A stretch of DNA of 64,000 bases from a bacterium (lineage in GTDB: Bacteria > UBA10199 > 2-02-FULL-44-16 > JAAZCA01), in the NCBI GenBank assembly GCA_963674695.2, contig CAXXGI010000003.1, positions 864,001 to 928,000 on the forward strand. Direction: 5' to 3'. Shown here piece by piece: positions 1 through 64,000 of this stretch. A model generated the notes under the pieces. The model searched no databases and was not told the origin of the DNA. It worked only from the letters and a program-made list of their open reading frames with translations. Position 1 is the first letter of the stretch, and each line of letters opens with the position of its first letter. Position numbers and translations under genes: made by a program.

Positions 1-3000
1 TATAATCGCCCTCATGCACCGAGATATGTTTACCGAGCGGCATGAGATATTCCTTCGGATCTCCAACTTCCGGCGTCACGACGACCGTACGCTTTCCCTT
101 CGCATCGTCGCCAAATGAAACCACACCGTCGATCTCGGAGATAACCGCGCAATCCTTCGGCTTGCGCGCCTCGAAGAGTTCCGCCACGCGTGGCAGACCA
201 CCGGTGATATCCTTGGTCTTGGTGGTTTCACGCGGAATCTTGGCGATGGCATCACCCGCTTTCACCTCATCCCCTTCGGCGCCAACGATATTGGCCCCCA
301 CCGGCATGAGATAGCGAGCATCACCACGTCCAGACGGTAGGACGAAGGTATTGCCCTGCGCATCCTTGACGGAAACACGCGGGCGCATATTCGGATCCTT
401 CGACGAAACGATCACCTTGCGCGACAGGCCGGTCACCTCATCGACCTGCTCATTCATCGTCAGTCCTTCGATGATATCGCCGAACTTCACGATACCGGAG
501 ACCTCGGTGAGGATCGGAACGGTGTAGGGATCCCACTCGGCGAGCATCTGCCCGGGTTTGACCTTGTCGCGTTCCTTCACGAGGAGGTAGGCACCGTAGG
601 TCAGCTTGTAGCGCTCGCGCTCACGGCCCGATTCATCGGAGATGATGATCGTACCGTTACGGTTCATGACGGTCGTACGACCATCCTTGTTGACCAGGTG
701 TTGGACGTTCTCGAATTTCACCACACCCTCATGCCGCGTTTCGATCGATGACTGCTCGACGCGCCGGGATGCGGTTCCACCGATGTGGAACGTACGCATC
801 GTCAGCTGGGTTCCTGGCTCACCGATCGACTGTGCAGCGATAACGCCGATGGCTTCGCCTTGGTTCACCAGATGTCCACGCGCAAGATCGCGACCATAGC
901 ACTTCGCACAGAGCCCATAGCGGCTCTTGCAGGTGAGCACCGAGCGGATGAGTACCTTCTCGAGACCGGAATCTTCGATGCGCGTCACGAGTTCTTCGTC
1001 GATTTCTCCACCTGCCGGAACGATCACCTCATCGGTGTAGGGATCGCGAATATCTTCGAGCGCCACACGGCCGAGGATACGATCGGCCAGCGGCTCGATC
1101 ACCTCTCCCCCTTCGACCAGCGCAGAAACGATCAGGCCGTCGAGTGTACCGCAGTCGACCTCGATGATCGTCGTATCCTGCGCCACGTCGACCAGACGAC
1201 GCGTGAGGTAACCGGAGTTTGCCGTCTTGAGCGCTGTATCCGCCAAACCCTTACGCGCACCGTGTGTGGAGATGAAGTACTGCAACACGTTGAGACCCTC
1301 GCGGAAGTTCGCCGTAATCGGCGTCTCGATGATCTCGCCGGAGGGCTTGGCCATGAGTCCGCGCATACCGGCCAGCTGACGCATCTGCTGGGCAGAACCA
1401 CGCGCACCGGAATCGGCCATGATAAAAATCGGGTTGAAACTGACCTGTTCGCGACGCTTGCCGTCGGAACAGTCCACCATCTGCGTGGACAACCCCTTGA
1501 CCATCTCGCCGGCGACAGCCTCGGTGCAGGCGGCCCAGATATCGACCACCTTGTTGTATTTCTCACCGGAAGTAATCAGACCCTCGGTATATTGATCCTC
1601 GACCTCGCGTACCTCTGCAAAAGCCTTCTCGAGCAGCTCGCCTTTTTTCTGCGGCACGACCATGTCGTCGATGCCGATGGAGATGCCGGCCTTGGTCGAA
1701 TACTCAAATCCGAGCGTCCGCAGATGATCGGCCAGCAGCACCGTCTCTTTATCCTTGCAGAGGCGATAGCACTGATCGATCAGATCAGCGATCGCCTTCT
1801 TGTCCATGACTTTATTGATGCTCTCATAATCGACCTGCTTCGGCATCACTTCATAGAGCAATACACGCCCAACCGTCGTATCTCGAATCGCGCCGTCCAA
1901 GCGAACCTTGATGTGGGCCTGCAGGTGGACCTGTTCCGCATCGTAGGCGATGCGCACTTCCTCGGGGCAAGAGAAGATCATGCCCTCACCCTTAGAAAAA
2001 CTGCGTTCACGCGTCATGTAATAGAGTCCCAGCACCATGTCCTGTGTCGGAACAATGATCGGCTTCCCGTTGGCTGGGGACAGGATGTTATTGGTTGAGA
2101 GCAACAGGACGCGTGCTTCCATCTGGGCTTCAACGGACAGCGGGACATGCACCGCCATCTGATCACCATCGAAGTCGGCATTGAATGCAGCGCAGACCAG
2201 AGGATGCAACTGGATGGCTTTTCCCTCGGTCAACACCGGCTCAAACGCCTGGATGCCAAGGCGATGCAACGTCGGCGCACGGTTGAGCATGACCGGATGT
2301 TCCTTGATCACCTCATCGAGCGCATCCCATACATCGGGCTCTTCGCGTTCGACCAGCCGCTTTGCACTCTTGATCGTTGCCGCCAACCCTCGTTCTTCCA
2401 GCTTATTATAGATGAAGGGCTTGAAGAGCTCCAAGGCCATGGTCTTGGGCAAACCGCACTGGTGGAGTTTGAGCTCCGGACCGACCACGATCACCGAACG
2501 ACCGGAATAGTCGACGCGTTTTCCCAATAGGTTTTGGCGAAAACGCCCCTGCTTCCCCTTGAGCATATCGGAAAGCGAGCGCAACGGCCGACGGTTCGGA
2601 CCCACAAACGGACGTCCACGACGGCCGTTATCGAAGAGGGCATCGACCGCCTCCTGCAGCATACGCTTCTCGTTGCGAATGATGATATCCGGCGCATTGA
2701 GTTCGATGAGTCGTTTGAGACGGTTGTTGCGATTGATGACGCGCCGATAGAGATCGTTGAGATCGGACGTCGCGAAGCGCCCGCCATCGAGCGGCACGAG
2801 CGGGCGCAGATCAGGTGGCAGAACCGGAATCACCTCGAGCATCATCCATTCGGGGTGATTGCCCGCATCGAGAAACTGTTCAACGAGCTTGAGCCGTTTA
2901 ACAAGCTTGGTCATCCCCGCAACGGACTTCGTCGTTTTCATATCCTTACGAAGACGTTTGGAAACTTCCTGCAGATCGATCTTCTTGAGCATCTCACGAA

Positions 3001-3550
3001 CGACCTGGCCACCCATGCCAACCGTGAAGGCCGGCCCAAACTCCTCGAGCGCCGCCTGATACTCTTCCTCGGAGATAATCTCTCCTTCAGCCAGCGTCGT
3101 GTTCCCAGGATCGCTCACCATGTGCGCTTCGCAGTAGAGCACCCGCTCGATATTCTTGAGCGAAACATTGAGCATAGTCGCAATCCGCGAAGGCAAGCTT
3201 TTGAGAAACCAGATATGCCCCACGGGTGTGGCGAGCTTGATGTGGCCCATGCGCTCGCGCCGCACCTTGCTCTGGATGACCTCAACGCCGCACTTTTCGC
3301 AGACGATACCCCGGTGCTTCATGCGCTTGTACTTGCCGCAATTACACTCATAATCCTTCACGGGGCCGAAGATCTTGGCGCAAAAGAGACCGTCGCGCTC
3401 CGGCTTGAAGGTGCGGTAGTTGATGGTCTCAGGCTTTTTCACTTCACCGTGCGACCACTGCATGACCTTTTCTGGGGAGGCGATTCTGATCTGCACCCCG
3501 TCGAAGCTCAGCGGATCCTTCGGCTTTTCGAAGAAATGATAGATATCCAT
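1..3550 (-). CDS. rpoC: RNA polymerase beta' subunit (3' part runs off the window)
   Basis: Manual translation from ATG at 3550: [13 protein letters not shown]...[25 protein letters not shown]...CGKYKR; NADFDGD motif at ~2160-2190; follows rpoB. Confidence 0.98.
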
Positions 3551-3618
3551 GACACCCTTTCTTCATGCGATCGGCATATGCGCGATCGAAGCAAAGCGTT
3601 TATATCCGACCTTCTGCG

Positions 3619-6600
3619 CTATGATGCTCCCGGCTCCATCAGCGTGACATCGAGACAGAGCGCCTGCAGCTCCTTGATGAGCACGTTGAACGACTCCGGC
3701 AAGCCCGTCTCGAGCACTTTCTCGCCTTTGACGATCGCCTCGTACATGCGTGTACGTCCAACGACATCATCGGACTTCACGGTCAGGAATTCCTGCAACG
3801 CATAGGCCGCACCATACGCTTCCAAGGCCCAGACTTCCATCTCACCGAGACGCTGACCGCCGAACTGTGCTTTTCCTCCGAGCGGCTGCTGGGTGACCAG
3901 CGAATACGGCCCGATCGAACGAGCATGAATCTTCTCATCCACCAGATGGTGAAGCTTGAGCACGTACATCACCCCCACCGTCACCGGCGAATCGAACGCT
4001 TCGCCCGTGTGGCCATTGAAGAGCACCGTCTGGCCGCCACGCGATGCATGCGCCTGCTCGAGCATATCGCGAATCTCTTCCTCCGATGCGCCATCGAAGA
4101 CCGGCGTCGTCATCGGCACGCCACCACGCAGCTTGCCGACCATCTCACAGATCTGCTTCTCCGTTGCCTTCTCCAAGAAAGCATCGACCGCTGGAGAATG
4201 GTATACCGCCTGAAGTGATTTTTTGAGTTCTTCCTTGGAATAATTCTTTTCGATGTACGCCTGAAGCTGTTCGCCGAGCGACTTCGCGGCCCACCCGAGA
4301 TGGGTCTCGAGAATCTGTCCGACGTTCATGCGCGACGGCACGCCGAGCGGATTGAGCACGACATCGACCGGGCGACCATCAGCCATGTAGGGCATGTCCG
4401 CTTCCGGAAGAATCCGGGAGATGACGCCCTTGTTCCCATGCCGACCGGCCATCTTATCGCCGACAGAGAGTTTGCGCTTAATCGCGATAAAAACCTTCAC
4501 CATCTTGATGACGCCCGGAGGGAGTTCATCCCCCTTCGTCAACCGATGGACCTTCTGGTCATAGACCATACGGACGAGGTCTTCCTGCTCCTCGACGCTC
4601 TCGAAAACCTCGGCAAGCTGCGTCTCGATCTCATCGCCACCCTCGACCGAAATCTCGGACCACTTCGGAAAGGGCATCTTGGCCAGCGCCTCTTCGGTGA
4701 GCGTCTTGCCCTTGGGCAACAACACCGTCTCCTCGGAAGCATCCATCACCTTTGAAGTCGTCGTGCGCCCAACCAGGAGCGTTTTCAACCGTTTGGCCGC
4801 TGTCTCGCGAATACCGCGAATCTCAGCCTCGAGATCCTTGCCGATTTTTTGTTTTTCATCGTCCTGGATCTCTTTGGCACGCTCATCGAGCTCCACGCCT
4901 TCACGCGAGAAGACCTGCGCACCGATGATCACCCCACTGACTCCCGGGGGAACGCGCAGGCTCGTGTCCTTCACATCGCCCGCCTTCTCACCGAAGATAG
5001 CCCGCAACAGGCGTTCTTCCGGAGAAAGCTGCGTCTCGCCCTTCGGCGTCACCTTACCCACCAGGATATCGCCGGATTTCACCTCGGCGCCGATGCGAAT
5101 AATGCCCGCTTCATCCAGATCACGCAGCGCTTCCTCGCCGACGTTCGGAATGTCGCGCGTGATGTCCTCTTTTCCCAACTTCGTGTCGCGAGCGGCACAC
5201 TCGAAGTCTTCGATATGAACGGAGGTGAAGGAATCGTCCTTGAGCACGCGTTCGCTGATAAGGATGGAATCCTCATAGTTGTAACCACCCCACGGCATGA
5301 ATGCGACCACCACGTTCTGCCCGAGGGCAAGCTCACCCTCCTCCGTCGCCGGACCGTCGGCGATGACATCGCCGGCCCTCACTCGATCGCCCTTGTCGAC
5401 GATGGGCTTCTGATTGATGCAGGTACTTTGGTTCGACCGACGATACTTCGTCAGGTTGTAGATATCGACATCCGAGCTGAACTTCTTGCGCTCGCTCTTA
5501 TCGGCACGCACCACGATTCGATTGGCATCCACTTCCGTCACCATGCCGTCGCGTTTGGCCACGACCGTCACGCCCGAATCGCGTGCCACCAGGGCTTCGA
5601 CCCCTGTACCGACGATCGGAGCAGACGTCCGTAACAACGGAACGGCCTGGCGTTGCATGTTCGATCCCATCAGCGCGCGGTTGGCATCATCGTGTTCGAG
5701 AAAGGGGATGAGCGCCGCGGAGACCGAGACGAGCTGCTGAGGAGAAACGTCCATCAGCTGAACATCGTCAGCCGCTGCCAGCGTAAACTCGCCATGCAAG
5801 CGACTCTGTACCGTATCGTTCGCCAACGACCCCTTGCGATCGATCTGGGCGTTCGCCTGCGCAATCACGGTATCGGCTTCCTGCAGCGCCGAACAGTAGC
5901 GCACGTCATCGGTCACCTTGAGCTTATTGACCGAGCGATAGGGCGTTTCGATAAATCCATAATCGTTGACGCGTGCAAACATCGACAGCGATGCGATGAG
6001 ACCGATGTTCGGACCTTCCGGCGTTTCAATCGGGCAGATGCGACCGTAGTGCGTCGGGTGCACATCGCGCACCTCAAAACCAGCACGCTCACGTGTCAGC
6101 CCCCCTGGCCCCAATGCCGACAGACGACGTTTATGCGTCACCTCAGAGAGCGGATTGGTCTGGTCCATAAACTGCGAGAGCTGGCTGGAACCAAAGAACT
6201 CCTTGATCACCGCCTGCACCGGCTTCGGATTGATGAGATCGTGCGGCATGAGGGTTTCCACATCCTGAAGGCTCATGCGCTCGCGGATAGCCCGCTCCAT
6301 ACGTACCAGACCAACGCGATACTGATTCTCGAGCAACTCGCCCACGGAACGGACACGCCGGTTTCCAAGGTGATCGATGTCGTCGATCTCTCCCTCGCCG
6401 TCCTTGAGTCCGATCAGGTAGCGCGCCGCCTCGAGGATATCTTCTTTACGCAGCGTTCCCACTTCGAGGGGGACATCAAACCCAAACTTAAAGTTGAGCT
6501 TCAGCCGGCCAACCTTCGACAGATCATAGCGCTCAGGATTGAAGAAGAGATTTTCGAAGAGCGCCATCGCCGCCTCAGGCGTCGAGGGATCGCCGGGGCG

Positions 6601-7731
6601 AAGCCTCCGGTAGATCTCGAGTTTGGCTTCCTCAGACGTGGAGACCTTGTCGACCAGGAGCGTATTGCGCAGATAGGGGCCGATATTGAGGTCATCGATA
6701 TAGAGGAGCGGAAAGGATTTGAGTTTGCGATCCTGAATCTCCTGCAACTCTTTTTCCGTGAGCACCTCATTGACCCCGAGGACCACTTCGCCCGTACTGG
6801 GATCGATGACATCGCGCGCGGCGATACGACCGAGCATATCCTCGGCATCAAGCGGAATACGCATGCCCTTGATCGCCGCCAATTTTTCGAGCACGGAGCG
6901 CGTGTAACGCTTCCCTTTCTTGACGATCGTCTCCCCCGTCTTGGGATGCTTCACATCCTTCGAGGCACGCTGATGGCGGAGCAGATCCGGCACCAACTCT
7001 TTCTCGAAGCGACCACGGCCCAGATAGTGCACCGTCTCGCTCTGGTAATACATATTGAGCAGCTCTTCGGCCGAATACCCCAACGCCCGCAACAGGATCG
7101 TCGCCGGCATTTTGCGCCGCCGATCGATGCGCACATGCATAATATCCTTCGCATCGAACTCGAAGTCGAGCCAAGCGCCACGATAGGGGATCATGCGTGC
7201 TGAGAAGAGAAGTTTTCCCGATGAGTGCGTCTTGCCCTTGTCGTGCTCAAAGAAGACGCCGGGGCTGCGATGCAGCTGTGAAACGATGACGCGCTCGGTT
7301 CCATTGATGATGAAGGTTCCGAAGTCGGTCATGAGCGGCACTTCGCCGAAATAGACCTCCTGCTCCTTCACGTCGCGAATCGACTGAGCTCCGGTCGCTT
7401 CGTCGACATCCCAAACGACCAGACGAACCAGCACCCGCATCGGGGCCGAATACGTCATGCCACGATTGCGACATTCCTCTTGATCATAGCGCGGCTTGTC
7501 GAGCGCGTACTGCACAAACTCCAAGGAGGCCGTCTGGTTGAAACCCTTGATCGGGAAGACGCTCTTGAAGACACCCTGCAGTCCGATATCCTGCCGCTGT
7601 TCCGGCGGCACATCCGACTGCAAGAACTGCAGAAAGGACTTCTGCTGAATCTCGATCAACGACGGAATAGGGATAACGTGATGAACCTTTGAAAAATCCT
7701 TACGGATGCGACGTACAGGGCTGGTGGCCAT
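3619..7731 (-). CDS. rpoB: RNA polymerase beta subunit
   Basis: Motifs [47 protein letters not shown]; start set at MATSPV after GGAG RBS. Confidence 0.99.
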
Positions 7732-7762
7732 AGTAACTCCTTGGCAAAGAGAAATAGACATA

Positions 7763-7845
7763 CAGATACACGAAGCAGGATGCAGGAGGCACGACGGTAA
7801 AGCCGTACCTCCTGCCATACTTCATGCATCACACATCACCTGTCG
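7763..7845. repeat. Degenerate 7-mer repeat hairpin in rplL-rpoB spacer
   Basis: CACGAAG CAGGATG CAGGAGG CACGACG followed by partly complementary CCTCCTG...CTTCATG. Confidence 0.4.
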
Positions 7846-7869
7846 GCCCGACGACAATAGGGGCCTCGA

Positions 7870-8244
7870 TTACTTGATCTCGACTTTGGCGCCCGCAGCC
7901 TCGAGTTTTTTCTTCACCTCGTCGGCCTCTTCCTTCGTCACGGCTTCCTTCACGGCCTTCGGCGCGGCCTCGACCAGATCCTTGGCTTCTTTCAGCCCCA
8001 GGCTCGTAATCGCGCGGACTTCCTTGATCACATTGATTTTGTTTGCACCGATATCGGCGAGGATGACGTCGAATTCCGTCTTTTCTTCGGCCGCCTCAGC
8101 ACCTGGGCCTGCCGCTGCGATCGCAACCGGCGCAGCCGCGGAGACACCAAAGGTGTCCTCGAGCTCCTTGACGAGCTCGGAGACCTCGATGAGCGTCATA
8201 CCCTTGAGGGCTTCTACGATTTCCTGCTTGCCAACTGTAGCCAT
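7870..8244 (-). CDS. rplL: 50S ribosomal protein L7/L12
   Basis: [34 protein letters not shown]. Confidence 0.99.
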
Positions 8245-8356
8245 GTTCTGCCTCCTGTTTTGCGCCCCACAGGCACCTCGTATCGAACCCGGTACGCGTG
8301 CGTGGACCCCGCCGATTCCGACGGGAATTAAGCGCCCTTCCCTGTTTCAGGGTTGA

Positions 8357-8872
8357 TTATTGTTTGGTGTCCTTGATCGCGTTGAGTGCATACACGAGCT
8401 TCCGTGGAATCGCCGCCAGTACCGCCGCCATGTTCGTCGCCGGAGCATTCATGGATGCCAGCGCACGCGACAAAAGTTCCTCACGCGACGGCATCATGGA
8501 AAGTTGCTCCACGTCCTTGGCCATCAGGACGGCGCCATCCATAAACCCGCCCTTGATCTCGAGTTTGTCATGGTCTTTGGCAAAACTGACGAGCACCTTT
8601 GCTGGAACGATCGGGTCGACATCGGATGAAGCCAACGCCGTCGGCCCCGTAAAATACTCCGAAAGGTTCTCAAGCCCCAGATCCTTGAGCGCACGTTTCA
8701 TGAGGCGGTTTTTGACCACCTTCATCCGCCCATCGTCCTGACGAAGCTTCGAACGAAGCTCGTTCATCTCTGAAACTTTGAGCCCGCGATAATCCGCAAA
8801 GATAAATGCCTTGGCGCTTTCCAGGCGTTCCTTCAACGACTTGACCTCTTCGACCTTATCCGTACGCTTCAC
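8357..8872 (-). CDS. rplJ: 50S ribosomal protein L10
   Basis: ADYRGLKV, KVVKNRL, FTGPTA, MPSREELL; GTG start after AAGGAGG. Confidence 0.98.
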   Translation of the reverse strand: MKRTDKVEEVKSLKERLESAKAFIFADYRGLKVSEMNELRSKLRQDDGRMKVVKNRLMKRALKDLGLENLSEYFTGPTALASSDVDPIVPAKVLVSFAKDHDKLEIKGGFMDGAVLMAKDVEQLSMMPSREELLSRALASMNAPATNMAAVLAAIPRKLVYALNAIKDTKQ

Positions 8873-8930
8873 AATATCCTCCTTAAGCGTTCACTTGCTA
8901 TTCGATCATGAGAGAAACGCATCGCCACCG

Positions 8931-9620
8931 TCAGAGCGCCGATACATCCACACGAATGCCCGGCGTCATCGTTGCCGAGATCGCCATCGCACGAAGATAA
9001 ACGCCCTTCGACGCGGACGGTTTGGCTTTTTTCAGCGCATCCAGAAGCGCCCTGATATTATCTCTGAGCTTTTCCGCACCGAACGACCGTTTTCCCACCG
9101 GGGCATGCACGATGGCAGCCTTGTCGATGCGAAACTCGACCTTTCCCGCCTTCTGCTCAGAAACCGCCTTCGCAACATCCATAGTCACCGTTCCGAGCTT
9201 CGGATTCGGCATGAGACCGCGGGGGCCAAGCACCTTTCCCAGCCGCCCCACCACACCCATCATGTCCGGCGTCGCGATGGCCTTGTCAAAATCATACCAG
9301 CCGCCCTGGATCTTCTCCGCCAGGTCATCCGCGCCGACCACATCAGCTCCTGCATCCTCAGCCTCTTTCGCCTTGTCCCCTTTGGCGAAGACCGCCACGC
9401 GCACCTTTTTGCCGATGCCGTGCGGAAGCGAAACCGCACCGCGAACCATCTGGTCGGTTTGGCGCGCATCGATGCCGAGCCGAACGGCGACATCGACCGT
9501 CTCATCGAACTTGGCTTTCCCAAATCCTTCGAGAATCGACAGCGCCTCATCGAGGCTACAGCGTTTTTCCGAATCGACCTTCTTCCGATCCACCTTGTAG
9601 CGTTTTCCATTCCTGGACAT
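8931..9620 (-). CDS. rplA: 50S ribosomal protein L1
   Basis: [22 protein letters not shown]. Confidence 0.99.
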
Positions 9621-9698
9621 AGTGTACCTCCTGTTGTCCGAGCGCCTCGATGAGATCGAAGCTCCAACAGTTTGTATCGCCCGAATGACGAGCGTTCG

Positions 9699-10124
9699 TT
9701 ATCCTACGACTTCCAGACCCATGTTCCGCGCCGTGCCCTCAACCGTGCGCATCGCTGATTCGATATTGTCGGTGTTGAGATCCGGGAGCTTGATCTTGGC
9801 GATCTCCTCGACCTGTGCGCGCGTCACCTTGCCCACCTTCTGCTTATTCGGAACGCCGGAACCCTTCTCGACGTTGGCCGCCTTCTTGAGCAGCACTGCT
9901 GCCGGAGGCGTCTTCAGGATAAAGGAGAAAGAACGATCCTGATAGACGGTGATGATCACCGGAATGATCATGCCGGGCTGTTTCTGCGTCTTGGCGTTGA
10001 ACTGTTTGCAGAAGTCCATAATATTGACGCCATGCTGACCGAGCGCCGGTCCCACGGGCGGAGCGGGATTGGCCTGTCCCGCCGGGCACTGCAACTTGAT
10101 TTGGGCCATCACTTTCTTTGCCAT
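9699..10124 (-). CDS. rplK: 50S ribosomal protein L11
   Basis: [26 protein letters not shown]. Confidence 0.99.
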
Positions 10125-10198
10125 AACATCCTTCTTTCATCAGGAACGTGCAGAAGCGCGATCGCAAAAATGCACAATCGCGCCACCGCACGAAGAGT

Positions 10199-10732
10199 TC
10201 AAGTCGCCTTCTCCACCTGGGTAAAATCCAATTCAATCGGCGTCGATCGACCGAAAATGCTTACCATAACGCGAAGTTTTCCTTTTCCCTCAAAGACCTC
10301 ATCAACAATTCCGGCAAAGGTATTGAACGGCCCGCTGATCACGCGCACATTCTCACCCTTATCAAACTCGACCTTCGGCTTCGGCTGAAGCGTACCCTCT
10401 TCGATCTGGCTGGTGATCCGATTCACCTCTTCGTCCGGAACGACCGGAGGGGTCTGGGAACCACCGACAAAACCCGTCACCTTCGGCGTTCCTTTGACAA
10501 TATGCCAGGTCGCTTCGTTGAGTTCCATGCGCACCAACATATAACCGGGAAAAAACTGTCGCTTCGAGGTCTTCTTCACGCCCTTCTTCACCTCGACGAC
10601 GTTCTCCTGCGGCACCAGAACATCTTCGAAGAGATGCTCCATCTGATGCTGCTTGATGCGCTCTTCGAGAGCCTTCTTCGCTTTTTGCTCATACCCTGAA
10701 TAGGTATGGACGACGTACCAATGCTGTGCCAT
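10199..10732 (-). CDS. nusG: Transcription factor NusG
   Basis: WYVVHTYSGYE, FFPGY, KOW motif GPFNTFAG, IFGRSTPIELDF. Confidence 0.98.
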   Translation of the reverse strand: MAQHWYVVHTYSGYEQKAKKALEERIKQHQMEHLFEDVLVPQENVVEVKKGVKKTSKRQFFPGYMLVRMELNEATWHIVKGTPKVTGFVGGSQTPPVVPDEEVNRITSQIEEGTLQPKPKVEFDKGENVRVISGPFNTFAGIVDEVFEGKGKLRVMVSIFGRSTPIELDFTQVEKAT

Positions 10733-10774
10733 ATCGTCCCGTCCTTCGCGCCCAGTTCGCTGCCCTTCCACTCA

Positions 10775-11149
10775 TCATGAGTAGAAGATCTTAATGATAG
10801 AACCCCAGAGCGTATCGAAGAGAAAAAGGATAACCGCGCAAATACCGACGAGGATAGACACCACGCCCGTTGAAAGCACCGTTTCCTTTCGGTTCGGCCA
10901 AACCACCTTCGACAATTCACCGATCACTTCACTGATAAAGAGGTTCACCCGCTGATTCTTCACCAGCACGATGAATGCCGCCAATCCCGCGAGGACAGCG
11001 ATGACATCCGGCGGCGACACGATCCATCCCGTCGGCAGGGGAAGGTGGGCGACAACCCAAACCGTCGCCAGGACCTCGCGCATCAGCAGCCAGACCAAAA
11101 AACCACATGCGAGAAAAATAAGGCTAATCGCTTTTTTATTCCGCTGCAT
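10775..11149 (-). CDS. secE: Preprotein translocase SecE (long form)
   Basis: EVIGELSKVVWPNRKE plus C-terminal TM; between tRNA-Trp and nusG. Confidence 0.93.
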   Translation of the reverse strand: MQRNKKAISLIFLACGFLVWLLMREVLATVWVVAHLPLPTGWIVSPPDVIAVLAGLAAFIVLVKNQRVNLFISEVIGELSKVVWPNRKETVLSTGVVSILVGICAVILFLFDTLWGSIIKIFYS

Positions 11150-11239
11150 CCTGCCACCCTTCGCCCGGAGATTCGCCGGGATCCACTCGTGTCCATTCAC
11201 CCATCATCGGCAATACCTGCACGCGCCGTTCCTGCATTG

Positions 11240-11312
11240 CAGGGGAGACAGGAATCGAACCTGCAACCCCCGGTTTTGGAGACCGGTGCTCTGCCAATTG
11301 AGCTACTCCCCT
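11240..11312 (-). tRNA. tRNA-Trp(CCA)
   Basis: AGGGGAGTAGCTCAATTGG...CTCCAAA...GGTTCGATTCC cloverleaf; 3' CCA not encoded. Confidence 0.97.
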
Positions 11313-11466
11313 TAAGTGATGCGACGTGAGGGAACATACACCCTGCACACGTGCATCGTTTCGTAATCCAAAGAGCCGAAAGCCGTTCTCCTGCAAGCGC
11401 GACCACCCACCACACACATCGTCATCGGGCGGACACGAGCCCCAAACACACGACGATAGCACCGCG

Positions 11467-11616
11467 CTACTTCGTCTCGCGATGCGCCGTGTGTTTACGG
11501 CAAAACGGACAGTATTTTTTGAACTCGAGGCGATCAGGTGTCTTCTGCTTATTCTTCGTCGTCGAATAGTTCCGACGTTTGCAGTCCTGACAAGCCAGAT
11601 GAATGATAACTCTCAT
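11467..11616 (-). CDS. rpmG: 50S ribosomal protein L33 (zinc-binding form)
   Basis: [17 protein letters not shown]...[15 protein letters not shown]. Confidence 0.97.
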
Positions 11617-11694
11617 GTTGAACCCTTTTCTTTCCTCTTCGAAACACGACTCAAGAAGCACGTTCAGCGACAGCTTCCCGTTTCCCGTCTCACG

Positions 11695-12885
11695 TTACTC
11701 GACGACTTCGGTCACAACGCCGGCACCCACCGTGCGGCCACCTTCACGAACCGCGAACCGAAGTTCCTTCTCCATCGCGATCGGCGTGATCAGCTCGATC
11801 TCCGCCGTCACGTTGTCGCCCGGCATCACCATCTCGACGTTCTCAGGCAACTTCAGAATGCCCGTCACGTCCGTCGTCCGGAAATAAAACTGCGGACGAT
11901 ATCCCTTGAAAAATGGCGTGTGTCGTCCACCCTCTTCCTTCGTCAACACGTAGACCTCAGCCTTGAACTTCTTGTGCGGAAGAATCGAACCCGGAACTGC
12001 GACCACCTGCCCGCGCTCCACATCCTCACGCTTCGTGCCACGAAGCAAGAGCCCCACGTTGTCGCCCGCGCGACCTTCATCCAGAATCTTCCGGAACATC
12101 TCCACGCCCGTCACGACCGTCTTCTGCGTATCCTTCAGACCGATGATCTCCATTTCCTGGCCCGTCTTGATGATGCCGCGCTCCACACGACCGGTCACCA
12201 CCGTGCCGCGACCGGAGATGCTGAAGACGTCTTCGATCGGCATCAGGAACGGCTTGTCGATCGGACGCTCCGGCTCCGGAATGTATTCGTCGACTGCATC
12301 CAGCAACTTCTGGATCGACTCAAATCCCTGCTCGCCGGCATCGCCGTTCATCGCCTTGAGCGCCGAACCGCGAATGATGGGAATATCGTCACCCGGATAC
12401 TCGTACCGGGAGAGCAGCTCGCGAACTTCCAACTCCACCAGGTCAAGCAGTTCCGGATCGTCGACCTGATCCACCTTGTTCATATAGACCACGATCCGAG
12501 GAACGCCGACCTGGCGCGCCAACAGGATGTGCTCGCGCGTCTGCGGCATCGGACCATCCGCTGCGGAAACCACCAGGATCGCGCCGTCCATCTGCGCGGC
12601 TCCCGTGATCATATTCTTCACGTAGTCAGCATGGCCCGGACAATCCACGTGTGCATAGTGACGCTTGTCCGTCTCATACTCGACGTGCGCCGTCGCAATC
12701 GTGATGCCACGCTCCTTCTCTTCAGGCGCCTTGTCGATCTGGTCGAAATCCATCTTCTCGGCCTGACCCTTGCTCGCCTGATACATGGTCATCGCACTGG
12801 TCAACGTCGTCTTGCCGTGATCCACGTGACCGATGGTTCCCACGTTTACGTGCGGCTTTGTCCGTTCAAATTTCGCTTTCGCCAT
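11695..12885 (-). CDS. tuf: Elongation factor Tu
   Basis: [23 protein letters not shown]. Confidence 0.99.
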
Positions 12886-12903
12886 GGCCTGCCTCCCCTG
12901 AGT

Positions 12904-13016
12904 ACAGTTGAAAGTGTAAAGTTTACAGTTGAAAGGAAAAACAAAGCCCTTTCAGTTCTTCTCATCTCCACCCAACGTCCTCTTGCTCTTCCTTTCAACT
13001 TCGAACTTCAAACTGT
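12904..13016. repeat. Heptamer-repeat hairpin between tRNA-Thr(GGT) and tuf
   Basis: Left ACAGTTGAA AGTGTAA AGTTTAC AGTTGAA AGGAA; right TTCCT TTCAACT TCGAACT TCAAACT GT. Confidence 0.88.
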
Positions 13017-13023
13017 TCTTCTG

Positions 13024-13096
13024 AGCCGAGGATGGGAATCGAACCCACGACCTCATGCTTACCATGCATGTGCTCTACCGACTGAGCTACCTCGGC
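13024..13096 (-). tRNA. tRNA-Thr(GGT)
   Basis: GCCGAGGTAGCTCAGTCGG...CATGC ATGGTAA GCATG...GGTTCGATTCC. Confidence 0.96.
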
Positions 13097-13103
13097 GTAA
13101 CTT

Positions 13104-13182
13104 CAGTTGAAAGTTTAACGTTCAAAGTTGAAAGGTTTTATTCGGCTCATCCTTTTCACTTTCAACTTTGAACTTTCAACTG
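13104..13182. repeat. Heptamer-repeat hairpin between tRNA-Gly and tRNA-Thr
   Basis: CAGTTGAA AGTTTAA CGTTCAA AGTTGAA AGG ... CCT TTTCACT TTCAACT TTGAACT TTCAACT G. Confidence 0.9.
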
Positions 13183-13190
13183 TCTTCCGG

Positions 13191-13262
13191 AGCGGGAGAC
13201 GGGTTTCGAACCCGCGACCCTCAGCTTGGAAGGCTGATGCTCTACCGCTGAGCTACTCCCGC
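13191..13262 (-). tRNA. tRNA-Gly(TCC)
   Basis: GCGGGAGTAGCTCAGCGG...CTTCCAA...GGTTCGAAACC. Confidence 0.96.
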
Positions 13263-13267
13263 TTAAG

Positions 13268-13370
13268 GGCAGTGAGAAGTGGGAAGTGCAAAGCGGGAAG
13301 AAAAAACTGCTAACTTCATTCACTTCGCTTTTTTTCACTTCCCGCTTTTCACTTCCCACTTCCCACTGCC
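13268..13370. repeat. Heptamer-repeat hairpin between tRNA-Tyr and tRNA-Gly
   Basis: GGC AGTGAGA AGTGGGA AGTGCAA AGCGGGA AG ... CT TCCCGCT TTTCACT TCCCACT TCCCACT GCC. Confidence 0.9.
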
Positions 13371-13387
13371 GTTCACTGCTTTCAATG

Positions 13388-13470
13388 TGGAGAGGGGAGG
13401 ATTCGAACCTCCGAAGCCTAATGACGGCAGATTTACAGTCTGCTCCCTTTGACCGCTCGGGAACCTCTCC
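13388..13470 (-). tRNA. tRNA-Tyr(GTA)
   Basis: GGAGAGGTTCCCGAGCGG...CTGTAAA, long variable arm, GGTTCGAATCC. Confidence 0.96.
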
Positions 13471-13477
13471 CCGACTT

Positions 13478-13562
13478 CAGTTAAAAGTGAAAAGTGAGAA
13501 GTGAGAAGTGAAAACAGAGAAAACTCATTGCATCTTCACTTTCCACTTTCTACTTTTCACTG
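13478..13562. repeat. Heptamer-repeat hairpin between tRNA-Thr(TGT) and tRNA-Tyr
   Basis: C AGTTAAA AGTGAAA AGTGAGA AGTGAGA AGTGAAA ... CTTCACT TTCCACT TTCTACT TTTCACT G. Confidence 0.9.
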
Positions 13563-13571
13563 TCTTTCATG

Positions 13572-13644
13572 AGCCGACGGCCGGACTCGAACCGGCGACC
13601 TGCTGATTACAAATCAGCAGCTCTACCAACTGAGCTACGTCGGC
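13572..13644 (-). tRNA. tRNA-Thr(TGT)
   Basis: GCCGACGTAGCTCAGTTGG...TTTGTAA...GGTTCGAGTCC. Confidence 0.96.
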
Positions 13645-13879
13645 ATGGTGTGAGTGTCGTTCACCATTCACTCGTCACACCGATTCGTTTCCGAACCTGA
13701 ACCGCAGCGTATCCGGCCACCCTCCACACAGGGCGAAATGTCAGAGAACACGACACCACGCCGCTGCAGGACACACGTGACTTCTCCCCTGAAAAACGAA
13801 CAATGTCCGTTCTCCTTGATATCACTCAAAAATGTGTCGTGTGGTCCTCGCGTCGCCGAGCCCATTCAAAAGTCGGGGT

Positions 13880-13908
13880 TATCTAGGTGAGGGGCGAATT
13901 TTTGTCAA
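13880..13908 (-). promoter_or_regulatory. Putative sigma70 promoter of the tRNA-tuf operon
   Basis: TTGACA-N17-TAGATA on minus strand upstream of the tRNA cluster. Confidence 0.6.
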
Positions 13909-14693
13909 GAATTTTGACAGATTTCGGTATGACTCTTGCTAGGGGATTCATATCTCCGCTGGCGAACGACCTCCCCCAGGATCAATGCCCCCGCAACGGA
14001 CACATTATACGACGATATATTTCCCGTCATCGGGATGGAGAGCAGAAAATCACACTTCTTTTGAACGAGCCTTCTGAGCCCTTTACCCTCAGACCCCAAG
14101 ACCAGAACTATAGAATACCCTTTAAAATCATGCTGATATATGTTTTTTTCCCCAGAACCTGAGGCACCCGCAATCCAATACTCCTTTTTCTTCAAATCTT
14201 CAATAACATGAACGATATTGGTTACTTGCGCAATTTTCATATGTTCGGTCGCCCCGGCACTGGCCTTGACCACCGTCGGCGTGATGGAGGCCGCATTATC
14301 CCGAGGGAGCACGACGCCTTCCACGCCCATCAGGCTTGCCGTTCGGATGAGGGCGCCCACATTCTGGGGATCGGTGATGCCATCGAGCACCAAGACGAGC
14401 CCCGTGCCGCGCCCCCCCTCCTGCTGAGCCTGCATCGCCTCGACCGAAACATAGGGATACGGTGCCACACGTGCGAGCACCCCCTGGTGGGTCTTGGCCT
14501 CCGTCAAACGGCCGATCTCATCGCGCGGCACCTGCCGCACCGCGAGGCCTCGCGCGGCAGCCTCATCCGCGATGGCCTGCACCTCCGGCGTCCCCCGGCC
14601 CGCGGCGAGAATGATTTCCATGAGGGCCCTCCGGCCGGAGCGCAACGCCTCGGCCACCGGTCGGACCCCATAGATGATCTCCGTCTTTGCCAT
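13905..14693 (-). CDS. rlmB: 23S rRNA 2'-O-methyltransferase RlmB (SpoU family)
   Basis: HQGV, LDGITDPQNVGALIRTA, VKASAGA, GSEGKG, NVSVA. Confidence 0.92.
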   Translation of the reverse strand: MAKTEIIYGVRPVAEALRSGRRALMEIILAAGRGTPEVQAIADEAAARGLAVRQVPRDEIGRLTEAKTHQGVLARVAPYPYVSVEAMQAQQEGGRGTGLVLVLDGITDPQNVGALIRTASLMGVEGVVLPRDNAASITPTVVKASAGATEHMKIAQVTNIVHVIEDLKKKEYWIAGASGSGEKNIYQHDFKGYSIVLVLGSEGKGLRRLVQKKCDFLLSIPMTGNISSYNVSVAGALILGEVVRQRRYESPSKSHTEICQNS

Positions 14694-14787
14694 GAACCAC
14701 TCCGAAATATGAAGCGTCTCGAAATAACATCAGGGATCCCACCGAAACGAGATCCCCGATGCAAGGCAACTGTTCATCACGTCACGA

Positions 14788-16857
14788 TCAATCCTTTTTC
14801 TCCTCACGCTCTTTCTTGGTCTCATCGATGATCTTCTGGCCGATATGCGCCGGCACCATATCGTAATGCGAAAAGTGCATCGAATAGGTGCCCGCACCGC
14901 TGGTAATCGACTTGAGACTCGCAGAGTATTGATAGAGTTCCGCCATGGGCACCTTCGCCCGAATAACGCCGGCCTCCATCCCCGCCACGCGACCCCGGCG
15001 CTGGCTGATGTCGCTGGAGAGATCACCCATATAATCCTGCGGGGCATAGACCTCGAGGTCGACGATCGGCTCGAGCAGCTGCGGCCCCGCCTCGAGCATC
15101 GCCGCCTTAAACGCCAGCGATCCCGCCACCTGAAAGGAGAGATCGGAGGAATCGACATCATGATAGGAGCCGTCGAAGACCGTCACCTTGAGATCGACGA
15201 CCGGGTATCCGGCCAACGCACCCTTCTGCATCACTTCGCGAACACCTTTCTCTACCGCGGGAATATATTTACTCGGAATCGAACCCCCGACGACCTCATT
15301 TGCAAATTCGAATCCACCACCCGCCGGCAACGGCTCAAGACGCAGCCAACAATCACCGTACTGTCCGTGACCACCGGTCTGTTTTTTGTGTTTCCCCTGT
15401 TTCTCCGACGTCTTCGTAATGCGCTCGCGATAGGGAATGTGGGGTTTTCCCAGATCCACTTCCACGCCATAGCGATCTTTGAGGCGTTTGACCATCACAT
15501 CGATCTGCACCTCGCCCATAGCGGTGACGATCGTCTCGGCAAACTCCTTGTCAATGTGATAGGTGAAGGTCGGATCGATATCGGTGAGCTTGGACAGCCC
15601 GATGCCCAGCTTGTCCTGATCCTTCTTGGTCTTCGGTAACACCGCCAACGGAACGACGGGCGTGGGAAACTCGATCGGCTCGAACTGCATCCCAGCACCT
15701 TTGGTCCCGATGGTATCATTGATATAGGTATTCTTGAGCTTGGCCACCGCCGCGATGTCACCGGCAGCTGCGGCTTCGATGTCGAGGCGTTCCTTGCTGC
15801 GCATGAGCATCAGGTGGCCCATGCGTTCGGAGGCATTCTGCGTAACGTTGTGAACATCGTCGCCGGAGGTGATGGTTCCGGAATAAACGCGGAAGAAACA
15901 GACATCGCCGATGCCCGGATCGGATGTGGTCTTAAATATCTGTGCCAACAGCGGACCGTTCGCATCCGCGATGACCTCGACCTCGGTTCCATCGTCGCGC
16001 TTGATCTTCTTCGGCGGCATATCCGCGGGGCTCGGAAAACTCGTCGTCGCGGCCGTGAGAAAGGCATCGATCGCTGTCCCGGTATACGCGCTGCCCGTAT
16101 AGACCGGATTGAGATTGCCCGATGCGATCCCCTTGACCACCCCCCGTTTAATCTCCTCTTCGGAGAGCTCTCCCGCCTCGAGGTATTTCTCGAGCAGGGC
16201 TTCATCGCTCTCAGCCACGGCTTCCATCAGTTCCATGCGCTTGGCGTTTGCCGCCTCGGCCATCTCGGACGGCACATCCCCCTCTTTGGAAGCGCCCCCC
16301 TCACCGACGAAGGCGCGCATGTCGATCAGGTCGACCACACCGGTAAAGTCAGCCCCACTCCCGATGGGCATCTGAAAGAGCGCCGCCCCACTGCAGAGTT
16401 CGGATTTGATCGATGCCAACGTGGCATCGACATCAGCGCGCTCCGCATCCATCTTGTTCATGAAATAGACGCACGGCTTTCCCATCTTCTTGGCATAATC
16501 GTCGAGTCGACGCGTGGGGATTTCAACGCCTCCGACCGCATCGACCATGACCACCACGAGATCTGCCGCCGCGATAGCGCCAACTGCATCGCCGATAAAG
16601 TCAGAATACCCCGGCGTATCGATGATATTGACCTTGAACCCCTTCCACTCGATCGGAATCACCTTGGACAAGACACTCTGCTTGCGGTCGACCTCGATCG
16701 AATCCGAATCGACCACAGAGTTGCCATCGTCAACTCGACCCATACGCCCAGTAGCATTGCTGACAAAAAGCGCCGCCTCGAGAAACGTCGTCTTGCCTAC
16801 GCCCTTTGAACCAACGATTGCGATATTACGGATATTGGCGGTATCGACTTTTTTCAC
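14788..16857 (-). CDS. Elongation factor G paralogue (EF-G2-like)
   Basis: Full EF-G domain order (KQTGGHGQYG, DGSYHDVDSS) with divergent G motifs GSKGVGKT, RKQSV, DTPGY; GTG start after AAGGAGG. Confidence 0.88.
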   Translation of the reverse strand: MKKVDTANIRNIAIVGSKGVGKTTFLEAALFVSNATGRMGRVDDGNSVVDSDSIEVDRKQSVLSKVIPIEWKGFKVNIIDTPGYSDFIGDAVGAIAAADLVVVMVDAVGGVEIPTRRLDDYAKKMGKPCVYFMNKMDAERADVDATLASIKSELCSGAALFQMPIGSGADFTGVVDLIDMRAFVGEGGASKEGDVPSEMAEAANAKRMELMEAVAESDEALLEKYLEAGELSEEEIKRGVVKGIASGNLNPVYTGSAYTGTAIDAFLTAATTSFPSPADMPPKKIKRDDGTEVEVIADANGPLLAQIFKTTSDPGIGDVCFFRVYSGTITSGDDVHNVTQNASERMGHLMLMRSKERLDIEAAAAGDIAAVAKLKNTYINDTIGTKGAGMQFEPIEFPTPVVPLAVLPKTKKDQDKLGIGLSKLTDIDPTFTYHIDKEFAETIVTAMGEVQIDVMVKRLKDRYGVEVDLGKPHIPYRERITKTSEKQGKHKKQTGGHGQYGDCWLRLEPLPAGGGFEFANEVVGGSIPSKYIPAVEKGVREVMQKGALAGYPVVDLKVTVFDGSYHDVDSSDLSFQVAGSLAFKAAMLEAGPQLLEPIVDLEVYAPQDYMGDLSSDISQRRGRVAGMEAGVIRAKVPMAELYQYSASLKSITSGAGTYSMHFSHYDMVPAHIGQKIIDETKKEREEKKD

Positions 16858-16973
16858 GGACCCTCCTTGTGTAGCGGAAATTCCCGTATGGGATCGACTC
16901 CGTATGAGGGCAAACATCTAGCGCGATCCCTTTTTGGAAATCAACAGGAAATACGGTAGGCGCGGATAGGCCG

Positions 16974-17342
16974 CTATGGAGCAAGTTCGCGCATGACGCT
17001 GAGAAGTTCGACCATATCGAAGGGTTTGCGGAGAAAGGGCGCGTCCCCCACGATGCGCTGCTGCTCCTCGCTGAGCAAGCGCCCGTAGGCGGTCACGAAG
17101 ATGATGGGAATACGGGAGAGCGCATCGTCATTGCGGATGCGCTCCATCACCTCGAAGCCATCGAGTTGGGGCATCATAATATCGAGCAGAACGATATCGG
17201 GCTTATTCTCCACCATCATCTGCAAACCGACAGCGCCATCGACCGCTTCGAACGTTTCAAACCCCTCAAAATCAAAGCGATCCTTAATCAACGCCCGGTA
17301 ATCCTCTTCATCGTCGATGATCAGCACACGTTTCTTCGTCAT
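16974..17342 (-). CDS. Single-domain response regulator
   Basis: VLIIDD, LLDIMMP, VTA, KPF receiver motifs. Confidence 0.9.
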   Translation of the reverse strand: MTKKRVLIIDDEEDYRALIKDRFDFEGFETFEAVDGAVGLQMMVENKPDIVLLDIMMPQLDGFEVMERIRNDDALSRIPIIFVTAYGRLLSEEQQRIVGDAPFLRKPFDMVELLSVMRELAP

Positions 17343-17536
17343 CACCCCTCCCTTTCCCTGGCCGCATACTAATGATGATATCAACTCAACCTATACGAAT
17401 CGATACCGATGGACAAGAGATTCAATCGGGGAATGAAAACTCGTGTGGAGAAAGGGAGATCCCATACAGGAACAGGGGACCCGTCTCACGACGGTTCCCC
17501 TGCTTGAGAAAGGAGGGTTAGGGTTTTAAACGCGTT

Positions 17537-17875
17537 TTACGCGTTATATTCGGTCATGGTCATGAGCTTCTGACGAATCAGATCCGCCTCAAAATCCATC
17601 AGGGCATACGGATCGTAGGTCGACAGCTCGGAGCGGGCCTCGAAATACTGGCAGCGGCAGTCGTGCATATACTGCAGCAACTCCTCGCGATGCTCGTAAT
17701 CCCGCGCCCGATCGTATTCCGCGCGCGCATATTCGTGGTTGATCGAAGAGGTCGCCATCTTGAGCTGGACCTCCAGAATCTGCTTGCGGGCATCGTCGGT
17801 CGCCCCCTCGCGCACCAGCGGCAGGATCTGGATCATCGTTCCATCATCTTCATGGGTCAGCGTCTCGGTTCTCAT
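17537..17875 (-). CDS. Hypothetical helical protein
   Basis: 112-aa ORF after AAGGAGG; no recognised motif. Confidence 0.65.
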   Translation of the reverse strand: MRTETLTHEDDGTMIQILPLVREGATDDARKQILEVQLKMATSSINHEYARAEYDRARDYEHREELLQYMHDCRCQYFEARSELSTYDPYALMDFEADLIRQKLMTMTEYNA

Positions 17876-18088
17876 TGCGCCCTCCTTCGATTGCCTGCAC
17901 CTTATGAGTATGCATGGAGGATGCCAAAAGGGCGCCGAGGAAGCACCACCGCAAGTCAATGATATCATTGATTTATTTTGGACGACTTCGAAGGGATATC
18001 GGATCGAGGAGGCGAAATTGGGGGAGAACTCCCCCTTTTCTGGAGACTGGCGACACCATTTTTTCCGGAGGGATAAAGACGAATGCGG

Positions 18089-18808
18089 CTATTCCTCGAT
18101 CTCTTTGAGGATCTGCCGAACCACGGCCCGAGGATCCTTGGCCTGGGAGATGGGGCGGCCGACGACGAGATAATCCGCCCCGGCCGCAATCGCCATGACG
18201 GGGGACGCGATACGGCGCTGATCCTGGGCATCGGAACCGATATGGCGCACACCCGGGGTGACGATGATGCACTTGTCGCCACAGACCTTCCGAATGGGGG
18301 CAATTTCGAGCGGAGAAGCAACCACCCCATCGAGACCGCATTCGCGGCTGAGCTTGGCCAACCGCACGACCTGCTCGCGCACCTCGAACTGCACGCCGAT
18401 ATCGCCGAGCGATTCCATGCTCGTGAGCACGGTCACCGCGAAGAGCTTGGGCATCTTGGCGCGACTTCCCGCCGCGTGACGAGCCGCTTCCACCGACCGC
18501 GTCAGCATATCGGCGCCACCGGCCGCGTGCACATTGAGCATCGCCACACCCAGCTTGGTCGCGATGGAAACGGCCTTGGCCACCGTCGAGGGGATGTCAT
18601 GATACTTGAGGTCGAGAAAGACACGACCACCGTTTTCATGGATCATCTTCAGCACGTCGGGCCCGAGTGCGGTATAGGTCGGCAGACCGACCTCGAAGGT
18701 ACGGACATCGTCCTTGAGCAGACGCACGAACTTCTCCGCCGCCTTCATCTCGTCGGCCAGCAGTGCGACGATCAGCCGATCCTTGTCTTTGATCATTTTT
18801 CCGGACAT
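18089..18808 (-). CDS. pyrF: Orotidine-5'-phosphate decarboxylase
   Basis: FLDLKYHDIPSTV, VTVLTS, VTPGVR, DQRR, VVGRPI. Confidence 0.96.
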   Translation of the reverse strand: MSGKMIKDKDRLIVALLADEMKAAEKFVRLLKDDVRTFEVGLPTYTALGPDVLKMIHENGGRVFLDLKYHDIPSTVAKAVSIATKLGVAMLNVHAAGGADMLTRSVEAARHAAGSRAKMPKLFAVTVLTSMESLGDIGVQFEVREQVVRLAKLSRECGLDGVVASPLEIAPIRKVCGDKCIIVTPGVRHIGSDAQDQRRIASPVMAIAAGADYLVVGRPISQAKDPRAVVRQILKEIEE

Positions 18809-18818
18809 CGTTTCCTCC

Positions 18819-20531
18819 TCAGGTACATTTAGCGACCAGCGTCACCATGCGTTCGACCGCCTCCTCGGGCGTACACTTGACCGCATCGCCACCACAGCGT
18901 TCCTTGATCTCGACCACACCGTCGGCAAGACCGCGTTTGCCCACAACGATGCGATAGGGAATGCCGATCAGATCGGCATCGGCAAACTTCACTCCCGCAC
19001 GCTCATCCCGGTCGTCGATGAGCACCTCGACGCCGCGTTCGGAAAGCTCGTCGTGCAACCGCTTGGCCATCTCCATCACATCGCCATCGGCCGCGAGCGG
19101 AATCACCTCGACATGAAACGGCGCGATCGGCAGCGGCCAGATGATGCCGTTTGCATCATGGTTCTGTTCGATCGCCGCAGCCGCCGTGCGCCCGATGCCG
19201 ATGCCATAGCATCCCATCTCCATCGGATGACTCTCCCCCTGCTCGTCGACAAAGGCCGCCTGCATCGCCGTCGAATACTTCGTGCCGAGATAGAAGACCT
19301 GTCCCACCTCGATGCCACGATGTTCCTCATAAATGCCGTCGTTGCAACGCGGGCAGGCATCCCCCGCATGCGCGCGGCGAATGTCATGGAAGGCCTCGAT
19401 CGAGAAATCGCCCAGCTGTACCTGCGTAAAATGCGCATCGCCTTGATTGGCGCCGACGACAAAATCGGACATCTCCGCCACCGCGTAATCGGCATAGATG
19501 GGAATGGAGAGACCGATGGGCCCGGCATACCCTGAAGGGGCTCCGGTCACTTCCACGACGGTCTTCTCCTCGGCCAGGTGACACCACTCGACACCGATCG
19601 CTTCCTTGAGTTTGGCCTCTTTGAGCGCGTGATCGCCGCGCGTCAGCCCCGCGATCGGACCGCGGTCGGTCTCGAAGATGATCGTCTTGACGATCTGCTC
19701 CGGCTCGATCTTCAGAAAGGCACACACCTCTTCAACCGATTTCGCATTCGGCGTATCGACTTTTTTGTATGCGCCCTTTCGCCCCTCACCCTTCGCCCCT
19801 CGCCCTTCGGGCTTCTTCACTTCCGCCTTCTCCACATTGGCCGCATATTCGCACTTCGTGCAGGAGACGATCTCGTCCTCGCCGGAGACGGCCAAGACCT
19901 GAAACTCATGCGAGCGACTGCCACCGATATTTCCGGTCATGGCCTCGACCGGACGATAGGTCAGCCCGCAGCGCGTGAAGATTCGATTGTAGGCATCGTA
20001 CATCACATCATAGGTGCGATACGCCCCTTCCTGGTCGCGGTCGAAGGAGTAGCCATCCTTCATGATGAATTCGCGCCCGCGCATCAGGCCAAAGCGCGGA
20101 CGAATCTCATCGCGAAACTTCGTCTGGATCTGAAAACAGTTCTTCGGCAGGTCGCGCCAGGAACGAATTTCGTGGCGCATGAGATCGGTGATCGCCTCCT
20201 CGTGCGTCGGCCCCACACAGAATTCGCGATCGTGGCGATCCTTAAAGCGCAACAGCTCCTTGCCATAGACGTCCCAGCGCCCAGATTCGATCCAGAGCTC
20301 GGCCGGCATGACGATCGGCAGCAGGAGTTCCTGCGCATCGGATGCGATCATCTCCTCGCGCACGATCGTCTCGATCTTGCGCACTACGCGTAGCCCCAAC
20401 GGCAGGTAGCTATAGACGCCCGAGGCCACCTTGCGGATGAACCCACCCCGCATCATCAGCTTATGACTTTCCACCTCGGCGTCATTGGGCGCCTCGCGCA
20501 GCGTCGGAATGAGCATCTTCGAGTAAAACAT
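18819..20531 (-). CDS. proS: Proline-tRNA ligase with editing domain
   Basis: GPTHEE, KFRDEIRPRFGLMRGREF, MGCYGIG, GVKFADADLIG. Confidence 0.98.
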   Translation of the reverse strand: MFYSKMLIPTLREAPNDAEVESHKLMMRGGFIRKVASGVYSYLPLGLRVVRKIETIVREEMIASDAQELLLPIVMPAELWIESGRWDVYGKELLRFKDRHDREFCVGPTHEEAITDLMRHEIRSWRDLPKNCFQIQTKFRDEIRPRFGLMRGREFIMKDGYSFDRDQEGAYRTYDVMYDAYNRIFTRCGLTYRPVEAMTGNIGGSRSHEFQVLAVSGEDEIVSCTKCEYAANVEKAEVKKPEGRGAKGEGRKGAYKKVDTPNAKSVEEVCAFLKIEPEQIVKTIIFETDRGPIAGLTRGDHALKEAKLKEAIGVEWCHLAEEKTVVEVTGAPSGYAGPIGLSIPIYADYAVAEMSDFVVGANQGDAHFTQVQLGDFSIEAFHDIRRAHAGDACPRCNDGIYEEHRGIEVGQVFYLGTKYSTAMQAAFVDEQGESHPMEMGCYGIGIGRTAAAAIEQNHDANGIIWPLPIAPFHVEVIPLAADGDVMEMAKRLHDELSERGVEVLIDDRDERAGVKFADADLIGIPYRIVVGKRGLADGVVEIKERCGGDAVKCTPEEAVERMVTLVAKCT

Positions 20532-20598
20532 CGAACCCCCCTGAATACACCATTACGCCATTGAGGAACCTGCCCGGGAATGCTGGTTTTGCTGGCTT

Positions 20599-20695
20599 TT
20601 GTCATTCCCGCGAAGGCGGGAATCTCGGTTATTCAAGTACTTCGAGATTCCCGCCGGAGCCTGTCCTGAGCGTAGTCGAAGGGCGGGAATGACAA
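20599..20695. repeat. REP-like double-hairpin element, copy A
   Basis: TTGTCATTCCCGCGAAGGCGGGAATCTCG...CGAGATTCCCGC[insert]GCGGGAATGACAA. Confidence 0.85.
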
Positions 20696-20718
20696 CAAAA
20701 CCCTTTTTCCGACAGGCG

Positions 20719-21783
20719 CTATTGAGCGAGCAGCAATTCAATTTCCTTCATCAGTTCGTCTTCGATATCCGCTTCGGGAACCGTTCGCAAAACCTTTCCC
20801 CCGCGGATGATCGCCCCCTTGCCCTTGCCACCGGCAACGCCGACGTCGGCCTCTTTGGCCTCTCCCGGTCCGTTGACGATACATCCCATGACCGCGACCC
20901 GGATCGGGGCACGCACGCCGTCGAGACGGTGTTCGATGCGATCGACGAGCGCCTCGAGATCGATCTGCGCACGACCGCAGGTCGGACAGGAGATCACCTC
21001 GGGATAGGGGCGCCGGCGAAGATTCAGGTTCGCCAAAATTTCATATCCGGCGCGCACCTCTTTGACCGGATCGGCGGTGAGCGAGACGCGAATGGTGTCG
21101 CCGATGCCGCGCGCCAAAAGCGTGCCGATCCCCATGGCCGACTTGATCGCGCCAGAGAGCAACGTGCCCGCCTCGGTCACACCGAGATGAAGCGGATAAT
21201 CGACCTTCTCCGAGAGCAGCGTGTAGGCCGCAATCGTGTCGGCGACGTTGGAGGCCTTCACCGAGATCTTGATGTCGTGAAAGTCGGCCTCTTCGAGCTG
21301 ACTGACGTGGCGCAGCGCCGAGGCCACGAGCGCCTCAGGCGTGGGATGGCCGTACTGTTCGCGCAGATCCGCTTCGAGCGAACCGGCGTTGACGCCGACG
21401 CGAATCGGCACGCCCTTTTCCTTCGCCACACGGGCGACTTCACGCACCCGCTCCACGGAACCGATATTGCCGGGATTGATGCGCAGGCCCGCGATGCCGG
21501 CTGCGATGGCGGCGAGTGCGAATTCATATCGGAAATGAATATCGGCGATCAGCGGAACCGGCGAGAGTCGCACCAGTTCCGCCAGCGCGGCACAGGCCTG
21601 CTCGTCGGGAACGGCCACGCGCACGATCTCACATCCGGCACGGGCCAGCCGCTCGATCTGCGCGGAGGTCGCCGCCACATCGGAGGTGTCGGTATTGGTC
21701 ATCGACTGCACGGAGATGGGCGCGCCCCCGCCCACGGCGACCGTCCCGATCTGGATCTGTCTGGTCTTTCGGCGCACATCCAC
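20719..21783 (-). CDS. ispG: HMBPP synthase IspG
   Basis: VQSMTNT, ADIHF, RINPGNI, HLGVTEAG, SCPTCGR, MGCIVNGPGE. Confidence 0.98.
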   Translation of the reverse strand: MDVRRKTRQIQIGTVAVGGGAPISVQSMTNTDTSDVAATSAQIERLARAGCEIVRVAVPDEQACAALAELVRLSPVPLIADIHFRYEFALAAIAAGIAGLRINPGNIGSVERVREVARVAKEKGVPIRVGVNAGSLEADLREQYGHPTPEALVASALRHVSQLEEADFHDIKISVKASNVADTIAAYTLLSEKVDYPLHLGVTEAGTLLSGAIKSAMGIGTLLARGIGDTIRVSLTADPVKEVRAGYEILANLNLRRRPYPEVISCPTCGRAQIDLEALVDRIEHRLDGVRAPIRVAVMGCIVNGPGEAKEADVGVAGGKGKGAIIRGGKVLRTVPEADIEDELMKEIELLLAQ

Positions 21784-21872
21784 TCCTGTTCAAAAAAGCA
21801 TGCCCATCTACCATGGAGGGAAAAAAAAGAAAAGGGGCCAAACGGGCCTCAGATTGATGAAAAACCCATACT

Positions 21873-21945
21873 TTGTCATCCTCGCGAAAGCGGGGATCTC
21901 GGTGTGCCGTTATAAGCGAGATTCCCGCCTGCGCGGGAATGACAA
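21873..21945. repeat. REP-like double-hairpin element, copy B
   Basis: TTGTCATCCTCGCGAAAGCGGGGATCTCG...CGAGATTCCCGCCTGCGCGGGAATGACAA. Confidence 0.85.
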
Positions 21946-22037
21946 TCTTTGGCTTTACAAGAATGACAGCATGAGAAGACTTTGTCAGCAGTCTGAAAGC
22001 CCCAAAAAGGCCTGTGGAGGCATTCCGATAGATTGGT

Positions 22038-23456
22038 CTACCGACGCCGTCTGACCCGGACGCGCTTGGGTTGCGGCCGGGTGATATGGAGCAACGCCTT
22101 GAGCAGCACTGCCACCAGGAGCATCCAGGCGATGCTGGGAATGCCGCCGGGGGCCATACCGCAGAGCTTCTTGCTGTCAGCGCCGTCGTCATCATCATCG
22201 TCGTCATCATCACCGGCATTGCGGCTCTCGTTCAAGCAGGGGTTGGAATCCTGGTCGAACGCCTCGATCGTGAGCACCGGCATCGTGATCGTCTCGCCGC
22301 CCTGCGCACAGCTGACCACCTCGCCGATCACGCCATCATCAAACCCACGCGGCGGATTCTCCAACGGCTCGAAATCGGAGGCACCGGTAAAACTCGAGCC
22401 GATCGCATCGTAGCGCACTACGTACTCCTCGCCCGGCTTGATCCCGTGCAGGAAGTAGCTCCCGTCGCCGGCGCACTCCGGATAGAGGACGCCGGAGACC
22501 ATGGAACGAACATCGACCCTCGTCCAATCCGTTATACTGGAGGCCTTCATCTGCGCGCTCAGACCATAGTAGTCGGTGCCCCCACCCTCATCGGCCACAT
22601 ACCGACGGGCATAGACGTTCACGCCCTTGAGCGGATTGCCGTCGGCATCGACGACGGTCCCGGTGATCGTGCAGAAGTTCTCCTCAAAATCCGCGGTCGG
22701 ATAAATCCAGGAGATCGCCACGATATCGTCCCGATGCGGCGATGCTTGATGCGTGGTGAGCAGTTCCGGATACATCGTGGGGATGTATTGCGCATAGTCG
22801 CACAACTCGCCCAATTCACACAGCCCCGCGACATCATGATTGACCTGCGAGTGATCCAGGTTGAGCAGGTGCCCCAGCTCATGCTGGATTGTCCCCTTGT
22901 ACTCCTCGACCGAGACCGTGCCCTGATCGAGCGGATAGCCGTTGAAGATCGCCACGCCCTTGAGGATGCGCAGGCCGTCGGCGCTGGAGAGCAGCGGCGT
23001 GGACAGCCCCACCACCGTCTCCTTCCCGCCCGGCACCAGGTCATCGGTGATCTCACCGGTCTGGTCGAAGATGACGACCGTGTTCGGATAGCTGTTGTCG
23101 AAGACATAGTCGGCGTAGTTCGCGATGGTGATGTCCTTGTCGATCTCACCGCCGACCTCGGTGGTAATAGCGGTCGTATCCACAAACTGACGATCAGCCT
23201 TCTGCATCGTAACCGTAGTCCATTCCTCCAGCGCTGCAGCGATCCACTCGCGCGCCTTCTGATTATTCACATCATCGGAGAGATCGCCGGTCTCGACATA
23301 CCACACCATCTTCTTGTCATCCCACTGCTGGACCACGCCAGTCTTGTTGATCATATCGACGACAAACGGCCCGCCGGCGATAGCGCGCGTGCAGAAGAGC
23401 ACCGCGATCATCATCGCCACAGACCCGAGAAGCGTTGTCGTCACCAGACGCCGCAC
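22038..23456 (-). CDS. Secreted matrixin-like zinc metalloprotease with C-terminal membrane anchor
   Basis: Signal peptide; HELGHLLNLDHS and Met-turn PTMYP; poly-Asp linker, CG, TM segment, Arg-rich tail. Confidence 0.78.
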   Translation of the reverse strand: MRRLVTTTLLGSVAMMIAVLFCTRAIAGGPFVVDMINKTGVVQQWDDKKMVWYVETGDLSDDVNNQKAREWIAAALEEWTTVTMQKADRQFVDTTAITTEVGGEIDKDITIANYADYVFDNSYPNTVVIFDQTGEITDDLVPGGKETVVGLSTPLLSSADGLRILKGVAIFNGYPLDQGTVSVEEYKGTIQHELGHLLNLDHSQVNHDVAGLCELGELCDYAQYIPTMYPELLTTHQASPHRDDIVAISWIYPTADFEENFCTITGTVVDADGNPLKGVNVYARRYVADEGGGTDYYGLSAQMKASSITDWTRVDVRSMVSGVLYPECAGDGSYFLHGIKPGEEYVVRYDAIGSSFTGASDFEPLENPPRGFDDGVIGEVVSCAQGGETITMPVLTIEAFDQDSNPCLNESRNAGDDDDDDDDDGADSKKLCGMAPGGIPSIAWMLLVAVLLKALLHITRPQPKRVRVRRRR

Positions 23457-23457
23457 G

Positions 23458-24087
23458 TCATTCTCCCTTCATCAGATCCTGCACGATCCCCTTGACCGCA
23501 CCATAATCGGCCGGCCCACCACCCTGTACCGACGGCCCACTCATCCCCGACGCCTTGACCGCCTTGAGCAGCCCCGGCGCCGCACGCCGTCCGGTGAAGA
23601 GGTGGCGATTCTTGGAACCGTTGATCACCGTCGCCTTGCCCGTGCCGTCTTTGAGGATCTGAAACTTTCCCTGGTTGAGGCCGATCGGCGCACGCAGGCC
23701 CCGGGCGTTCGTCTTCGAGAGGAAGAGCATGTCCTCTTCACCGACGCGATACTCCGGAGCGCCGATAAAATAGGGGACGTTATTCCGAAAGGATTCCGAT
23801 CGAGTCATGCCGAACTGGAGAAAGCTGAAGGGCCGTCCGACCGGGAGTTCCCCCTTGATCGAATCGGTCACATCGATGGTCACCTTCGTCGCCGGCACGC
23901 GGCCCAGCATGAGCGGCTCGGTCGAAACGATCGTACCGGAGATGACGATCTCGGCCTGATCGACGAGCGCCTGCATATCGACCGGCAGGACCTGATGCGC
24001 ACGCGCCAAACCGCTGACACCCAGGATCAGCAGCGCACAGGCCACAATCGTTTTAAAGAGAAGTTTCTTCACGAAATCATTATACAT
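23458..24087 (-). CDS. Exported hypothetical protein coupled to the metalloprotease
   Basis: Signal peptide; stop codon abuts next start. Confidence 0.7.
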   Translation of the reverse strand: MYNDFVKKLLFKTIVACALLILGVSGLARAHQVLPVDMQALVDQAEIVISGTIVSTEPLMLGRVPATKVTIDVTDSIKGELPVGRPFSFLQFGMTRSESFRNNVPYFIGAPEYRVGEEDMLFLSKTNARGLRAPIGLNQGKFQILKDGTGKATVINGSKNRHLFTGRRAAPGLLKAVKASGMSGPSVQGGGPADYGAVKGIVQDLMKGE

Positions 24088-24230
24088 GCAAAGAGTATAC
24101 CGAAATCAGGGGGTTATTGACAGGACCGAGACCGGCCTCAGGTCAAATCAAGGGCGCGAATGCGTTCACTCCCGGAGGGAAACGCTAGGCGGAAAACGAA
24201 AAACAGTCAATCAATTTCAAGCGTTACAAA

Positions 24231-24255
24231 AAAGGCCCCGCTCGCGCGGGGCCTG
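24231..24255 (-). terminator. Intrinsic terminator
   Basis: AGGCCCCGC-GCGA-GCGGGGCCT plus T-run on minus strand. Confidence 0.7.
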
Positions 24256-24281
24256 GAAGTGCAGTCACCGGAGAGGGATAC

Positions 24282-24845
24282 TCACTCCTCACCCTCTGCA
24301 TCCTCTTCTTCACCATCCTCTTCCGCCAATGCTTCTGGTTTTTCACCCTTGGTCAGCGTCAATGAATATTCGCCACAGGGCTCGCTCTCGTATCCTTCGC
24401 CCTCGGCAGCCGGTTCAAAGATCTCGCCGGTGCCTTCGATGGTCTGATCACCACCCGTGAAGTCAGCGCTGAAGGCGGAGAAGCTCAGATAATAGATGCG
24501 GCGTTCACCGGACGCATCGGCAAGAAAAGTCGCGGTATCGCCCTCGAGCGTTCCCGAAACCGTCTCCCCATCGTCGAAGGTGACGTTGACCGTATCGGCA
24601 CTGCGAAGGACGAGCATGCCGAAATCGACGCTGGAACCCTCTTCCGCCTCGATCGTCTCACAGGCGTTGGATTCGAGCGTCAAGGTCCCTTTAAAATAGG
24701 CCTCATAATTGACCGTACCCACACCCGGGTTCAGCAAAAACCCATCGCCATCACCATCGGGGGCGGACCCCTGTGAGCTGTCAAATGCAGCACACCCACT
24801 GATGCAGAGAATCGACAGGACAACGACCAGAATACGGCTTCCCAT
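24282..24845 (-). CDS. Acidic lipoprotein of unknown function
   Basis: Lipobox ISGC after hydrophobic stretch; AAGGAGG RBS. Confidence 0.72.
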   Translation of the reverse strand: MGSRILVVVLSILCISGCAAFDSSQGSAPDGDGDGFLLNPGVGTVNYEAYFKGTLTLESNACETIEAEEGSSVDFGMLVLRSADTVNVTFDDGETVSGTLEGDTATFLADASGERRIYYLSFSAFSADFTGGDQTIEGTGEIFEPAAEGEGYESEPCGEYSLTLTKGEKPEALAEEDGEEEDAEGEE

Positions 24846-25016
24846 AACCCCTCCTTTTGGGCGCTTCATCGCATGAAACACCAGACGAATAGGATACTGT
24901 TCCCTCCATAAAGGGTATCGTCAACTCGCCGTAAAAGTTGCGTACATTCGACAATATATTTAGTCAATATATATCAGGTGGTTACGACATTCCTTGATGG
25001 TGAGCAGGGGTGGGAA

Positions 25017-25817
25017 TTATGAAAGGTGGTGAATCAAAAATCGCCCACAGCGCTCACAGACATAGATCTGATGGGGATTGCGCAACAGCTCCGAAGCAAA
25101 CTTCGTGGAAAGCTGCATATTGCACCCACAACAGGACCCGCCCGTCGCCTCGACGAGGGCCTCGCCATAGAGATTGATCAGGCGATCGACGCGCGAGAGC
25201 ATGCTCTGCGGCAGCTCTGCGCGAGCCAGTTCAATCTGACGCGCGAGGTTCTTCGCCCCGGCGCAGCGCTTCGACTCGAGCAGCTGCAGCGTGATGAGCA
25301 TGTCGGCCTCGCACCGGCTGGGCTGCCCGGCGATCATGTCGATGCGCACATCGGCGAGAATATCCGCGATTCCCTTGGCCCCATCGGCCTCGATGAGCTG
25401 CGCCCGAAAGGCCGGGTCGGCCAGCTTTTTCACGAGCCCCGCGAAGAGGCGGTTGAAGAGCCCGGGCTGCTCTGGCTGCCAGAGGACGAGCACGATCAGA
25501 TGGACGGGATTCCCGTCCGGCGCATCGAAATCCAAACCCGCCGGGTGACGCCCAACGGCGATGGCCGGACCGTCACCCACCTCGATGCGAGCATGGGGAA
25601 TGGCCACGCCGTCGCCCAGCGCCGTGGAGAGCAATTCCTCCCGCTCCATGACGCGCGCACCCGCCTCGGATTTATTGGCGACGCGCTTCTGCTGATAGAG
25701 GCAATCCACGAGGTCGTCGATCGCGGCCTTCTTGGAACGGTTGCTCATCTCGGGCAACACCTGTTTGGAGGAGAAAAACTCGGAGAGGGAGACTTCCTTC
25801 TGAAATGCCGACGACAT
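25017..25817 (-). CDS. PTS EIIA (Ntr/Fru-type) domain fused to C4 zinc ribbon
   Basis: EREELLSTALGDGVAIPHAR, DFDAPDG; C-terminal CCGC...CERCGRFL. Confidence 0.82.
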   Translation of the reverse strand: MSSAFQKEVSLSEFFSSKQVLPEMSNRSKKAAIDDLVDCLYQQKRVANKSEAGARVMEREELLSTALGDGVAIPHARIEVGDGPAIAVGRHPAGLDFDAPDGNPVHLIVLVLWQPEQPGLFNRLFAGLVKKLADPAFRAQLIEADGAKGIADILADVRIDMIAGQPSRCEADMLITLQLLESKRCAGAKNLARQIELARAELPQSMLSRVDRLINLYGEALVEATGGSCCGCNMQLSTKFASELLRNPHQIYVCERCGRFLIHHLS

Positions 25818-26072
25818 GACATCGCTCCTTTTTGGTGATCGTGACGATCTGTAATGGATATGAGAGCGCGTTCATACGGATGCCCCCCTGCCCCGTCAAG
25901 GGGAGAAGCAGCAAATGCACAAAAAAACCGACTTTTCCGGGGAAAGAACGTGCTATTTCTATCACCGCGAAGAGAACACCCCACCGATCCGATAATTTAA
26001 AATTGCACGCAACTTTTTTCGACAACCCGCGATAAGGGGAGGTTCACGATCACTCTTGAAAGGAGTCTTCAC

Positions 26073-26909
26073 ATGAAGCATCGCATTTCGCTCGTCGTCG
26101 CCATCGTCATCATGGCGGCACATCTCGTCTCTTGCAGCAAGGGCAGCACGGCAACCGAACTCAATACGAGTGTCGACACCACCGGAACCATGGTACCGCG
26201 CGCCGCACTCATCGATGTCCTGTGGAACAAGACCGACGATCCGGATACGAGCGCGCTCTGTCTGGCGGAATCGAGCTTCACCCTCGACGCCAACAACAGC
26301 ACCTCCATCATGAAAAATCCCGGCACGCTCGAGGCAAACTTCGCACAGGCCATCGCGGTATCGACCCTCACCCTCATCTTCAACGATGCCGAAACCGATG
26401 GCCGCGGTGTCGATTGCCCTGATGGCGAGCTGCAATTCTTTGTGACCGCCAGCGAGGAATCGCCGATCGACATTGAATCATCGCCCGAGATCGCCTCGCG
26501 CCATTCACTGGCCAACATGGCCGGCGACTCCCCCACGACCTATCCGGAAACGTGTGCCGTCACCGCACACTTCGAGATTCAGAGTTCGGAGGAGTGCCTC
26601 CCCGAAGAGGTGGAACCCGTCGGCCCACCCGCCGTCGACGAAGAGATCTCCGACGAAACGATCGTCGCCATGGACATGAGCGCTGATGCGGATGAAGAGG
26701 TGACCGAGACGGAGGAAGAGGAAGTCGACGCAGACACAGAGGAAGAGGTATCTGAGGAGACCGCAGAAGAGGATCCCGTCGAAGAAGAGGTGGCTGAAGA
26801 AGAGGTGGTTGAAGAAGAGGAATCGGACGTGCAGGACATGCCGGAAACCAATCCCGGCTGCATCGAAACGATCAAGATCGTCGTCGATGAATTCAACTGT
26901 GTGCAGTGA
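26073..26909 (+). CDS. Lipoprotein with Glu-rich low-complexity insert
   Basis: Lipobox LVSC; long EEE-rich stretch. Confidence 0.72.
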   Translation: MKHRISLVVAIVIMAAHLVSCSKGSTATELNTSVDTTGTMVPRAALIDVLWNKTDDPDTSALCLAESSFTLDANNSTSIMKNPGTLEANFAQAIAVSTLTLIFNDAETDGRGVDCPDGELQFFVTASEESPIDIESSPEIASRHSLANMAGDSPTTYPETCAVTAHFEIQSSEECLPEEVEPVGPPAVDEEISDETIVAMDMSADADEEVTETEEEEVDADTEEEVSEETAEEDPVEEEVAEEEVVEEEESDVQDMPETNPGCIETIKIVVDEFNCVQ

Positions 26910-26970
26910 CGACGAGAACACATCCAGAAACCAAAAGGCCCGGAGCAATCCGGGCCTTTTCAGTCTGAAG

Positions 26971-27073
26971 TTTGTCATTCCCGCGAAAGCGGGAATCTCG
27001 CTTTTTACGGCACATCGAGATCCCCGCTGGAGCCTGCCCTCGAATGATTGAATCGGGGGCGGGGATGACAAAA
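26971..27073. repeat. REP-like double-hairpin element, copy C
   Basis: TTTGTCATTCCCGCGAAAGCGGGAATCTCG...CGAGATCCCCGC[insert]GCGGGGATGACAAA; flanked by AAGGCCCGG-n-CCGGGCCTTTT hairpins at ~26933 and ~27096. Confidence 0.85.
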
Positions 27074-27119
27074 ACACACGTTTGCCATCACCATCAAGGC
27101 CCGGGATCATCCGGGCCTT

Positions 27120-27776
27120 TTATTTATTCGCCGTCCCGCGGGTGACGCGGCGTGCAGCGGGCTTCCAACCCCATGCGCGGAGGGGCCCGGTATCGACATG
27201 CACGAAGCGGCGAGAGCCGTAGTAGCCCACCCCGCCCCCCTGAAGCGTATAGGCAAAATCTCGAATCCGTCTCGGCGAGACGCCATCGATCTCGATGTCA
27301 GCCGCACGTCCCTCCATGTGCAAACTCTTCTTGGCCACGCGCCGCCCGCGCCCACGCATGACGTGATTGCGCAGCGGACTGCGATAGGCGGAGACGAGTT
27401 TGAGTTCACGGGCACCGAAATGGTCCTCAATGGCGTCGAGCATCTCGATGAGCCCCTCGTCGATCGGATGCACCTCGTCGGTCAGACGGCAGCGAAAGAA
27501 ATGGGCGATCTCCTCAAAGACCGCAGGGTCATAGCGCCCATCCTCGGTGCGATAGCGAAACGTCTGGCGCTCCTGCTTGACCGGCCGAAAGAGGGTCACC
27601 ACCCCATCACCGCGCTCGGACGCAACGCTCCCCATCGGCGCAGCCTGTGCTGCTGTCGCCGTCAAAAGCCCCACCCCTGCCAGGAAGACCAGTCGTCGAA
27701 TGATGCGCAGATGAACCATACGGCCCCAGAATAGGGGTTTAGCACCCAATGTCAAGACATGGCTCGCCTCCACCAT
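27120..27776 (-). CDS. YcbK/DUF882 family peptidase M15-like protein
   Basis: VSAYRSP, VAKKSLHMEGRAADI, GGVGYY, FVHVDTG; start uncertain. Confidence 0.88.
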   Translation of the reverse strand: MVEASHVLTLGAKPLFWGRMVHLRIIRRLVFLAGVGLLTATAAQAAPMGSVASERGDGVVTLFRPVKQERQTFRYRTEDGRYDPAVFEEIAHFFRCRLTDEVHPIDEGLIEMLDAIEDHFGARELKLVSAYRSPLRNHVMRGRGRRVAKKSLHMEGRAADIEIDGVSPRRIRDFAYTLQGGGVGYYGSRRFVHVDTGPLRAWGWKPAARRVTRGTANK

Positions 27777-27918
27777 CTCCCCGCCAATGAATGATCGGTT
27801 CACCTTTTTTGCGACATTTCTAAACACCAGGAAACATCCTCCCCTTTTCTGCCGATAATAGCAGTGCACGCCAAAAGGACACGGGAGGGTTCCCCATGTT
27901 TCATAATGCGATCACTCT

Positions 27919-28935
27919 ATGACCGATGCGATTTTCCTATCGCGCATCCCCGCATGCGCACGGCTTCTGGACGAGGCCACCCCCGTGGCGGAGTGGCTTG
28001 CGAACCTCAATCGCGAAGCCGATGGCGGCGTCTCCGACGATCGCTTCACGGAAGACAACTTCAACGATGCCCGAAGAAACAACCCGCTCGCAAAGGATTT
28101 GAAACGCTTTCGACACTTCCGCGACTTTCGTGCTTTTCTGGAACAATTCGTGGAAAGCCAGCGCTGCACCCCTGCCTGTCGCAAAGAGCACGAACGCGAT
28201 CGCCCAGAGCTGACCGACCGACCGCCTCCAATCTGTATCGCACCGCCAACACCTGAGCTTCCACAGATACCAAGGCGACCCCGGCCAAAACCAAAACCGG
28301 ATATCTCGATGTTTCACACCAATACGCCTAAGTGGTACGATGAACCATCGCCGGAACGCGCGAAGACTGTGCGCCCGCCCGCGGCAATTATTCCGGACAT
28401 GGAGGAGCTGTTCGTGCAGGCCCATCCCCTGCCCGGATCGGATGCCCTGGATCATTCGACGCTCGCGGGCGCCACGAGTCCGGTGATGAATATCAGCTAT
28501 GACGGACGGGACGTCGTCCTGCGCGCACACGGATGCTATATAAACAATGAAGACAGCGATCGATGTGTAGCACCGTGGTCCTTCTTCTCTCTCGAACTGC
28601 AGAATGAAACTCGCAACAACCGGCAGCGCCGCCGGGCCGACGCCAACGGAGACGCCGTCATCCACGTCCCCGCCGAACCCGGAGATCGCATCAGCGTGCA
28701 CGGCACGGATGCAACCACCGGACGCCCATCGCTCAATCGGATGTTCTTTCGGATCACCCAACAGAAGACCATGGAGATGACGGGTGAAGTCCGCTCGCAT
28801 CTCGACGATCCCAGCCCTCTCGATGAGATGAATGCCCTGATGGGAGAAGCGATCTGCATCGACAGAAATTGCGTGCCCGCCTTCGATCTGTTGGCGCTCT
28901 TCGACTTCATCCGAAAACGGATAAAAGGAGATTAA
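27919..28935 (+). CDS. Hypothetical protein
   Basis: 338-aa ORF with Pro-rich linker; abuts next gene. Confidence 0.65.
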   Translation: MTDAIFLSRIPACARLLDEATPVAEWLANLNREADGGVSDDRFTEDNFNDARRNNPLAKDLKRFRHFRDFRAFLEQFVESQRCTPACRKEHERDRPELTDRPPPICIAPPTPELPQIPRRPRPKPKPDISMFHTNTPKWYDEPSPERAKTVRPPAAIIPDMEELFVQAHPLPGSDALDHSTLAGATSPVMNISYDGRDVVLRAHGCYINNEDSDRCVAPWSFFSLELQNETRNNRQRRRADANGDAVIHVPAEPGDRISVHGTDATTGRPSLNRMFFRITQQKTMEMTGEVRSHLDDPSPLDEMNALMGEAICIDRNCVPAFDLLALFDFIRKRIKGD

Positions 28936-28937
28936 GG

Positions 28938-31724
28938 ATGAGTGATAAGATAAAAATGGCGGATATCAATGCCGACGGATATATCGATCGCATCGGGTAT
29001 GACTGCGAAGTTTCCGAGCGGGAGCTCAACTCATGCTTCGCCACGCAGGTTGAATTCGGCCTCGAAGGCGGAGAGTTCCTTCCCCTCTTCGACGCGGAAA
29101 GCATCGAGGAGAATGCGCCGATCGAAGCGGGAGATGAAATCATCAGCTCGCCGACATCGATTCTGCGCTCGGTGCTAAACGGCTACAGCGACATGGAGCC
29201 AGGGCTCGAAGAGATCGATGCATTTGCAGGCGATGAAACCGATGGGCGCAAACCGCTCTCGACCGACGAGATCATCGATCTCTGCCGCGAGAGGGCACCC
29301 GGCGATTACGACTGCGAGGCGATGGCCATCTCCGGCCCCGAGGATCATATCTATCAGCCGCGCGACATCCGCCGCTATTTCTCCGACGAAATCGTCGAGC
29401 TCTGTCGTGAACGGATCGAAGATGGCGCGAAGCAGGACTCCTGCATCGAAGAGGCCAAGCACGCCCCTGATCGACACGTCTTTCAACCGATGAGCTTGCG
29501 CCATCGATCGATGGATGAACTCATCGCCATCTGCAGGGAGGTAGAACCGACGCGGGGGATGGTCTCGGCCTGCATCAAGGCGGCGAAGGAAGATCCGACC
29601 GGTCATCGCCATCAGCGCGACGTCATTCCGGCCGGCATGCTGCGATGCAAATCGGGGGTTGTTCGCGCCCGCGATGTGATCACGCACCCCGACGCCCTGC
29701 TCCACCGGCCGCACGAACTCTATGCGCCGATTCACCTCGATCGCGACACGGAACAGGGCCACCACCTGCGCGCAAACGTCATCGCGCGCGCGCAGGCGGG
29801 AACGTCGAACGATGTGCGCGAATACGTCTACGCCTATTTCGAGAGAGCGATCGACGATGCGGCGCTGGCCTCAAGGCTGGCCGAGCGCTGGATGTCGATC
29901 ACCCCGGCGGATCTGGCCTTCGACCGTAAGACGGTCAAAAAACTCGCCCAGCACCCGGATCCGAAGGAAAGAGCGCGCTTCGTCGCCACCTATACCAAGT
30001 TCGATCCGTCAACACTCATCCTCGCCCTCTCGAAAAAACACGAAACGCTTGCCCAGGCCATCATGGGCACCGAAGCATTCCCCTCAGAGGAGAACGGCTA
30101 TCCACTGCTCATCACCACGCAAGCGCGCGCGGACGCGCTCATCCTCTCCGGCATTGCCGAACTCGACACCTTTCGTCGACGCTCCGCATTTCGGCAACTG
30201 GCGCGCAACGAGATCAAGCGCCGCCTGATCATCGACCGCTACGCCGAGAAGCATCCCATCGACTTCGCGGTGTGGGCGACAAACTTCCTGGGCGAACCGG
30301 AATCAAACGCCGTGGCTATAACCGACAACCAGACGGTCCGGAGGCATACCCATCTGCGCCTGGCAGCCATCGTCCAAGACCCGAAGTTCACCGACGCGCT
30401 GTTCGCGGCGTTTCACGAACGCTTCATCGGCGACATCGACGCATTTCGGATGAAGGGCACGGGGCAGCGCAAGCGCCTGTCGACGGCTGAGCTCAATCTC
30501 TACGCCAATCTCATCACCATGGCCCAAAAGGCACCACAGATTCCGAATGCCGAAACGCTGATGACCATCGGCGACAACGACGTTCGAACGATCCCCATCG
30601 TCCTGTTCGCCTTGGCCAAGAAAGGCGAGCGAACGAAGGCAATCCAGGCCTTCGTGTGCCGTCACCTGCGCCCCCCGATCGGCACGATCGAAAATGTGCC
30701 CATGCTCGCAAGCGCACAGCTCCTCGAACCCAGCGATGCCGTCGACCGGTTACAGCCATTCCTCGACTCCCCCGAACCGCTCGTGCGTCTGAACACGTAC
30801 GGAATGCTCATCGCCATACCCAAACAGGATGAGGCGCTCTCTGCCCTCATCGCCAACGGCGTCTCCGATTCCGATCTGCGCATTCAGGCGATGACGGCCA
30901 ACGCCCTGTTCGAACGAGGCGATGCTCGCGTGGCGAAACGACTGTTCAATGAGGTGCTCGCCCCTTACGCCGCTCGCACGCCATCGCACGCCCCATTTCG
31001 AAGCAGCATCTTCGACCCCGTCCTGAGACAGCGCGACCTCATCCACGCGCAGAAGATCAACACCCCCATCATAAAGGATCCGAACGCGTCCGAGGAGACG
31101 GCACCGACGCTCAAGCAGTTCGCCCTCTTCGCCATCGCTCGTTTCGGGCAACCCCAGGAAGCCATTGACGCCGTCATCGAGCTGCTCGAAACGGAAACAG
31201 ATGATATCGATCTCACCTTGAGCGCACAGGCACTGATCGCACTCGAGGGAATCACCGGGCTTGAACGCGTCCTGGACCAAATCGATGCGCGCGCCGCTCC
31301 GGGAGATCTCATCCGGATGGCCAGCGGCGCAGCCGTCCAGCTCAATGCCACGCACCTGGCTCCGCGTCTCTTCCCGCATCTGCAGCACAAAGAGAGCGAT
31401 GTGCGCAACACGGTCGCACAGAATTTACACGCCCTCGACGGAGAGCGCATCCTGGCCGCACTGCTCGAACACAGCACGAACAAGAACGCGCGCAAGCGCC
31501 GTCATTACGCGGAGGCCCTGGGCGCCTTCGATGGCCCCGAGTCGACCGCGCGGCTCATCGAGATGCTCGACGACCGCTCTCGGCGCGTGCGCTACGCAGC
31601 CGGCGGCGCGCTCAAGCGGATCTCCGATCCGAAGGCGATCGAAATGATCAATGCGTATGTCGAGGCAAACCCGAAAAAAGCACGCTACCTCCGCGCCCAC
31701 TCGCGCCGGACGGCAAAACGATAG
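28938..31724 (+). CDS. Large protein with C-terminal HEAT repeats
   Basis: VRNTVAQNL, RRHYAEALG, VRYAAGGAL; N-terminal DINADG and Cys-containing repeats. Confidence 0.75.
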   Translation: MSDKIKMADINADGYIDRIGYDCEVSERELNSCFATQVEFGLEGGEFLPLFDAESIEENAPIEAGDEIISSPTSILRSVLNGYSDMEPGLEEIDAFAGDETDGRKPLSTDEIIDLCRERAPGDYDCEAMAISGPEDHIYQPRDIRRYFSDEIVELCRERIEDGAKQDSCIEEAKHAPDRHVFQPMSLRHRSMDELIAICREVEPTRGMVSACIKAAKEDPTGHRHQRDVIPAGMLRCKSGVVRARDVITHPDALLHRPHELYAPIHLDRDTEQGHHLRANVIARAQAGTSNDVREYVYAYFERAIDDAALASRLAERWMSITPADLAFDRKTVKKLAQHPDPKERARFVATYTKFDPSTLILALSKKHETLAQAIMGTEAFPSEENGYPLLITTQARADALILSGIAELDTFRRRSAFRQLARNEIKRRLIIDRYAEKHPIDFAVWATNFLGEPESNAVAITDNQTVRRHTHLRLAAIVQDPKFTDALFAAFHERFIGDIDAFRMKGTGQRKRLSTAELNLYANLITMAQKAPQIPNAETLMTIGDNDVRTIPIVLFALAKKGERTKAIQAFVCRHLRPPIGTIENVPMLASAQLLEPSDAVDRLQPFLDSPEPLVRLNTYGMLIAIPKQDEALSALIANGVSDSDLRIQAMTANALFERGDARVAKRLFNEVLAPYAARTPSHAPFRSSIFDPVLRQRDLIHAQKINTPIIKDPNASEETAPTLKQFALFAIARFGQPQEAIDAVIELLETETDDIDLTLSAQALIALEGITGLERVLDQIDARAAPGDLIRMASGAAVQLNATHLAPRLFPHLQHKESDVRNTVAQNLHALDGERILAALLEHSTNKNARKRRHYAEALGAFDGPESTARLIEMLDDRSRRVRYAAGGALKRISDPKAIEMINAYVEANPKKARYLRAHSRRTAKR

Positions 31725-31732
31725 GACGCACA

Positions 31733-32422
31733 CTATGACGAGGGATGGCGAGCCTTGGACTCGTTCAGGTGCATGCCGACCAGGCGCGCGACCATGACGG
31801 CGAGATAGAGCGGACCGATGAGCGCCTCAAAGATGGCCAACAGGCGCGTGAAGGGATGGGTGGCAACCATGTCACCAAAACCGGTGGTCGTGAGCGTGGT
31901 GTAGCTGAAGTAGAGATAGTCGCGAAAGTCCTCGAGCGAGTGGAGCGTGCCACCCCGCAGATCGAATGCACCCGGGAGAAAGAGCGCCACCCCGCCATAG
32001 ATGAAGGCGAAGAACATCCCGATGAGCAGATAGGCACAGATACTCCCAACGATGCGATCGGCGACGGCACGGTCGGAGATGAGCACATCACGCATGATCG
32101 AGTGAATGGCGATGAACACGAACGCGGCGTAGGCAAAGGCCGTGACGATGAGGCTCCCCTCGATGGTCTCGATCGGAATGCCGGGTATGGCCCAGAGAAA
32201 GCCGCCGATCACCGCCGCCGCCCCACAGATGATCGCGAATACCTTCGGCCGCCGCCGTTTGCGAATGGCGTGGATGACCGAACCGAAGACGGCAAACATA
32301 CAGATGACAAAGAGGATATAGAGAACCGGATTCTGCTCCATGAACGTGGCCAGAACGAGCAAGACCACCTGCGCGGCGAGGATACTCCAATACCGATAGC
32401 GATGGGAACTCCGTTCGGACAT
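31733..32422 (-). CDS. Potassium channel family protein
   Basis: Pore helix and filter YFSYTTLTTTGFGD; multiple TM segments. Confidence 0.85.
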   Translation of the reverse strand: MSERSSHRYRYWSILAAQVVLLVLATFMEQNPVLYILFVICMFAVFGSVIHAIRKRRRPKVFAIICGAAAVIGGFLWAIPGIPIETIEGSLIVTAFAYAAFVFIAIHSIMRDVLISDRAVADRIVGSICAYLLIGMFFAFIYGGVALFLPGAFDLRGGTLHSLEDFRDYLYFSYTTLTTTGFGDMVATHPFTRLLAIFEALIGPLYLAVMVARLVGMHLNESKARHPSS

Positions 32423-32423
32423 A

Positions 32424-32822
32424 TCAGGCATCATCCCGAAACTTGAGGTAATCGCCGCGCATGACCTTTTCGACCCCCTCGATGAGCTCGTCCTTGCCGA
32501 AGGGCTTGTAGAGGTAGATCTCAATCCCGCCGGCGCTCAGAAAACGATTGAGCCGCTGCGCGGAGGGAGAGGCCGAGATCGCCACGATGCGCGCATGCGG
32601 CTTTGCCTCCTTGATCTTCTCGCACGCCTCAGCGCCGTCCATCTGCGGCATGATCAGGTCCATGAGAATGACATCGTAGTCCTTTTCCGCAACGCGCGTG
32701 ACGGCTTCCTCGCCGGAAGAGGCCGCCTCGACCTCATACCCCGCATCGGTGAGGACAAGCTTGACCCCATCACAGACGCTCGGCTCGTCATCGACAACTA
32801 AAATGGTCTTTTTCTCCGCCAT
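32424..32822 (-). CDS. Single-domain response regulator
   Basis: ILVVDDE, LMDLIMP, ISA, KPF. Confidence 0.9.
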   Translation of the reverse strand: MAEKKTILVVDDEPSVCDGVKLVLTDAGYEVEAASSGEEAVTRVAEKDYDVILMDLIMPQMDGAEACEKIKEAKPHARIVAISASPSAQRLNRFLSAGGIEIYLYKPFGKDELIEGVEKVMRGDYLKFRDDA

Positions 32823-32917
32823 CTGGCCTCCTGTTGAGAATCATACCACAAATACTGTCATCTCGATATCCCGTTTGCGCCCCTTTTGCAATCCCCATTA
32901 TGCATGTGGATACATTT

Positions 32918-33895
32918 CTATCCCGCATACCGGGGCGACCGACCCTGCTCCTCCAAAAGCGCATTGATTTCTCGCTTGAGCTCGATGATGCGCATCTCTC
33001 GACCGATCGCCATATGGTTGACCATTTCGATATCCTTGGTCTTTTGTTCAAACGCCTCCTGCGCCTCATGTTCCCGGGTGATATCGATCACAATCCCCTG
33101 ATAATGCGTCACCACCCCGGACGGATCGCGCCGAATCCAGGTGCGATCATCGATCCAACGCAGCTGTCCGTCTTGTGTCAGAATCCGATAGACCTGGGAG
33201 AAGTCTCGATCACCGGAATCCGTATGTTTTCGCACATCATCGCCCACGTGTTCCCGATCATCCGGATGAATCACATCGACGTAGGAGATGCGTCCCGACA
33301 GAAAATCATCGGGTTCATACCCAAACTGCCGCACGTTCTCGGTGACATATTCAACAGGCCATCCCTCGGCCGCGCGCCAGAGAAATGCCACCGCGGGACT
33401 GTTCACGACAATGAACTCCAACTTCTCTCGCCGCTCGCTCTCGCGCTGTAATCGATCCTGGATCTGCTTGATCTCCGTCAGATCCACGATGATCCCCCGC
33501 AGACCGATGATCTTTCCATTGCGCTCAATCGGATTGGACGAGATCATGACGGGAAACGTTTCCCCGTCCTTGCGCTGGGCGAGATAGGAATCGGGTTTTC
33601 GCAGCTCTCCCGAGAAGACGCGTTTGATGTTTTCCTCCCCGCGCGCCCGCTCTGCGGGAGCGAGCATCTGAACGGCGTTCACCCCGCGAGCAAAATCGTC
33701 TTCACTATACCCAAAAACCGTGTAGGCGTTTCTGTTGACGAACGTCAGTCGCCCCGTCGCATCCATCTCGAAGACGACTTGCGGCAGAAGGTCGGCAAGA
33801 TCGTGAAAACGACGCTCGCTCTCGGCATGGACGCGACCTGCCTGCACCTCGTTCGACGACGCCCGTGATTTCGCTGAATGATCTTCACCCCTCAT
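32918..33895 (-). CDS. PAS-PAS protein without kinase domain
   Basis: Two PAS/PAC units (VDLTE, IHPDDRE, IDITR); coiled-coil tail. Confidence 0.85.
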   Translation of the reverse strand: MRGEDHSAKSRASSNEVQAGRVHAESERRFHDLADLLPQVVFEMDATGRLTFVNRNAYTVFGYSEDDFARGVNAVQMLAPAERARGEENIKRVFSGELRKPDSYLAQRKDGETFPVMISSNPIERNGKIIGLRGIIVDLTEIKQIQDRLQRESERREKLEFIVVNSPAVAFLWRAAEGWPVEYVTENVRQFGYEPDDFLSGRISYVDVIHPDDREHVGDDVRKHTDSGDRDFSQVYRILTQDGQLRWIDDRTWIRRDPSGVVTHYQGIVIDITREHEAQEAFEQKTKDIEMVNHMAIGREMRIIELKREINALLEEQGRSPRYAG

Positions 33896-36800
33896 CGCTC
33901 ACCTCCACGTCACGGCCGCCGACAAGCGGCAGGATGACCGTAAACGTGCTCCCTTGGCCTTGCTCGCTCTTCACCTCGATGCGTCCGCCGTAGCGCTCGG
34001 TGATATCGCGCGCGATGGGCAGGCCCAGCCCCACGCCGCGACGATCCAGGCGCGTGCTGTAGAACGGCTCGAAGAGGCGATCCATCACGTCAGGGGCGAT
34101 ACCCTCGCCCGTGTCGGTGATGGCCACTGCAATCTCCTCTCCGTTCATTCGTGCGACGATGGTCAGATCTCCCCCCTGCGGCATGGCATCGACGGCATTG
34201 TTGACGATGTTCAAAAAGATCTGGTCCAGCTCGCCGACAATAGCCTCCTTGACGATGGGCTCATTCGGCCGTTCAAAGAGAACCTTCACCTGCTGCTGAT
34301 CGCACTGAAAGACGATCGCCTTGGCGATCCGATCGAGCATACTGCCGAAATCGATCGATACCTGATGGAATTCGCCCCAACGGGAGATCCCGGCCAGCGA
34401 GAGCATCCCGTCGATGATGTCGCGCGTCGAAATGAGCGAGGCCTTGGCCCGTTGCAGCAGCGCGGTCGCCTTGGCGTCGGAGGTAATGCGCGCGTTGGCC
34501 GCCTCCACATGCAGGAGCGCGCCGCAGATGGGGCTGGAGAGCTGATGGGCCACGCCCGCGCCCAGACGCCCCATCGCCGCAAGTTTGGAGGAGGCGAAGA
34601 GATCGGCGCGCGCCTCATCGAGTTCCTTCGTGCGCGCCTCGACGAGTCCGGCCATCTCGTTTGCATAGCGTTGGAGCTGCTCCGCCCCCAGGACCTCCTC
34701 GGTCACATCGACCCACTGGCAGACGACGTTGGTGAGCACCCCCTCGGCGTTCACGATCGGAAACATCGACACATCGATATGCATATCACGTGCACCGGAA
34801 AAATCGGCATGCGCGATGCGAGTTCCCGCCCAGAACATCCGAAACCGAACCGGCTCATGTTTCTCCATCACGCGCTGCACGAGCGGCATCAGCCCCTGCT
34901 GAATCAGGTTCTCGTCCTTACAGACGTTGTACCGTCCGATGAGCTGCGCATCAGTCAGGCCCGCGCTCTCGCGCAGGGCGCGATTGGAACGGGTCATCGT
35001 CCCCTTCTCATCCGAGACCCACATGGCAAATGGACTCTCATCCATGATCCGTTTGAGAAAGGACTCCGATGCCTTCAGCATCTCCTCTGCCCGTTTGCGG
35101 TCGGTGATGTCACGTGCCACCGCCAACATATGCGGCTGACCCCGATATTCATACGCGGAGCCATACACCTCAATCGGAAAGTATTCGCCTCCCTTTCTCA
35201 CATCGATCGACTCCGACTTAAAGCTCTCGCCCTTCAGAATCGCCTCACGGAAACGCGCAAATACGCCCCGACAATCCGGATGAACGATATTCGTTCCGGA
35301 GAGACCGATCAATGCATCATAAGAATAGCCATACATGACACAAGCAGCCGGATTGGCCTCGCAAATCACCCCATCCATATCGAAGATCAAAACCGCATCG
35401 CGAGCGGATTCAAAGATGCCTCGATATTGTTTTTCGCTCTCGCGCAGGGACTGCTCTACCCGTTTGCGCCTGGTGATGTCTTCGACCACAGCAACAAAGT
35501 AGTCCGGTTCTCCCCGCCCATCGCGAATGAGAGAGACGGTCAGGTTGATCCAGACGATCGAGCCGTCTTTGCGGAAATAGCGTTTCTCCATCGCGTAGGT
35601 CTCGATCGTGCCGGCGATCATCTGCCGCACATACGCCAGATCGGTTTCCAAATCATCGGGATGGGTGATATCCTGAAACGTCTTCCCGATCAGCTCGTCC
35701 TGTGCATATCCGACAATATCGCAGATTTTCTGATTGACCTTCATCCAGCGACCGTCGAGCGCCACATGCGCAACCCCGACCGCCGCCTGCTCGAACGTCC
35801 CGCGGAAACGCGCCTCACTCTCGCGCACGCTTGACAAAAGGCGATCGCGCTCATCGATCATGCGCGCCTGGGAGATGTTGGCGAAGCTCAGCGAAGAGAG
35901 CATATGGGAGAGCTTCGCATAGAGGGCCATGATCCGTTCGACGCGTTCATGGCTCCATCGCGGCACGCGGTGAAGCGCCTCAAGATAGGCCTTCTCATCA
36001 AAGCCGTATTGCTGCGCCTGCCGGCGAAAGAGCGCCTCATCGAGCACTTCGTCATCGAAGAAGAATTGTCCCAGAAAGAGGTTTCCGAGATGTTTTCCAC
36101 CGACGACGATGGGAGTGACCATGTCCCACATGTTGTTCTTGCAGTGGTAGAGCTTGAACGTCCCCGGCTCGACCCCGTGGGAGAGCTCGGTGTCGCTCTC
36201 CAGGCAATGCCTTCTCGTCTCGGGATGAACCCGGTGAAACTGCGCACAGATATCCTGCCACCCGACGGAGACCAGGACCCTTCCCTCCATATCCAGGAGC
36301 GCCATGCCGGCACCCGTCACCCGATAGAAATCCTCCATCAGCTTCTGCACAACCACGACATCCATCACATCGCGGAGCGAGAGTTCCCCGATATCCCCCT
36401 CCGGGGCGAGGAGGGCGTCGAGTTTCCGCTGCACTCGCCCCTCGCTCTCGCGCAGGGACTGCTCCGCACGCTTGCGCTCAGTCACATCATCGTAGATGGC
36501 GACGATCTCGCCGGTAGGGAGTTTGTAGACAAAGTTCTCGCGCCAACCGATTTCGCGCGCGTCCTGATAGAGGTGCACCGGGAACTCTTCCGACACGCCC
36601 GTTCGCCAGACACGCTCGAAGACCTCGATGAGACCGAATGGAACCACTCCGGGGAAGACCTCGCGCACTTCACGCCCGATGACCTCCTTGCGCGCGATGC
36701 CGTCCACACGCTCGGCGGCCTCGTTGAACTCCCGGAAGACGAATCGCCTGCCCTCATCCTGCACCTCATAGACGGCCACGCACCCGCTCATGTGACGCAC

Positions 36801-37067
36801 CAACTCCCGATAGCGCTCCTCACTCTCGGTAAGGACGGCCTTGACACGACTGCGCTGTTCTATCGCCAGGACGATCAGGATGCTCGGCACCACATAGAGG
36901 ACGATCGCCAGGAGCCGAACGACCGCGCACGGAGCTGCTATCTGCAAGAAGAGGTAGTCGCTGAATTGACCGCTGAAGAAATGGGAACCGATAAACGCCT
37001 GAAGGAGCCAGAAGGCCGCCACCGGCGCGATCAGGATCAGGATGATTCTTTTGGTATCACGATGCAT
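33885..37067 (-). CDS. Membrane histidine kinase with PocR and PAS domains
   Basis: WQDICAQFHR...C...YHCKNNM (PocR); AHQLSSP; NIVNNAVDA, DTGEGI, GVGLGL. Confidence 0.9.
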   Translation of the reverse strand: MHRDTKRIILILIAPVAAFWLLQAFIGSHFFSGQFSDYLFLQIAAPCAVVRLLAIVLYVVPSILIVLAIEQRSRVKAVLTESEERYRELVRHMSGCVAVYEVQDEGRRFVFREFNEAAERVDGIARKEVIGREVREVFPGVVPFGLIEVFERVWRTGVSEEFPVHLYQDAREIGWRENFVYKLPTGEIVAIYDDVTERKRAEQSLRESEGRVQRKLDALLAPEGDIGELSLRDVMDVVVVQKLMEDFYRVTGAGMALLDMEGRVLVSVGWQDICAQFHRVHPETRRHCLESDTELSHGVEPGTFKLYHCKNNMWDMVTPIVVGGKHLGNLFLGQFFFDDEVLDEALFRRQAQQYGFDEKAYLEALHRVPRWSHERVERIMALYAKLSHMLSSLSFANISQARMIDERDRLLSSVRESEARFRGTFEQAAVGVAHVALDGRWMKVNQKICDIVGYAQDELIGKTFQDITHPDDLETDLAYVRQMIAGTIETYAMEKRYFRKDGSIVWINLTVSLIRDGRGEPDYFVAVVEDITRRKRVEQSLRESEKQYRGIFESARDAVLIFDMDGVICEANPAACVMYGYSYDALIGLSGTNIVHPDCRGVFARFREAILKGESFKSESIDVRKGGEYFPIEVYGSAYEYRGQPHMLAVARDITDRKRAEEMLKASESFLKRIMDESPFAMWVSDEKGTMTRSNRALRESAGLTDAQLIGRYNVCKDENLIQQGLMPLVQRVMEKHEPVRFRMFWAGTRIAHADFSGARDMHIDVSMFPIVNAEGVLTNVVCQWVDVTEEVLGAEQLQRYANEMAGLVEARTKELDEARADLFASSKLAAMGRLGAGVAHQLSSPICGALLHVEAANARITSDAKATALLQRAKASLISTRDIIDGMLSLAGISRWGEFHQVSIDFGSMLDRIAKAIVFQCDQQQVKVLFERPNEPIVKEAIVGELDQIFLNIVNNAVDAMPQGGDLTIVARMNGEEIAVAITDTGEGIAPDVMDRLFEPFYSTRLDRRGVGLGLPIARDITERYGGRIEVKSEQGQGSTFTVILPLVGGRDVEVSDEG

Positions 37068-37086
37068 AATAAGATGCCCCCTGTCC

Positions 37087-38826
37087 TCACTTCACCGTCG
37101 GTTCCTCCAGTGGAAGACGAACGGTAAAAACGGTCCCCTTGCCCAGCTCGCTGGCCACCTCGATCGTACCCTGATAGCGATCGATGATCTGCCTGACGAG
37201 CGGCAAACCGATACCGACGCCATGTTCCTCCAAGCGTGTCGTGAAGAACGGTTCATAGAGCCGAGGCATATGCTCGGGCGCAATACCACAGCCGGTATCG
37301 GCGATGCGGATCAGAATGTGCTCGCCCTCGAGACGGCTCTCAACGAGCAGCAGGCCGCCGTCCTTCATCGCATCGATGGCGTTGTTGATGAGGTTCAAAA
37401 AGACCTGACCCAGCTCGCCGATGTTCGTCTCGATCAAGGGCAGCTCCGGGTCCAGATCGGTGCGAATCTCGATGCTGCGCTTGGTGCAATCGAGCTTGTT
37501 GAGGTCAAGGATGTGCTGCAGCCGTGCGTTGAGATCGGCGCGTCTTCTCCCCGGTTTTTCATGCCGATCGACCACCGCGAGTGAAAGCATGCAATCGAGG
37601 ACTTCGCGCATATCGCTGAGCGATTTCCGTACGCGCACGAGCATCCCATGCGCCTCGCCCCTGTCCTGGCAGTGATCGAGCAGGGTATCCATGTGCAGCA
37701 TCGCGCTCGTGAGCGGCGAACCCAGTTGATGGGCGATACCCGCGCCCATGCGCCCCATCGCCGCGAGTTTCGACTGCTGAAAGAGGTCAGCACGGGCACT
37801 ATCGCGTTCATTGGTGCGTTCGACCACCTCTGTCTCGAGGTTTTCAGCATATCCCCGGAGCTGTGCCTGCGCCTTTCTGCGTTCCGTCACGTCCACGGCG
37901 ATCTCGAAGCGCACATCGCGCCCGTCCGGCCATGTGATGATGCGATCGAAGATGTCGAAGTCGCGCTGCAGGTTCTCGTTGTGAAACTCCCAGCGATAAG
38001 GTTTGCCCTTCTCCTTGAGGATGATGTGGTTGGTGCAAAAGGAACAGGGAGCATCGAGATTCTGGAACTCGCGAAAACACTTCTTCCCGACCGGATCATG
38101 CCCCAAGAGCTCGCGGAAATATCGATTCACGAAGAGGACCTCGTTGTTCACCGGATCGGTCACATAGACGATCTCTTCAAACCCGTCGAAGATCGAGAGC
38201 AACTGCGCGCGCTCAAACGCCAACGCCTCCTGCGTCCGCATCGTTTCCGTGATATCGAGGGTCGTCTCAACGACATTCTGCACGCGTCCCTGCGCATCCT
38301 GAATCGGATACCCGCAGACGCGCCAGATGCGACCGTCGGGCGTGCGCATCTCCGCCTCATGAAACTGCCCGTCCGCGAAGGCTTTGACGACCGGGCACCC
38401 CTCGCAGGGCGTCTCCCGTCCATGCCACACGTCGAAGCAATGTCGCCCCTTCATCACCTCGGGGGAGAAACCCACCGATTCTGCTGCCGCCCGATTCGTC
38501 CAGATGATGTGCAAGCCGGGTTCGTGCAGGATGACCAGTTCATGGACGCTATCGAGGACCGTCCCCATGCGCCGTTCGCTCTCGGAGAGCCGTTCCTCGG
38601 CTTTTTGGCGGGAACCCATCAACGAAACCGTCATCATCCCGAAGAGCGTGAGGATCACCATCCCCATTGCCCGGTGATAAAGGACATGTGCCGGCGCATC
38701 GAGGATGAGGAGATCGAGAAAGGAGAACCGTTCAAAGAAAACCCCCTCAAAGAGGGCGTCGAAGACCCAATAGAGCAGCACCGCAACGAACGTGAGCAAC
38801 ATGATCCGCTTGCGATCCCATTTCAT
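37087..38826 (-). CDS. Membrane PAS histidine kinase
   Basis: Two TM; Cys-containing PAS domains; AHQLGSP; DTGCGI, EPFFTT. Confidence 0.9.
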   Translation of the reverse strand: MKWDRKRIMLLTFVAVLLYWVFDALFEGVFFERFSFLDLLILDAPAHVLYHRAMGMVILTLFGMMTVSLMGSRQKAEERLSESERRMGTVLDSVHELVILHEPGLHIIWTNRAAAESVGFSPEVMKGRHCFDVWHGRETPCEGCPVVKAFADGQFHEAEMRTPDGRIWRVCGYPIQDAQGRVQNVVETTLDITETMRTQEALAFERAQLLSIFDGFEEIVYVTDPVNNEVLFVNRYFRELLGHDPVGKKCFREFQNLDAPCSFCTNHIILKEKGKPYRWEFHNENLQRDFDIFDRIITWPDGRDVRFEIAVDVTERRKAQAQLRGYAENLETEVVERTNERDSARADLFQQSKLAAMGRMGAGIAHQLGSPLTSAMLHMDTLLDHCQDRGEAHGMLVRVRKSLSDMREVLDCMLSLAVVDRHEKPGRRRADLNARLQHILDLNKLDCTKRSIEIRTDLDPELPLIETNIGELGQVFLNLINNAIDAMKDGGLLLVESRLEGEHILIRIADTGCGIAPEHMPRLYEPFFTTRLEEHGVGIGLPLVRQIIDRYQGTIEVASELGKGTVFTVRLPLEEPTVK

Positions 38827-40634
38827 GAAGGGTCTCCCTTCGCATCGAGGGGCAATGCGACCTCGAAGAGAGTGCCTCGTCCCACGTCGCTGTCGACCTG
38901 CATCTTTCCGTGATAACGCTCAACGATCTGCTGTGCGATATAGAGGCCCAAACCCAAACCCCGCCCATCCGAACGCGTCGTGAAGAAGGGCTCGAAGATC
39001 TTGTCCAGATCCTCCGGCAGAATGCCGCCGCCGGTATCCTGCACGCGCACCAGGATAGTGCCCCCCTTCAGACGCGACTCGACCCCCAGCGCACCCCCAG
39101 CGTCCATGACATCGATCGCATTATTGATGAGATTTAAGAAAACCTGATCCAGCTCCCCGCGCACCGCGGAAAGGGGCGGAAGGTTCTCATCCAACAGGAT
39201 GCGCACGGTAATATCGCGATTGTGGCACTCGAGGTTCGCCAAATCGACGATATGCGCCAACACATCGTTGATCTGCACGGGCTCGCGCTTGCGCTCATCG
39301 CGCGTCCCCGACATGGCCAACGACAGCATGCTCTGGATCACGTCGCGCATGTCGATGAACGTGCGCTGAATATCCATAAGCTGTTTGAGCGTCTTCGGCT
39401 GCTGCTGGAGCGCATCGGCCATGGTGTCGACGAGCAGGAGCCCGCCGCTGATGGGGCTAATGAGCTGATGCGCAATGCCGACGCTCATGCGCCCCATCGC
39501 CGCAATCTTTGAGGCGGAGAAGAGTTCCGCACGAATGCGGTCGAGCTCCTTCGTACGACTCTCGACCATGCGTTCGAGATCCTTCGAATAGGCTTCGAGC
39601 TGTCGCCTCGCTTCCATGCGCTCGGTGATATCGCGCACATAGACGAGCACTATCTTCTCATCGTCGATAGAGAGCAAACGCGTATTGACCTCAGTGGGAA
39701 AGACCGTTCCGTCCCGGCGCACCCCCTTGGCCTCGAGGAAGACGCGCCCCTGCCTGTTGTGCTCCTCGATGATTTCACTCAGATGCTCGGCGATCTCAGC
39801 CGGCACGAGATCGCCGACCGTCATCCGCTGGAGTTCCTCCTTGGAATATCCATAAAGATGCGTTGCGGCTCCGTTACAATCGAGCACCCTTCCGTCGAGC
39901 GTCTCGAGAAAGATGGCATCGCTCGAGGCTTCAAACAATGTGCGATAGCGCAGCTCGCTCTCACGCAGCGTCGCCTCCCCCTCTTTGCGACTGGTGATAT
40001 CGCGTGAGATTCCCATGACGGCGATAACGGCACCCCCATGCCGCAGCGGCACCAAACGGGTATCGAGGCAGATGGCCTTTCCCGGCATGTCGATCCAACC
40101 CTCATGCGAAACCGACAGACCACGCTCGAAAACCTCGCGGATATGGCGAGATTGTCGCTCGGCTGTTTTCTCGGAAAAGAGATTCGTCAATCCGTTCCCG
40201 ACTATGCCGGAGGAAGAAAGATGCATCGCCTCCATCCCCCGGTGGTTCACGTATTGAACACGCATATCACGGCCGATGATGAAGATAAAATCGGGAGAGG
40301 ACTCCGCCAACGTTCGATAGCGTTCCTCGCTCTCATGTTCGAGCGCACGCGCGTGCCCAATGTCATGAAAATAACGCCCGGCAAACAACACGCCCGCGAA
40401 GAGGATGAACGCGATCATGAGGGCAAGCGGCTCGGAGACCACAGGCGCCTGAAGAGAGACCGTCGCCACCGAAGCGATGAGACCAGCGAGCTCACGAACG
40501 GGAAGAAAGAGGATGACGAGCGCCACCAGCAACCACCAGATGCGCCGCTGGTCAAGACGCACCTGAACGACGGCAAACGCGGTAGCGATGGCCTGAAGCG
40601 CAACACTCAAATACATCATAGCAGGGGCATGCAC
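38823..40634 (-). CDS. Membrane PAS histidine kinase
   Basis: Three TM, two PAS; AHQLISP; NLINNA, GLGLGL; start uncertain. Confidence 0.88.
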   Translation of the reverse strand: MHAPAMMYLSVALQAIATAFAVVQVRLDQRRIWWLLVALVILFLPVRELAGLIASVATVSLQAPVVSEPLALMIAFILFAGVLFAGRYFHDIGHARALEHESEERYRTLAESSPDFIFIIGRDMRVQYVNHRGMEAMHLSSSGIVGNGLTNLFSEKTAERQSRHIREVFERGLSVSHEGWIDMPGKAICLDTRLVPLRHGGAVIAVMGISRDITSRKEGEATLRESELRYRTLFEASSDAIFLETLDGRVLDCNGAATHLYGYSKEELQRMTVGDLVPAEIAEHLSEIIEEHNRQGRVFLEAKGVRRDGTVFPTEVNTRLLSIDDEKIVLVYVRDITERMEARRQLEAYSKDLERMVESRTKELDRIRAELFSASKIAAMGRMSVGIAHQLISPISGGLLLVDTMADALQQQPKTLKQLMDIQRTFIDMRDVIQSMLSLAMSGTRDERKREPVQINDVLAHIVDLANLECHNRDITVRILLDENLPPLSAVRGELDQVFLNLINNAIDVMDAGGALGVESRLKGGTILVRVQDTGGGILPEDLDKIFEPFFTTRSDGRGLGLGLYIAQQIVERYHGKMQVDSDVGRGTLFEVALPLDAKGDPS

Positions 40635-40755
40635 GTTCCTTGCTCCATCTCTCCGCGCTCCCGCGAACCGTCCGTGCGCGGCATCAAGCCGTGTTCTGCC
40701 GTCCATCGTCGGTGTGCGTCTTCATCATCGACATATTCGCCTCATTCCAAATCCA

Positions 40756-42465
40756 CTAGGTCATCGAGAGCTCATCCGGATCACGGGCGAGATCCCCCTC
40801 ATCGGAGGACTCTTCAGGCCCTTCTCGGGAGAGCGTAAAGGCAAAGATCGAACCCTTTCCCGGATCGCTCTCCACCCGAACCGTCCCGCCATGGCGCTCG
40901 ACAATCTCTTTGACGATCGCCAGCCCCAGACCAAGCCCCTGGGTCCCCGGAGCATATTTGCGTTCGACCTGCCGAAAGCGCTCGAAGATCACGCTCTGAT
41001 ACTCACGCGGAATACCGATGCCGGTATCGGAAACCCGAACCTCGATCGTCTGCACCGTATCGGAGAGTTCAAGAACAATACGCCCCCCCTCGCTCGAATA
41101 TTTGATGGCGTTGTCCAGAAGATTTCCGATTGCCTGATGGATCTTACGGGGGTCACAGCGAAGTTCCGGGTTCTTGAGCTCTCCGATCACTTCGAAGTGC
41201 CGATTGTATTCGGCCATCATCGGTTCGTAGAGCGTGCGCACACCATCGACGATATCCAGGATCGAACACGCCTCTGCCTCCAGGATAAAACGCGCCTTCC
41301 GCAAGCGCGAATACTCGAGCAATCCGTCGATGAGCGCTGCCAAACGATTGGACGCTGCATCTGCCCGCTGCAGACCACGAGTCATCCGCTCGCCGAATTC
41401 ACCCATACTGCCGATGATGGCATTCGAGAGAAAGAGCTTGATGAGCGCCAAGGGTGTTCGCAACTCATGGGAGACCGTCGTGATCAACTCATCCTTGGCG
41501 CGATCGAGTTCACGTTGACGAGTAACATCCGTCACGGTCATCAAGGCGATGGCCGCATGCCGTTCTCCGTCGAGCAAGGATGCCGACACCTGCAGAATGC
41601 GCAGCGGCGCCTTACGGGCAACGAACTCCGCCGTATAGGAATCGCCCGACTCAAACACAACACGCATAAACTCTTCCTGCGGAAACCAACTGCTGGCGCA
41701 CACATGCTCCCATCTCAGCGCCTCCCCTTCCGGTCCATCGAACATCATCTGCGCGGCCTCGTTGGAAAGCAGCACATCTCCCGTCTCATCGATAAGCACC
41801 AACCCCTCCGACATGGCGGCAATGGAGCTGGCGAGCTTTGCACGTTCTTCGTCGACGGCAATGCGAGACTGTTCCACATCGTCGAGCATGGAGAGCACAG
41901 CGCGGTTGCGATCATGGAGCGCACCGATCGCCACTTCGAGTTTTTCATTCGCCTCGCGATAGCCCTGTTCGGCCTGCAGGCGTGCGTTGACCTCCTCCTG
42001 CAAATGATGAATCGCCTCAGAGAGCTCGGTCGTGCGCCCTGCTATCTCCTGTTCCAATTCCATCTGCTGTCGTTCGATCTCCTGTTGTGCCAATCGACGC
42101 TCGGTCACATTCCAGAAGACACCCAGCACTCCGACAGCGGCACCCGTCTCGTCCTTCACCGGAAACTTCATCGTCTGCACCCAGGCTTCTTTACCGTCGA
42201 TGACATATTCCTCTTCGATCATCTTGATCATCCCCGAAGCCATCACCGCGCGGTCATCGGCGCGATATTTTTCGACCAGCTCGGGAGCAAATAAATCGGC
42301 ATCGGTCTTTCCAACGACCTCATCGGGACGCCGCTTGAGATCGCGCGCGAATGCATCATTGCAGCGCCGATAGACCAATTTGGCGTCCTTGAAAAACACC
42401 CGCTGCGGCAAAAAATTGTTCAACGCCGAACGCCAGACCTGCTCGACCTGTTCTTCCTTCATCAT
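40756..42465 (-). CDS. Cytoplasmic PAS histidine kinase
   Basis: VSHELRTPL, NLLDNAIKY, DTGIGI, GLGLGL. Confidence 0.92.
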   Translation of the reverse strand: MMKEEQVEQVWRSALNNFLPQRVFFKDAKLVYRRCNDAFARDLKRRPDEVVGKTDADLFAPELVEKYRADDRAVMASGMIKMIEEEYVIDGKEAWVQTMKFPVKDETGAAVGVLGVFWNVTERRLAQQEIERQQMELEQEIAGRTTELSEAIHHLQEEVNARLQAEQGYREANEKLEVAIGALHDRNRAVLSMLDDVEQSRIAVDEERAKLASSIAAMSEGLVLIDETGDVLLSNEAAQMMFDGPEGEALRWEHVCASSWFPQEEFMRVVFESGDSYTAEFVARKAPLRILQVSASLLDGERHAAIALMTVTDVTRQRELDRAKDELITTVSHELRTPLALIKLFLSNAIIGSMGEFGERMTRGLQRADAASNRLAALIDGLLEYSRLRKARFILEAEACSILDIVDGVRTLYEPMMAEYNRHFEVIGELKNPELRCDPRKIHQAIGNLLDNAIKYSSEGGRIVLELSDTVQTIEVRVSDTGIGIPREYQSVIFERFRQVERKYAPGTQGLGLGLAIVKEIVERHGGTVRVESDPGKGSIFAFTLSREGPEESSDEGDLARDPDELSMT

Positions 42466-44051
42466 CCCTCCACCTGCTTCTTCAATTCCTCGATCACACG
42501 CCTCTGCTCGTCCAATTCCTTTGAGAGCTGACCCACCCGCTCCTCGCTCTCGGCAAGGACGTGACGAAGGCGAACGCCTTCCGTCACGTCCGTATCCACC
42601 CCGCGATAGCCGAGCAACGTATCCGACCTCCCCAGGATCGGCACCCCATTCGTCTCGAGATAGACGATCGAGCCATCCCGATGAACGTTCCGGTTGAGAT
42701 ACCGATGAATCGGCTCGCGGCGCTCAAATGCCTCAAACGCCCCTCCCCGAAGGGAATCACGCGCATCCGCATCGAAGAATTCATAGAACGCGCGTTTGCC
42801 GACAAGTTCTTCCGGACGATATCCAAGGATGCGCTCGACGACCGCGTTGGAATAGGTATAGACCCCACGCGCATCGACCTCCCAGATCCACTCTTCGGCA
42901 CATTCAGCAACCTCTTCGAAACGCCGCTTACTCTCCCGCAGCGCTTCATCGATGCGGCGTTGATCGGTGATATCGCGCGCTATCGAGAGAACCGCAGGAA
43001 CCCCTTCATATTCGATGAGACTCACCGAGAGCTCAATTGGAATAACCTCGCCCCCCTTGGTGCGATGCTCCGCCTCAAAAACCGCCCATCCTTTTTTTCG
43101 CAGTTCCTCCACGCGGGCATCGTATAGCGCAGCGTCGGTCGATGTATCGAGCTGCGCCGAAGTCATATTCATCAACTCTTCATGAGAGTAACCCAACTGT
43201 TCACACGCTACGCGATTCACCTCGAGCATACGACCGTTCAACTCATTGATGAAAAAGGCATCGCTGGCATGATCGAATACTGCTCGGAATGTGCGCTCCG
43301 CCCCTTTGAGCTGGAGATCAGCGCGTTTACGGGAAAAGAGATCCGGAATCTCATACGCCTTCACGCGCGCAGCCAGCTCCGGCGCCCCATGCACATAGTC
43401 ACGAATGCGCGCTTCGATCCTATCGGACGACGCCATAATGAACCGACAACACTCATCTCCGCGGGCCCGGCACAGGATCTCGCTGGCCACAAGCGACATT
43501 CCAAAACTCTCTGAGGACCAACCGGAGGAGTAGCCCGCATTCATGATACAGATGGGATATTCCGCATGGCGACTCTGGCGCACCCACGCATCCGCCTCGA
43601 ACGAATAGGGATGATCGTAAATGATACAGAACTCTTCACCCGGCGTGAGGTTCGATTCGGGATGGATGTCGACCAGGGCCCAGCCGCAATAGGCGAAATG
43701 CACCGGCCCCGCCGAAAGACGCGAGACAGGATCGCGAAGATTCATCCGGTCGTGAAAGCGGCGGGCATCGGCCCGGCCGATCGCATGCGCCAGGTCAAAG
43801 AGCATGTTGCGCGCAAAGGCATCGGCCTGCGATTTCTGCGCCGTATCGAAGAGCGACTCGATCAGATCAAAGAACTCGACCGCAAGGGACGCCGCTCGCA
43901 CCAGAACGTAGCGCTCGCCAGCGATCTCGATCATTCCTTTTTCGGGATGTCGGGAAAAACCCTCAAAATAGGATGAGACGACTTCTTTGGCCTTGGCCGA
44001 TGCCGCCTCCATCCCAACGGGCACAAACACGGTCTTTGGCTGCATCCGCAT
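42462..44051 (-). CDS. XylR-N/V4R plus PAS-PAS sensor without output domain
   Basis: ERYVLVRA, SFEAD, CIMNAGYSSGW, EILCRARGDECCRF; two PAS. Confidence 0.82.
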   Translation of the reverse strand: MRMQPKTVFVPVGMEAASAKAKEVVSSYFEGFSRHPEKGMIEIAGERYVLVRAASLAVEFFDLIESLFDTAQKSQADAFARNMLFDLAHAIGRADARRFHDRMNLRDPVSRLSAGPVHFAYCGWALVDIHPESNLTPGEEFCIIYDHPYSFEADAWVRQSRHAEYPICIMNAGYSSGWSSESFGMSLVASEILCRARGDECCRFIMASSDRIEARIRDYVHGAPELAARVKAYEIPDLFSRKRADLQLKGAERTFRAVFDHASDAFFINELNGRMLEVNRVACEQLGYSHEELMNMTSAQLDTSTDAALYDARVEELRKKGWAVFEAEHRTKGGEVIPIELSVSLIEYEGVPAVLSIARDITDQRRIDEALRESKRRFEEVAECAEEWIWEVDARGVYTYSNAVVERILGYRPEELVGKRAFYEFFDADARDSLRGGAFEAFERREPIHRYLNRNVHRDGSIVYLETNGVPILGRSDTLLGYRGVDTDVTEGVRLRHVLAESEERVGQLSKELDEQRRVIEELKKQVEG

Positions 44052-44063
44052 CCCCCTGTCACC

Positions 44064-46061
44064 TCATGCAATAGAAAATTCATCCGGAGAATCTTCCGAC
44101 GACTCAGTCGGCCCTTCACGCGGAAGCGTCACGACAAAGGCACTGCCCTGACCCGGCTCGCTCTCAAGACGGATCGTTCCATCGTGGCGATGGGCAATCT
44201 CTTTGCAGATGGCCAGGCCCAGACCCAACCCCTTTGCCCCCGGACCGTACTCGCGTCCAACCTGTTGAAACCGTTCAAAGACCGTCTCCTGATATTCGGC
44301 GGGAACGCCGATACCGTTATCGGCGACACGCAGTTCGACCCAATCCGGGCTATCGCTGACGGAGAGAATAACACTCCCCCCTTCCGCCGTAAATTTTATC
44401 GCGTTATCCAGGAGATTGACCAGCAGCTGATGCAGACGACGCGGATCGGCGCGGAAATGAGCATCGCTGATCTCTTGACGCACCTGAAACGACCTATTGT
44501 TCTGTCGCATGATGGGACGATAGACCTCGCTGATCGCCGACACCAGGTCCATGAGCGAGGTCTGTTCGAGACGGAGCTGAAAACCACCGCGGCTCAACCG
44601 GGAATATTCCAGGAGTTCTTCGATCAAGATCTCCAATCGTTTCACGCTCTTGTTAGCACGAATCATGCCATGCTGCAGACGATCGCCCAATTTCCCCATC
44701 ACCCCCGCATCGGCATTGGAGAAAAAAAGTTTGATCAGCGCCAACGGCGTGCGCAGCTCGTGCGAAACCGTCGAGATGAGGTCGTCCTTGGCGCGATCGA
44801 GCTCGCGCACATGCGTCACATCGATGAGCGTGATCAGGGCACCACCGATGCGCTCGTCATTGACGATCGGAATGACGCTCAGGCGCAGGATCATGAGCGG
44901 CGCGCGCTCGATGACCAGATCGGTTGCCAGTGGCTCGACACGCTCAAACGCTGATTCGAGAACCACTTCGTTTGGAAACCAGTCGCAGTCATCCAAAACG
45001 GCTCGTGTAATCGCCACCTCACCCTTGAGCCCCAACATGCGCACCGCCGCCGGGTTTGACAACACCACCTCGCCGTGCCTGTCGAGCAGGACGATCCCCT
45101 CCATCATCACGGAGGCGGCCGTCTGAAACCGCTGCCGTTCCGCCTCGATCTCACGACGGGTTTCCTCCACATCCTCGAGCATGGACAGCACCGCCCGACT
45201 GCGCTCGTCGAGTGCACTCACCGACTTTTCGATCTCCTGCGCTGCGTGTTTGGCCGCGTACTCCGCCTGCTTCCGCGCGGTGACATCCACTCCCATTCCA
45301 ATGAGATAGGGCGCGCCATCCATCATCGTTCGCTTTCCGGTAAGGAGATAGGTCCGTCGTTCACCGGAGAATAGACGCACATCGGCCTCGACGGAGGCTT
45401 CCCCCTTTTCAAACACTTCTCCTATTCGTTCGCGAATGAGTTCGCGATCTTCCTCAACAACGATGGAGAGCGGCCCAACGGAAAAAAGCTCCTCTCGGGA
45501 CAAGCCCGTCACCGATTCCATGGTGTGATTGAAACGAACAAAGGCACCCTGCTCATCGATGACGTAGGTCATGCCCGGCATATGCTCGAAGATCGATTGC
45601 GCAAATGATTGTTCGCGCAGCATCGCCCGTTGCACCTCGCACTGCCGAATAAAGCGCGCCAGGTGCAAAGCGACGGCATCGATCAGGTGGCGCTCTTCCT
45701 CTAAGAAGGGACCTTCGAAAAACTGCGGGCGCGCTTCGGTATAGAAGACCTCGACGCGACCGACCTCCTCGCCGGAAACGCGCACAGGTGCTCCCATGCT
45801 CCAGGACCCCTCACAAAACCCCGGCGACTCATAAACGGCGTCTCCAATCCGGATGCGCGCCGTCGCCACCTCCGGATACTGCCACGCCGGGGGAAGAAGC
45901 TCGACGACGCGCTGACATATCGACGAGGCATCGCCCTCAGCCACATTGATGATTGTGGAGATCTCATACAGACATTGCAGCCCCTTGAGACGCTCCTCGG
46001 TCGGGTCGCGCGGAACTCCAACCCCCTTCTGTCTGTGCCCCTTATCGTTCGACATCATCAC
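44064..46061 (-). CDS. GAF-like/PAS histidine kinase
   Basis: PPAWQYPE...FLEEE N-terminal domain; VSHELRTPL, NLLDNAIKF, DNGIG. Confidence 0.9.
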   Translation of the reverse strand: MMMSNDKGHRQKGVGVPRDPTEERLKGLQCLYEISTIINVAEGDASSICQRVVELLPPAWQYPEVATARIRIGDAVYESPGFCEGSWSMGAPVRVSGEEVGRVEVFYTEARPQFFEGPFLEEERHLIDAVALHLARFIRQCEVQRAMLREQSFAQSIFEHMPGMTYVIDEQGAFVRFNHTMESVTGLSREELFSVGPLSIVVEEDRELIRERIGEVFEKGEASVEADVRLFSGERRTYLLTGKRTMMDGAPYLIGMGVDVTARKQAEYAAKHAAQEIEKSVSALDERSRAVLSMLEDVEETRREIEAERQRFQTAASVMMEGIVLLDRHGEVVLSNPAAVRMLGLKGEVAITRAVLDDCDWFPNEVVLESAFERVEPLATDLVIERAPLMILRLSVIPIVNDERIGGALITLIDVTHVRELDRAKDDLISTVSHELRTPLALIKLFFSNADAGVMGKLGDRLQHGMIRANKSVKRLEILIEELLEYSRLSRGGFQLRLEQTSLMDLVSAISEVYRPIMRQNNRSFQVRQEISDAHFRADPRRLHQLLVNLLDNAIKFTAEGGSVILSVSDSPDWVELRVADNGIGVPAEYQETVFERFQQVGREYGPGAKGLGLGLAICKEIAHRHDGTIRLESEPGQGSAFVVTLPREGPTESSEDSPDEFSIA

Positions 46062-46429
46062 CCCCGAGCAGAACGGATCATCTCCAACAGCTCATCCATC
46101 TCGAAGGGTTTGCGAATGAAAGGCGCATCGCCGATAAAATCGCGTTCCTCCTTGGAGAGCAGCCTACCGAAGGCGGTCACGATGATGACGGGGAGTTTTT
46201 TCAGCGCCTCGTCCGCCTGCATCTCTTCATAGACGCGAAAGCCGTCCTTGCCCGGCATCATGATATCGAGCAGAACGCCGTCGAGCTGCTGTTCGCGCAT
46301 GATGGCCAACCCGGCATCCCCATCGTTGGCCTCGATCACCTCGTACCCCTCGAACTCGAGGCGGGTGCGCAGACTGTCGACAAAATCGCGTTCATCATCG
46401 ATGACCAGCAGCTTCTTCATATCCGGCAT
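46058..46429 (-). CDS. Single-domain response regulator
   Basis: LVIDDE, LLDIMMP, VTA, KPF. Confidence 0.9.
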   Translation of the reverse strand: MPDMKKLLVIDDERDFVDSLRTRLEFEGYEVIEANDGDAGLAIMREQQLDGVLLDIMMPGKDGFRVYEEMQADEALKKLPVIIVTAFGRLLSKEERDFIGDAPFIRKPFEMDELLEMIRSARG

Positions 46430-46466
46430 GGGATCCTCCTGCGAAAAAGGGTTATGGCAATAGGCA

Positions 46467-48833
46467 TCACACGGTAAAACGCCTGGGTTTGCCCTGGTCT
46501 TCCAACAGCCGATTGATCTCGTCCTTGAGCTGGATGATGCGCTGCTCGCGGCCGACCATGAACTGGTTGAGGCGCTCGATGTAGGTCATCTTGTTCTTGA
46601 GCTCCTCTTCGGCGCGATGCTCTTTGGTCACGTCGCGCCCGATCGCCGAAACGCCGACGATGGCGCCGCGTTCGTCCCGGATGGCCGAGAAGGTCAGCGA
46701 TACGGTGATGACCACCCCATCCTTGCGCCGACGCTCGGTGATGAAGTGATCGATCGCACGCCCCTGACGCAGCTTTCCCAACAGCCCCTGGAGTTCGTCT
46801 TCGCGCCCCTCCGGAAGGAGGATCGAGATGGAACGGCCGAGGACCTCCTCGGCGCTGTAGCCGTAGATGCGCTCGGCTCCCTTGTTCCAACTGGTGATCG
46901 TGCCGTCGAGCGTCTTGCCGATGATGGCGTCGCTGGAGCTGGCGACGATCGCGGAGAGCCGTCGCATCTCCAGCTCCCACCGCTTGCGTTCGGTGATGTC
47001 GGTGATCGCGCCGATGATCCCGGCGATGTGCCCCTGGGCATCGGCGAAGGTCGATTTGTGAAAGAGGACATCGCGGACCGATCCGCCGTCGCCGACGACC
47101 CGGAACTCGTACTCCTGCACGCCGGGGTCGGCGAAGAGCGCCTCGTCCATGACGTGGTAACGGTCGGCCTCCTCTTTGGGGGCAATATCATAGACCGTCT
47201 TGCCGACGATCTCGTCGCGTGAACGACCGAAGAACTCCTCGAACTTTCGGTTGCACCCGACATAGCGATACTCGGTATCCTTGTAGAAGACCGGCAGGGG
47301 AACGGCATCGAGCATCGTCCGTATGAACAGGAGCTGATCGGCCAGGAAATCCTCGATCTGTTTCTGATCGGTGATATCCTGAATCGCCCCCCACACGCGC
47401 ACGGTGCGACCGTCGCGGCGGTCGGCCTGGCCCATCGCGCGCACCCAGCGATGGTTTCCCGCCGCAGTCACGAAGGGCAGCTTCAGATCGTAGGGCAACC
47501 CCTCGTCGATGGCCGCGGTCAGGGCCGCCTCGATCAACGGACGCGCCTCCTCGGGAAAGAAAGAGAGCCCGTCGTCGACGGTGGGATTGAAATCAGGACC
47601 CACCTCGTGAAGGCGATAGGTCTCATCGGTCCAGACCTGCTCTCGGGTATCCACGTCGAAGGCCCAACCGCCGATATGCGCCATCCGCCCGGTCTGGGCC
47701 AGAAGCGCCTGGCTCTGCGCCAGCTCCGCACGGGCCGATTCCTGCACGCTGACGTCGCGCACCGAGGCGATGATGAGCGCTCCCGCTGCGGTCTGAAAGG
47801 AAGAGAGAATGATCTCGACGGGAAAGATCGTGCCATCCTTGCGCCGATGTACGGTCTCGATCATATGGCGTTGTCCATCCTCGCGCGACGACGATGTGAT
47901 GACGCGATCGAACTCCGCTTCGAGCTCTTCGCGTGTCAGGAGCGGCTTGATGTCCTGCGGTCCCATCCGCAGCAGCTCATCGTGGCTGTAGCCCGTGCTC
48001 ACGCAAGCCGTTGCGTTCATATCGACAAACCGCATCGTCTTGCGGTCGATAAGGAAGAGGCTGTCGGCCGATCCATCGAGGGCGGCGCGAAAACGCTTCA
48101 GATCATCCTCTAACCTCCGCGCCTCGGTGCTGTCCTCCTTGATGGCGATGAAGTGCTCGATGCGCCCGGATTGACCCTTGACCGGCGAGATAAGCGCACT
48201 CTCCCAGTAGAGCGTGCCGTCCTTGCGCTTATTATGAAATTCGCCCCGCCACTCGCGCCCCGCGTTGATCGTCTCCCAGAGGAGATGGTATTCCTCGGGC
48301 GGAAGCTCACCAGATTTGAGGATCCGCGGATTCTGTCCGACGGCCTCCTCTGCCGTATACCCTGTGACTTCAACAAATTTGCGATTGACGTATTCGATGG
48401 TGCCGGTGGGATCGGTGACGACGACGATGGCCGGCCCCTGCTCGATGGCGTGCGCCAACAGCTGCAGGCGCCCCTCGACCACACGGCGCGTACCGCGCTC
48501 GCCCTGATATTTCTCGACGAGCGACCAGAGCACGCGCGCCATATTACCGGCGATGAGGTCGCACGCCTCGGGTTTTTCGCGCTGCAACTGCGCATGCACC
48601 CCCTCAACGCCCGTCACGTCGATGATGATATCGATGGGAATGGTGCCAAAGAAGGGAGCCCAACTCGCCTCGGTGCGAATGCCCTTGTCGCGGGCAAATG
48701 CGAGCGCCGGCGCATCCGGGCGGGTGTCAACGATGCCGGCGATGTGCACATCGGCGGTGCGGGAAAAGATGTCGAGCATGGCTCGGCCGCCCTGGCCGCC
48801 GCCGACGATGAGAAGATGGATGCGATCCCCCAT
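46467..48833 (-). CDS. Rossmann-fold plus multi-PAS sensor without kinase domain
   Basis: IVGGGQGG...IIDVTG; NifL-like PAS GQNPRILKSG...W; four more PAS; coiled-coil tail. Confidence 0.85.
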   Translation of the reverse strand: MGDRIHLLIVGGGQGGRAMLDIFSRTADVHIAGIVDTRPDAPALAFARDKGIRTEASWAPFFGTIPIDIIIDVTGVEGVHAQLQREKPEACDLIAGNMARVLWSLVEKYQGERGTRRVVEGRLQLLAHAIEQGPAIVVVTDPTGTIEYVNRKFVEVTGYTAEEAVGQNPRILKSGELPPEEYHLLWETINAGREWRGEFHNKRKDGTLYWESALISPVKGQSGRIEHFIAIKEDSTEARRLEDDLKRFRAALDGSADSLFLIDRKTMRFVDMNATACVSTGYSHDELLRMGPQDIKPLLTREELEAEFDRVITSSSREDGQRHMIETVHRRKDGTIFPVEIILSSFQTAAGALIIASVRDVSVQESARAELAQSQALLAQTGRMAHIGGWAFDVDTREQVWTDETYRLHEVGPDFNPTVDDGLSFFPEEARPLIEAALTAAIDEGLPYDLKLPFVTAAGNHRWVRAMGQADRRDGRTVRVWGAIQDITDQKQIEDFLADQLLFIRTMLDAVPLPVFYKDTEYRYVGCNRKFEEFFGRSRDEIVGKTVYDIAPKEEADRYHVMDEALFADPGVQEYEFRVVGDGGSVRDVLFHKSTFADAQGHIAGIIGAITDITERKRWELEMRRLSAIVASSSDAIIGKTLDGTITSWNKGAERIYGYSAEEVLGRSISILLPEGREDELQGLLGKLRQGRAIDHFITERRRKDGVVITVSLTFSAIRDERGAIVGVSAIGRDVTKEHRAEEELKNKMTYIERLNQFMVGREQRIIQLKDEINRLLEDQGKPRRFTV

Positions 48834-49095
48834 GGTCCCCCCTTGTCGCATCAAAGACAGAATTGAAATTTACCATGAAGTGGGCGGCGAGTCACGCACG
48901 AGACACAAAAAAACGGGGGAAAACAGCGGGTTTCACACCAAAGAGACGCGCCTTTGTAATATATTTCTATTAGAACTAATATATCATTATCTACTGTCTA
49001 TTAGAACAGTATTCGAGCGCCAAATAGTTTCTCGGCGCGTCGGAATCTTGTCCCCTCCCGGCATTTATGCCAGTATGCGCCACAGGAGGAACACC

Positions 49096-49497
49096 ATGCA
49101 GCCAGCAACGGACGGTCATCACCTTCCCATCGGATACCTCTACTGGATCTTCGGGTTCATGGGGGCACACCGCTTCTACTATGGGCGCCCCGTCACCGGG
49201 ACGATCTGGTTCTTCACGCTCGGGCTCTTCTTCATCGGATGGATCGTCGATCTCTTCCTCATCCCCTCCATGGACCGCGAGGCCGAGCAGCGCTTCACGC
49301 CGGGCCCGATCGACTATACGATCGCCTGGGTGCTGCTCACCTTTCTGGGAGTCTTGGGGATTCACCGCTTCTACATGGGCAAGTGGGTGACCGGGCTCAT
49401 CTGGCTCTGCACCGGCGGGGGTTTTCTCATCGGCGTCCTCTACGACTATTGGACGCTCAACGACCAGATCGATGAACTCAACGCCGGGAAGGCGTGA
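49096..49497 (+). CDS. Double TM2-domain membrane protein
   Basis: GAHRFYYG and GIHRFYMG repeats; AGGAGG RBS. Confidence 0.88.
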   Translation: MQPATDGHHLPIGYLYWIFGFMGAHRFYYGRPVTGTIWFFTLGLFFIGWIVDLFLIPSMDREAEQRFTPGPIDYTIAWVLLTFLGVLGIHRFYMGKWVTGLIWLCTGGGFLIGVLYDYWTLNDQIDELNAGKA

Positions 49498-49519
49498 GGG
49501 TGATGACACCCCCTGTTGC

Positions 49520-49617
49520 TGTCATCCCCGCCCCCGATTCAATCATTCGGGGGCAGGCTCCAGCGGGGATCTCGATGTACACTGACAATCGAGATTCCCG
49601 CCTTCGCGGGAATGACA
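49520..49617. repeat. REP-like double-hairpin element, copy D
   Basis: TGTCATCCCCGC[insert]GCGGGGATCTCG...CGAGATTCCCGCCTTCGCGGGAATGACA. Confidence 0.85.
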
Positions 49618-49659
49618 CCCCCTGTTGATGACAAAACCGATAGGCTGTCATCACGCTCA

Positions 49660-50466
49660 CTACTTCCGTTTCTTTTTTCTCTTCTTTGCGCGCTTGGACT
49701 TGCGGGGTTTCTTCGGCTCCGGTTTTTGCTCTGGAATCTTCTCGAGTGCCTTGAGTGCCGCCTCGCTATAATCGAGGCGTTCAGAATGCGCGAGTTTTTC
49801 CAGCGCCGGACGCGCGCGAACGGCCTCTGGCCCAAAAGCGCCGAGCGTACGAATGGCCTGGACGACCTCGACCTGGTCCTGTGCTTTGAGCATCTTCATG
49901 AGGGCGGATACCGAAAGGGCTATGTGTCCCTGTGGGAGCTCCCCCCGCTGGGCCAGCGTCATCAGGATATTGGCCGTTGAAATTCGCAGATCAAGCGTCT
50001 CTCCCCGACGAAGCTCGCGAACCGCCGTCCCCATCAAGGCATCGCGATCGGGATGATTCAGCAAAAGACCCATCGCTTCGCGCCGCTCGAGGATCGAACC
50101 GCTTCGAATTTTTTTAAAAAGCGCGCGCGGCGTTGGAAAATCGTTTTTCGTCCGCTGGGCATCGCCCCCCCTTTCCGATGGACTCGAAACCGAACGTGGA
50201 TTCCTCTGTCGAAAAGCAGCGGCGTATCTGTCGCTCGAGGCATAATCAAACGTCTTGTTCACACAGAGCGAAAACTGCACATAGCGCGTATCCTTTCCAT
50301 CGGGCGATGTGACCTGGTAGACGGGTTTGTCCTCACCTTCGGCCTTGTCCCGTTTCTCATAACACGTGGTAAGACTCTGTTCACAGTACGCCTGCCGCCC
50401 GAGGCCATCGGTCATCGTGGCATAGAGTTGGCAGCGCGCCTTGATCTCGGTTGCATAATCGCTCAT
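49660..50466 (-). CDS. HEAT-repeat protein with Lys-rich tail
   Basis: LRISTANIL, QAIRTLGAFG, AALKALEKI; basic C-terminus. Confidence 0.7.
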   Translation of the reverse strand: MSDYATEIKARCQLYATMTDGLGRQAYCEQSLTTCYEKRDKAEGEDKPVYQVTSPDGKDTRYVQFSLCVNKTFDYASSDRYAAAFRQRNPRSVSSPSERGGDAQRTKNDFPTPRALFKKIRSGSILERREAMGLLLNHPDRDALMGTAVRELRRGETLDLRISTANILMTLAQRGELPQGHIALSVSALMKMLKAQDQVEVVQAIRTLGAFGPEAVRARPALEKLAHSERLDYSEAALKALEKIPEQKPEPKKPRKSKRAKKRKKKRK

Positions 50467-50652
50467 GAATTCCCTCCCGAAATGGATGTACCGGTTCCTT
50501 ATCGCTCGCCGGAGGAAATTGTTTCGCGTTATTTTACAAGAGGTTGCAACAATATTGATTTGTCCGGCGATCGTAGAATGACGCTTCCAATAGCCCTCCA
50601 GAAGAACGCATGCCAACTTGCATCCTCACCGCATGCCATCTATGAACGGGGC

Positions 50653-51138
50653 ATGTCTCCATCTGCCGCAATCGAACGCCATGTCGTTCTCGTGCATCCT
50701 GAGGTGCACTGGAACACCGGCAACGCCGGACGCACCTGCCTCGGCTTCGGCGCACACCTGCACCTGATCGAACCGCTCGGATTTTCCCTGGAGGAGAAAC
50801 AGGTGCGGCGCGCGGGGCTCGACTATTGGGAACTCGTTTCGCTCTCGGTCTGGAAGGATGTTGATGCTTTTTGTTCAGCACTCTCGCCGCAGAAGGACGA
50901 GGTGGCCCTGATCACAAAATATGGAAGCCAGTCGCTGTGGGAAATGCCGCGATCGCCCCGGCAGTTCTTTCTCTTCGGCTCCGAAACGAAAGGCCTACCC
51001 GATTCGATTCGTACCGCGTATCCGGACAACACCTATCGCATCCCGATCACGGATGAAATTCGCTCGCTCAACCTCTCGACCACCGTGGGGATCGTGTTGT
51101 ATGAGCACCTTCGGATGGAGCGGAAACAACTGAAATGA
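50653..51138 (+). CDS. trmL: tRNA (cytidine/uridine-34) 2'-O-methyltransferase
   Basis: PEVHWNTGNAGRTC, RRAGLDYW, FGSETKGL, RSLNLS. Confidence 0.92.
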   Translation: MSPSAAIERHVVLVHPEVHWNTGNAGRTCLGFGAHLHLIEPLGFSLEEKQVRRAGLDYWELVSLSVWKDVDAFCSALSPQKDEVALITKYGSQSLWEMPRSPRQFFLFGSETKGLPDSIRTAYPDNTYRIPITDEIRSLNLSTTVGIVLYEHLRMERKQLK

Positions 51139-51162
51139 GCACAACACTTCAAGGAAACCGAT

Positions 51163-51675
51163 ATGCATAACACGTCCACAAACATTCGAACCTGCCCCAT
51201 TTCCGAACGAACTCGGGCAGAAGAGATCGTGCTTCAGTCCTATGAAGAATATCGCGAGCTGTGCACAAAACCGCTCTGGAAAGATTTCGTGGAAAGCATA
51301 CACGAAGCCCTCTTCTCAGAACAGACCGTGATCTTTCTTGCGCAATACGGCGATACAATTGCGGGGGTCGTCACCCTCGTCATCGGTGACACACCGGGAA
51401 CGCTTGGCGCCCCTCATGAGAGCACCGCTGAAATGCGAATGCTGACCGTTTTACCTCAGTACAGAAAACAGGGGATCGGAAGATCACTCGTGCACAGATG
51501 CCTCGACCATGCACGACAATCTCACATGAAGACGCTTCATCTCTACACAACATCGTACATGAAAGCGGCGATCCGCATGTACGAGGATATGGGCTTTTAT
51601 CGCGACCCCGCTGCCGACTTCACTCCCTTTCCCAACGGCGGCGAAGCGCTCGCATATCGAATGGATGTGGCGTAA
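51163..51675 (+). CDS. GNAT acetyltransferase
   Basis: VLPQYRKQGIG, AIRMYEDMGF. Confidence 0.88.
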   Translation: MHNTSTNIRTCPISERTRAEEIVLQSYEEYRELCTKPLWKDFVESIHEALFSEQTVIFLAQYGDTIAGVVTLVIGDTPGTLGAPHESTAEMRMLTVLPQYRKQGIGRSLVHRCLDHARQSHMKTLHLYTTSYMKAAIRMYEDMGFYRDPAADFTPFPNGGEALAYRMDVA

Positions 51676-51680
51676 ATACA

Positions 51681-51712
51681 AAAAAGCCCCGCGGGCGAAC
51701 CCATGGGGCTTT
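51681..51712. terminator. Bidirectional terminator between convergent genes
   Basis: AAAAAGCCCC...GGGGCTTT. Confidence 0.65.
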
Positions 51713-51735
51713 CTCTCACTAGGGATCAAATCGAA

Positions 51736-52230
51736 TCAGCACGAACAGTTGCCCGGAACGCAATCATCACCACTCTCGATGATGGAACAATTGAGGCTCT
51801 GGCTCGCACAGGTGCCCGTGATGGTGCCGCTACAACTGCCCGGGGTCAACACCACGTTCGTCGCCGTGACATTCGTGCAGCCGTCAAACTCCGTCATATT
51901 CGCCGAAACGAGGGTGCTGAAATCCGCAGAAGAGGTCATCGTGCCGCTGTAGACTTCGTTCGTGGCGGAGGTGCAATCGACAAAGGTCAGCGTTGTAGTC
52001 GCGGCATCCGCTGTCACAGAACCCCCGTTTGGGCAGTCGCAGCGGGCAACGGAAAATTCCAAACAATCCTGCATATCGTCGTTTTCCAAAATGGTGGCGA
52101 AATCCGCGAACGCAGCTTCGGCCGCGCTCTCACCCGCCGTACAGTCCGTGCTGCTTCCGCTTCCGCTGCTGCCACAGCCTGCAAGGACCACCACGGAAAT
52201 CATGCACACAACGATCGCAAATTTCTTCAT
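51736..52230 (-). CDS. Cys-rich lipoprotein
   Basis: Lipobox LAGC; many Cys; AAGGAGG RBS. Confidence 0.75.
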   Translation of the reverse strand: MKKFAIVVCMISVVVLAGCGSSGSGSSTDCTAGESAAEAAFADFATILENDDMQDCLEFSVARCDCPNGGSVTADAATTTLTFVDCTSATNEVYSGTMTSSADFSTLVSANMTEFDGCTNVTATNVVLTPGSCSGTITGTCASQSLNCSIIESGDDCVPGNCSC

Positions 52231-52291
52231 CTCTCCCCTCCTTTTTTTGTGAGCTTTACTTATGGTGAATCAAGGCGAAGAAGTCAAATCG

Positions 52292-52377
52292 CCCTCCCCC
52301 CCCCTCACTTGACAATAATGTAAAGAAGGAAAGGAGCCGGAAAGGTCATTATTTTGGCTTTAAAGACAATTTCTGGC
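52292..52377. repeat. Direct repeat 1 (partner at 54981-55062)
   Basis: CCCCTCACTTGACAATAATRTAAA...GCCGGAAAGG shared with second copy. Confidence 0.85.
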
Positions 52378-52397
52378 GATGCCATCGCCTCGTCCGG

Positions 52398-52452
52398 CAG
52401 AGAACGGAGAGAGGATTCTGAGAACGGTGAACGGAAAACGGAGAGCGGAGAT
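52398..52452. repeat. Heptamer array, inverted relative to 55846-55900
   Basis: AGAACGG TGAACGG AAAACGG AGAGCGG. Confidence 0.8.
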
Positions 52453-52530
52453 GAGGATAAAACGATGGGACGGCGACGATACGGCGCTGCCTGCCTGCCG
52501 GCAGGATGAGGCGCCGGTAAGGCGATTGGC

Positions 52531-53040
52531 CTAGACGAAGCGTTGGAAGACGGGATGGTGGCGGGCCAGGCCCTTCTTGTCGGCGAGCCAGCCGGGTTCG
52601 AGTTCCAGGGCCATGAAGGCGTCGCCGGCCTCGGGATACTCGCAGGTGAGGCCAAACTCCCTGGCGGGGAGGAAGCCGAAAGCGGGATAGTACTCGGGAT
52701 GGCCGAACACGATCACCGCGGGGATGCCAATCTCCTTGAGTTGCTTGAGCCCCTCCTCGGTGAGCCTCTTTCCGATCCCCTTCTTCTGGTGCGAGGGCAA
52801 CACGGCCAGGGGGGCCAGGGCCACCACCTCGTGTTTCTCGCCCTCCCCCTCGATCGTCACGGGCGAGAAGAGGAGATGACCCACGATCTCCTCACCCTCC
52901 ACCGCCACGAGCGAGAGGATCACGGCCCCCTCCTCCCGCAGGGCGTCGACCAGTTGCCCTTCGACCTCACGCCCGAAGGCCAGGTCGTTGACCTTGCGGA
53001 TTGCGGGACAATCGGATGCCTTTTCTTTTCGTATTATCAT
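52531..53040 (-). CDS. GNAT acetyltransferase (YhbS-like)
   Basis: SLVA...VGHLLFSPV, LAPLAVLPSHQKKGIG, VFGHPEYYPAFGF. Confidence 0.9.
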   Translation of the reverse strand: MIIRKEKASDCPAIRKVNDLAFGREVEGQLVDALREEGAVILSLVAVEGEEIVGHLLFSPVTIEGEGEKHEVVALAPLAVLPSHQKKGIGKRLTEEGLKQLKEIGIPAVIVFGHPEYYPAFGFLPAREFGLTCEYPEAGDAFMALELEPGWLADKKGLARHHPVFQRFV

Positions 53041-53090
53041 CGCAGTATCATCGCTTGATCATCGCAGTATCGTCGCTGGATCGTCGCCGT
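53036..53090. repeat. 11-mer tandem array (5 units)
   Basis: ATCATCGCAGT ATCATCGCTTG ATCATCGCAGT ATCGTCGCTGG ATCGTCGCCGT. Confidence 0.88.
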
Positions 53091-53120
53091 GATCCGTAAT
53101 GAAGTGTCGTGTCCCCCGAA

Positions 53121-53258
53121 TTATTCCGTCACCTTTTTGCAGCTGTCGAAGATATTGTGATGCGTGGTTGTCTCGGCGGCATGGGTGAAGGTGGTGGAGA
53201 GCAGGAGGATGGTGAGAAGGACAGCTGCTCCGGAGAGGTGCTTGAGAATATTTTTCAT
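53121..53258 (-). pseudogene. 45-aa ORF with signal peptide; truncated gene or small secreted peptide
   Basis: Manual translation MKNILKHLSGAAVLLTILLLSTTFTHAAETTTHHNIFDSCKKVTE*; AAGGA RBS. Confidence 0.5.
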
Positions 53259-53285
53259 AGCTCAGCATCCTTTCTTTGTTTGCTT

Positions 53286-53364
53286 ATGATCGCCCATTTT
53301 ATCGCCTTATCGTCGCAGCCTTCATCGTAGGATCATCGCGGGATCATTGCCTTACCATCACGTG
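53286..53364. repeat. Degenerate 11-mer array
   Basis: About 7 ATCRTCGC-like units at 11-12 nt spacing. Confidence 0.7.
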
Positions 53365-53371
53365 TGTCTCA

Positions 53372-54523
53372 TTATTGTGATTCAACATACTTGAACGCAG
53401 CTTGTATATCATCTGTCTCGTGGCAACGTTGATATTGGCCAGCTTGATCCTTCGCCTTTTTCACAATATGTTTTAAGCCTGATTTCGACTTCTTTTGATA
53501 TATCCTCCAATGCCGGCCTTTCCATTCTGCTGCTTCATAGTATTCGCCCAAATCTTTCCAATCAGGCGTTGATGTACTTGTTAGCTTCATGAGAAATTGA
53601 AATGCCGTACTATATCTTTTGCTCGGATCTGCCTTTGTTACTTTTCCGATCATTCGTCGTATTGATGGAGAATAATACGGTTTCGGAGATACACCGTGCT
53701 TAAGAAGCTTCTCCTTTAACGTAAGTTCGGCGAGGCTTTCGCGAATAGCTACTGTCTGTTCATATTGACTCAGAGTTCGATATTCCCTTCCATTATTTCG
53801 AAGTTTTCTTAGGACTGATTTAGTTAAGTAATGTTCATCACTAGTAGGCATCGGACCATTTACAAGCTGATATAATATGAGACCTACCTGATAAAGGTCA
53901 GAGGAAATAGTGTAATGTTGAGAGTGCCACGCTTCAGAAGGGACATAGAGGTCAGAGTGCTTGGATGCATGAACATATTCAGCATCATCAGGCATCCTAC
54001 AAATGGAACCAAAGTCGGCAATTTTTGGTACGTCTCCATCCAGAAGGATATTATCTGGTTTTAGATCTCGATGAAGAAGCTTTTCTCGATGTAAATGTTC
54101 GACTCCATGTAATATATTTATCGCAATCCGAACGGCCTCCTGCTGGCCAACCATATCTTTTTCGATAACTTCCTGTAAGCTATCACCAGCTATCAATTCC
54201 ATCTGCAACAACACGTAGTCATCACCGTTTACCTTTATAGTCTCCACGTCATAAAGCTTAACAATATTTTGTGATACGGGCTCAGCTTCTATAGCTTGTC
54301 TCAACGCCCTTGGTTCTCTAAATATCAACTCATCATCTTCCTTAGGCAGATAAATAGCCTTTAAAAATCTAGGCTGCTGCAGATGAATATGCTGGGCTTT
54401 GTAAGAATATGAATTAGATCCACATGGCACATCATCAAGAGAGTCATACTTCCCAAGACGTTCAACTGCATCTTTTATTGCTTTTTTCGTCTCAACACTC
54501 ATGACAGAGTGCACCATGCGCAA
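53372..54523 (-). CDS. Hanks-type Ser/Thr protein kinase (AT-rich)
   Basis: FLKAI, EP, HRDLKPDN, ADFG, SDLYQVG; start uncertain. Confidence 0.9.
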   Translation of the reverse strand: MRMVHSVMSVETKKAIKDAVERLGKYDSLDDVPCGSNSYSYKAQHIHLQQPRFLKAIYLPKEDDELIFREPRALRQAIEAEPVSQNIVKLYDVETIKVNGDDYVLLQMELIAGDSLQEVIEKDMVGQQEAVRIAINILHGVEHLHREKLLHRDLKPDNILLDGDVPKIADFGSICRMPDDAEYVHASKHSDLYVPSEAWHSQHYTISSDLYQVGLILYQLVNGPMPTSDEHYLTKSVLRKLRNNGREYRTLSQYEQTVAIRESLAELTLKEKLLKHGVSPKPYYSPSIRRMIGKVTKADPSKRYSTAFQFLMKLTSTSTPDWKDLGEYYEAAEWKGRHWRIYQKKSKSGLKHIVKKAKDQAGQYQRCHETDDIQAAFKYVESQ

Positions 54524-54948
54524 ATTGCCGCTTTATACAAATATGCCGGCTCGATAGCTACATCATTGTTAAATGCCTTCTCAAAAGAACTGCCAGTCTC
54601 AGCGCTGATTTTTCGTTTTATAGCTGCAGCAATTGTTTGCGGCGATATGAGTTTGCATGCTATATTCAGTTCATGACAAGCCAACTCAGTGACTAATTCA
54701 CACTTTACCCTGAGTGGCTTACAAGCCTGAGTTGATTTAATGATGCCGACAACGTCGATCTGTTGAGAAGATAGTATTTCCTTAATTAGTTTTTGTAATT
54801 GTATCAAATTACCAACATCAGATTGTTCGGACTTGGGGAAGGTTATCTTTTTATCTGATAAGAAAAAAGTTCGCCCTTTTGATCTCTCCCCTTCAAGGCC
54901 GATCAATTGAAGATTATTTGAAACAATTTCTATGCCGAGTGTTCTCAT
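54499..54948 (-). CDS. DUF3010-like protein (probable RNase H/RuvC-like fold)
   Basis: MRTLGIEI start, IDVVGI, K-C-E, LISPQTI pattern recalled for DUF3010; GGAGG RBS. Confidence 0.55.
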   Translation of the reverse strand: MRTLGIEIVSNNLQLIGLEGERSKGRTFFLSDKKITFPKSEQSDVGNLIQLQKLIKEILSSQQIDVVGIIKSTQACKPLRVKCELVTELACHELNIACKLISPQTIAAAIKRKISAETGSSFEKAFNNDVAIEPAYLYKAAICAWCTLS

Positions 54949-54980
54949 GATCTCCTCCCATAGATGAAGCTCACCCTACC

Positions 54981-55062
54981 CCCTCCCCCCTCACTTGACA
55001 ATAATATAAATAGGGGAAAGGGCCGGAAAGGGCGTTATATTCGATTTGAGGGCCATTTTGGC
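54981..55062. repeat. Direct repeat 2, abutting stop of four-helix gene A
   Basis: Aligns with 52292-52377. Confidence 0.85.
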
Positions 55063-55064
55063 CC

Positions 55065-55400
55065 TCATTTCATGAGGGCCCATAGCATTTTGCTGATGGC
55101 TTCGAGCTGCGATTTGCGCGCCTGCGTCTGCGCATGCCCCGGCAAACCGAAGGCCTTCCAGAGATCAAGACAGGCTGCGACTTCAGCCGCGGATGCTCTC
55201 GCGATTCGGAAGAACCGGCGACGTTCTGCAGGAGAAGCCTTTGCATTCCCCTCGGCGATATTCAGAACAATGGATGCCATCGCCCGTTTGAGCTGATCGG
55301 TGAGATAGCCGTAGCCCCTCGGCCACTTGGCAACTTCTTTGCTGAGGTCCTCTGCCATCTTTACCGACCGCCCGTAACATTCCAGCTTTTCGTGAAGCAT
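55065..55400 (-). CDS. Four-helix-bundle protein A (23S rRNA IVS protein/Avd-like)
   Basis: HEKLECY...LTDQLKRAMASIVLNIAEG...RRRFFRIARASAAE; GAGGAGG RBS. Confidence 0.9.
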   Translation of the reverse strand: MLHEKLECYGRSVKMAEDLSKEVAKWPRGYGYLTDQLKRAMASIVLNIAEGNAKASPAERRRFFRIARASAAEVAACLDLWKAFGLPGHAQTQARKSQLEAISKMLWALMK

Positions 55401-55406
55401 TTGAAA

Positions 55407-55480
55407 CCTCCTCTGAATTGGTTTTTGTGTCGTCCTCCTACCCGGGCGAGAGGACGACACAAAAACCAATTCAAAGGAGG
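55407..55480. repeat. Palindrome joining the two four-helix genes
   Basis: 55414-55437 is the exact reverse complement of 55450-55473 (24 bp); 12-nt loop; arms extend through both RBSs. Confidence 0.95.
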
Positions 55481-55484
55481 AGAT

Positions 55485-55820
55485 ATGAATCACGAAAAGC
55501 TGGAATGTTGCAAGCAGTTGATGAGCGTCGCAGAGGACCTTGCAAAGAAGGTCGCCAAGTGGCCGAAGGGCAATGGTTTCCTGGCAGACCAACTCAAACG
55601 GGCGATGACCTCATCCATTCTCAACCTCGCCGAGGGCAATGGCAAGCGCGCCTCCAGCGCCGAGCGCCGGCGGTTCTTCGAAATCGCGCGGGGCTCTATC
55701 GCTGAGGTCATGGCCTGTCTGGATCTGGGGAAAGCTTTCGGGCTGCTCGAACAGAGCGAGCAGGAGCGATTCAAATCACTGCTCAAGGCGGCTTATGTCA
55801 AAATCGGGGCTCTGCCGTAG
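55485..55820 (+). CDS. Four-helix-bundle protein B (23S rRNA IVS protein/Avd-like)
   Basis: HEKLECC...LADQLKRAMTSSILNLAEG...RRRFFEIARGSIAE; AAGGAGG RBS. Confidence 0.9.
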   Translation: MNHEKLECCKQLMSVAEDLAKKVAKWPKGNGFLADQLKRAMTSSILNLAEGNGKRASSAERRRFFEIARGSIAEVMACLDLGKAFGLLEQSEQERFKSLLKAAYVKIGALP

Positions 55821-55845
55821 AGTCCCGCTCTCTTCGTTCCCAGCT

Positions 55846-55900
55846 CCGTTCACCGTTTACTGTTCACCGTTCTCGGGCTCTGTGCTCTGTTCTCCCTTCT
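55846..55900. repeat. Heptamer array downstream of four-helix gene B
   Basis: CCGTTCA CCGTTTA CTGTTCA CCGTTCT ... CTGTTCT CCCTTCT. Confidence 0.82.
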
Positions 55901-55910
55901 CTCGGGAACT

Positions 55911-55976
55911 GCGATGGTAAGGCGATGGTGAAGCGATGACAGAGCGATGATACATCGATGATACAGCGATTCAAAA
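55911..55976. repeat. 11-mer tandem array (6 units), inverted relative to 53036 and 53286 arrays
   Basis: GCGATGGTAAG GCGATGGTGAA GCGATGACAGA GCGATGATACA TCGATGATACA GCGATTCAAAA. Confidence 0.88.
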
Positions 55977-55980
55977 CAAG

Positions 55981-56012
55981 GAAACCCCCATGGATTTCTC
56001 CATGGGGGTTTC
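55981..56012 (-). terminator. rRNA operon terminator
   Basis: GAAACCCCCATGGA/TCCATGGGGGTTTC stem then CTTGTTTT on minus strand, after 5S. Confidence 0.85.
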
Positions 56013-56019
56013 AAATTAA

Positions 56020-56137
<118 letters not shown>

Positions 56138-56417
56138 AATCGTAATCTCCGTTGAACGAAGATAATAATAACAAAGAGTTTTCAAGTATTCATTTCGCGA
56201 TTCGACATCGAATGAGGCCTCCCTACATGCCTGCTCTCCGCCTTGCATATGACGGATCCTTCCACTGCCCGCCCCCGAAGGGACGGACAGAAAAATTATT
56301 GATCAAGCCGAACGGTCGATTAGTACGGGTAAGCTTCACACATTGCTGTGCTTCCACACCCCGCCTATCAATCTCGTAGTCTTCGAGTGACCTTCAGGGA
56401 GATCTTATCTTAGGGGC

Positions 56418-56450
<33 letters not shown>

Positions 56451-56508
56451 GTTCCACACATAGCTATCCGGCTGTGCCACTGGCGTGACAACCGGTGCAC
56501 TAGAGGTG

Positions 56509-56540
<32 letters not shown>

Positions 56541-56558
56541 CTCCCTTCAAATCTCCTA

Positions 56559-56653
<95 letters not shown>

Positions 56654-56656
56654 ATA

Positions 56657-56697
<41 letters not shown>

Positions 56698-56728
56698 GCA
56701 TCGTCGATGTGAACTCTTGGATGCGATA

Positions 56729-56759
<31 letters not shown>

Positions 56760-57215
56760 ATGAGCGACGGCCCGTCCACGTGGAACCGCCGGATCACTAT
56801 GACCTGCTTTCGCACCTGCTCGACTTGTAAGTCTCGCAGTCAAGCTCCCTTTTGCCATTACACTCGACGGCTGGTTTCCAATCAGCCTGAGGGAACCTTC
56901 GCGCGCCTCCGGTACTTTTTGGGAGGCAACCGCCCCAGTCAAACTACCCACCAGACAGTGTCCTTCTCCCGGATTACGGGAGGAAGTTAGAATTCCAGAA
57001 TGATCAGGGTGGTATTTCAAGGATGGCTCCACCGAAGCTAGCGCCCCAGTTTCAAAGCCTCCCACCTATCCTACACAAACCAACCCGAAATCCACTGCCA
57101 AGCTATAGTAAAGGTGCACAGGGTCTTTCCGTCCTGCCGCGGGTAGACAGTATCTGCACTGTCAATACAATTTCGCTGAGTCTCTTGTTGAGACAGTGTG
57201 GCAATCGTTACGCCA

Positions 57216-57299
<84 letters not shown>

Positions 57300-58005
57300 G
57301 TTCACTGCTTCGCATCCGAAGATGCTAACAACTTGCCTTAACCTTCCGGCACCGGGCAGGCGTCAGCCCCTATACGTCGTCTTGCGACTTTGCAGAGGCC
57401 TGTGTTTTTGATAAACAGTCGTCGCCACCTGGTATCTGCGACCCTCGGCCGCTCCACCCGTAAAGGGTTTCACCGCTAAGGGCATGCCTTCTCCCGAAGT
57501 TACGGCATCAACTTGCAGAGTTCCTTAACAAGAGTTCTCTCAAGCGCCTTGGGCTTCTCGCCCCGCCTACGTGTGTCCGTTTGCGGTACGGGCACCCCTG
57601 ACATCACGTCGAAGCTTTTCTTGGAAGCAGGAATCAGCCACTTTATGGGCAAATGCCCTCGTCATCACGCCTTAGGATTGACAACCGGATTTTCCTGGCT
57701 GCCTCCCTATACGTTTAAACCACCATCCAATAGGTGGATGACCTGCCCCGCTCCGTCCCTCCGACGCATAACATGCCAGAAGTGGTACAGGAATATTAAC
57801 CTGTTGACCATCGCCTACTCCCTTGGGACTCGGCTTAGGTCCCGACTAACCCTGGGCGGATTAACCTTCCCCAGGAAACCTTAGGCTTACGGCGAGCACG
57901 TTTCTCACGTGCTTTATCGCTACTTATGTCAGCATAAGCTCTTCCGATACCTCCAGCCGTCCTCGCAGTCGACCTTCACAGGCGTACGGAATGCTCCCCT
58001 ACCGC

Positions 58006-58168
58006 TCGTGCTCCGCACGAAAAAATCCTAAATTCTAAATCCAAATATCGAAACAAATCCTAAACTCCAATGACGAATGCCCAAAAACATTGGACATTGA
58101 ATATTCGTCATGAGGATTTGTTTTGGATTTCGGATTGAGTCATTAGAATTTATTCGTGCGAAGCACGA
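58006..58168 (-). other. Intervening sequence in 23S helix 45
   Basis: 163-nt AT-rich hairpin between GAAGCTGCGG and GGTAGGGGAGC; 7-mer arms. Confidence 0.9.
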
Positions 58169-58218
58169 ACCCGCAGCTTCGGCAGATAACTTGAGCCCCG
58201 TTGAATTTTCGGCGCAGA

Positions 58219-58283
<65 letters not shown>

Positions 58284-58409
58284 TTGTCTGTGCGCTTCCA
58301 CATCCTTTCCCACTTAGTTATCATTTGGGGGCCTTAGCTGGCGGTCTGGGCTGTTTCCCTCTCGACTACGGACTTTAGCACCCGCAGTCTGCCTCCCGAG
58401 CATTACTTC

Positions 58410-58447
<38 letters not shown>

Positions 58448-58448
58448 A

Positions 58449-58480
<32 letters not shown>

Positions 58481-59094
58481 GAGTATTCACTCGAGGCTAT
58501 ACCTCAATATATTTCGGGGAGAACCAGCTATCTCCAGGTTTGATTGGCCTTTCACCCCTATCCACAGTTCATCCGAGGATTTTTCAACATCCACCGGTTC
58601 GGACCTTCACGCAGTTTTACCTGCGCTTCATCCTGACCATGGATAGATCACACTGGTTTCGGGTCTACTCCCGGCAACTCAATCGCCCTATTCAGACTCG
58701 CTTTCGCTACGGCTACACCTTAACGGCTTAACCTTGCTGCCGAAAGTAACTCGCTGACTCATAATGCAAAAGGCACGCGGTCAGGCATTCCAGACCGAAG
58801 TCTGGCATAGCCCTCCCACTGCTTGTAGGCATGCGGTTTCAGGTTCTATTTCACTCCCCACCAGGGGTGCTTTTCACCTTTCCCTCACGGTACTAGTTCG
58901 CTATCGGTCGTTCGGTAGTATTTAGCCTTGGATGGTGGTCCACCCGGATTCCCACAGGATTTCTCGTGTCCCGTGGTACTTGGGATACTGCTAGAGTGTT
59001 CTTCGGTTTCGGTTACGCGGCTATCACGCCCTATGGCCGACCTTTCCAGATCGTTCACCTACCGTCGAACATCCCATGTTGCAGTCCCGCAACC

Positions 59095-59201
59095 CCCTGA
59101 CTACAGTTCAAAGTTTAAAGTTGAAAGTTGAAAGGAAGATCGTGATCATCAACGAAATTCCTTTAAACTTTTTTCCTTTTAACCTTCAACTGTAGTCAGG
59201 G
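59095..59201 (-). other. Heptamer-hairpin insertion in 23S domain I (near E. coli ~270)
   Basis: CCCTGACTACAGTT...AACTGTAGTCAGGG stem with AGTTGAA-type repeats between AGCCTAAACC and GGGGTTGCGGGAC. Confidence 0.88.
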
Positions 59202-59590
59202 TTTAGGCTGTTCCCCGTTCGCTCGCCGCTACTAGGGGAATCTCATTTTGATGTCTTTTCCTGCAGGTACTAAGATGGTTCAGTTCCCTGCGTTTGCCCC
59301 ATACGCCTATGTATTCAGCGCACAGTACCTGCCTATGAAAGCAGGTGGGTTGCCCCATTCGGAAATTCCCGGATCACAGTTTCCTTAGCAACTCCCCGAG
59401 ACTTATCGCAGCTAGGCACGTCCTTCATCGCCTCCGAACGCCAAGGCATCCGCCACACGCCCTTAATAACTTGACCAAAAGCCTAACCGATGATCGAAAT
59501 CATCGGAACCTGGCATTGTTTGAGAGACCTCATTCGAAATTGAATCGCGAATACTTTTCTCTTCTTTATGAAATTGTCAATGAGCTGACT

Positions 59591-59681
59591 TCAGTTAAAT
59601 GTTCAAAGCTAGAAGTTCAAAGGCTCTCGTACACGTGCTGTCACATTCCCTTTCAACTTCTAACGTTCAACATTTTACTGA
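59591..59681. repeat. Heptamer-repeat hairpin between tRNA-Ala and 23S
   Basis: TC AGTTAAA TGTTCAA AGCTAGA AGTTCAA AGG ... CCT TTCAACT TCTAACG TTCAACA TTTTACT GA. Confidence 0.85.
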
Positions 59682-59688
59682 CTTCAAG

Positions 59689-59761
59689 TGGAGCCAGCCG
59701 GGATCGAACCGGCGACATCCAGCTTGCAAAGCTGGCGCTCTCCCAGCTGAGCTATGGCCCC
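59689..59761 (-). tRNA. tRNA-Ala(TGC)
   Basis: GGGGCCATAGCTCAGCTGGG...TTTGCAA...GGTTCGATCC. Confidence 0.97.
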
Positions 59762-59775
59762 TTTTCTGAAAAAGA

Positions 59776-59878
59776 ACAAAAATTCTTCCCGAAGAACGAA
59801 CCGCGAAAAACGAATAACGAAATTTGGCGGCCATCGTCCTTCGTTCTTCGGGAAAATTTGGCTGCCGCCAAATTTTTG
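59776..59878. repeat. Heptamer-repeat hairpin (CGAANAA type) between tRNA-Ile and tRNA-Ala
   Basis: CGAAGAA CGAACCG CGAAAAA CGAATAA ... TCGTCCT TCGTTCT TCGGGAA. Confidence 0.75.
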
Positions 59879-59952
<74 letters not shown>

Positions 59953-59957
59953 GACAA

Positions 59958-60071
59958 GCAGTTTAAAGTTAAAAGCCTAAAGTTGAAAGGAACACCTAGC
60001 TTTATGTCTCTTAACTTTAAACGGGCCGACCTGGTTTCCCTTTTCACTTTCCACTTTCAACTTTCAACTGC
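59958..60071. repeat. Heptamer-repeat hairpin between 16S and tRNA-Ile
   Basis: GC AGTTTAA AGTTAAA AGCCTAA AGTTGAA AGG ... CCT TTTCACT TTCCACT TTCAACT TTCAACT GC. Confidence 0.87.
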
Positions 60072-60161
60072 CATTCCTGCTCCCTCAAAACTGAATAGCG
60101 GATTACATCATGAACTTGATTTGACCGGGTTGTGTTCGCCTACCCGAAGGCAAGCAAGACA

Positions 60162-61726
<1,565 letters not shown>

Positions 61727-61837
61727 AATCTGGATGTGCCGTCAGATCCCGAAGGATCCATCGACACGGAATTTTAGTTTCACACCACTTTCCGAAGAAA
61801 GCGGTGAGCCCATTCAAGCTTTGATGCATTTCTATCC

Positions 61838-61860
61838 GCTATTCAGTTTTCAAAGAGCAG
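61838..61860 (-). promoter_or_regulatory. rrn leader boxA-like/16S processing stem
   Basis: TGCTCTTTGAAAACTGAATAGC; complementary partner at ~60078-60100. Confidence 0.7.
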
Positions 61861-61980
61861 CTTTCAGACACAAAGACCACCTGCCGCCCCTACAAACACC
61901 CCTTCAGGGACATCGCAAGTGATCGAGATGACAGGAGATTTTGTCCTGCCGGGGGTATCCCCCCTCAAAGCGTGAGGGGG

Positions 61981-62009
61981 GTTCTACAGAAGTCCCCTGC
62001 TGGTGTCAA
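61981..62009 (-). promoter_or_regulatory. rRNA operon sigma70 promoter
   Basis: TTGACA-N17-TAGAAC, C-rich discriminator, upstream A/T tracts. Confidence 0.75.
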
Positions 62010-62178
62010 CATGCATTTCCCTCAAAAAACACTTTTTTTTCGAGGCCCCCACATTCCCATCTCAATGCAATTCTTCCCTCTTTTTCAAAGCGTTACCGCC
62101 TATACTTCATACATCCTCTTTCAGGATGTGCCCTTCTCATATGCGTTTTATTTTCGACAAGTCAAGGTCGAGGGGCAT

Positions 62179-63390
62179 TTACCCCCCGGAAAAGGCCACT
62201 TGTGCGAACCGCCGCTTGCCCACCTGAACGAGCACCACCCCGCTCGTCGCAATCGTCGCATCTCGATCGGCGATTTTGACCTCATCTACTTTCACCGCCC
62301 CTTGCGTGAGCATGCGCCGCGCATCCGACTTGCTCTCGCACAATCCTGTTTCGACGAGAACATCGACCAATGCGATGCGTGCATCCTTCGCAACGATCGT
62401 CTTCGTTTCGATTTCGTTTGGTTTTCCTTTTCGTGCAAACATACATTCGAATTCATCGCGCGCACCGATGGCCGCTTCTTCCGAATGAAATCGTGCAACG
62501 ATCTCCATCGCAAGATTTTCTTTTGCGAGTTTTGGATGCAGTTTTCCTACGACGAGTTCTTCCTTGAGCTCTTCGATTTCTTCGAGAGAAAGATCGGAGA
62601 GAAGCTCGTAATAATTCCACATCAACTCATCGGAGATCGACATAAGCTTTCCGAAAATCTCACGGGGCGATTCGGTGATGCCAACGTAATTGCCATAGCT
62701 CTTGCTCATCTTTTGCACGCCATCCAAACCCACCAAGAGCGGCATCGTCAGCACCGCCTGCGGCTCCTGATCGTACGCACGCTGAAGATCACGGCCGACG
62801 AGGAGATTGAAAATCTGATCCGAACCACCGAGTTCCACGTCTGCTTCAAGCGCAACCGAATCGTACCCCTGCAACAAGGGATACATGAATTCATGAATAC
62901 CGAGCGTTTCTCCGGATTGAATGCGGCTCCGAAAATCTTCGCGTTCCATCATGCGCGCGACGTTGTATTGCGCCGACAGCTTCAACACGTCAGCCAAGTT
63001 CATCGTGCTCAACCACTCCGAGTTATAACGGAGCTCTACGTTTTCAACGTCGAGAATTTTAGCAGCCTGCTCGATGTATGTTTTGAGATTGGTTGCAATC
63101 TCCGCTGCCGACAGCGGCGGCCGCACTTTATTTCTCCCCGAGGGATCGCCGATCTGCGCCGTACAATCGCCGATCAGGAAGATGACCTGATGGCCGAGAT
63201 CCTGAAACTGCTTCAGTTTCTGCATGACGACCGTATGACCGAGATGCAAATCTGGAGCGGTCGGATCAAAGCCCGCCTTGATTCGCAGCGGTTTCCCACG
63301 CTTGAGTTTCGCAACGAGTTCTTCCTCGTTGACGAAATCAACGGTGCCGCGTCTGATGACCTCCAGCTGTTTTTCTATTGGAATCGCCAT
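62179..63390 (-). CDS. tyrS: Tyrosine-tRNA ligase
   Basis: GFDPTAPDLHLGH, YPLLQGYD, GGSDQ, KMSKS, S4-like C-terminus. Confidence 0.98.
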   Translation of the reverse strand: MAIPIEKQLEVIRRGTVDFVNEEELVAKLKRGKPLRIKAGFDPTAPDLHLGHTVVMQKLKQFQDLGHQVIFLIGDCTAQIGDPSGRNKVRPPLSAAEIATNLKTYIEQAAKILDVENVELRYNSEWLSTMNLADVLKLSAQYNVARMMEREDFRSRIQSGETLGIHEFMYPLLQGYDSVALEADVELGGSDQIFNLLVGRDLQRAYDQEPQAVLTMPLLVGLDGVQKMSKSYGNYVGITESPREIFGKLMSISDELMWNYYELLSDLSLEEIEELKEELVVGKLHPKLAKENLAMEIVARFHSEEAAIGARDEFECMFARKGKPNEIETKTIVAKDARIALVDVLVETGLCESKSDARRMLTQGAVKVDEVKIADRDATIATSGVVLVQVGKRRFAQVAFSGG

Positions 63391-63404
63391 CGTCACAACC
63401 TCCT

Positions 63405-64000
63405 TCATAAATCGTTCTCACTCGCACATCGTTCCCGTATGCGCACGATGGAACGCGCACGCTTCGCCTTCACATCGATGTCGACGAGAATACCTTCGAT
63501 GCGCACATCCCCCTCGGCAACCTTGAATCGCTTCTTCTCCCCCGCGAGGAAACGGTGGAGGGCCACATCCTTGTCCAACCCGATGACGGAGGCATGTGGC
63601 CCGCTCATACCGACGTCGGAGATATAGGCCATGCCCTTCGGCATGATCTCCTCATCAGAGGTTTGAACATGCGTATGCGTTCCAAACAGGAGTTGCACCC
63701 GCCCGTCCAGATACCAGGCCAGCGCACGCTTCTCGCTGGTGGCTTCGGCGTGAAAATCGACGATGACGATATCGGCCCGAGCCTTAAACTCGGCCAGCAG
63801 CACATCCATCGCCCGAAAGGGATCTGAAGCAGTCTTGCCCTTCTCATCCATAAAGATGCGGCCTTGGAGCGAGACGACCCCAACGCGGGTGCCCTCATTC
63901 GCCATAAAGATGCCGGATCCGTGCCCCGGCAAGGAGACGTCTACATTATATGGTCGCAGAATTGGATGCGTTTCGAAATAGGGGCGAAGGGTGTCGTGCT
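63405..64000 (-). CDS. ymdB: YmdB/TIGR00282 metallophosphoesterase (5' part outside window)
   Basis: LRPYN...PGHG, VDFHAEATSEK, GTHTHVQT, SDVGMSG. Confidence 0.9.
   Translation of the reverse strand, partial: HDTLRPYFETHPILRPYNVDVSLPGHGSGIFMANEGTRVGVVSLQGRIFMDEKGKTASDPFRAMDVLLAEFKARADIVIVDFHAEATSEKRALAWYLDGRVQLLFGTHTHVQTSDEEIMPKGMAYISDVGMSGPHASVIGLDKDVALHRFLAGEKKRFKVAEGDVRIEGILVDIDVKAKRARSIVRIRERCASENDL

What the first reader, a model, noticed from the sequence alone, without database searches (positions are those of the whole stretch)
55065..55820. Head-to-head four-helix-bundle paralogues fused by a perfect palindrome
Seen: two 111-aa paralogues (shared HEKLEC, VAKWP, DQLKRAM, AEGN, AERRRFF, CLDL, KAFGL) diverge from an 84-bp spacer. 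The spacer is almost all a 24-bp perfect inverted repeat with a 12-nt loop, extending through both RBSs. The arms remain perfect although the genes have diverged, and no clear promoter fits. Inference: a transcript from either direction encodes one protein and folds into a ~750-nt imperfect hairpin that hides its RBS. This could be an orientation-independent cassette, an RNase III-gated switch or a hairpin recombination site.
Basis: partly seen in the sequence, partly recalled or inferred. Interest (0 to 1): 0.85.

Follow-up and report, generated by a model that had tools for sequence, protein, structure and literature searches.

The report
Palindromic two-gene four-helix-bundle cassette
Two diverging sister genes joined by a perfect DNA palindrome are one copy of a repeated module found across a little-known bacterial phylum, in which each gene seems to carry the other's promoter and leader on its opposite strand.

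Summary
Gene A (55065-55400, -) and gene B (55485-55820, +) are 111-aa PF05635/TIGR02436 paralogues, 61% identical. Their 84-nt spacer holds a 24-bp perfect palindrome (30 of 31 bp over the ribosome-binding sites) with a 12-nt loop.

It is not unique. This genome has 7 such pairs. I collected 79 distinct pairs from genomes and metagenomes of one small phylum, and all have a central inverted repeat. Arm sequences differ between copies but stay complementary within each copy (0.94 against 0.44 between copies).

A and B are ancient, distinct types, both under purifying selection (dN/dS 0.06-0.20). Their 5' parts evolve in concert, with a gradient falling away from the centre. The asymmetric loop occurs in either orientation (39 / 29 / 11 unclear). 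This is the signature of replication template switching.

New here: a sigma-54 promoter consensus lies antisense inside gene A (55328-55343) and points at B. It occurs in 59 of 74 pairs and its synonymous codon positions are frozen. The predicted B mRNA leader (about 131 nt) folds into a roughly 70-bp hairpin that buries the ribosome-binding site and start codon.

Not shown: expression, RNase III processing and protein function. No RNA data exist.

Verdict: a real, undescribed variant of the 23S rRNA intervening-sequence (IVS) protein cassette family.

The parts
55065..55400 (-). Gene A, 111 aa, A-type PF05635/TIGR02436 four-helix-bundle protein. It starts ML and ends ..SKMLWALMK.
   Evidence: The A-type signature is conserved in 36 of 36 full pairs.
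55485..55820 (+). Gene B, 111 aa, B-type paralogue. It starts MN, has AEGNGKR and GSIAEV, and ends ..AYVKIGALP.
55401..55484 (.). 84-nt spacer between the two start codons. It consists of two back-to-back 5' leaders.
55407..55437 (.). Left arm of the palindrome. It is perfect from 55414 and includes CCTCC, the complement of A's ribosome-binding site.
55438..55449 (.). 12-nt asymmetric centre (CTACCCGGGCGA). It belongs to the conserved centre motif CTCC(C)RCCC-N3-4-TGAGAG, which is found in either orientation among copies.
55450..55480 (.). Right arm of the palindrome. It includes GGAGG, B's ribosome-binding site, at 55476-55480.
55328..55343 (+). Sigma-54-type promoter consensus TGGCAA-N5-TTGCT (GG 55329-30, GC 55341-42, 10 nt between). 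It lies antisense inside gene A (codons 20-25) and points through the palindrome to B.
   Evidence: rpoN and activator proteins are present. Function is inferred.
55354..55484 (+). Predicted B leader of about 131 nt. It contains the antisense of A codons 1-15 plus the whole palindrome. The start at about 55354 is inferred from the usual 12-nt distance.
   Evidence: 55354-55545 folds at -102.1 kcal/mol, z -12.8.
55541..55557 (-). Mirror-image motif TGGCGA..TTGCA, antisense inside gene B and pointing to A. GG and GC are 11 nt apart, one more than the sigma-54 rule.
   Evidence: Read. Searches show the pattern across pairs. Synonymous sites here are also frozen.
55821..55975 (.). Tail downstream of B that belongs to the element. 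It has 7-nt repeats (55846-55872, 3.9 copies) and 11-nt repeats (55911-55970, 5.5 copies).
   Evidence: The tail is conserved in p1-like copies of other genomes. It is not structured as RNA.
55047..55067 (.). Small GC-rich hairpin overlapping A's stop codon. It marks the left end of homology with related copies.
55981..56012 (-). Terminator-like hairpin of the rRNA operon. It is context and marks the right border of the element.

Best explanation
This is one copy of a multicopy palindromic two-gene module confined to one small bacterial phylum. [quoted passage not shown] The two genes stand head to head. The central palindrome is the two 5' leaders placed back to back. The first ~26 codons of each gene also serve, on the opposite strand, as promoter and transcribed leader of the partner. 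In this copy a sigma-54-type promoter inside gene A fires across the palindrome into B. The resulting B mRNA would carry a ~131-nt leader that folds with B's own first codons into a ~70-bp hairpin. That hairpin buries the ribosome-binding site and the start codon, so translation would need the duplex to be cut (RNase III is the obvious candidate) or melted. The leader is also perfectly antisense to A's start region, which would couple or oppose expression of the two genes. The arms stay perfect because replication template switching, or conversion within the palindrome, keeps copying one arm onto the other. It also occasionally flips the loop. Selection for A-specific and B-specific residues resists this inside the genes.

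Shown: anatomy, recurrence, covariation, conversion gradient, loop flips, purifying selection, promoter consensus with frozen synonymous sites, and the presence of sigma-54.

Inferred: promoter use, transcription start, hairpin gating, RNase III, and hetero-oligomer formation.
For: Recurrence. There are 19 PF05635 matches in the genome, including 5 intact and 2 centre-replaced head-to-head pairs. In the phylum, 19 of 93 genomes match at E<=1e-18. Of the 150 listed matches, 112 form 56 divergent pairs, 51 of them 81-95 nt apart, and 18 more lie at contig starts. In metagenome contigs, 52 of 80 loci hold a pair, 16 have no room to show a partner and 12 are single. Outside the lineage, 70 of 80 loci from the genome collection hold a single gene without the hairpin.

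Palindrome. All 79 distinct pairs have a central inverted repeat (9-37 bp ungapped with <=2 mismatches; 67 of 79 have >=16 bp). Over 40 elements x 20 positions, complementarity is 0.939 within an element against 0.443 between elements. There are 7495 changes on both sides that keep pairing against 1253 on one side only.

Ancient A/B split with concerted 5' parts. Type-specific columns are 12, 44, 48, 67, 68, 71, 100 and 102-104, 106. Within-pair identity exceeds same-type identity only in residues 1-40. Third-position identity within pairs falls from 0.89 (codons 1-10) to about 0.55 (codons 91-110).

Loop orientation is 39 F, 29 R and 11 ambiguous of 79. It is flipped between sister copies of one genome (L055 vs L060; L033 vs L140; p4 vs p2/3/5).

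Selection. dN/dS is 0.06-0.20 for both genes. Sister copies differ by dS 0.19-0.43.

Promoter. The strict motif TGGCA-N6-TTGC occurs antisense in A in 59 of 74 pairs and antisense in B in 19 of 74. At spacings N4, N5 and N8 it occurs 0 times. At N7 it occurs 0 times (toward B) and 4 times (toward A). On the sense strands at N6 it occurs 0 times. It sits at non-homologous codons in two subfamilies (73 nt against 60/63 nt from the partner's start). In 40 p1-like A genes Ser20 is AGC 36/36, Gly23 is GGT 27/27 and Ala24 is GCC 39/39, while Gly29, Gly31, Pro27 and Val13 use all codons. Codon entropy is 0.24-0.52 in codons 1-30 against 0.75-0.87 in codons 41-80. Genome-wide the motif occurs 80 times at the sigma-54 spacing against 14-27 at control spacings. 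rpoN scores 213.8 bits. There are 13 Sigma54_activat matches above 100 bits.

Leader fold: -102.1 kcal/mol, z -12.8.
Against: No RNA data exist. None of the 5 listed runs is on record as RNA. Promoter use, start site and processing are therefore unobserved.

The motif pointing to A in this copy, and in the other p1-like copies, has GG-N11-GC, one base off the rule. A's promoter is therefore unidentified. No conserved promoter was found in the tail: 12 of 71 tails have a sigma-70-like site at scattered positions and 0 of 71 a sigma-54-like site.

The four p2-like pairs of this same genome have no sigma-54 consensus (best 8 of 11) yet are under purifying selection. In all, 14 of 74 pairs have none.

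The motif lies in coding sequence, so part of its conservation is amino-acid conservation.

Mismatches in the stems show no G-U preference (11 GT/TG against 11 CA/AC of 49 non-Watson-Crick cells). This does not favour an RNA-level constraint on one strand.

The conserved asymmetric centre motif is not explained by this model.
Confidence: 0.55

Rival explanations
1. The hairpin acts as DNA. The palindrome, or the whole foldback element, extrudes as a hairpin or cruciform in single-stranded or supercoiled DNA. It is the site at which the element is copied, recombined or moved. The conserved asymmetric centre would be the recognition or nicking site of an enzyme supplied in trans.
For: The element is multicopy: 7 pairs here, 12 in G058 and 7 in G016. 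Many copies sit at contig ends. Deletion derivatives are themselves repeated (p6, p7 and C3:245895-246176), and there is a flank-only copy at C1:1028107-1028475. The centre motif is conserved but occurs in either orientation relative to A and B, which fits a function independent of which mRNA carries it. Stem mismatches show no wobble bias.
Against: The element has no ORFs other than A and B. There is no transposase, HUH or recombinase domain. No relatives were found on viral contigs. No target-site duplication or common insertion site was seen in the alignments. Sister copies differ by dS 0.19-0.43, so spread is not recent. The frozen synonymous sites extend over codons 1-26, far beyond a hairpin site.
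Confidence: 0.17
2. The palindrome has no function of its own. An ancestral fold-back inverted duplication placed two leaders back to back. Template switching or gene conversion alone keeps them identical. Only the two proteins are selected.
For: There is a conversion gradient from the centre, loop inversions occur, and mismatches are random. The abstracts of PMC8604942 and PMC8794818 (listing) state that template switching homogenises arms, inverts spacers, and can create and maintain hairpins.
Against: All 79 of 79 pairs retain it across three subfamilies that are only about 42-50% identical in protein. The geometry is constant: spacers are 80-91 nt in 39 of 40 pairs and the modal loop is 12 nt. 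A centre motif is conserved with a fixed C.A mismatch that conversion should erase. There is nucleotide-level constraint on codons 1-26.
Confidence: 0.15
3. The palindrome is a double-stranded operator for a dimeric regulator, perhaps the A/B proteins themselves. It would control two ordinary divergent promoters in the spacer.
For: It is palindromic and sits between divergent genes. The top of the stem and the centre are conserved.
Against: Arm sequences differ freely between copies whose proteins are nearly identical (p2, p3, p5: dN 0.01-0.02). Left-arm identity between elements averages 0.44. No sigma-70-like promoter lies in the spacer. The only positionally conserved promoter-like sites lie inside the partner gene.
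Confidence: 0.08
4. Assembly artefact: a false inverted join.
For: Contigs of two runs break at the palindrome.
Against: A 6495-nt contig spans it with 0 differences. The same architecture appears in 79 distinct pairs from independent assemblies.
Confidence: 0.01

Closest known systems
23S rRNA intervening sequences that carry an S23p / 23S_rRNA_IVP ORF (Coxiella, Leptospira; PMC4990558, abstract seen in the listing; PMC11270868, passages read)
   Same: Same protein family. A selfish-looking small cassette built around long self-complementary RNA that RNase III could cut. This window's own 23S gene carries two ORF-less hairpin inserts.
   Different: It is not inside an rRNA gene. It lies about 200 nt beyond the 5S gene, and 16 related loci have no rRNA nearby. 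It has two genes head to head with the stem between them, not one ORF in the loop of a flanking stem. It has its own promoter consensus.
Single PF05635 cassettes in other phyla, including those inside cas operons (PMC3936711, passage read)
   Same: Same family and the same conserved R..S..N..E motif. Simple-repeat flanks. Insertion between host genes, for example gyrB-gyrA in L091 and L129.
   Different: Those are single genes flanked by inverted arrays of 6-nt repeats. They have no central palindrome and no partner gene: 70 of 80 loci.
Avd, the accessory protein of diversity-generating retroelements (PMC10053308, passage read; PMC6182149, abstract in the listing)
   Same: A homologous four-helix-bundle fold family. 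Avd works with a structured RNA.
   Different: There is no reverse transcriptase, template repeat or variable repeat at the locus. The genome's only RVT_1 match is on another contig.
Quasipalindrome template-switch mutagenesis (PMC8604942, PMC8794818, PMC7202029; abstracts in the listing)
   Same: Arms are homogenised and the spacer is inverted, exactly the two outcomes seen among copies.
   Different: Here it acts on a 30-bp core that continues into two 333-nt genes. Selection keeps the genes distinct, which gives a gradient.
Sigma-54 promoters (consensus TGGCAC-N5-TTGCW; recalled knowledge, checked against this genome)
   Same: GG-N10-GC spacing and 10 of 11 consensus positions. It resembles the genome's commonest form, TGGCACGCTCCTTGCTT.
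   Different: It is embedded antisense in the coding sequence of the divergent partner gene. No activator-binding site has been identified.

Membership tests
PF05635 / TIGR02436 (23S rRNA IVS protein, four helix bundle protein) | Profile score above the curated cut-off | tested here: met
   A scores 75.5 bits and B 63.1 bits against 33.8. For TIGR02436 the scores are 75.9 and 63.5 against 24.
PF05635 / TIGR02436 | Conserved motif GxxRxxxSxxxNxxE (as given in PMC3936711) | tested here: met
   R39, S43 and E50 are invariant and N47 is nearly invariant in 20 sequences. The same columns are conserved in the 36-row A and B alignments. The first G is Q36 here.
PF05635 / TIGR02436 | Four-helix-bundle fold | tested here: inconclusive
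   Tested by sequence only. The profile matches solved chain 2gsc_A over residues 3-110, E 2.2e-15. No structure was predicted.
23S rRNA intervening sequence (IVS) element | Lies inside a 23S (or 16S) rRNA gene helix | tested here: not met
   23S is at 56299-59476 and 5S at 56020-56136. The element ends at about 55975.
23S rRNA intervening sequence (IVS) element | ORF enclosed by flanking inverted repeats that form the excised stem | tested here: not met
   In this copy the tail is on B's side only and does not fold (z 1.5 and 0.06). The stem is between the genes.
23S rRNA intervening sequence (IVS) element | Excision by RNase III | not testable with these tools
   No RNA data are available.
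Diversity-generating retroelement (Avd role) | Adjacent reverse transcriptase with template and variable repeats | tested here: not met
   The only RVT_1 match is at C2:707298-707929, on another contig than this pair. No PF05635 match lies near it.
Sigma-54-dependent promoter | TGGCAC-N5-TTGCW with GG and GC 10 nt apart | tested here: met
   55328-55343 matches 10 of 11 positions. The motif is present in 59 of 74 pairs toward B. The mirror motif toward A is off by one base in this copy.
Sigma-54-dependent promoter | Organism has sigma-54 and activator ATPases | tested here: met
   The motif is in excess at the correct spacing: 80 against 14-27.
Sigma-54-dependent promoter | Upstream activator-binding site, and a start about 12 nt after GC | not tested
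   No such site was searched for or found. The start site is not observable without RNA data.
Template-switch-maintained quasipalindrome | Arms homogenised and spacer inverted among related copies | tested here: met
Transposable element (insertion sequence or miniature inverted-repeat element) | Transposase or recombinase gene, or defined ends with target-site duplication | tested here: not met
   Only A and B are encoded. No duplication was seen at the ends in three alignments. This was not searched systematically.
Known anti-phage defence or phage families | Match to PADLOC or PHROGs profiles | tested here: not met
   0 families for either protein.

The most novel reading that the evidence does not exclude
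The module is a self-contained genetic toggle and a new kind of palindromic gene cassette. Two promoters, each hidden antisense in the other gene, would make leaders that are self-hairpinned and also fully complementary to each other. Only one paralogue could then be translated at a time, with RNase III clearing the duplex. The small asymmetric centre, flipped by template switching, would bias which gene wins. The whole foldback unit would spread as DNA hairpins without any transposase.
Probability: 0.12. Interest if true: 0.9.

Novelty: new variant of a known kind. Interest (0 to 1): 0.72.

Why it matters
PF05635 is a very large family: Avd of diversity-generating retroelements, the ORF of 23S rRNA intervening sequences, and countless 'four helix bundle protein' genes. 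Outside retroelements its role is unknown.

This module gives the family a testable handle:
- a conserved heterotypic gene pair;
- a probable signal-dependent (sigma-54) promoter;
- a leader hairpin of the size RNase III cuts.

It is also an unusually clean natural case in three respects:
- two genes that encode each other's promoter and leader on the opposite strand;
- a palindrome kept perfect by template switching while selection holds the flanking paralogues apart;
- loop inversion recorded many times over among copies.

Full-text searches for the family identifiers found 7 papers, 6 of them listed, and none describes such pairs. The other searches also found none.

Tried and rejected
Complex prediction of A with B: no verdict (score 0.21, mark 0.32). 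It says nothing either way.

RNA evidence: the look-up of sequencing runs failed four times because the machine was busy. It then listed 5 runs, with no RNA holder listed. Laying contigs gave bridging information only.

RNAalifold on a MAFFT alignment of 39 spacers predicted no pairs, because the arms are too different to align. I replaced it with a loop-anchored count.

Is adjacency to the rRNA operon a conserved feature? Rejected. There are 0 Rfam matches in 16 related loci, and the genome has a single rRNA operon while holding 7 pairs.

Hitch-hiking on host transcription in a fixed orientation is not supported. The nearest ORFs point - or + 16:11 on A's side and 18:14 on B's side. This was a crude count of stop-to-stop ORFs of >=100 aa.

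A promoter for A in the tail is not conserved. The single sigma-70-like site at 55974..55947 recurs at a similar place in only a few copies.

A weak sigma-70-like site, CTGCCA-17-TAACAT (55352-55380), recurs at a fixed position in 26 of 74 gene upstream regions. It derives from the conserved Cys-Tyr codons and I do not rely on it.

The tail does not fold as a structured RNA.

A small upstream ORF in the right arm occurs only in a subset of copies (seen by eye) and was dropped.

The viral contig scan found no relatives. PADLOC and PHROGs gave none.

Supplementary files of papers were not consulted.
Full report
**1. What is at the coordinates**

Gene A is 55065-55400 on the - strand and gene B is 55485-55820 on the + strand. 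Each encodes 111 aa. Both match PF05635 (75.5 and 63.1 bits, cut-off 33.8) and TIGR02436. They are 61% identical (67/110).

The 84-nt spacer holds an inverted repeat of 31 nt (30 of 31 paired, 24 bp perfect) with 12 nt between the arms. It reaches CCTCC (55407-55411) and GGAGG (55476-55480), i.e. both ribosome-binding sites. As RNA it is far more stable than shuffles (z -11.6). So is the whole 756 nt (z -20.1).

**2. Surroundings**

The pair lies just beyond the genome's only rRNA operon. The order on the - strand is 16S, two tRNAs, 23S, then 5S at 56020-56136. A terminator-like hairpin sits at 55981-56012.

Gene A runs the same way as the operon. It is followed by a DUF3010-like ORF and a Ser/Thr kinase gene.

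The rRNA neighbourhood is not a conserved feature. Sixteen related loci have no Rfam match at all.

**3. It is a repeated module**

- *This genome.* The 3.03-Mb genome has 19 PF05635 matches. They include four more intact head-to-head pairs (p2-p5) and two pairs whose centre is replaced by about 270 nt (p6, p7), plus fragments.
- *The phylum.* The GTDB phylum has 93 species genomes, all of one class. Nineteen match at E<=1e-18. Of 150 listed matches, 112 form 56 divergent pairs, 51 of them 81-95 nt apart. Eighteen more sit at contig starts where a partner could not be seen. Fifteen genomes hold at least one pair, and one holds 12.
- *Metagenome contigs.* 52 of 80 loci hold a pair, 16 have no room to show one and 12 are single.
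- *Genome collection.* The 10 of 80 loci with a pair all belong to this lineage. The 70 loci from other phyla hold single genes without a long upstream hairpin.
- *Viral contigs* gave no relatives.

In all I compiled 79 distinct pairs.

**4. The palindrome covaries**

Every one of the 79 pairs has a central inverted repeat. Measured ungapped with at most 2 mismatches, stems are 9-37 bp, and 67 of 79 have at least 16 bp. The modal loop is 12 nt.

Arm sequences differ widely. Mean left-arm identity between elements is 0.44. Over 40 elements x 20 loop-proximal positions, Watson-Crick complementarity is 0.939 within an element and 0.443 between elements. There are 7495 changes on both sides that keep pairing, against 1253 on one side only.

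The 49 unpaired cells show no wobble bias (11 GT/TG against 11 CA/AC).

The 5' arm of either transcript is pyrimidine-rich and the 3' arm, next to the start codon, is A/G-rich. This is what a translation leader looks like. The palindrome is best read as two leaders back to back.

**5. Two old gene types that evolve partly in concert**

A-type and B-type signatures hold in all three subfamilies. The subfamilies are p1-like, p2-like and a third that is about 42-50% identical to A. The signatures are the start (ML or MFN against MN), IAEGNAR against LAEGNGK, ARAS against xxGS, and the C-terminal helix. So the duplication predates the subfamilies.

Residues 1-40, however, are more alike within a pair than between same-type genes of other pairs. 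Identity at third codon positions within a pair falls from 0.89 (codons 1-10) to about 0.55 (codons 91-110). This is a conversion gradient radiating from the centre.

Both genes are under purifying selection (dN/dS 0.06-0.20). Sister copies within a genome differ by dS 0.19-0.43, so they are not fresh duplicates.

**6. The loop flips**

The centre has a conserved asymmetric motif, CTCC(C)RCCC-N3-4-TGAGAG, with a fixed C.A mismatch. Relative to A and B it is forward in 39 pairs, reversed in 29 and ambiguous in 11 of 79.

It is inverted between sister copies whose arms are otherwise the same: L055 against L060 in G016, L033 against L140 in G009, and p4 against p2/p3/p5 here.

Homogenised arms plus an inverted spacer are the two stated outcomes of polymerase template switching between inverted repeats. 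This is from the abstracts of PMC8604942 and PMC8794818, seen in the listing. It explains why the arms are perfect while the genes diverge. Nothing opposes copying in the spacer, whereas selection for type-specific residues opposes it in the genes.

**7. A promoter, found inside the partner gene**

No sigma-70-like site fits the spacer. Scanning upstream regions showed promoter-like matches at one fixed place, inside the partner's 5' coding region on the antisense strand.

The strong one is a sigma-54 consensus. In this copy it is TGGCAA-N5-TTGCT at 55328-55343 on the + strand, with GG and GC 10 nt apart and 10 of 11 consensus positions matched.

| Strict TGGCA-Nx-TTGC, 74 pairs | N4 | N5 | N6 | N7 | N8 |
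|---|---|---|---|---|---|
| Antisense in A (points to B) | 0 | 0 | 59 | 0 | 0 |
| Antisense in B (points to A) | 0 | 0 | 19 | 4 | 0 |
| Sense strand of A | 0 | 0 | 0 | 0 | 0 |
| Sense strand of B | 0 | 0 | 0 | 18 | 0 |

- *Position.* The motif sits at non-homologous codons in two subfamilies. It is 73 nt from the partner's start in 41 p1-like pairs, and 60 or 63 nt in the third subfamily, where 18 pairs carry it in both directions.
- *Codon choice* (40 p1-like A genes). Ser20 is AGC 36/36, Gly23 is GGT 27/27 and Ala24 is GCC 39/39. Gly29, Gly31, Pro27 and Val13 of the same genes use all their codons.
- *Codon entropy*. It is 0.24-0.52 in codons 1-30 and 0.75-0.87 in codons 41-80, in A and in B alike.
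- *The organism.* It has rpoN and many activator ATPases. Genome-wide the motif occurs 80 times at the sigma-54 spacing against 14-27 at four control spacings. The common form, TGGCACGCTCCTTGCTT, resembles the p1-like element motif.

I therefore infer a working sigma-54 promoter for B, at about 65% odds.

**8. Consequence for the RNA**

A start about 12 nt after the GC (near 55354; recalled rule, not observed) gives B a leader of about 131 nt. It would contain the antisense of A's first 15 codons, A's anti-ribosome-binding site, and the whole palindrome.

The stretch 55354-55545 folds at -102.1 kcal/mol (z -12.8). The fold is a nearly continuous ~70-bp stem that contains B's ribosome-binding site, its AUG and its first dozen codons.

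Translation would then need the duplex to be cleaved or opened. RNase III is the natural candidate, as in the intervening sequences that named this family (PMC4990558, abstract in the listing). The same leader is a perfect antisense to A's start region.

These steps are inference. No RNA run holds the locus.

**9. What does not fit**

- In this copy and its subfamily, the mirror motif toward A (55541-55557, - strand) has 11 nt, not 10, between GG and GC. Yet its synonymous sites are also frozen. A's promoter is unidentified.
- The tail has no conserved promoter.
- The four p2-like pairs of this genome lack the motif, and 14 of 74 pairs have none.
- The conserved asymmetric centre motif has no assigned role.
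- The proteins' function is unknown. PADLOC and PHROGs give nothing. The only solved relative is the uncharacterised XCC0516.

**10. Extent of the element**

In p1-like copies, homology ends at A's stop codon. It continues 160-190 nt beyond B's stop, through 7-nt and then 11-nt tandem repeats. Here these are at 55846-55872 and 55911-55970. This copy therefore runs from about 55047 to about 55975.

The other subfamilies have simple-repeat tails after both genes that are inverted copies of each other, so the whole unit is a nested palindrome.

Single PF05635 genes of other phyla are likewise flanked by inverted arrays of 6-nt repeats and sit between host genes (compare the cas operons in PMC3936711).

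**11. Comparison and verdict**

The proteins are members of PF05635. The element is not an rRNA intervening sequence and not a retroelement accessory gene. It works like a quasipalindrome under template switching, and probably like a sigma-54 unit with a structured leader.

I found no description of such pairs. Searches for the family identifiers returned 7 papers, 6 of them listed. Searches added none. Supplements were not seen.

I rate it a new variant of a known kind, real and well supported in anatomy and evolution, with a plausible but untested expression mechanism.

Noticed in passing
window 58006-58168 and 59095-59201 (inside the 23S gene, - strand): The 23S match spans 3178 nt against a 2925-position model. 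It contains two self-complementary AT-rich inserts built of short repeats, with no ORF, which look like intervening-sequence hairpins. Parts resemble repeats elsewhere in the genome, e.g. C3:244112 and C1:572611.
   Followed up: partly
L070, L078, L086, L093, L104, L131, L066, L091, L129 (other phyla): Single PF05635 genes are flanked upstream and downstream by inverted arrays of 6-nt tandem repeats (CGTAAT, CGTGAT or CGTTGT types; AAATCG in Opitutales). Some sit between gyrB and gyrA. This flank pattern looks general for the family.
   Followed up: partly
G000 C3:56429-57165, C3:796474-797216, C3:245895-246176: Three copies of a derivative of the p2-type element. Both 5' gene halves and the palindrome are replaced by about 270 nt. 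That insert includes a ~75-nt repeat present at more than 15 other genome sites.
   Followed up: partly
G000 C1:1028107-1028475: Both flanks of the p2-type element lie about 150 nt apart with no genes between them. This is either a gene-less remnant or an empty form.
   Followed up: no
L033 (G009), both sides of the element: The same ~110-nt simple-repeat hairpin (one tail-type array, a loop, then the complementary tail-type array) flanks the pair as a direct repeat. The pair may sit inside a duplicated gene-less hairpin.
   Followed up: no
window 55488 in run X2: One contig (538 nt, depth 7) matches 55488-55995 and then continues for 30 letters unlike the palindrome. This could be an assembly-graph join or another arrangement in that sample.
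   Followed up: no
G000 C2:707298-707929: The genome's only reverse-transcriptase match is split over two frames (open frames of 154 and 326 aa). It is not near any PF05635 gene.
   Followed up: no
B genes of 18 of 74 pairs, sense strand: TGGCA-N7-TTGC (one base too long for sigma-54) recurs on the sense strand of B. It is probably a coding coincidence.
   Followed up: no
window 53372-54948 (- strand): Directly downstream of gene A, in the same direction, lie a DUF3010-like ORF (weak match, E 0.0025) and a 383-aa Ser/Thr protein kinase (Pkinase, E 6e-36).
   Followed up: no
G000, genome-wide: About 80 sigma-54 consensus sites occur against 14-27 at control spacings, many of the form TGGCACGCTCCTTGCTT. 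With at least 10 strong activator ATPases, sigma-54 control seems unusually prominent for a 3-Mb genome.
   Followed up: partly
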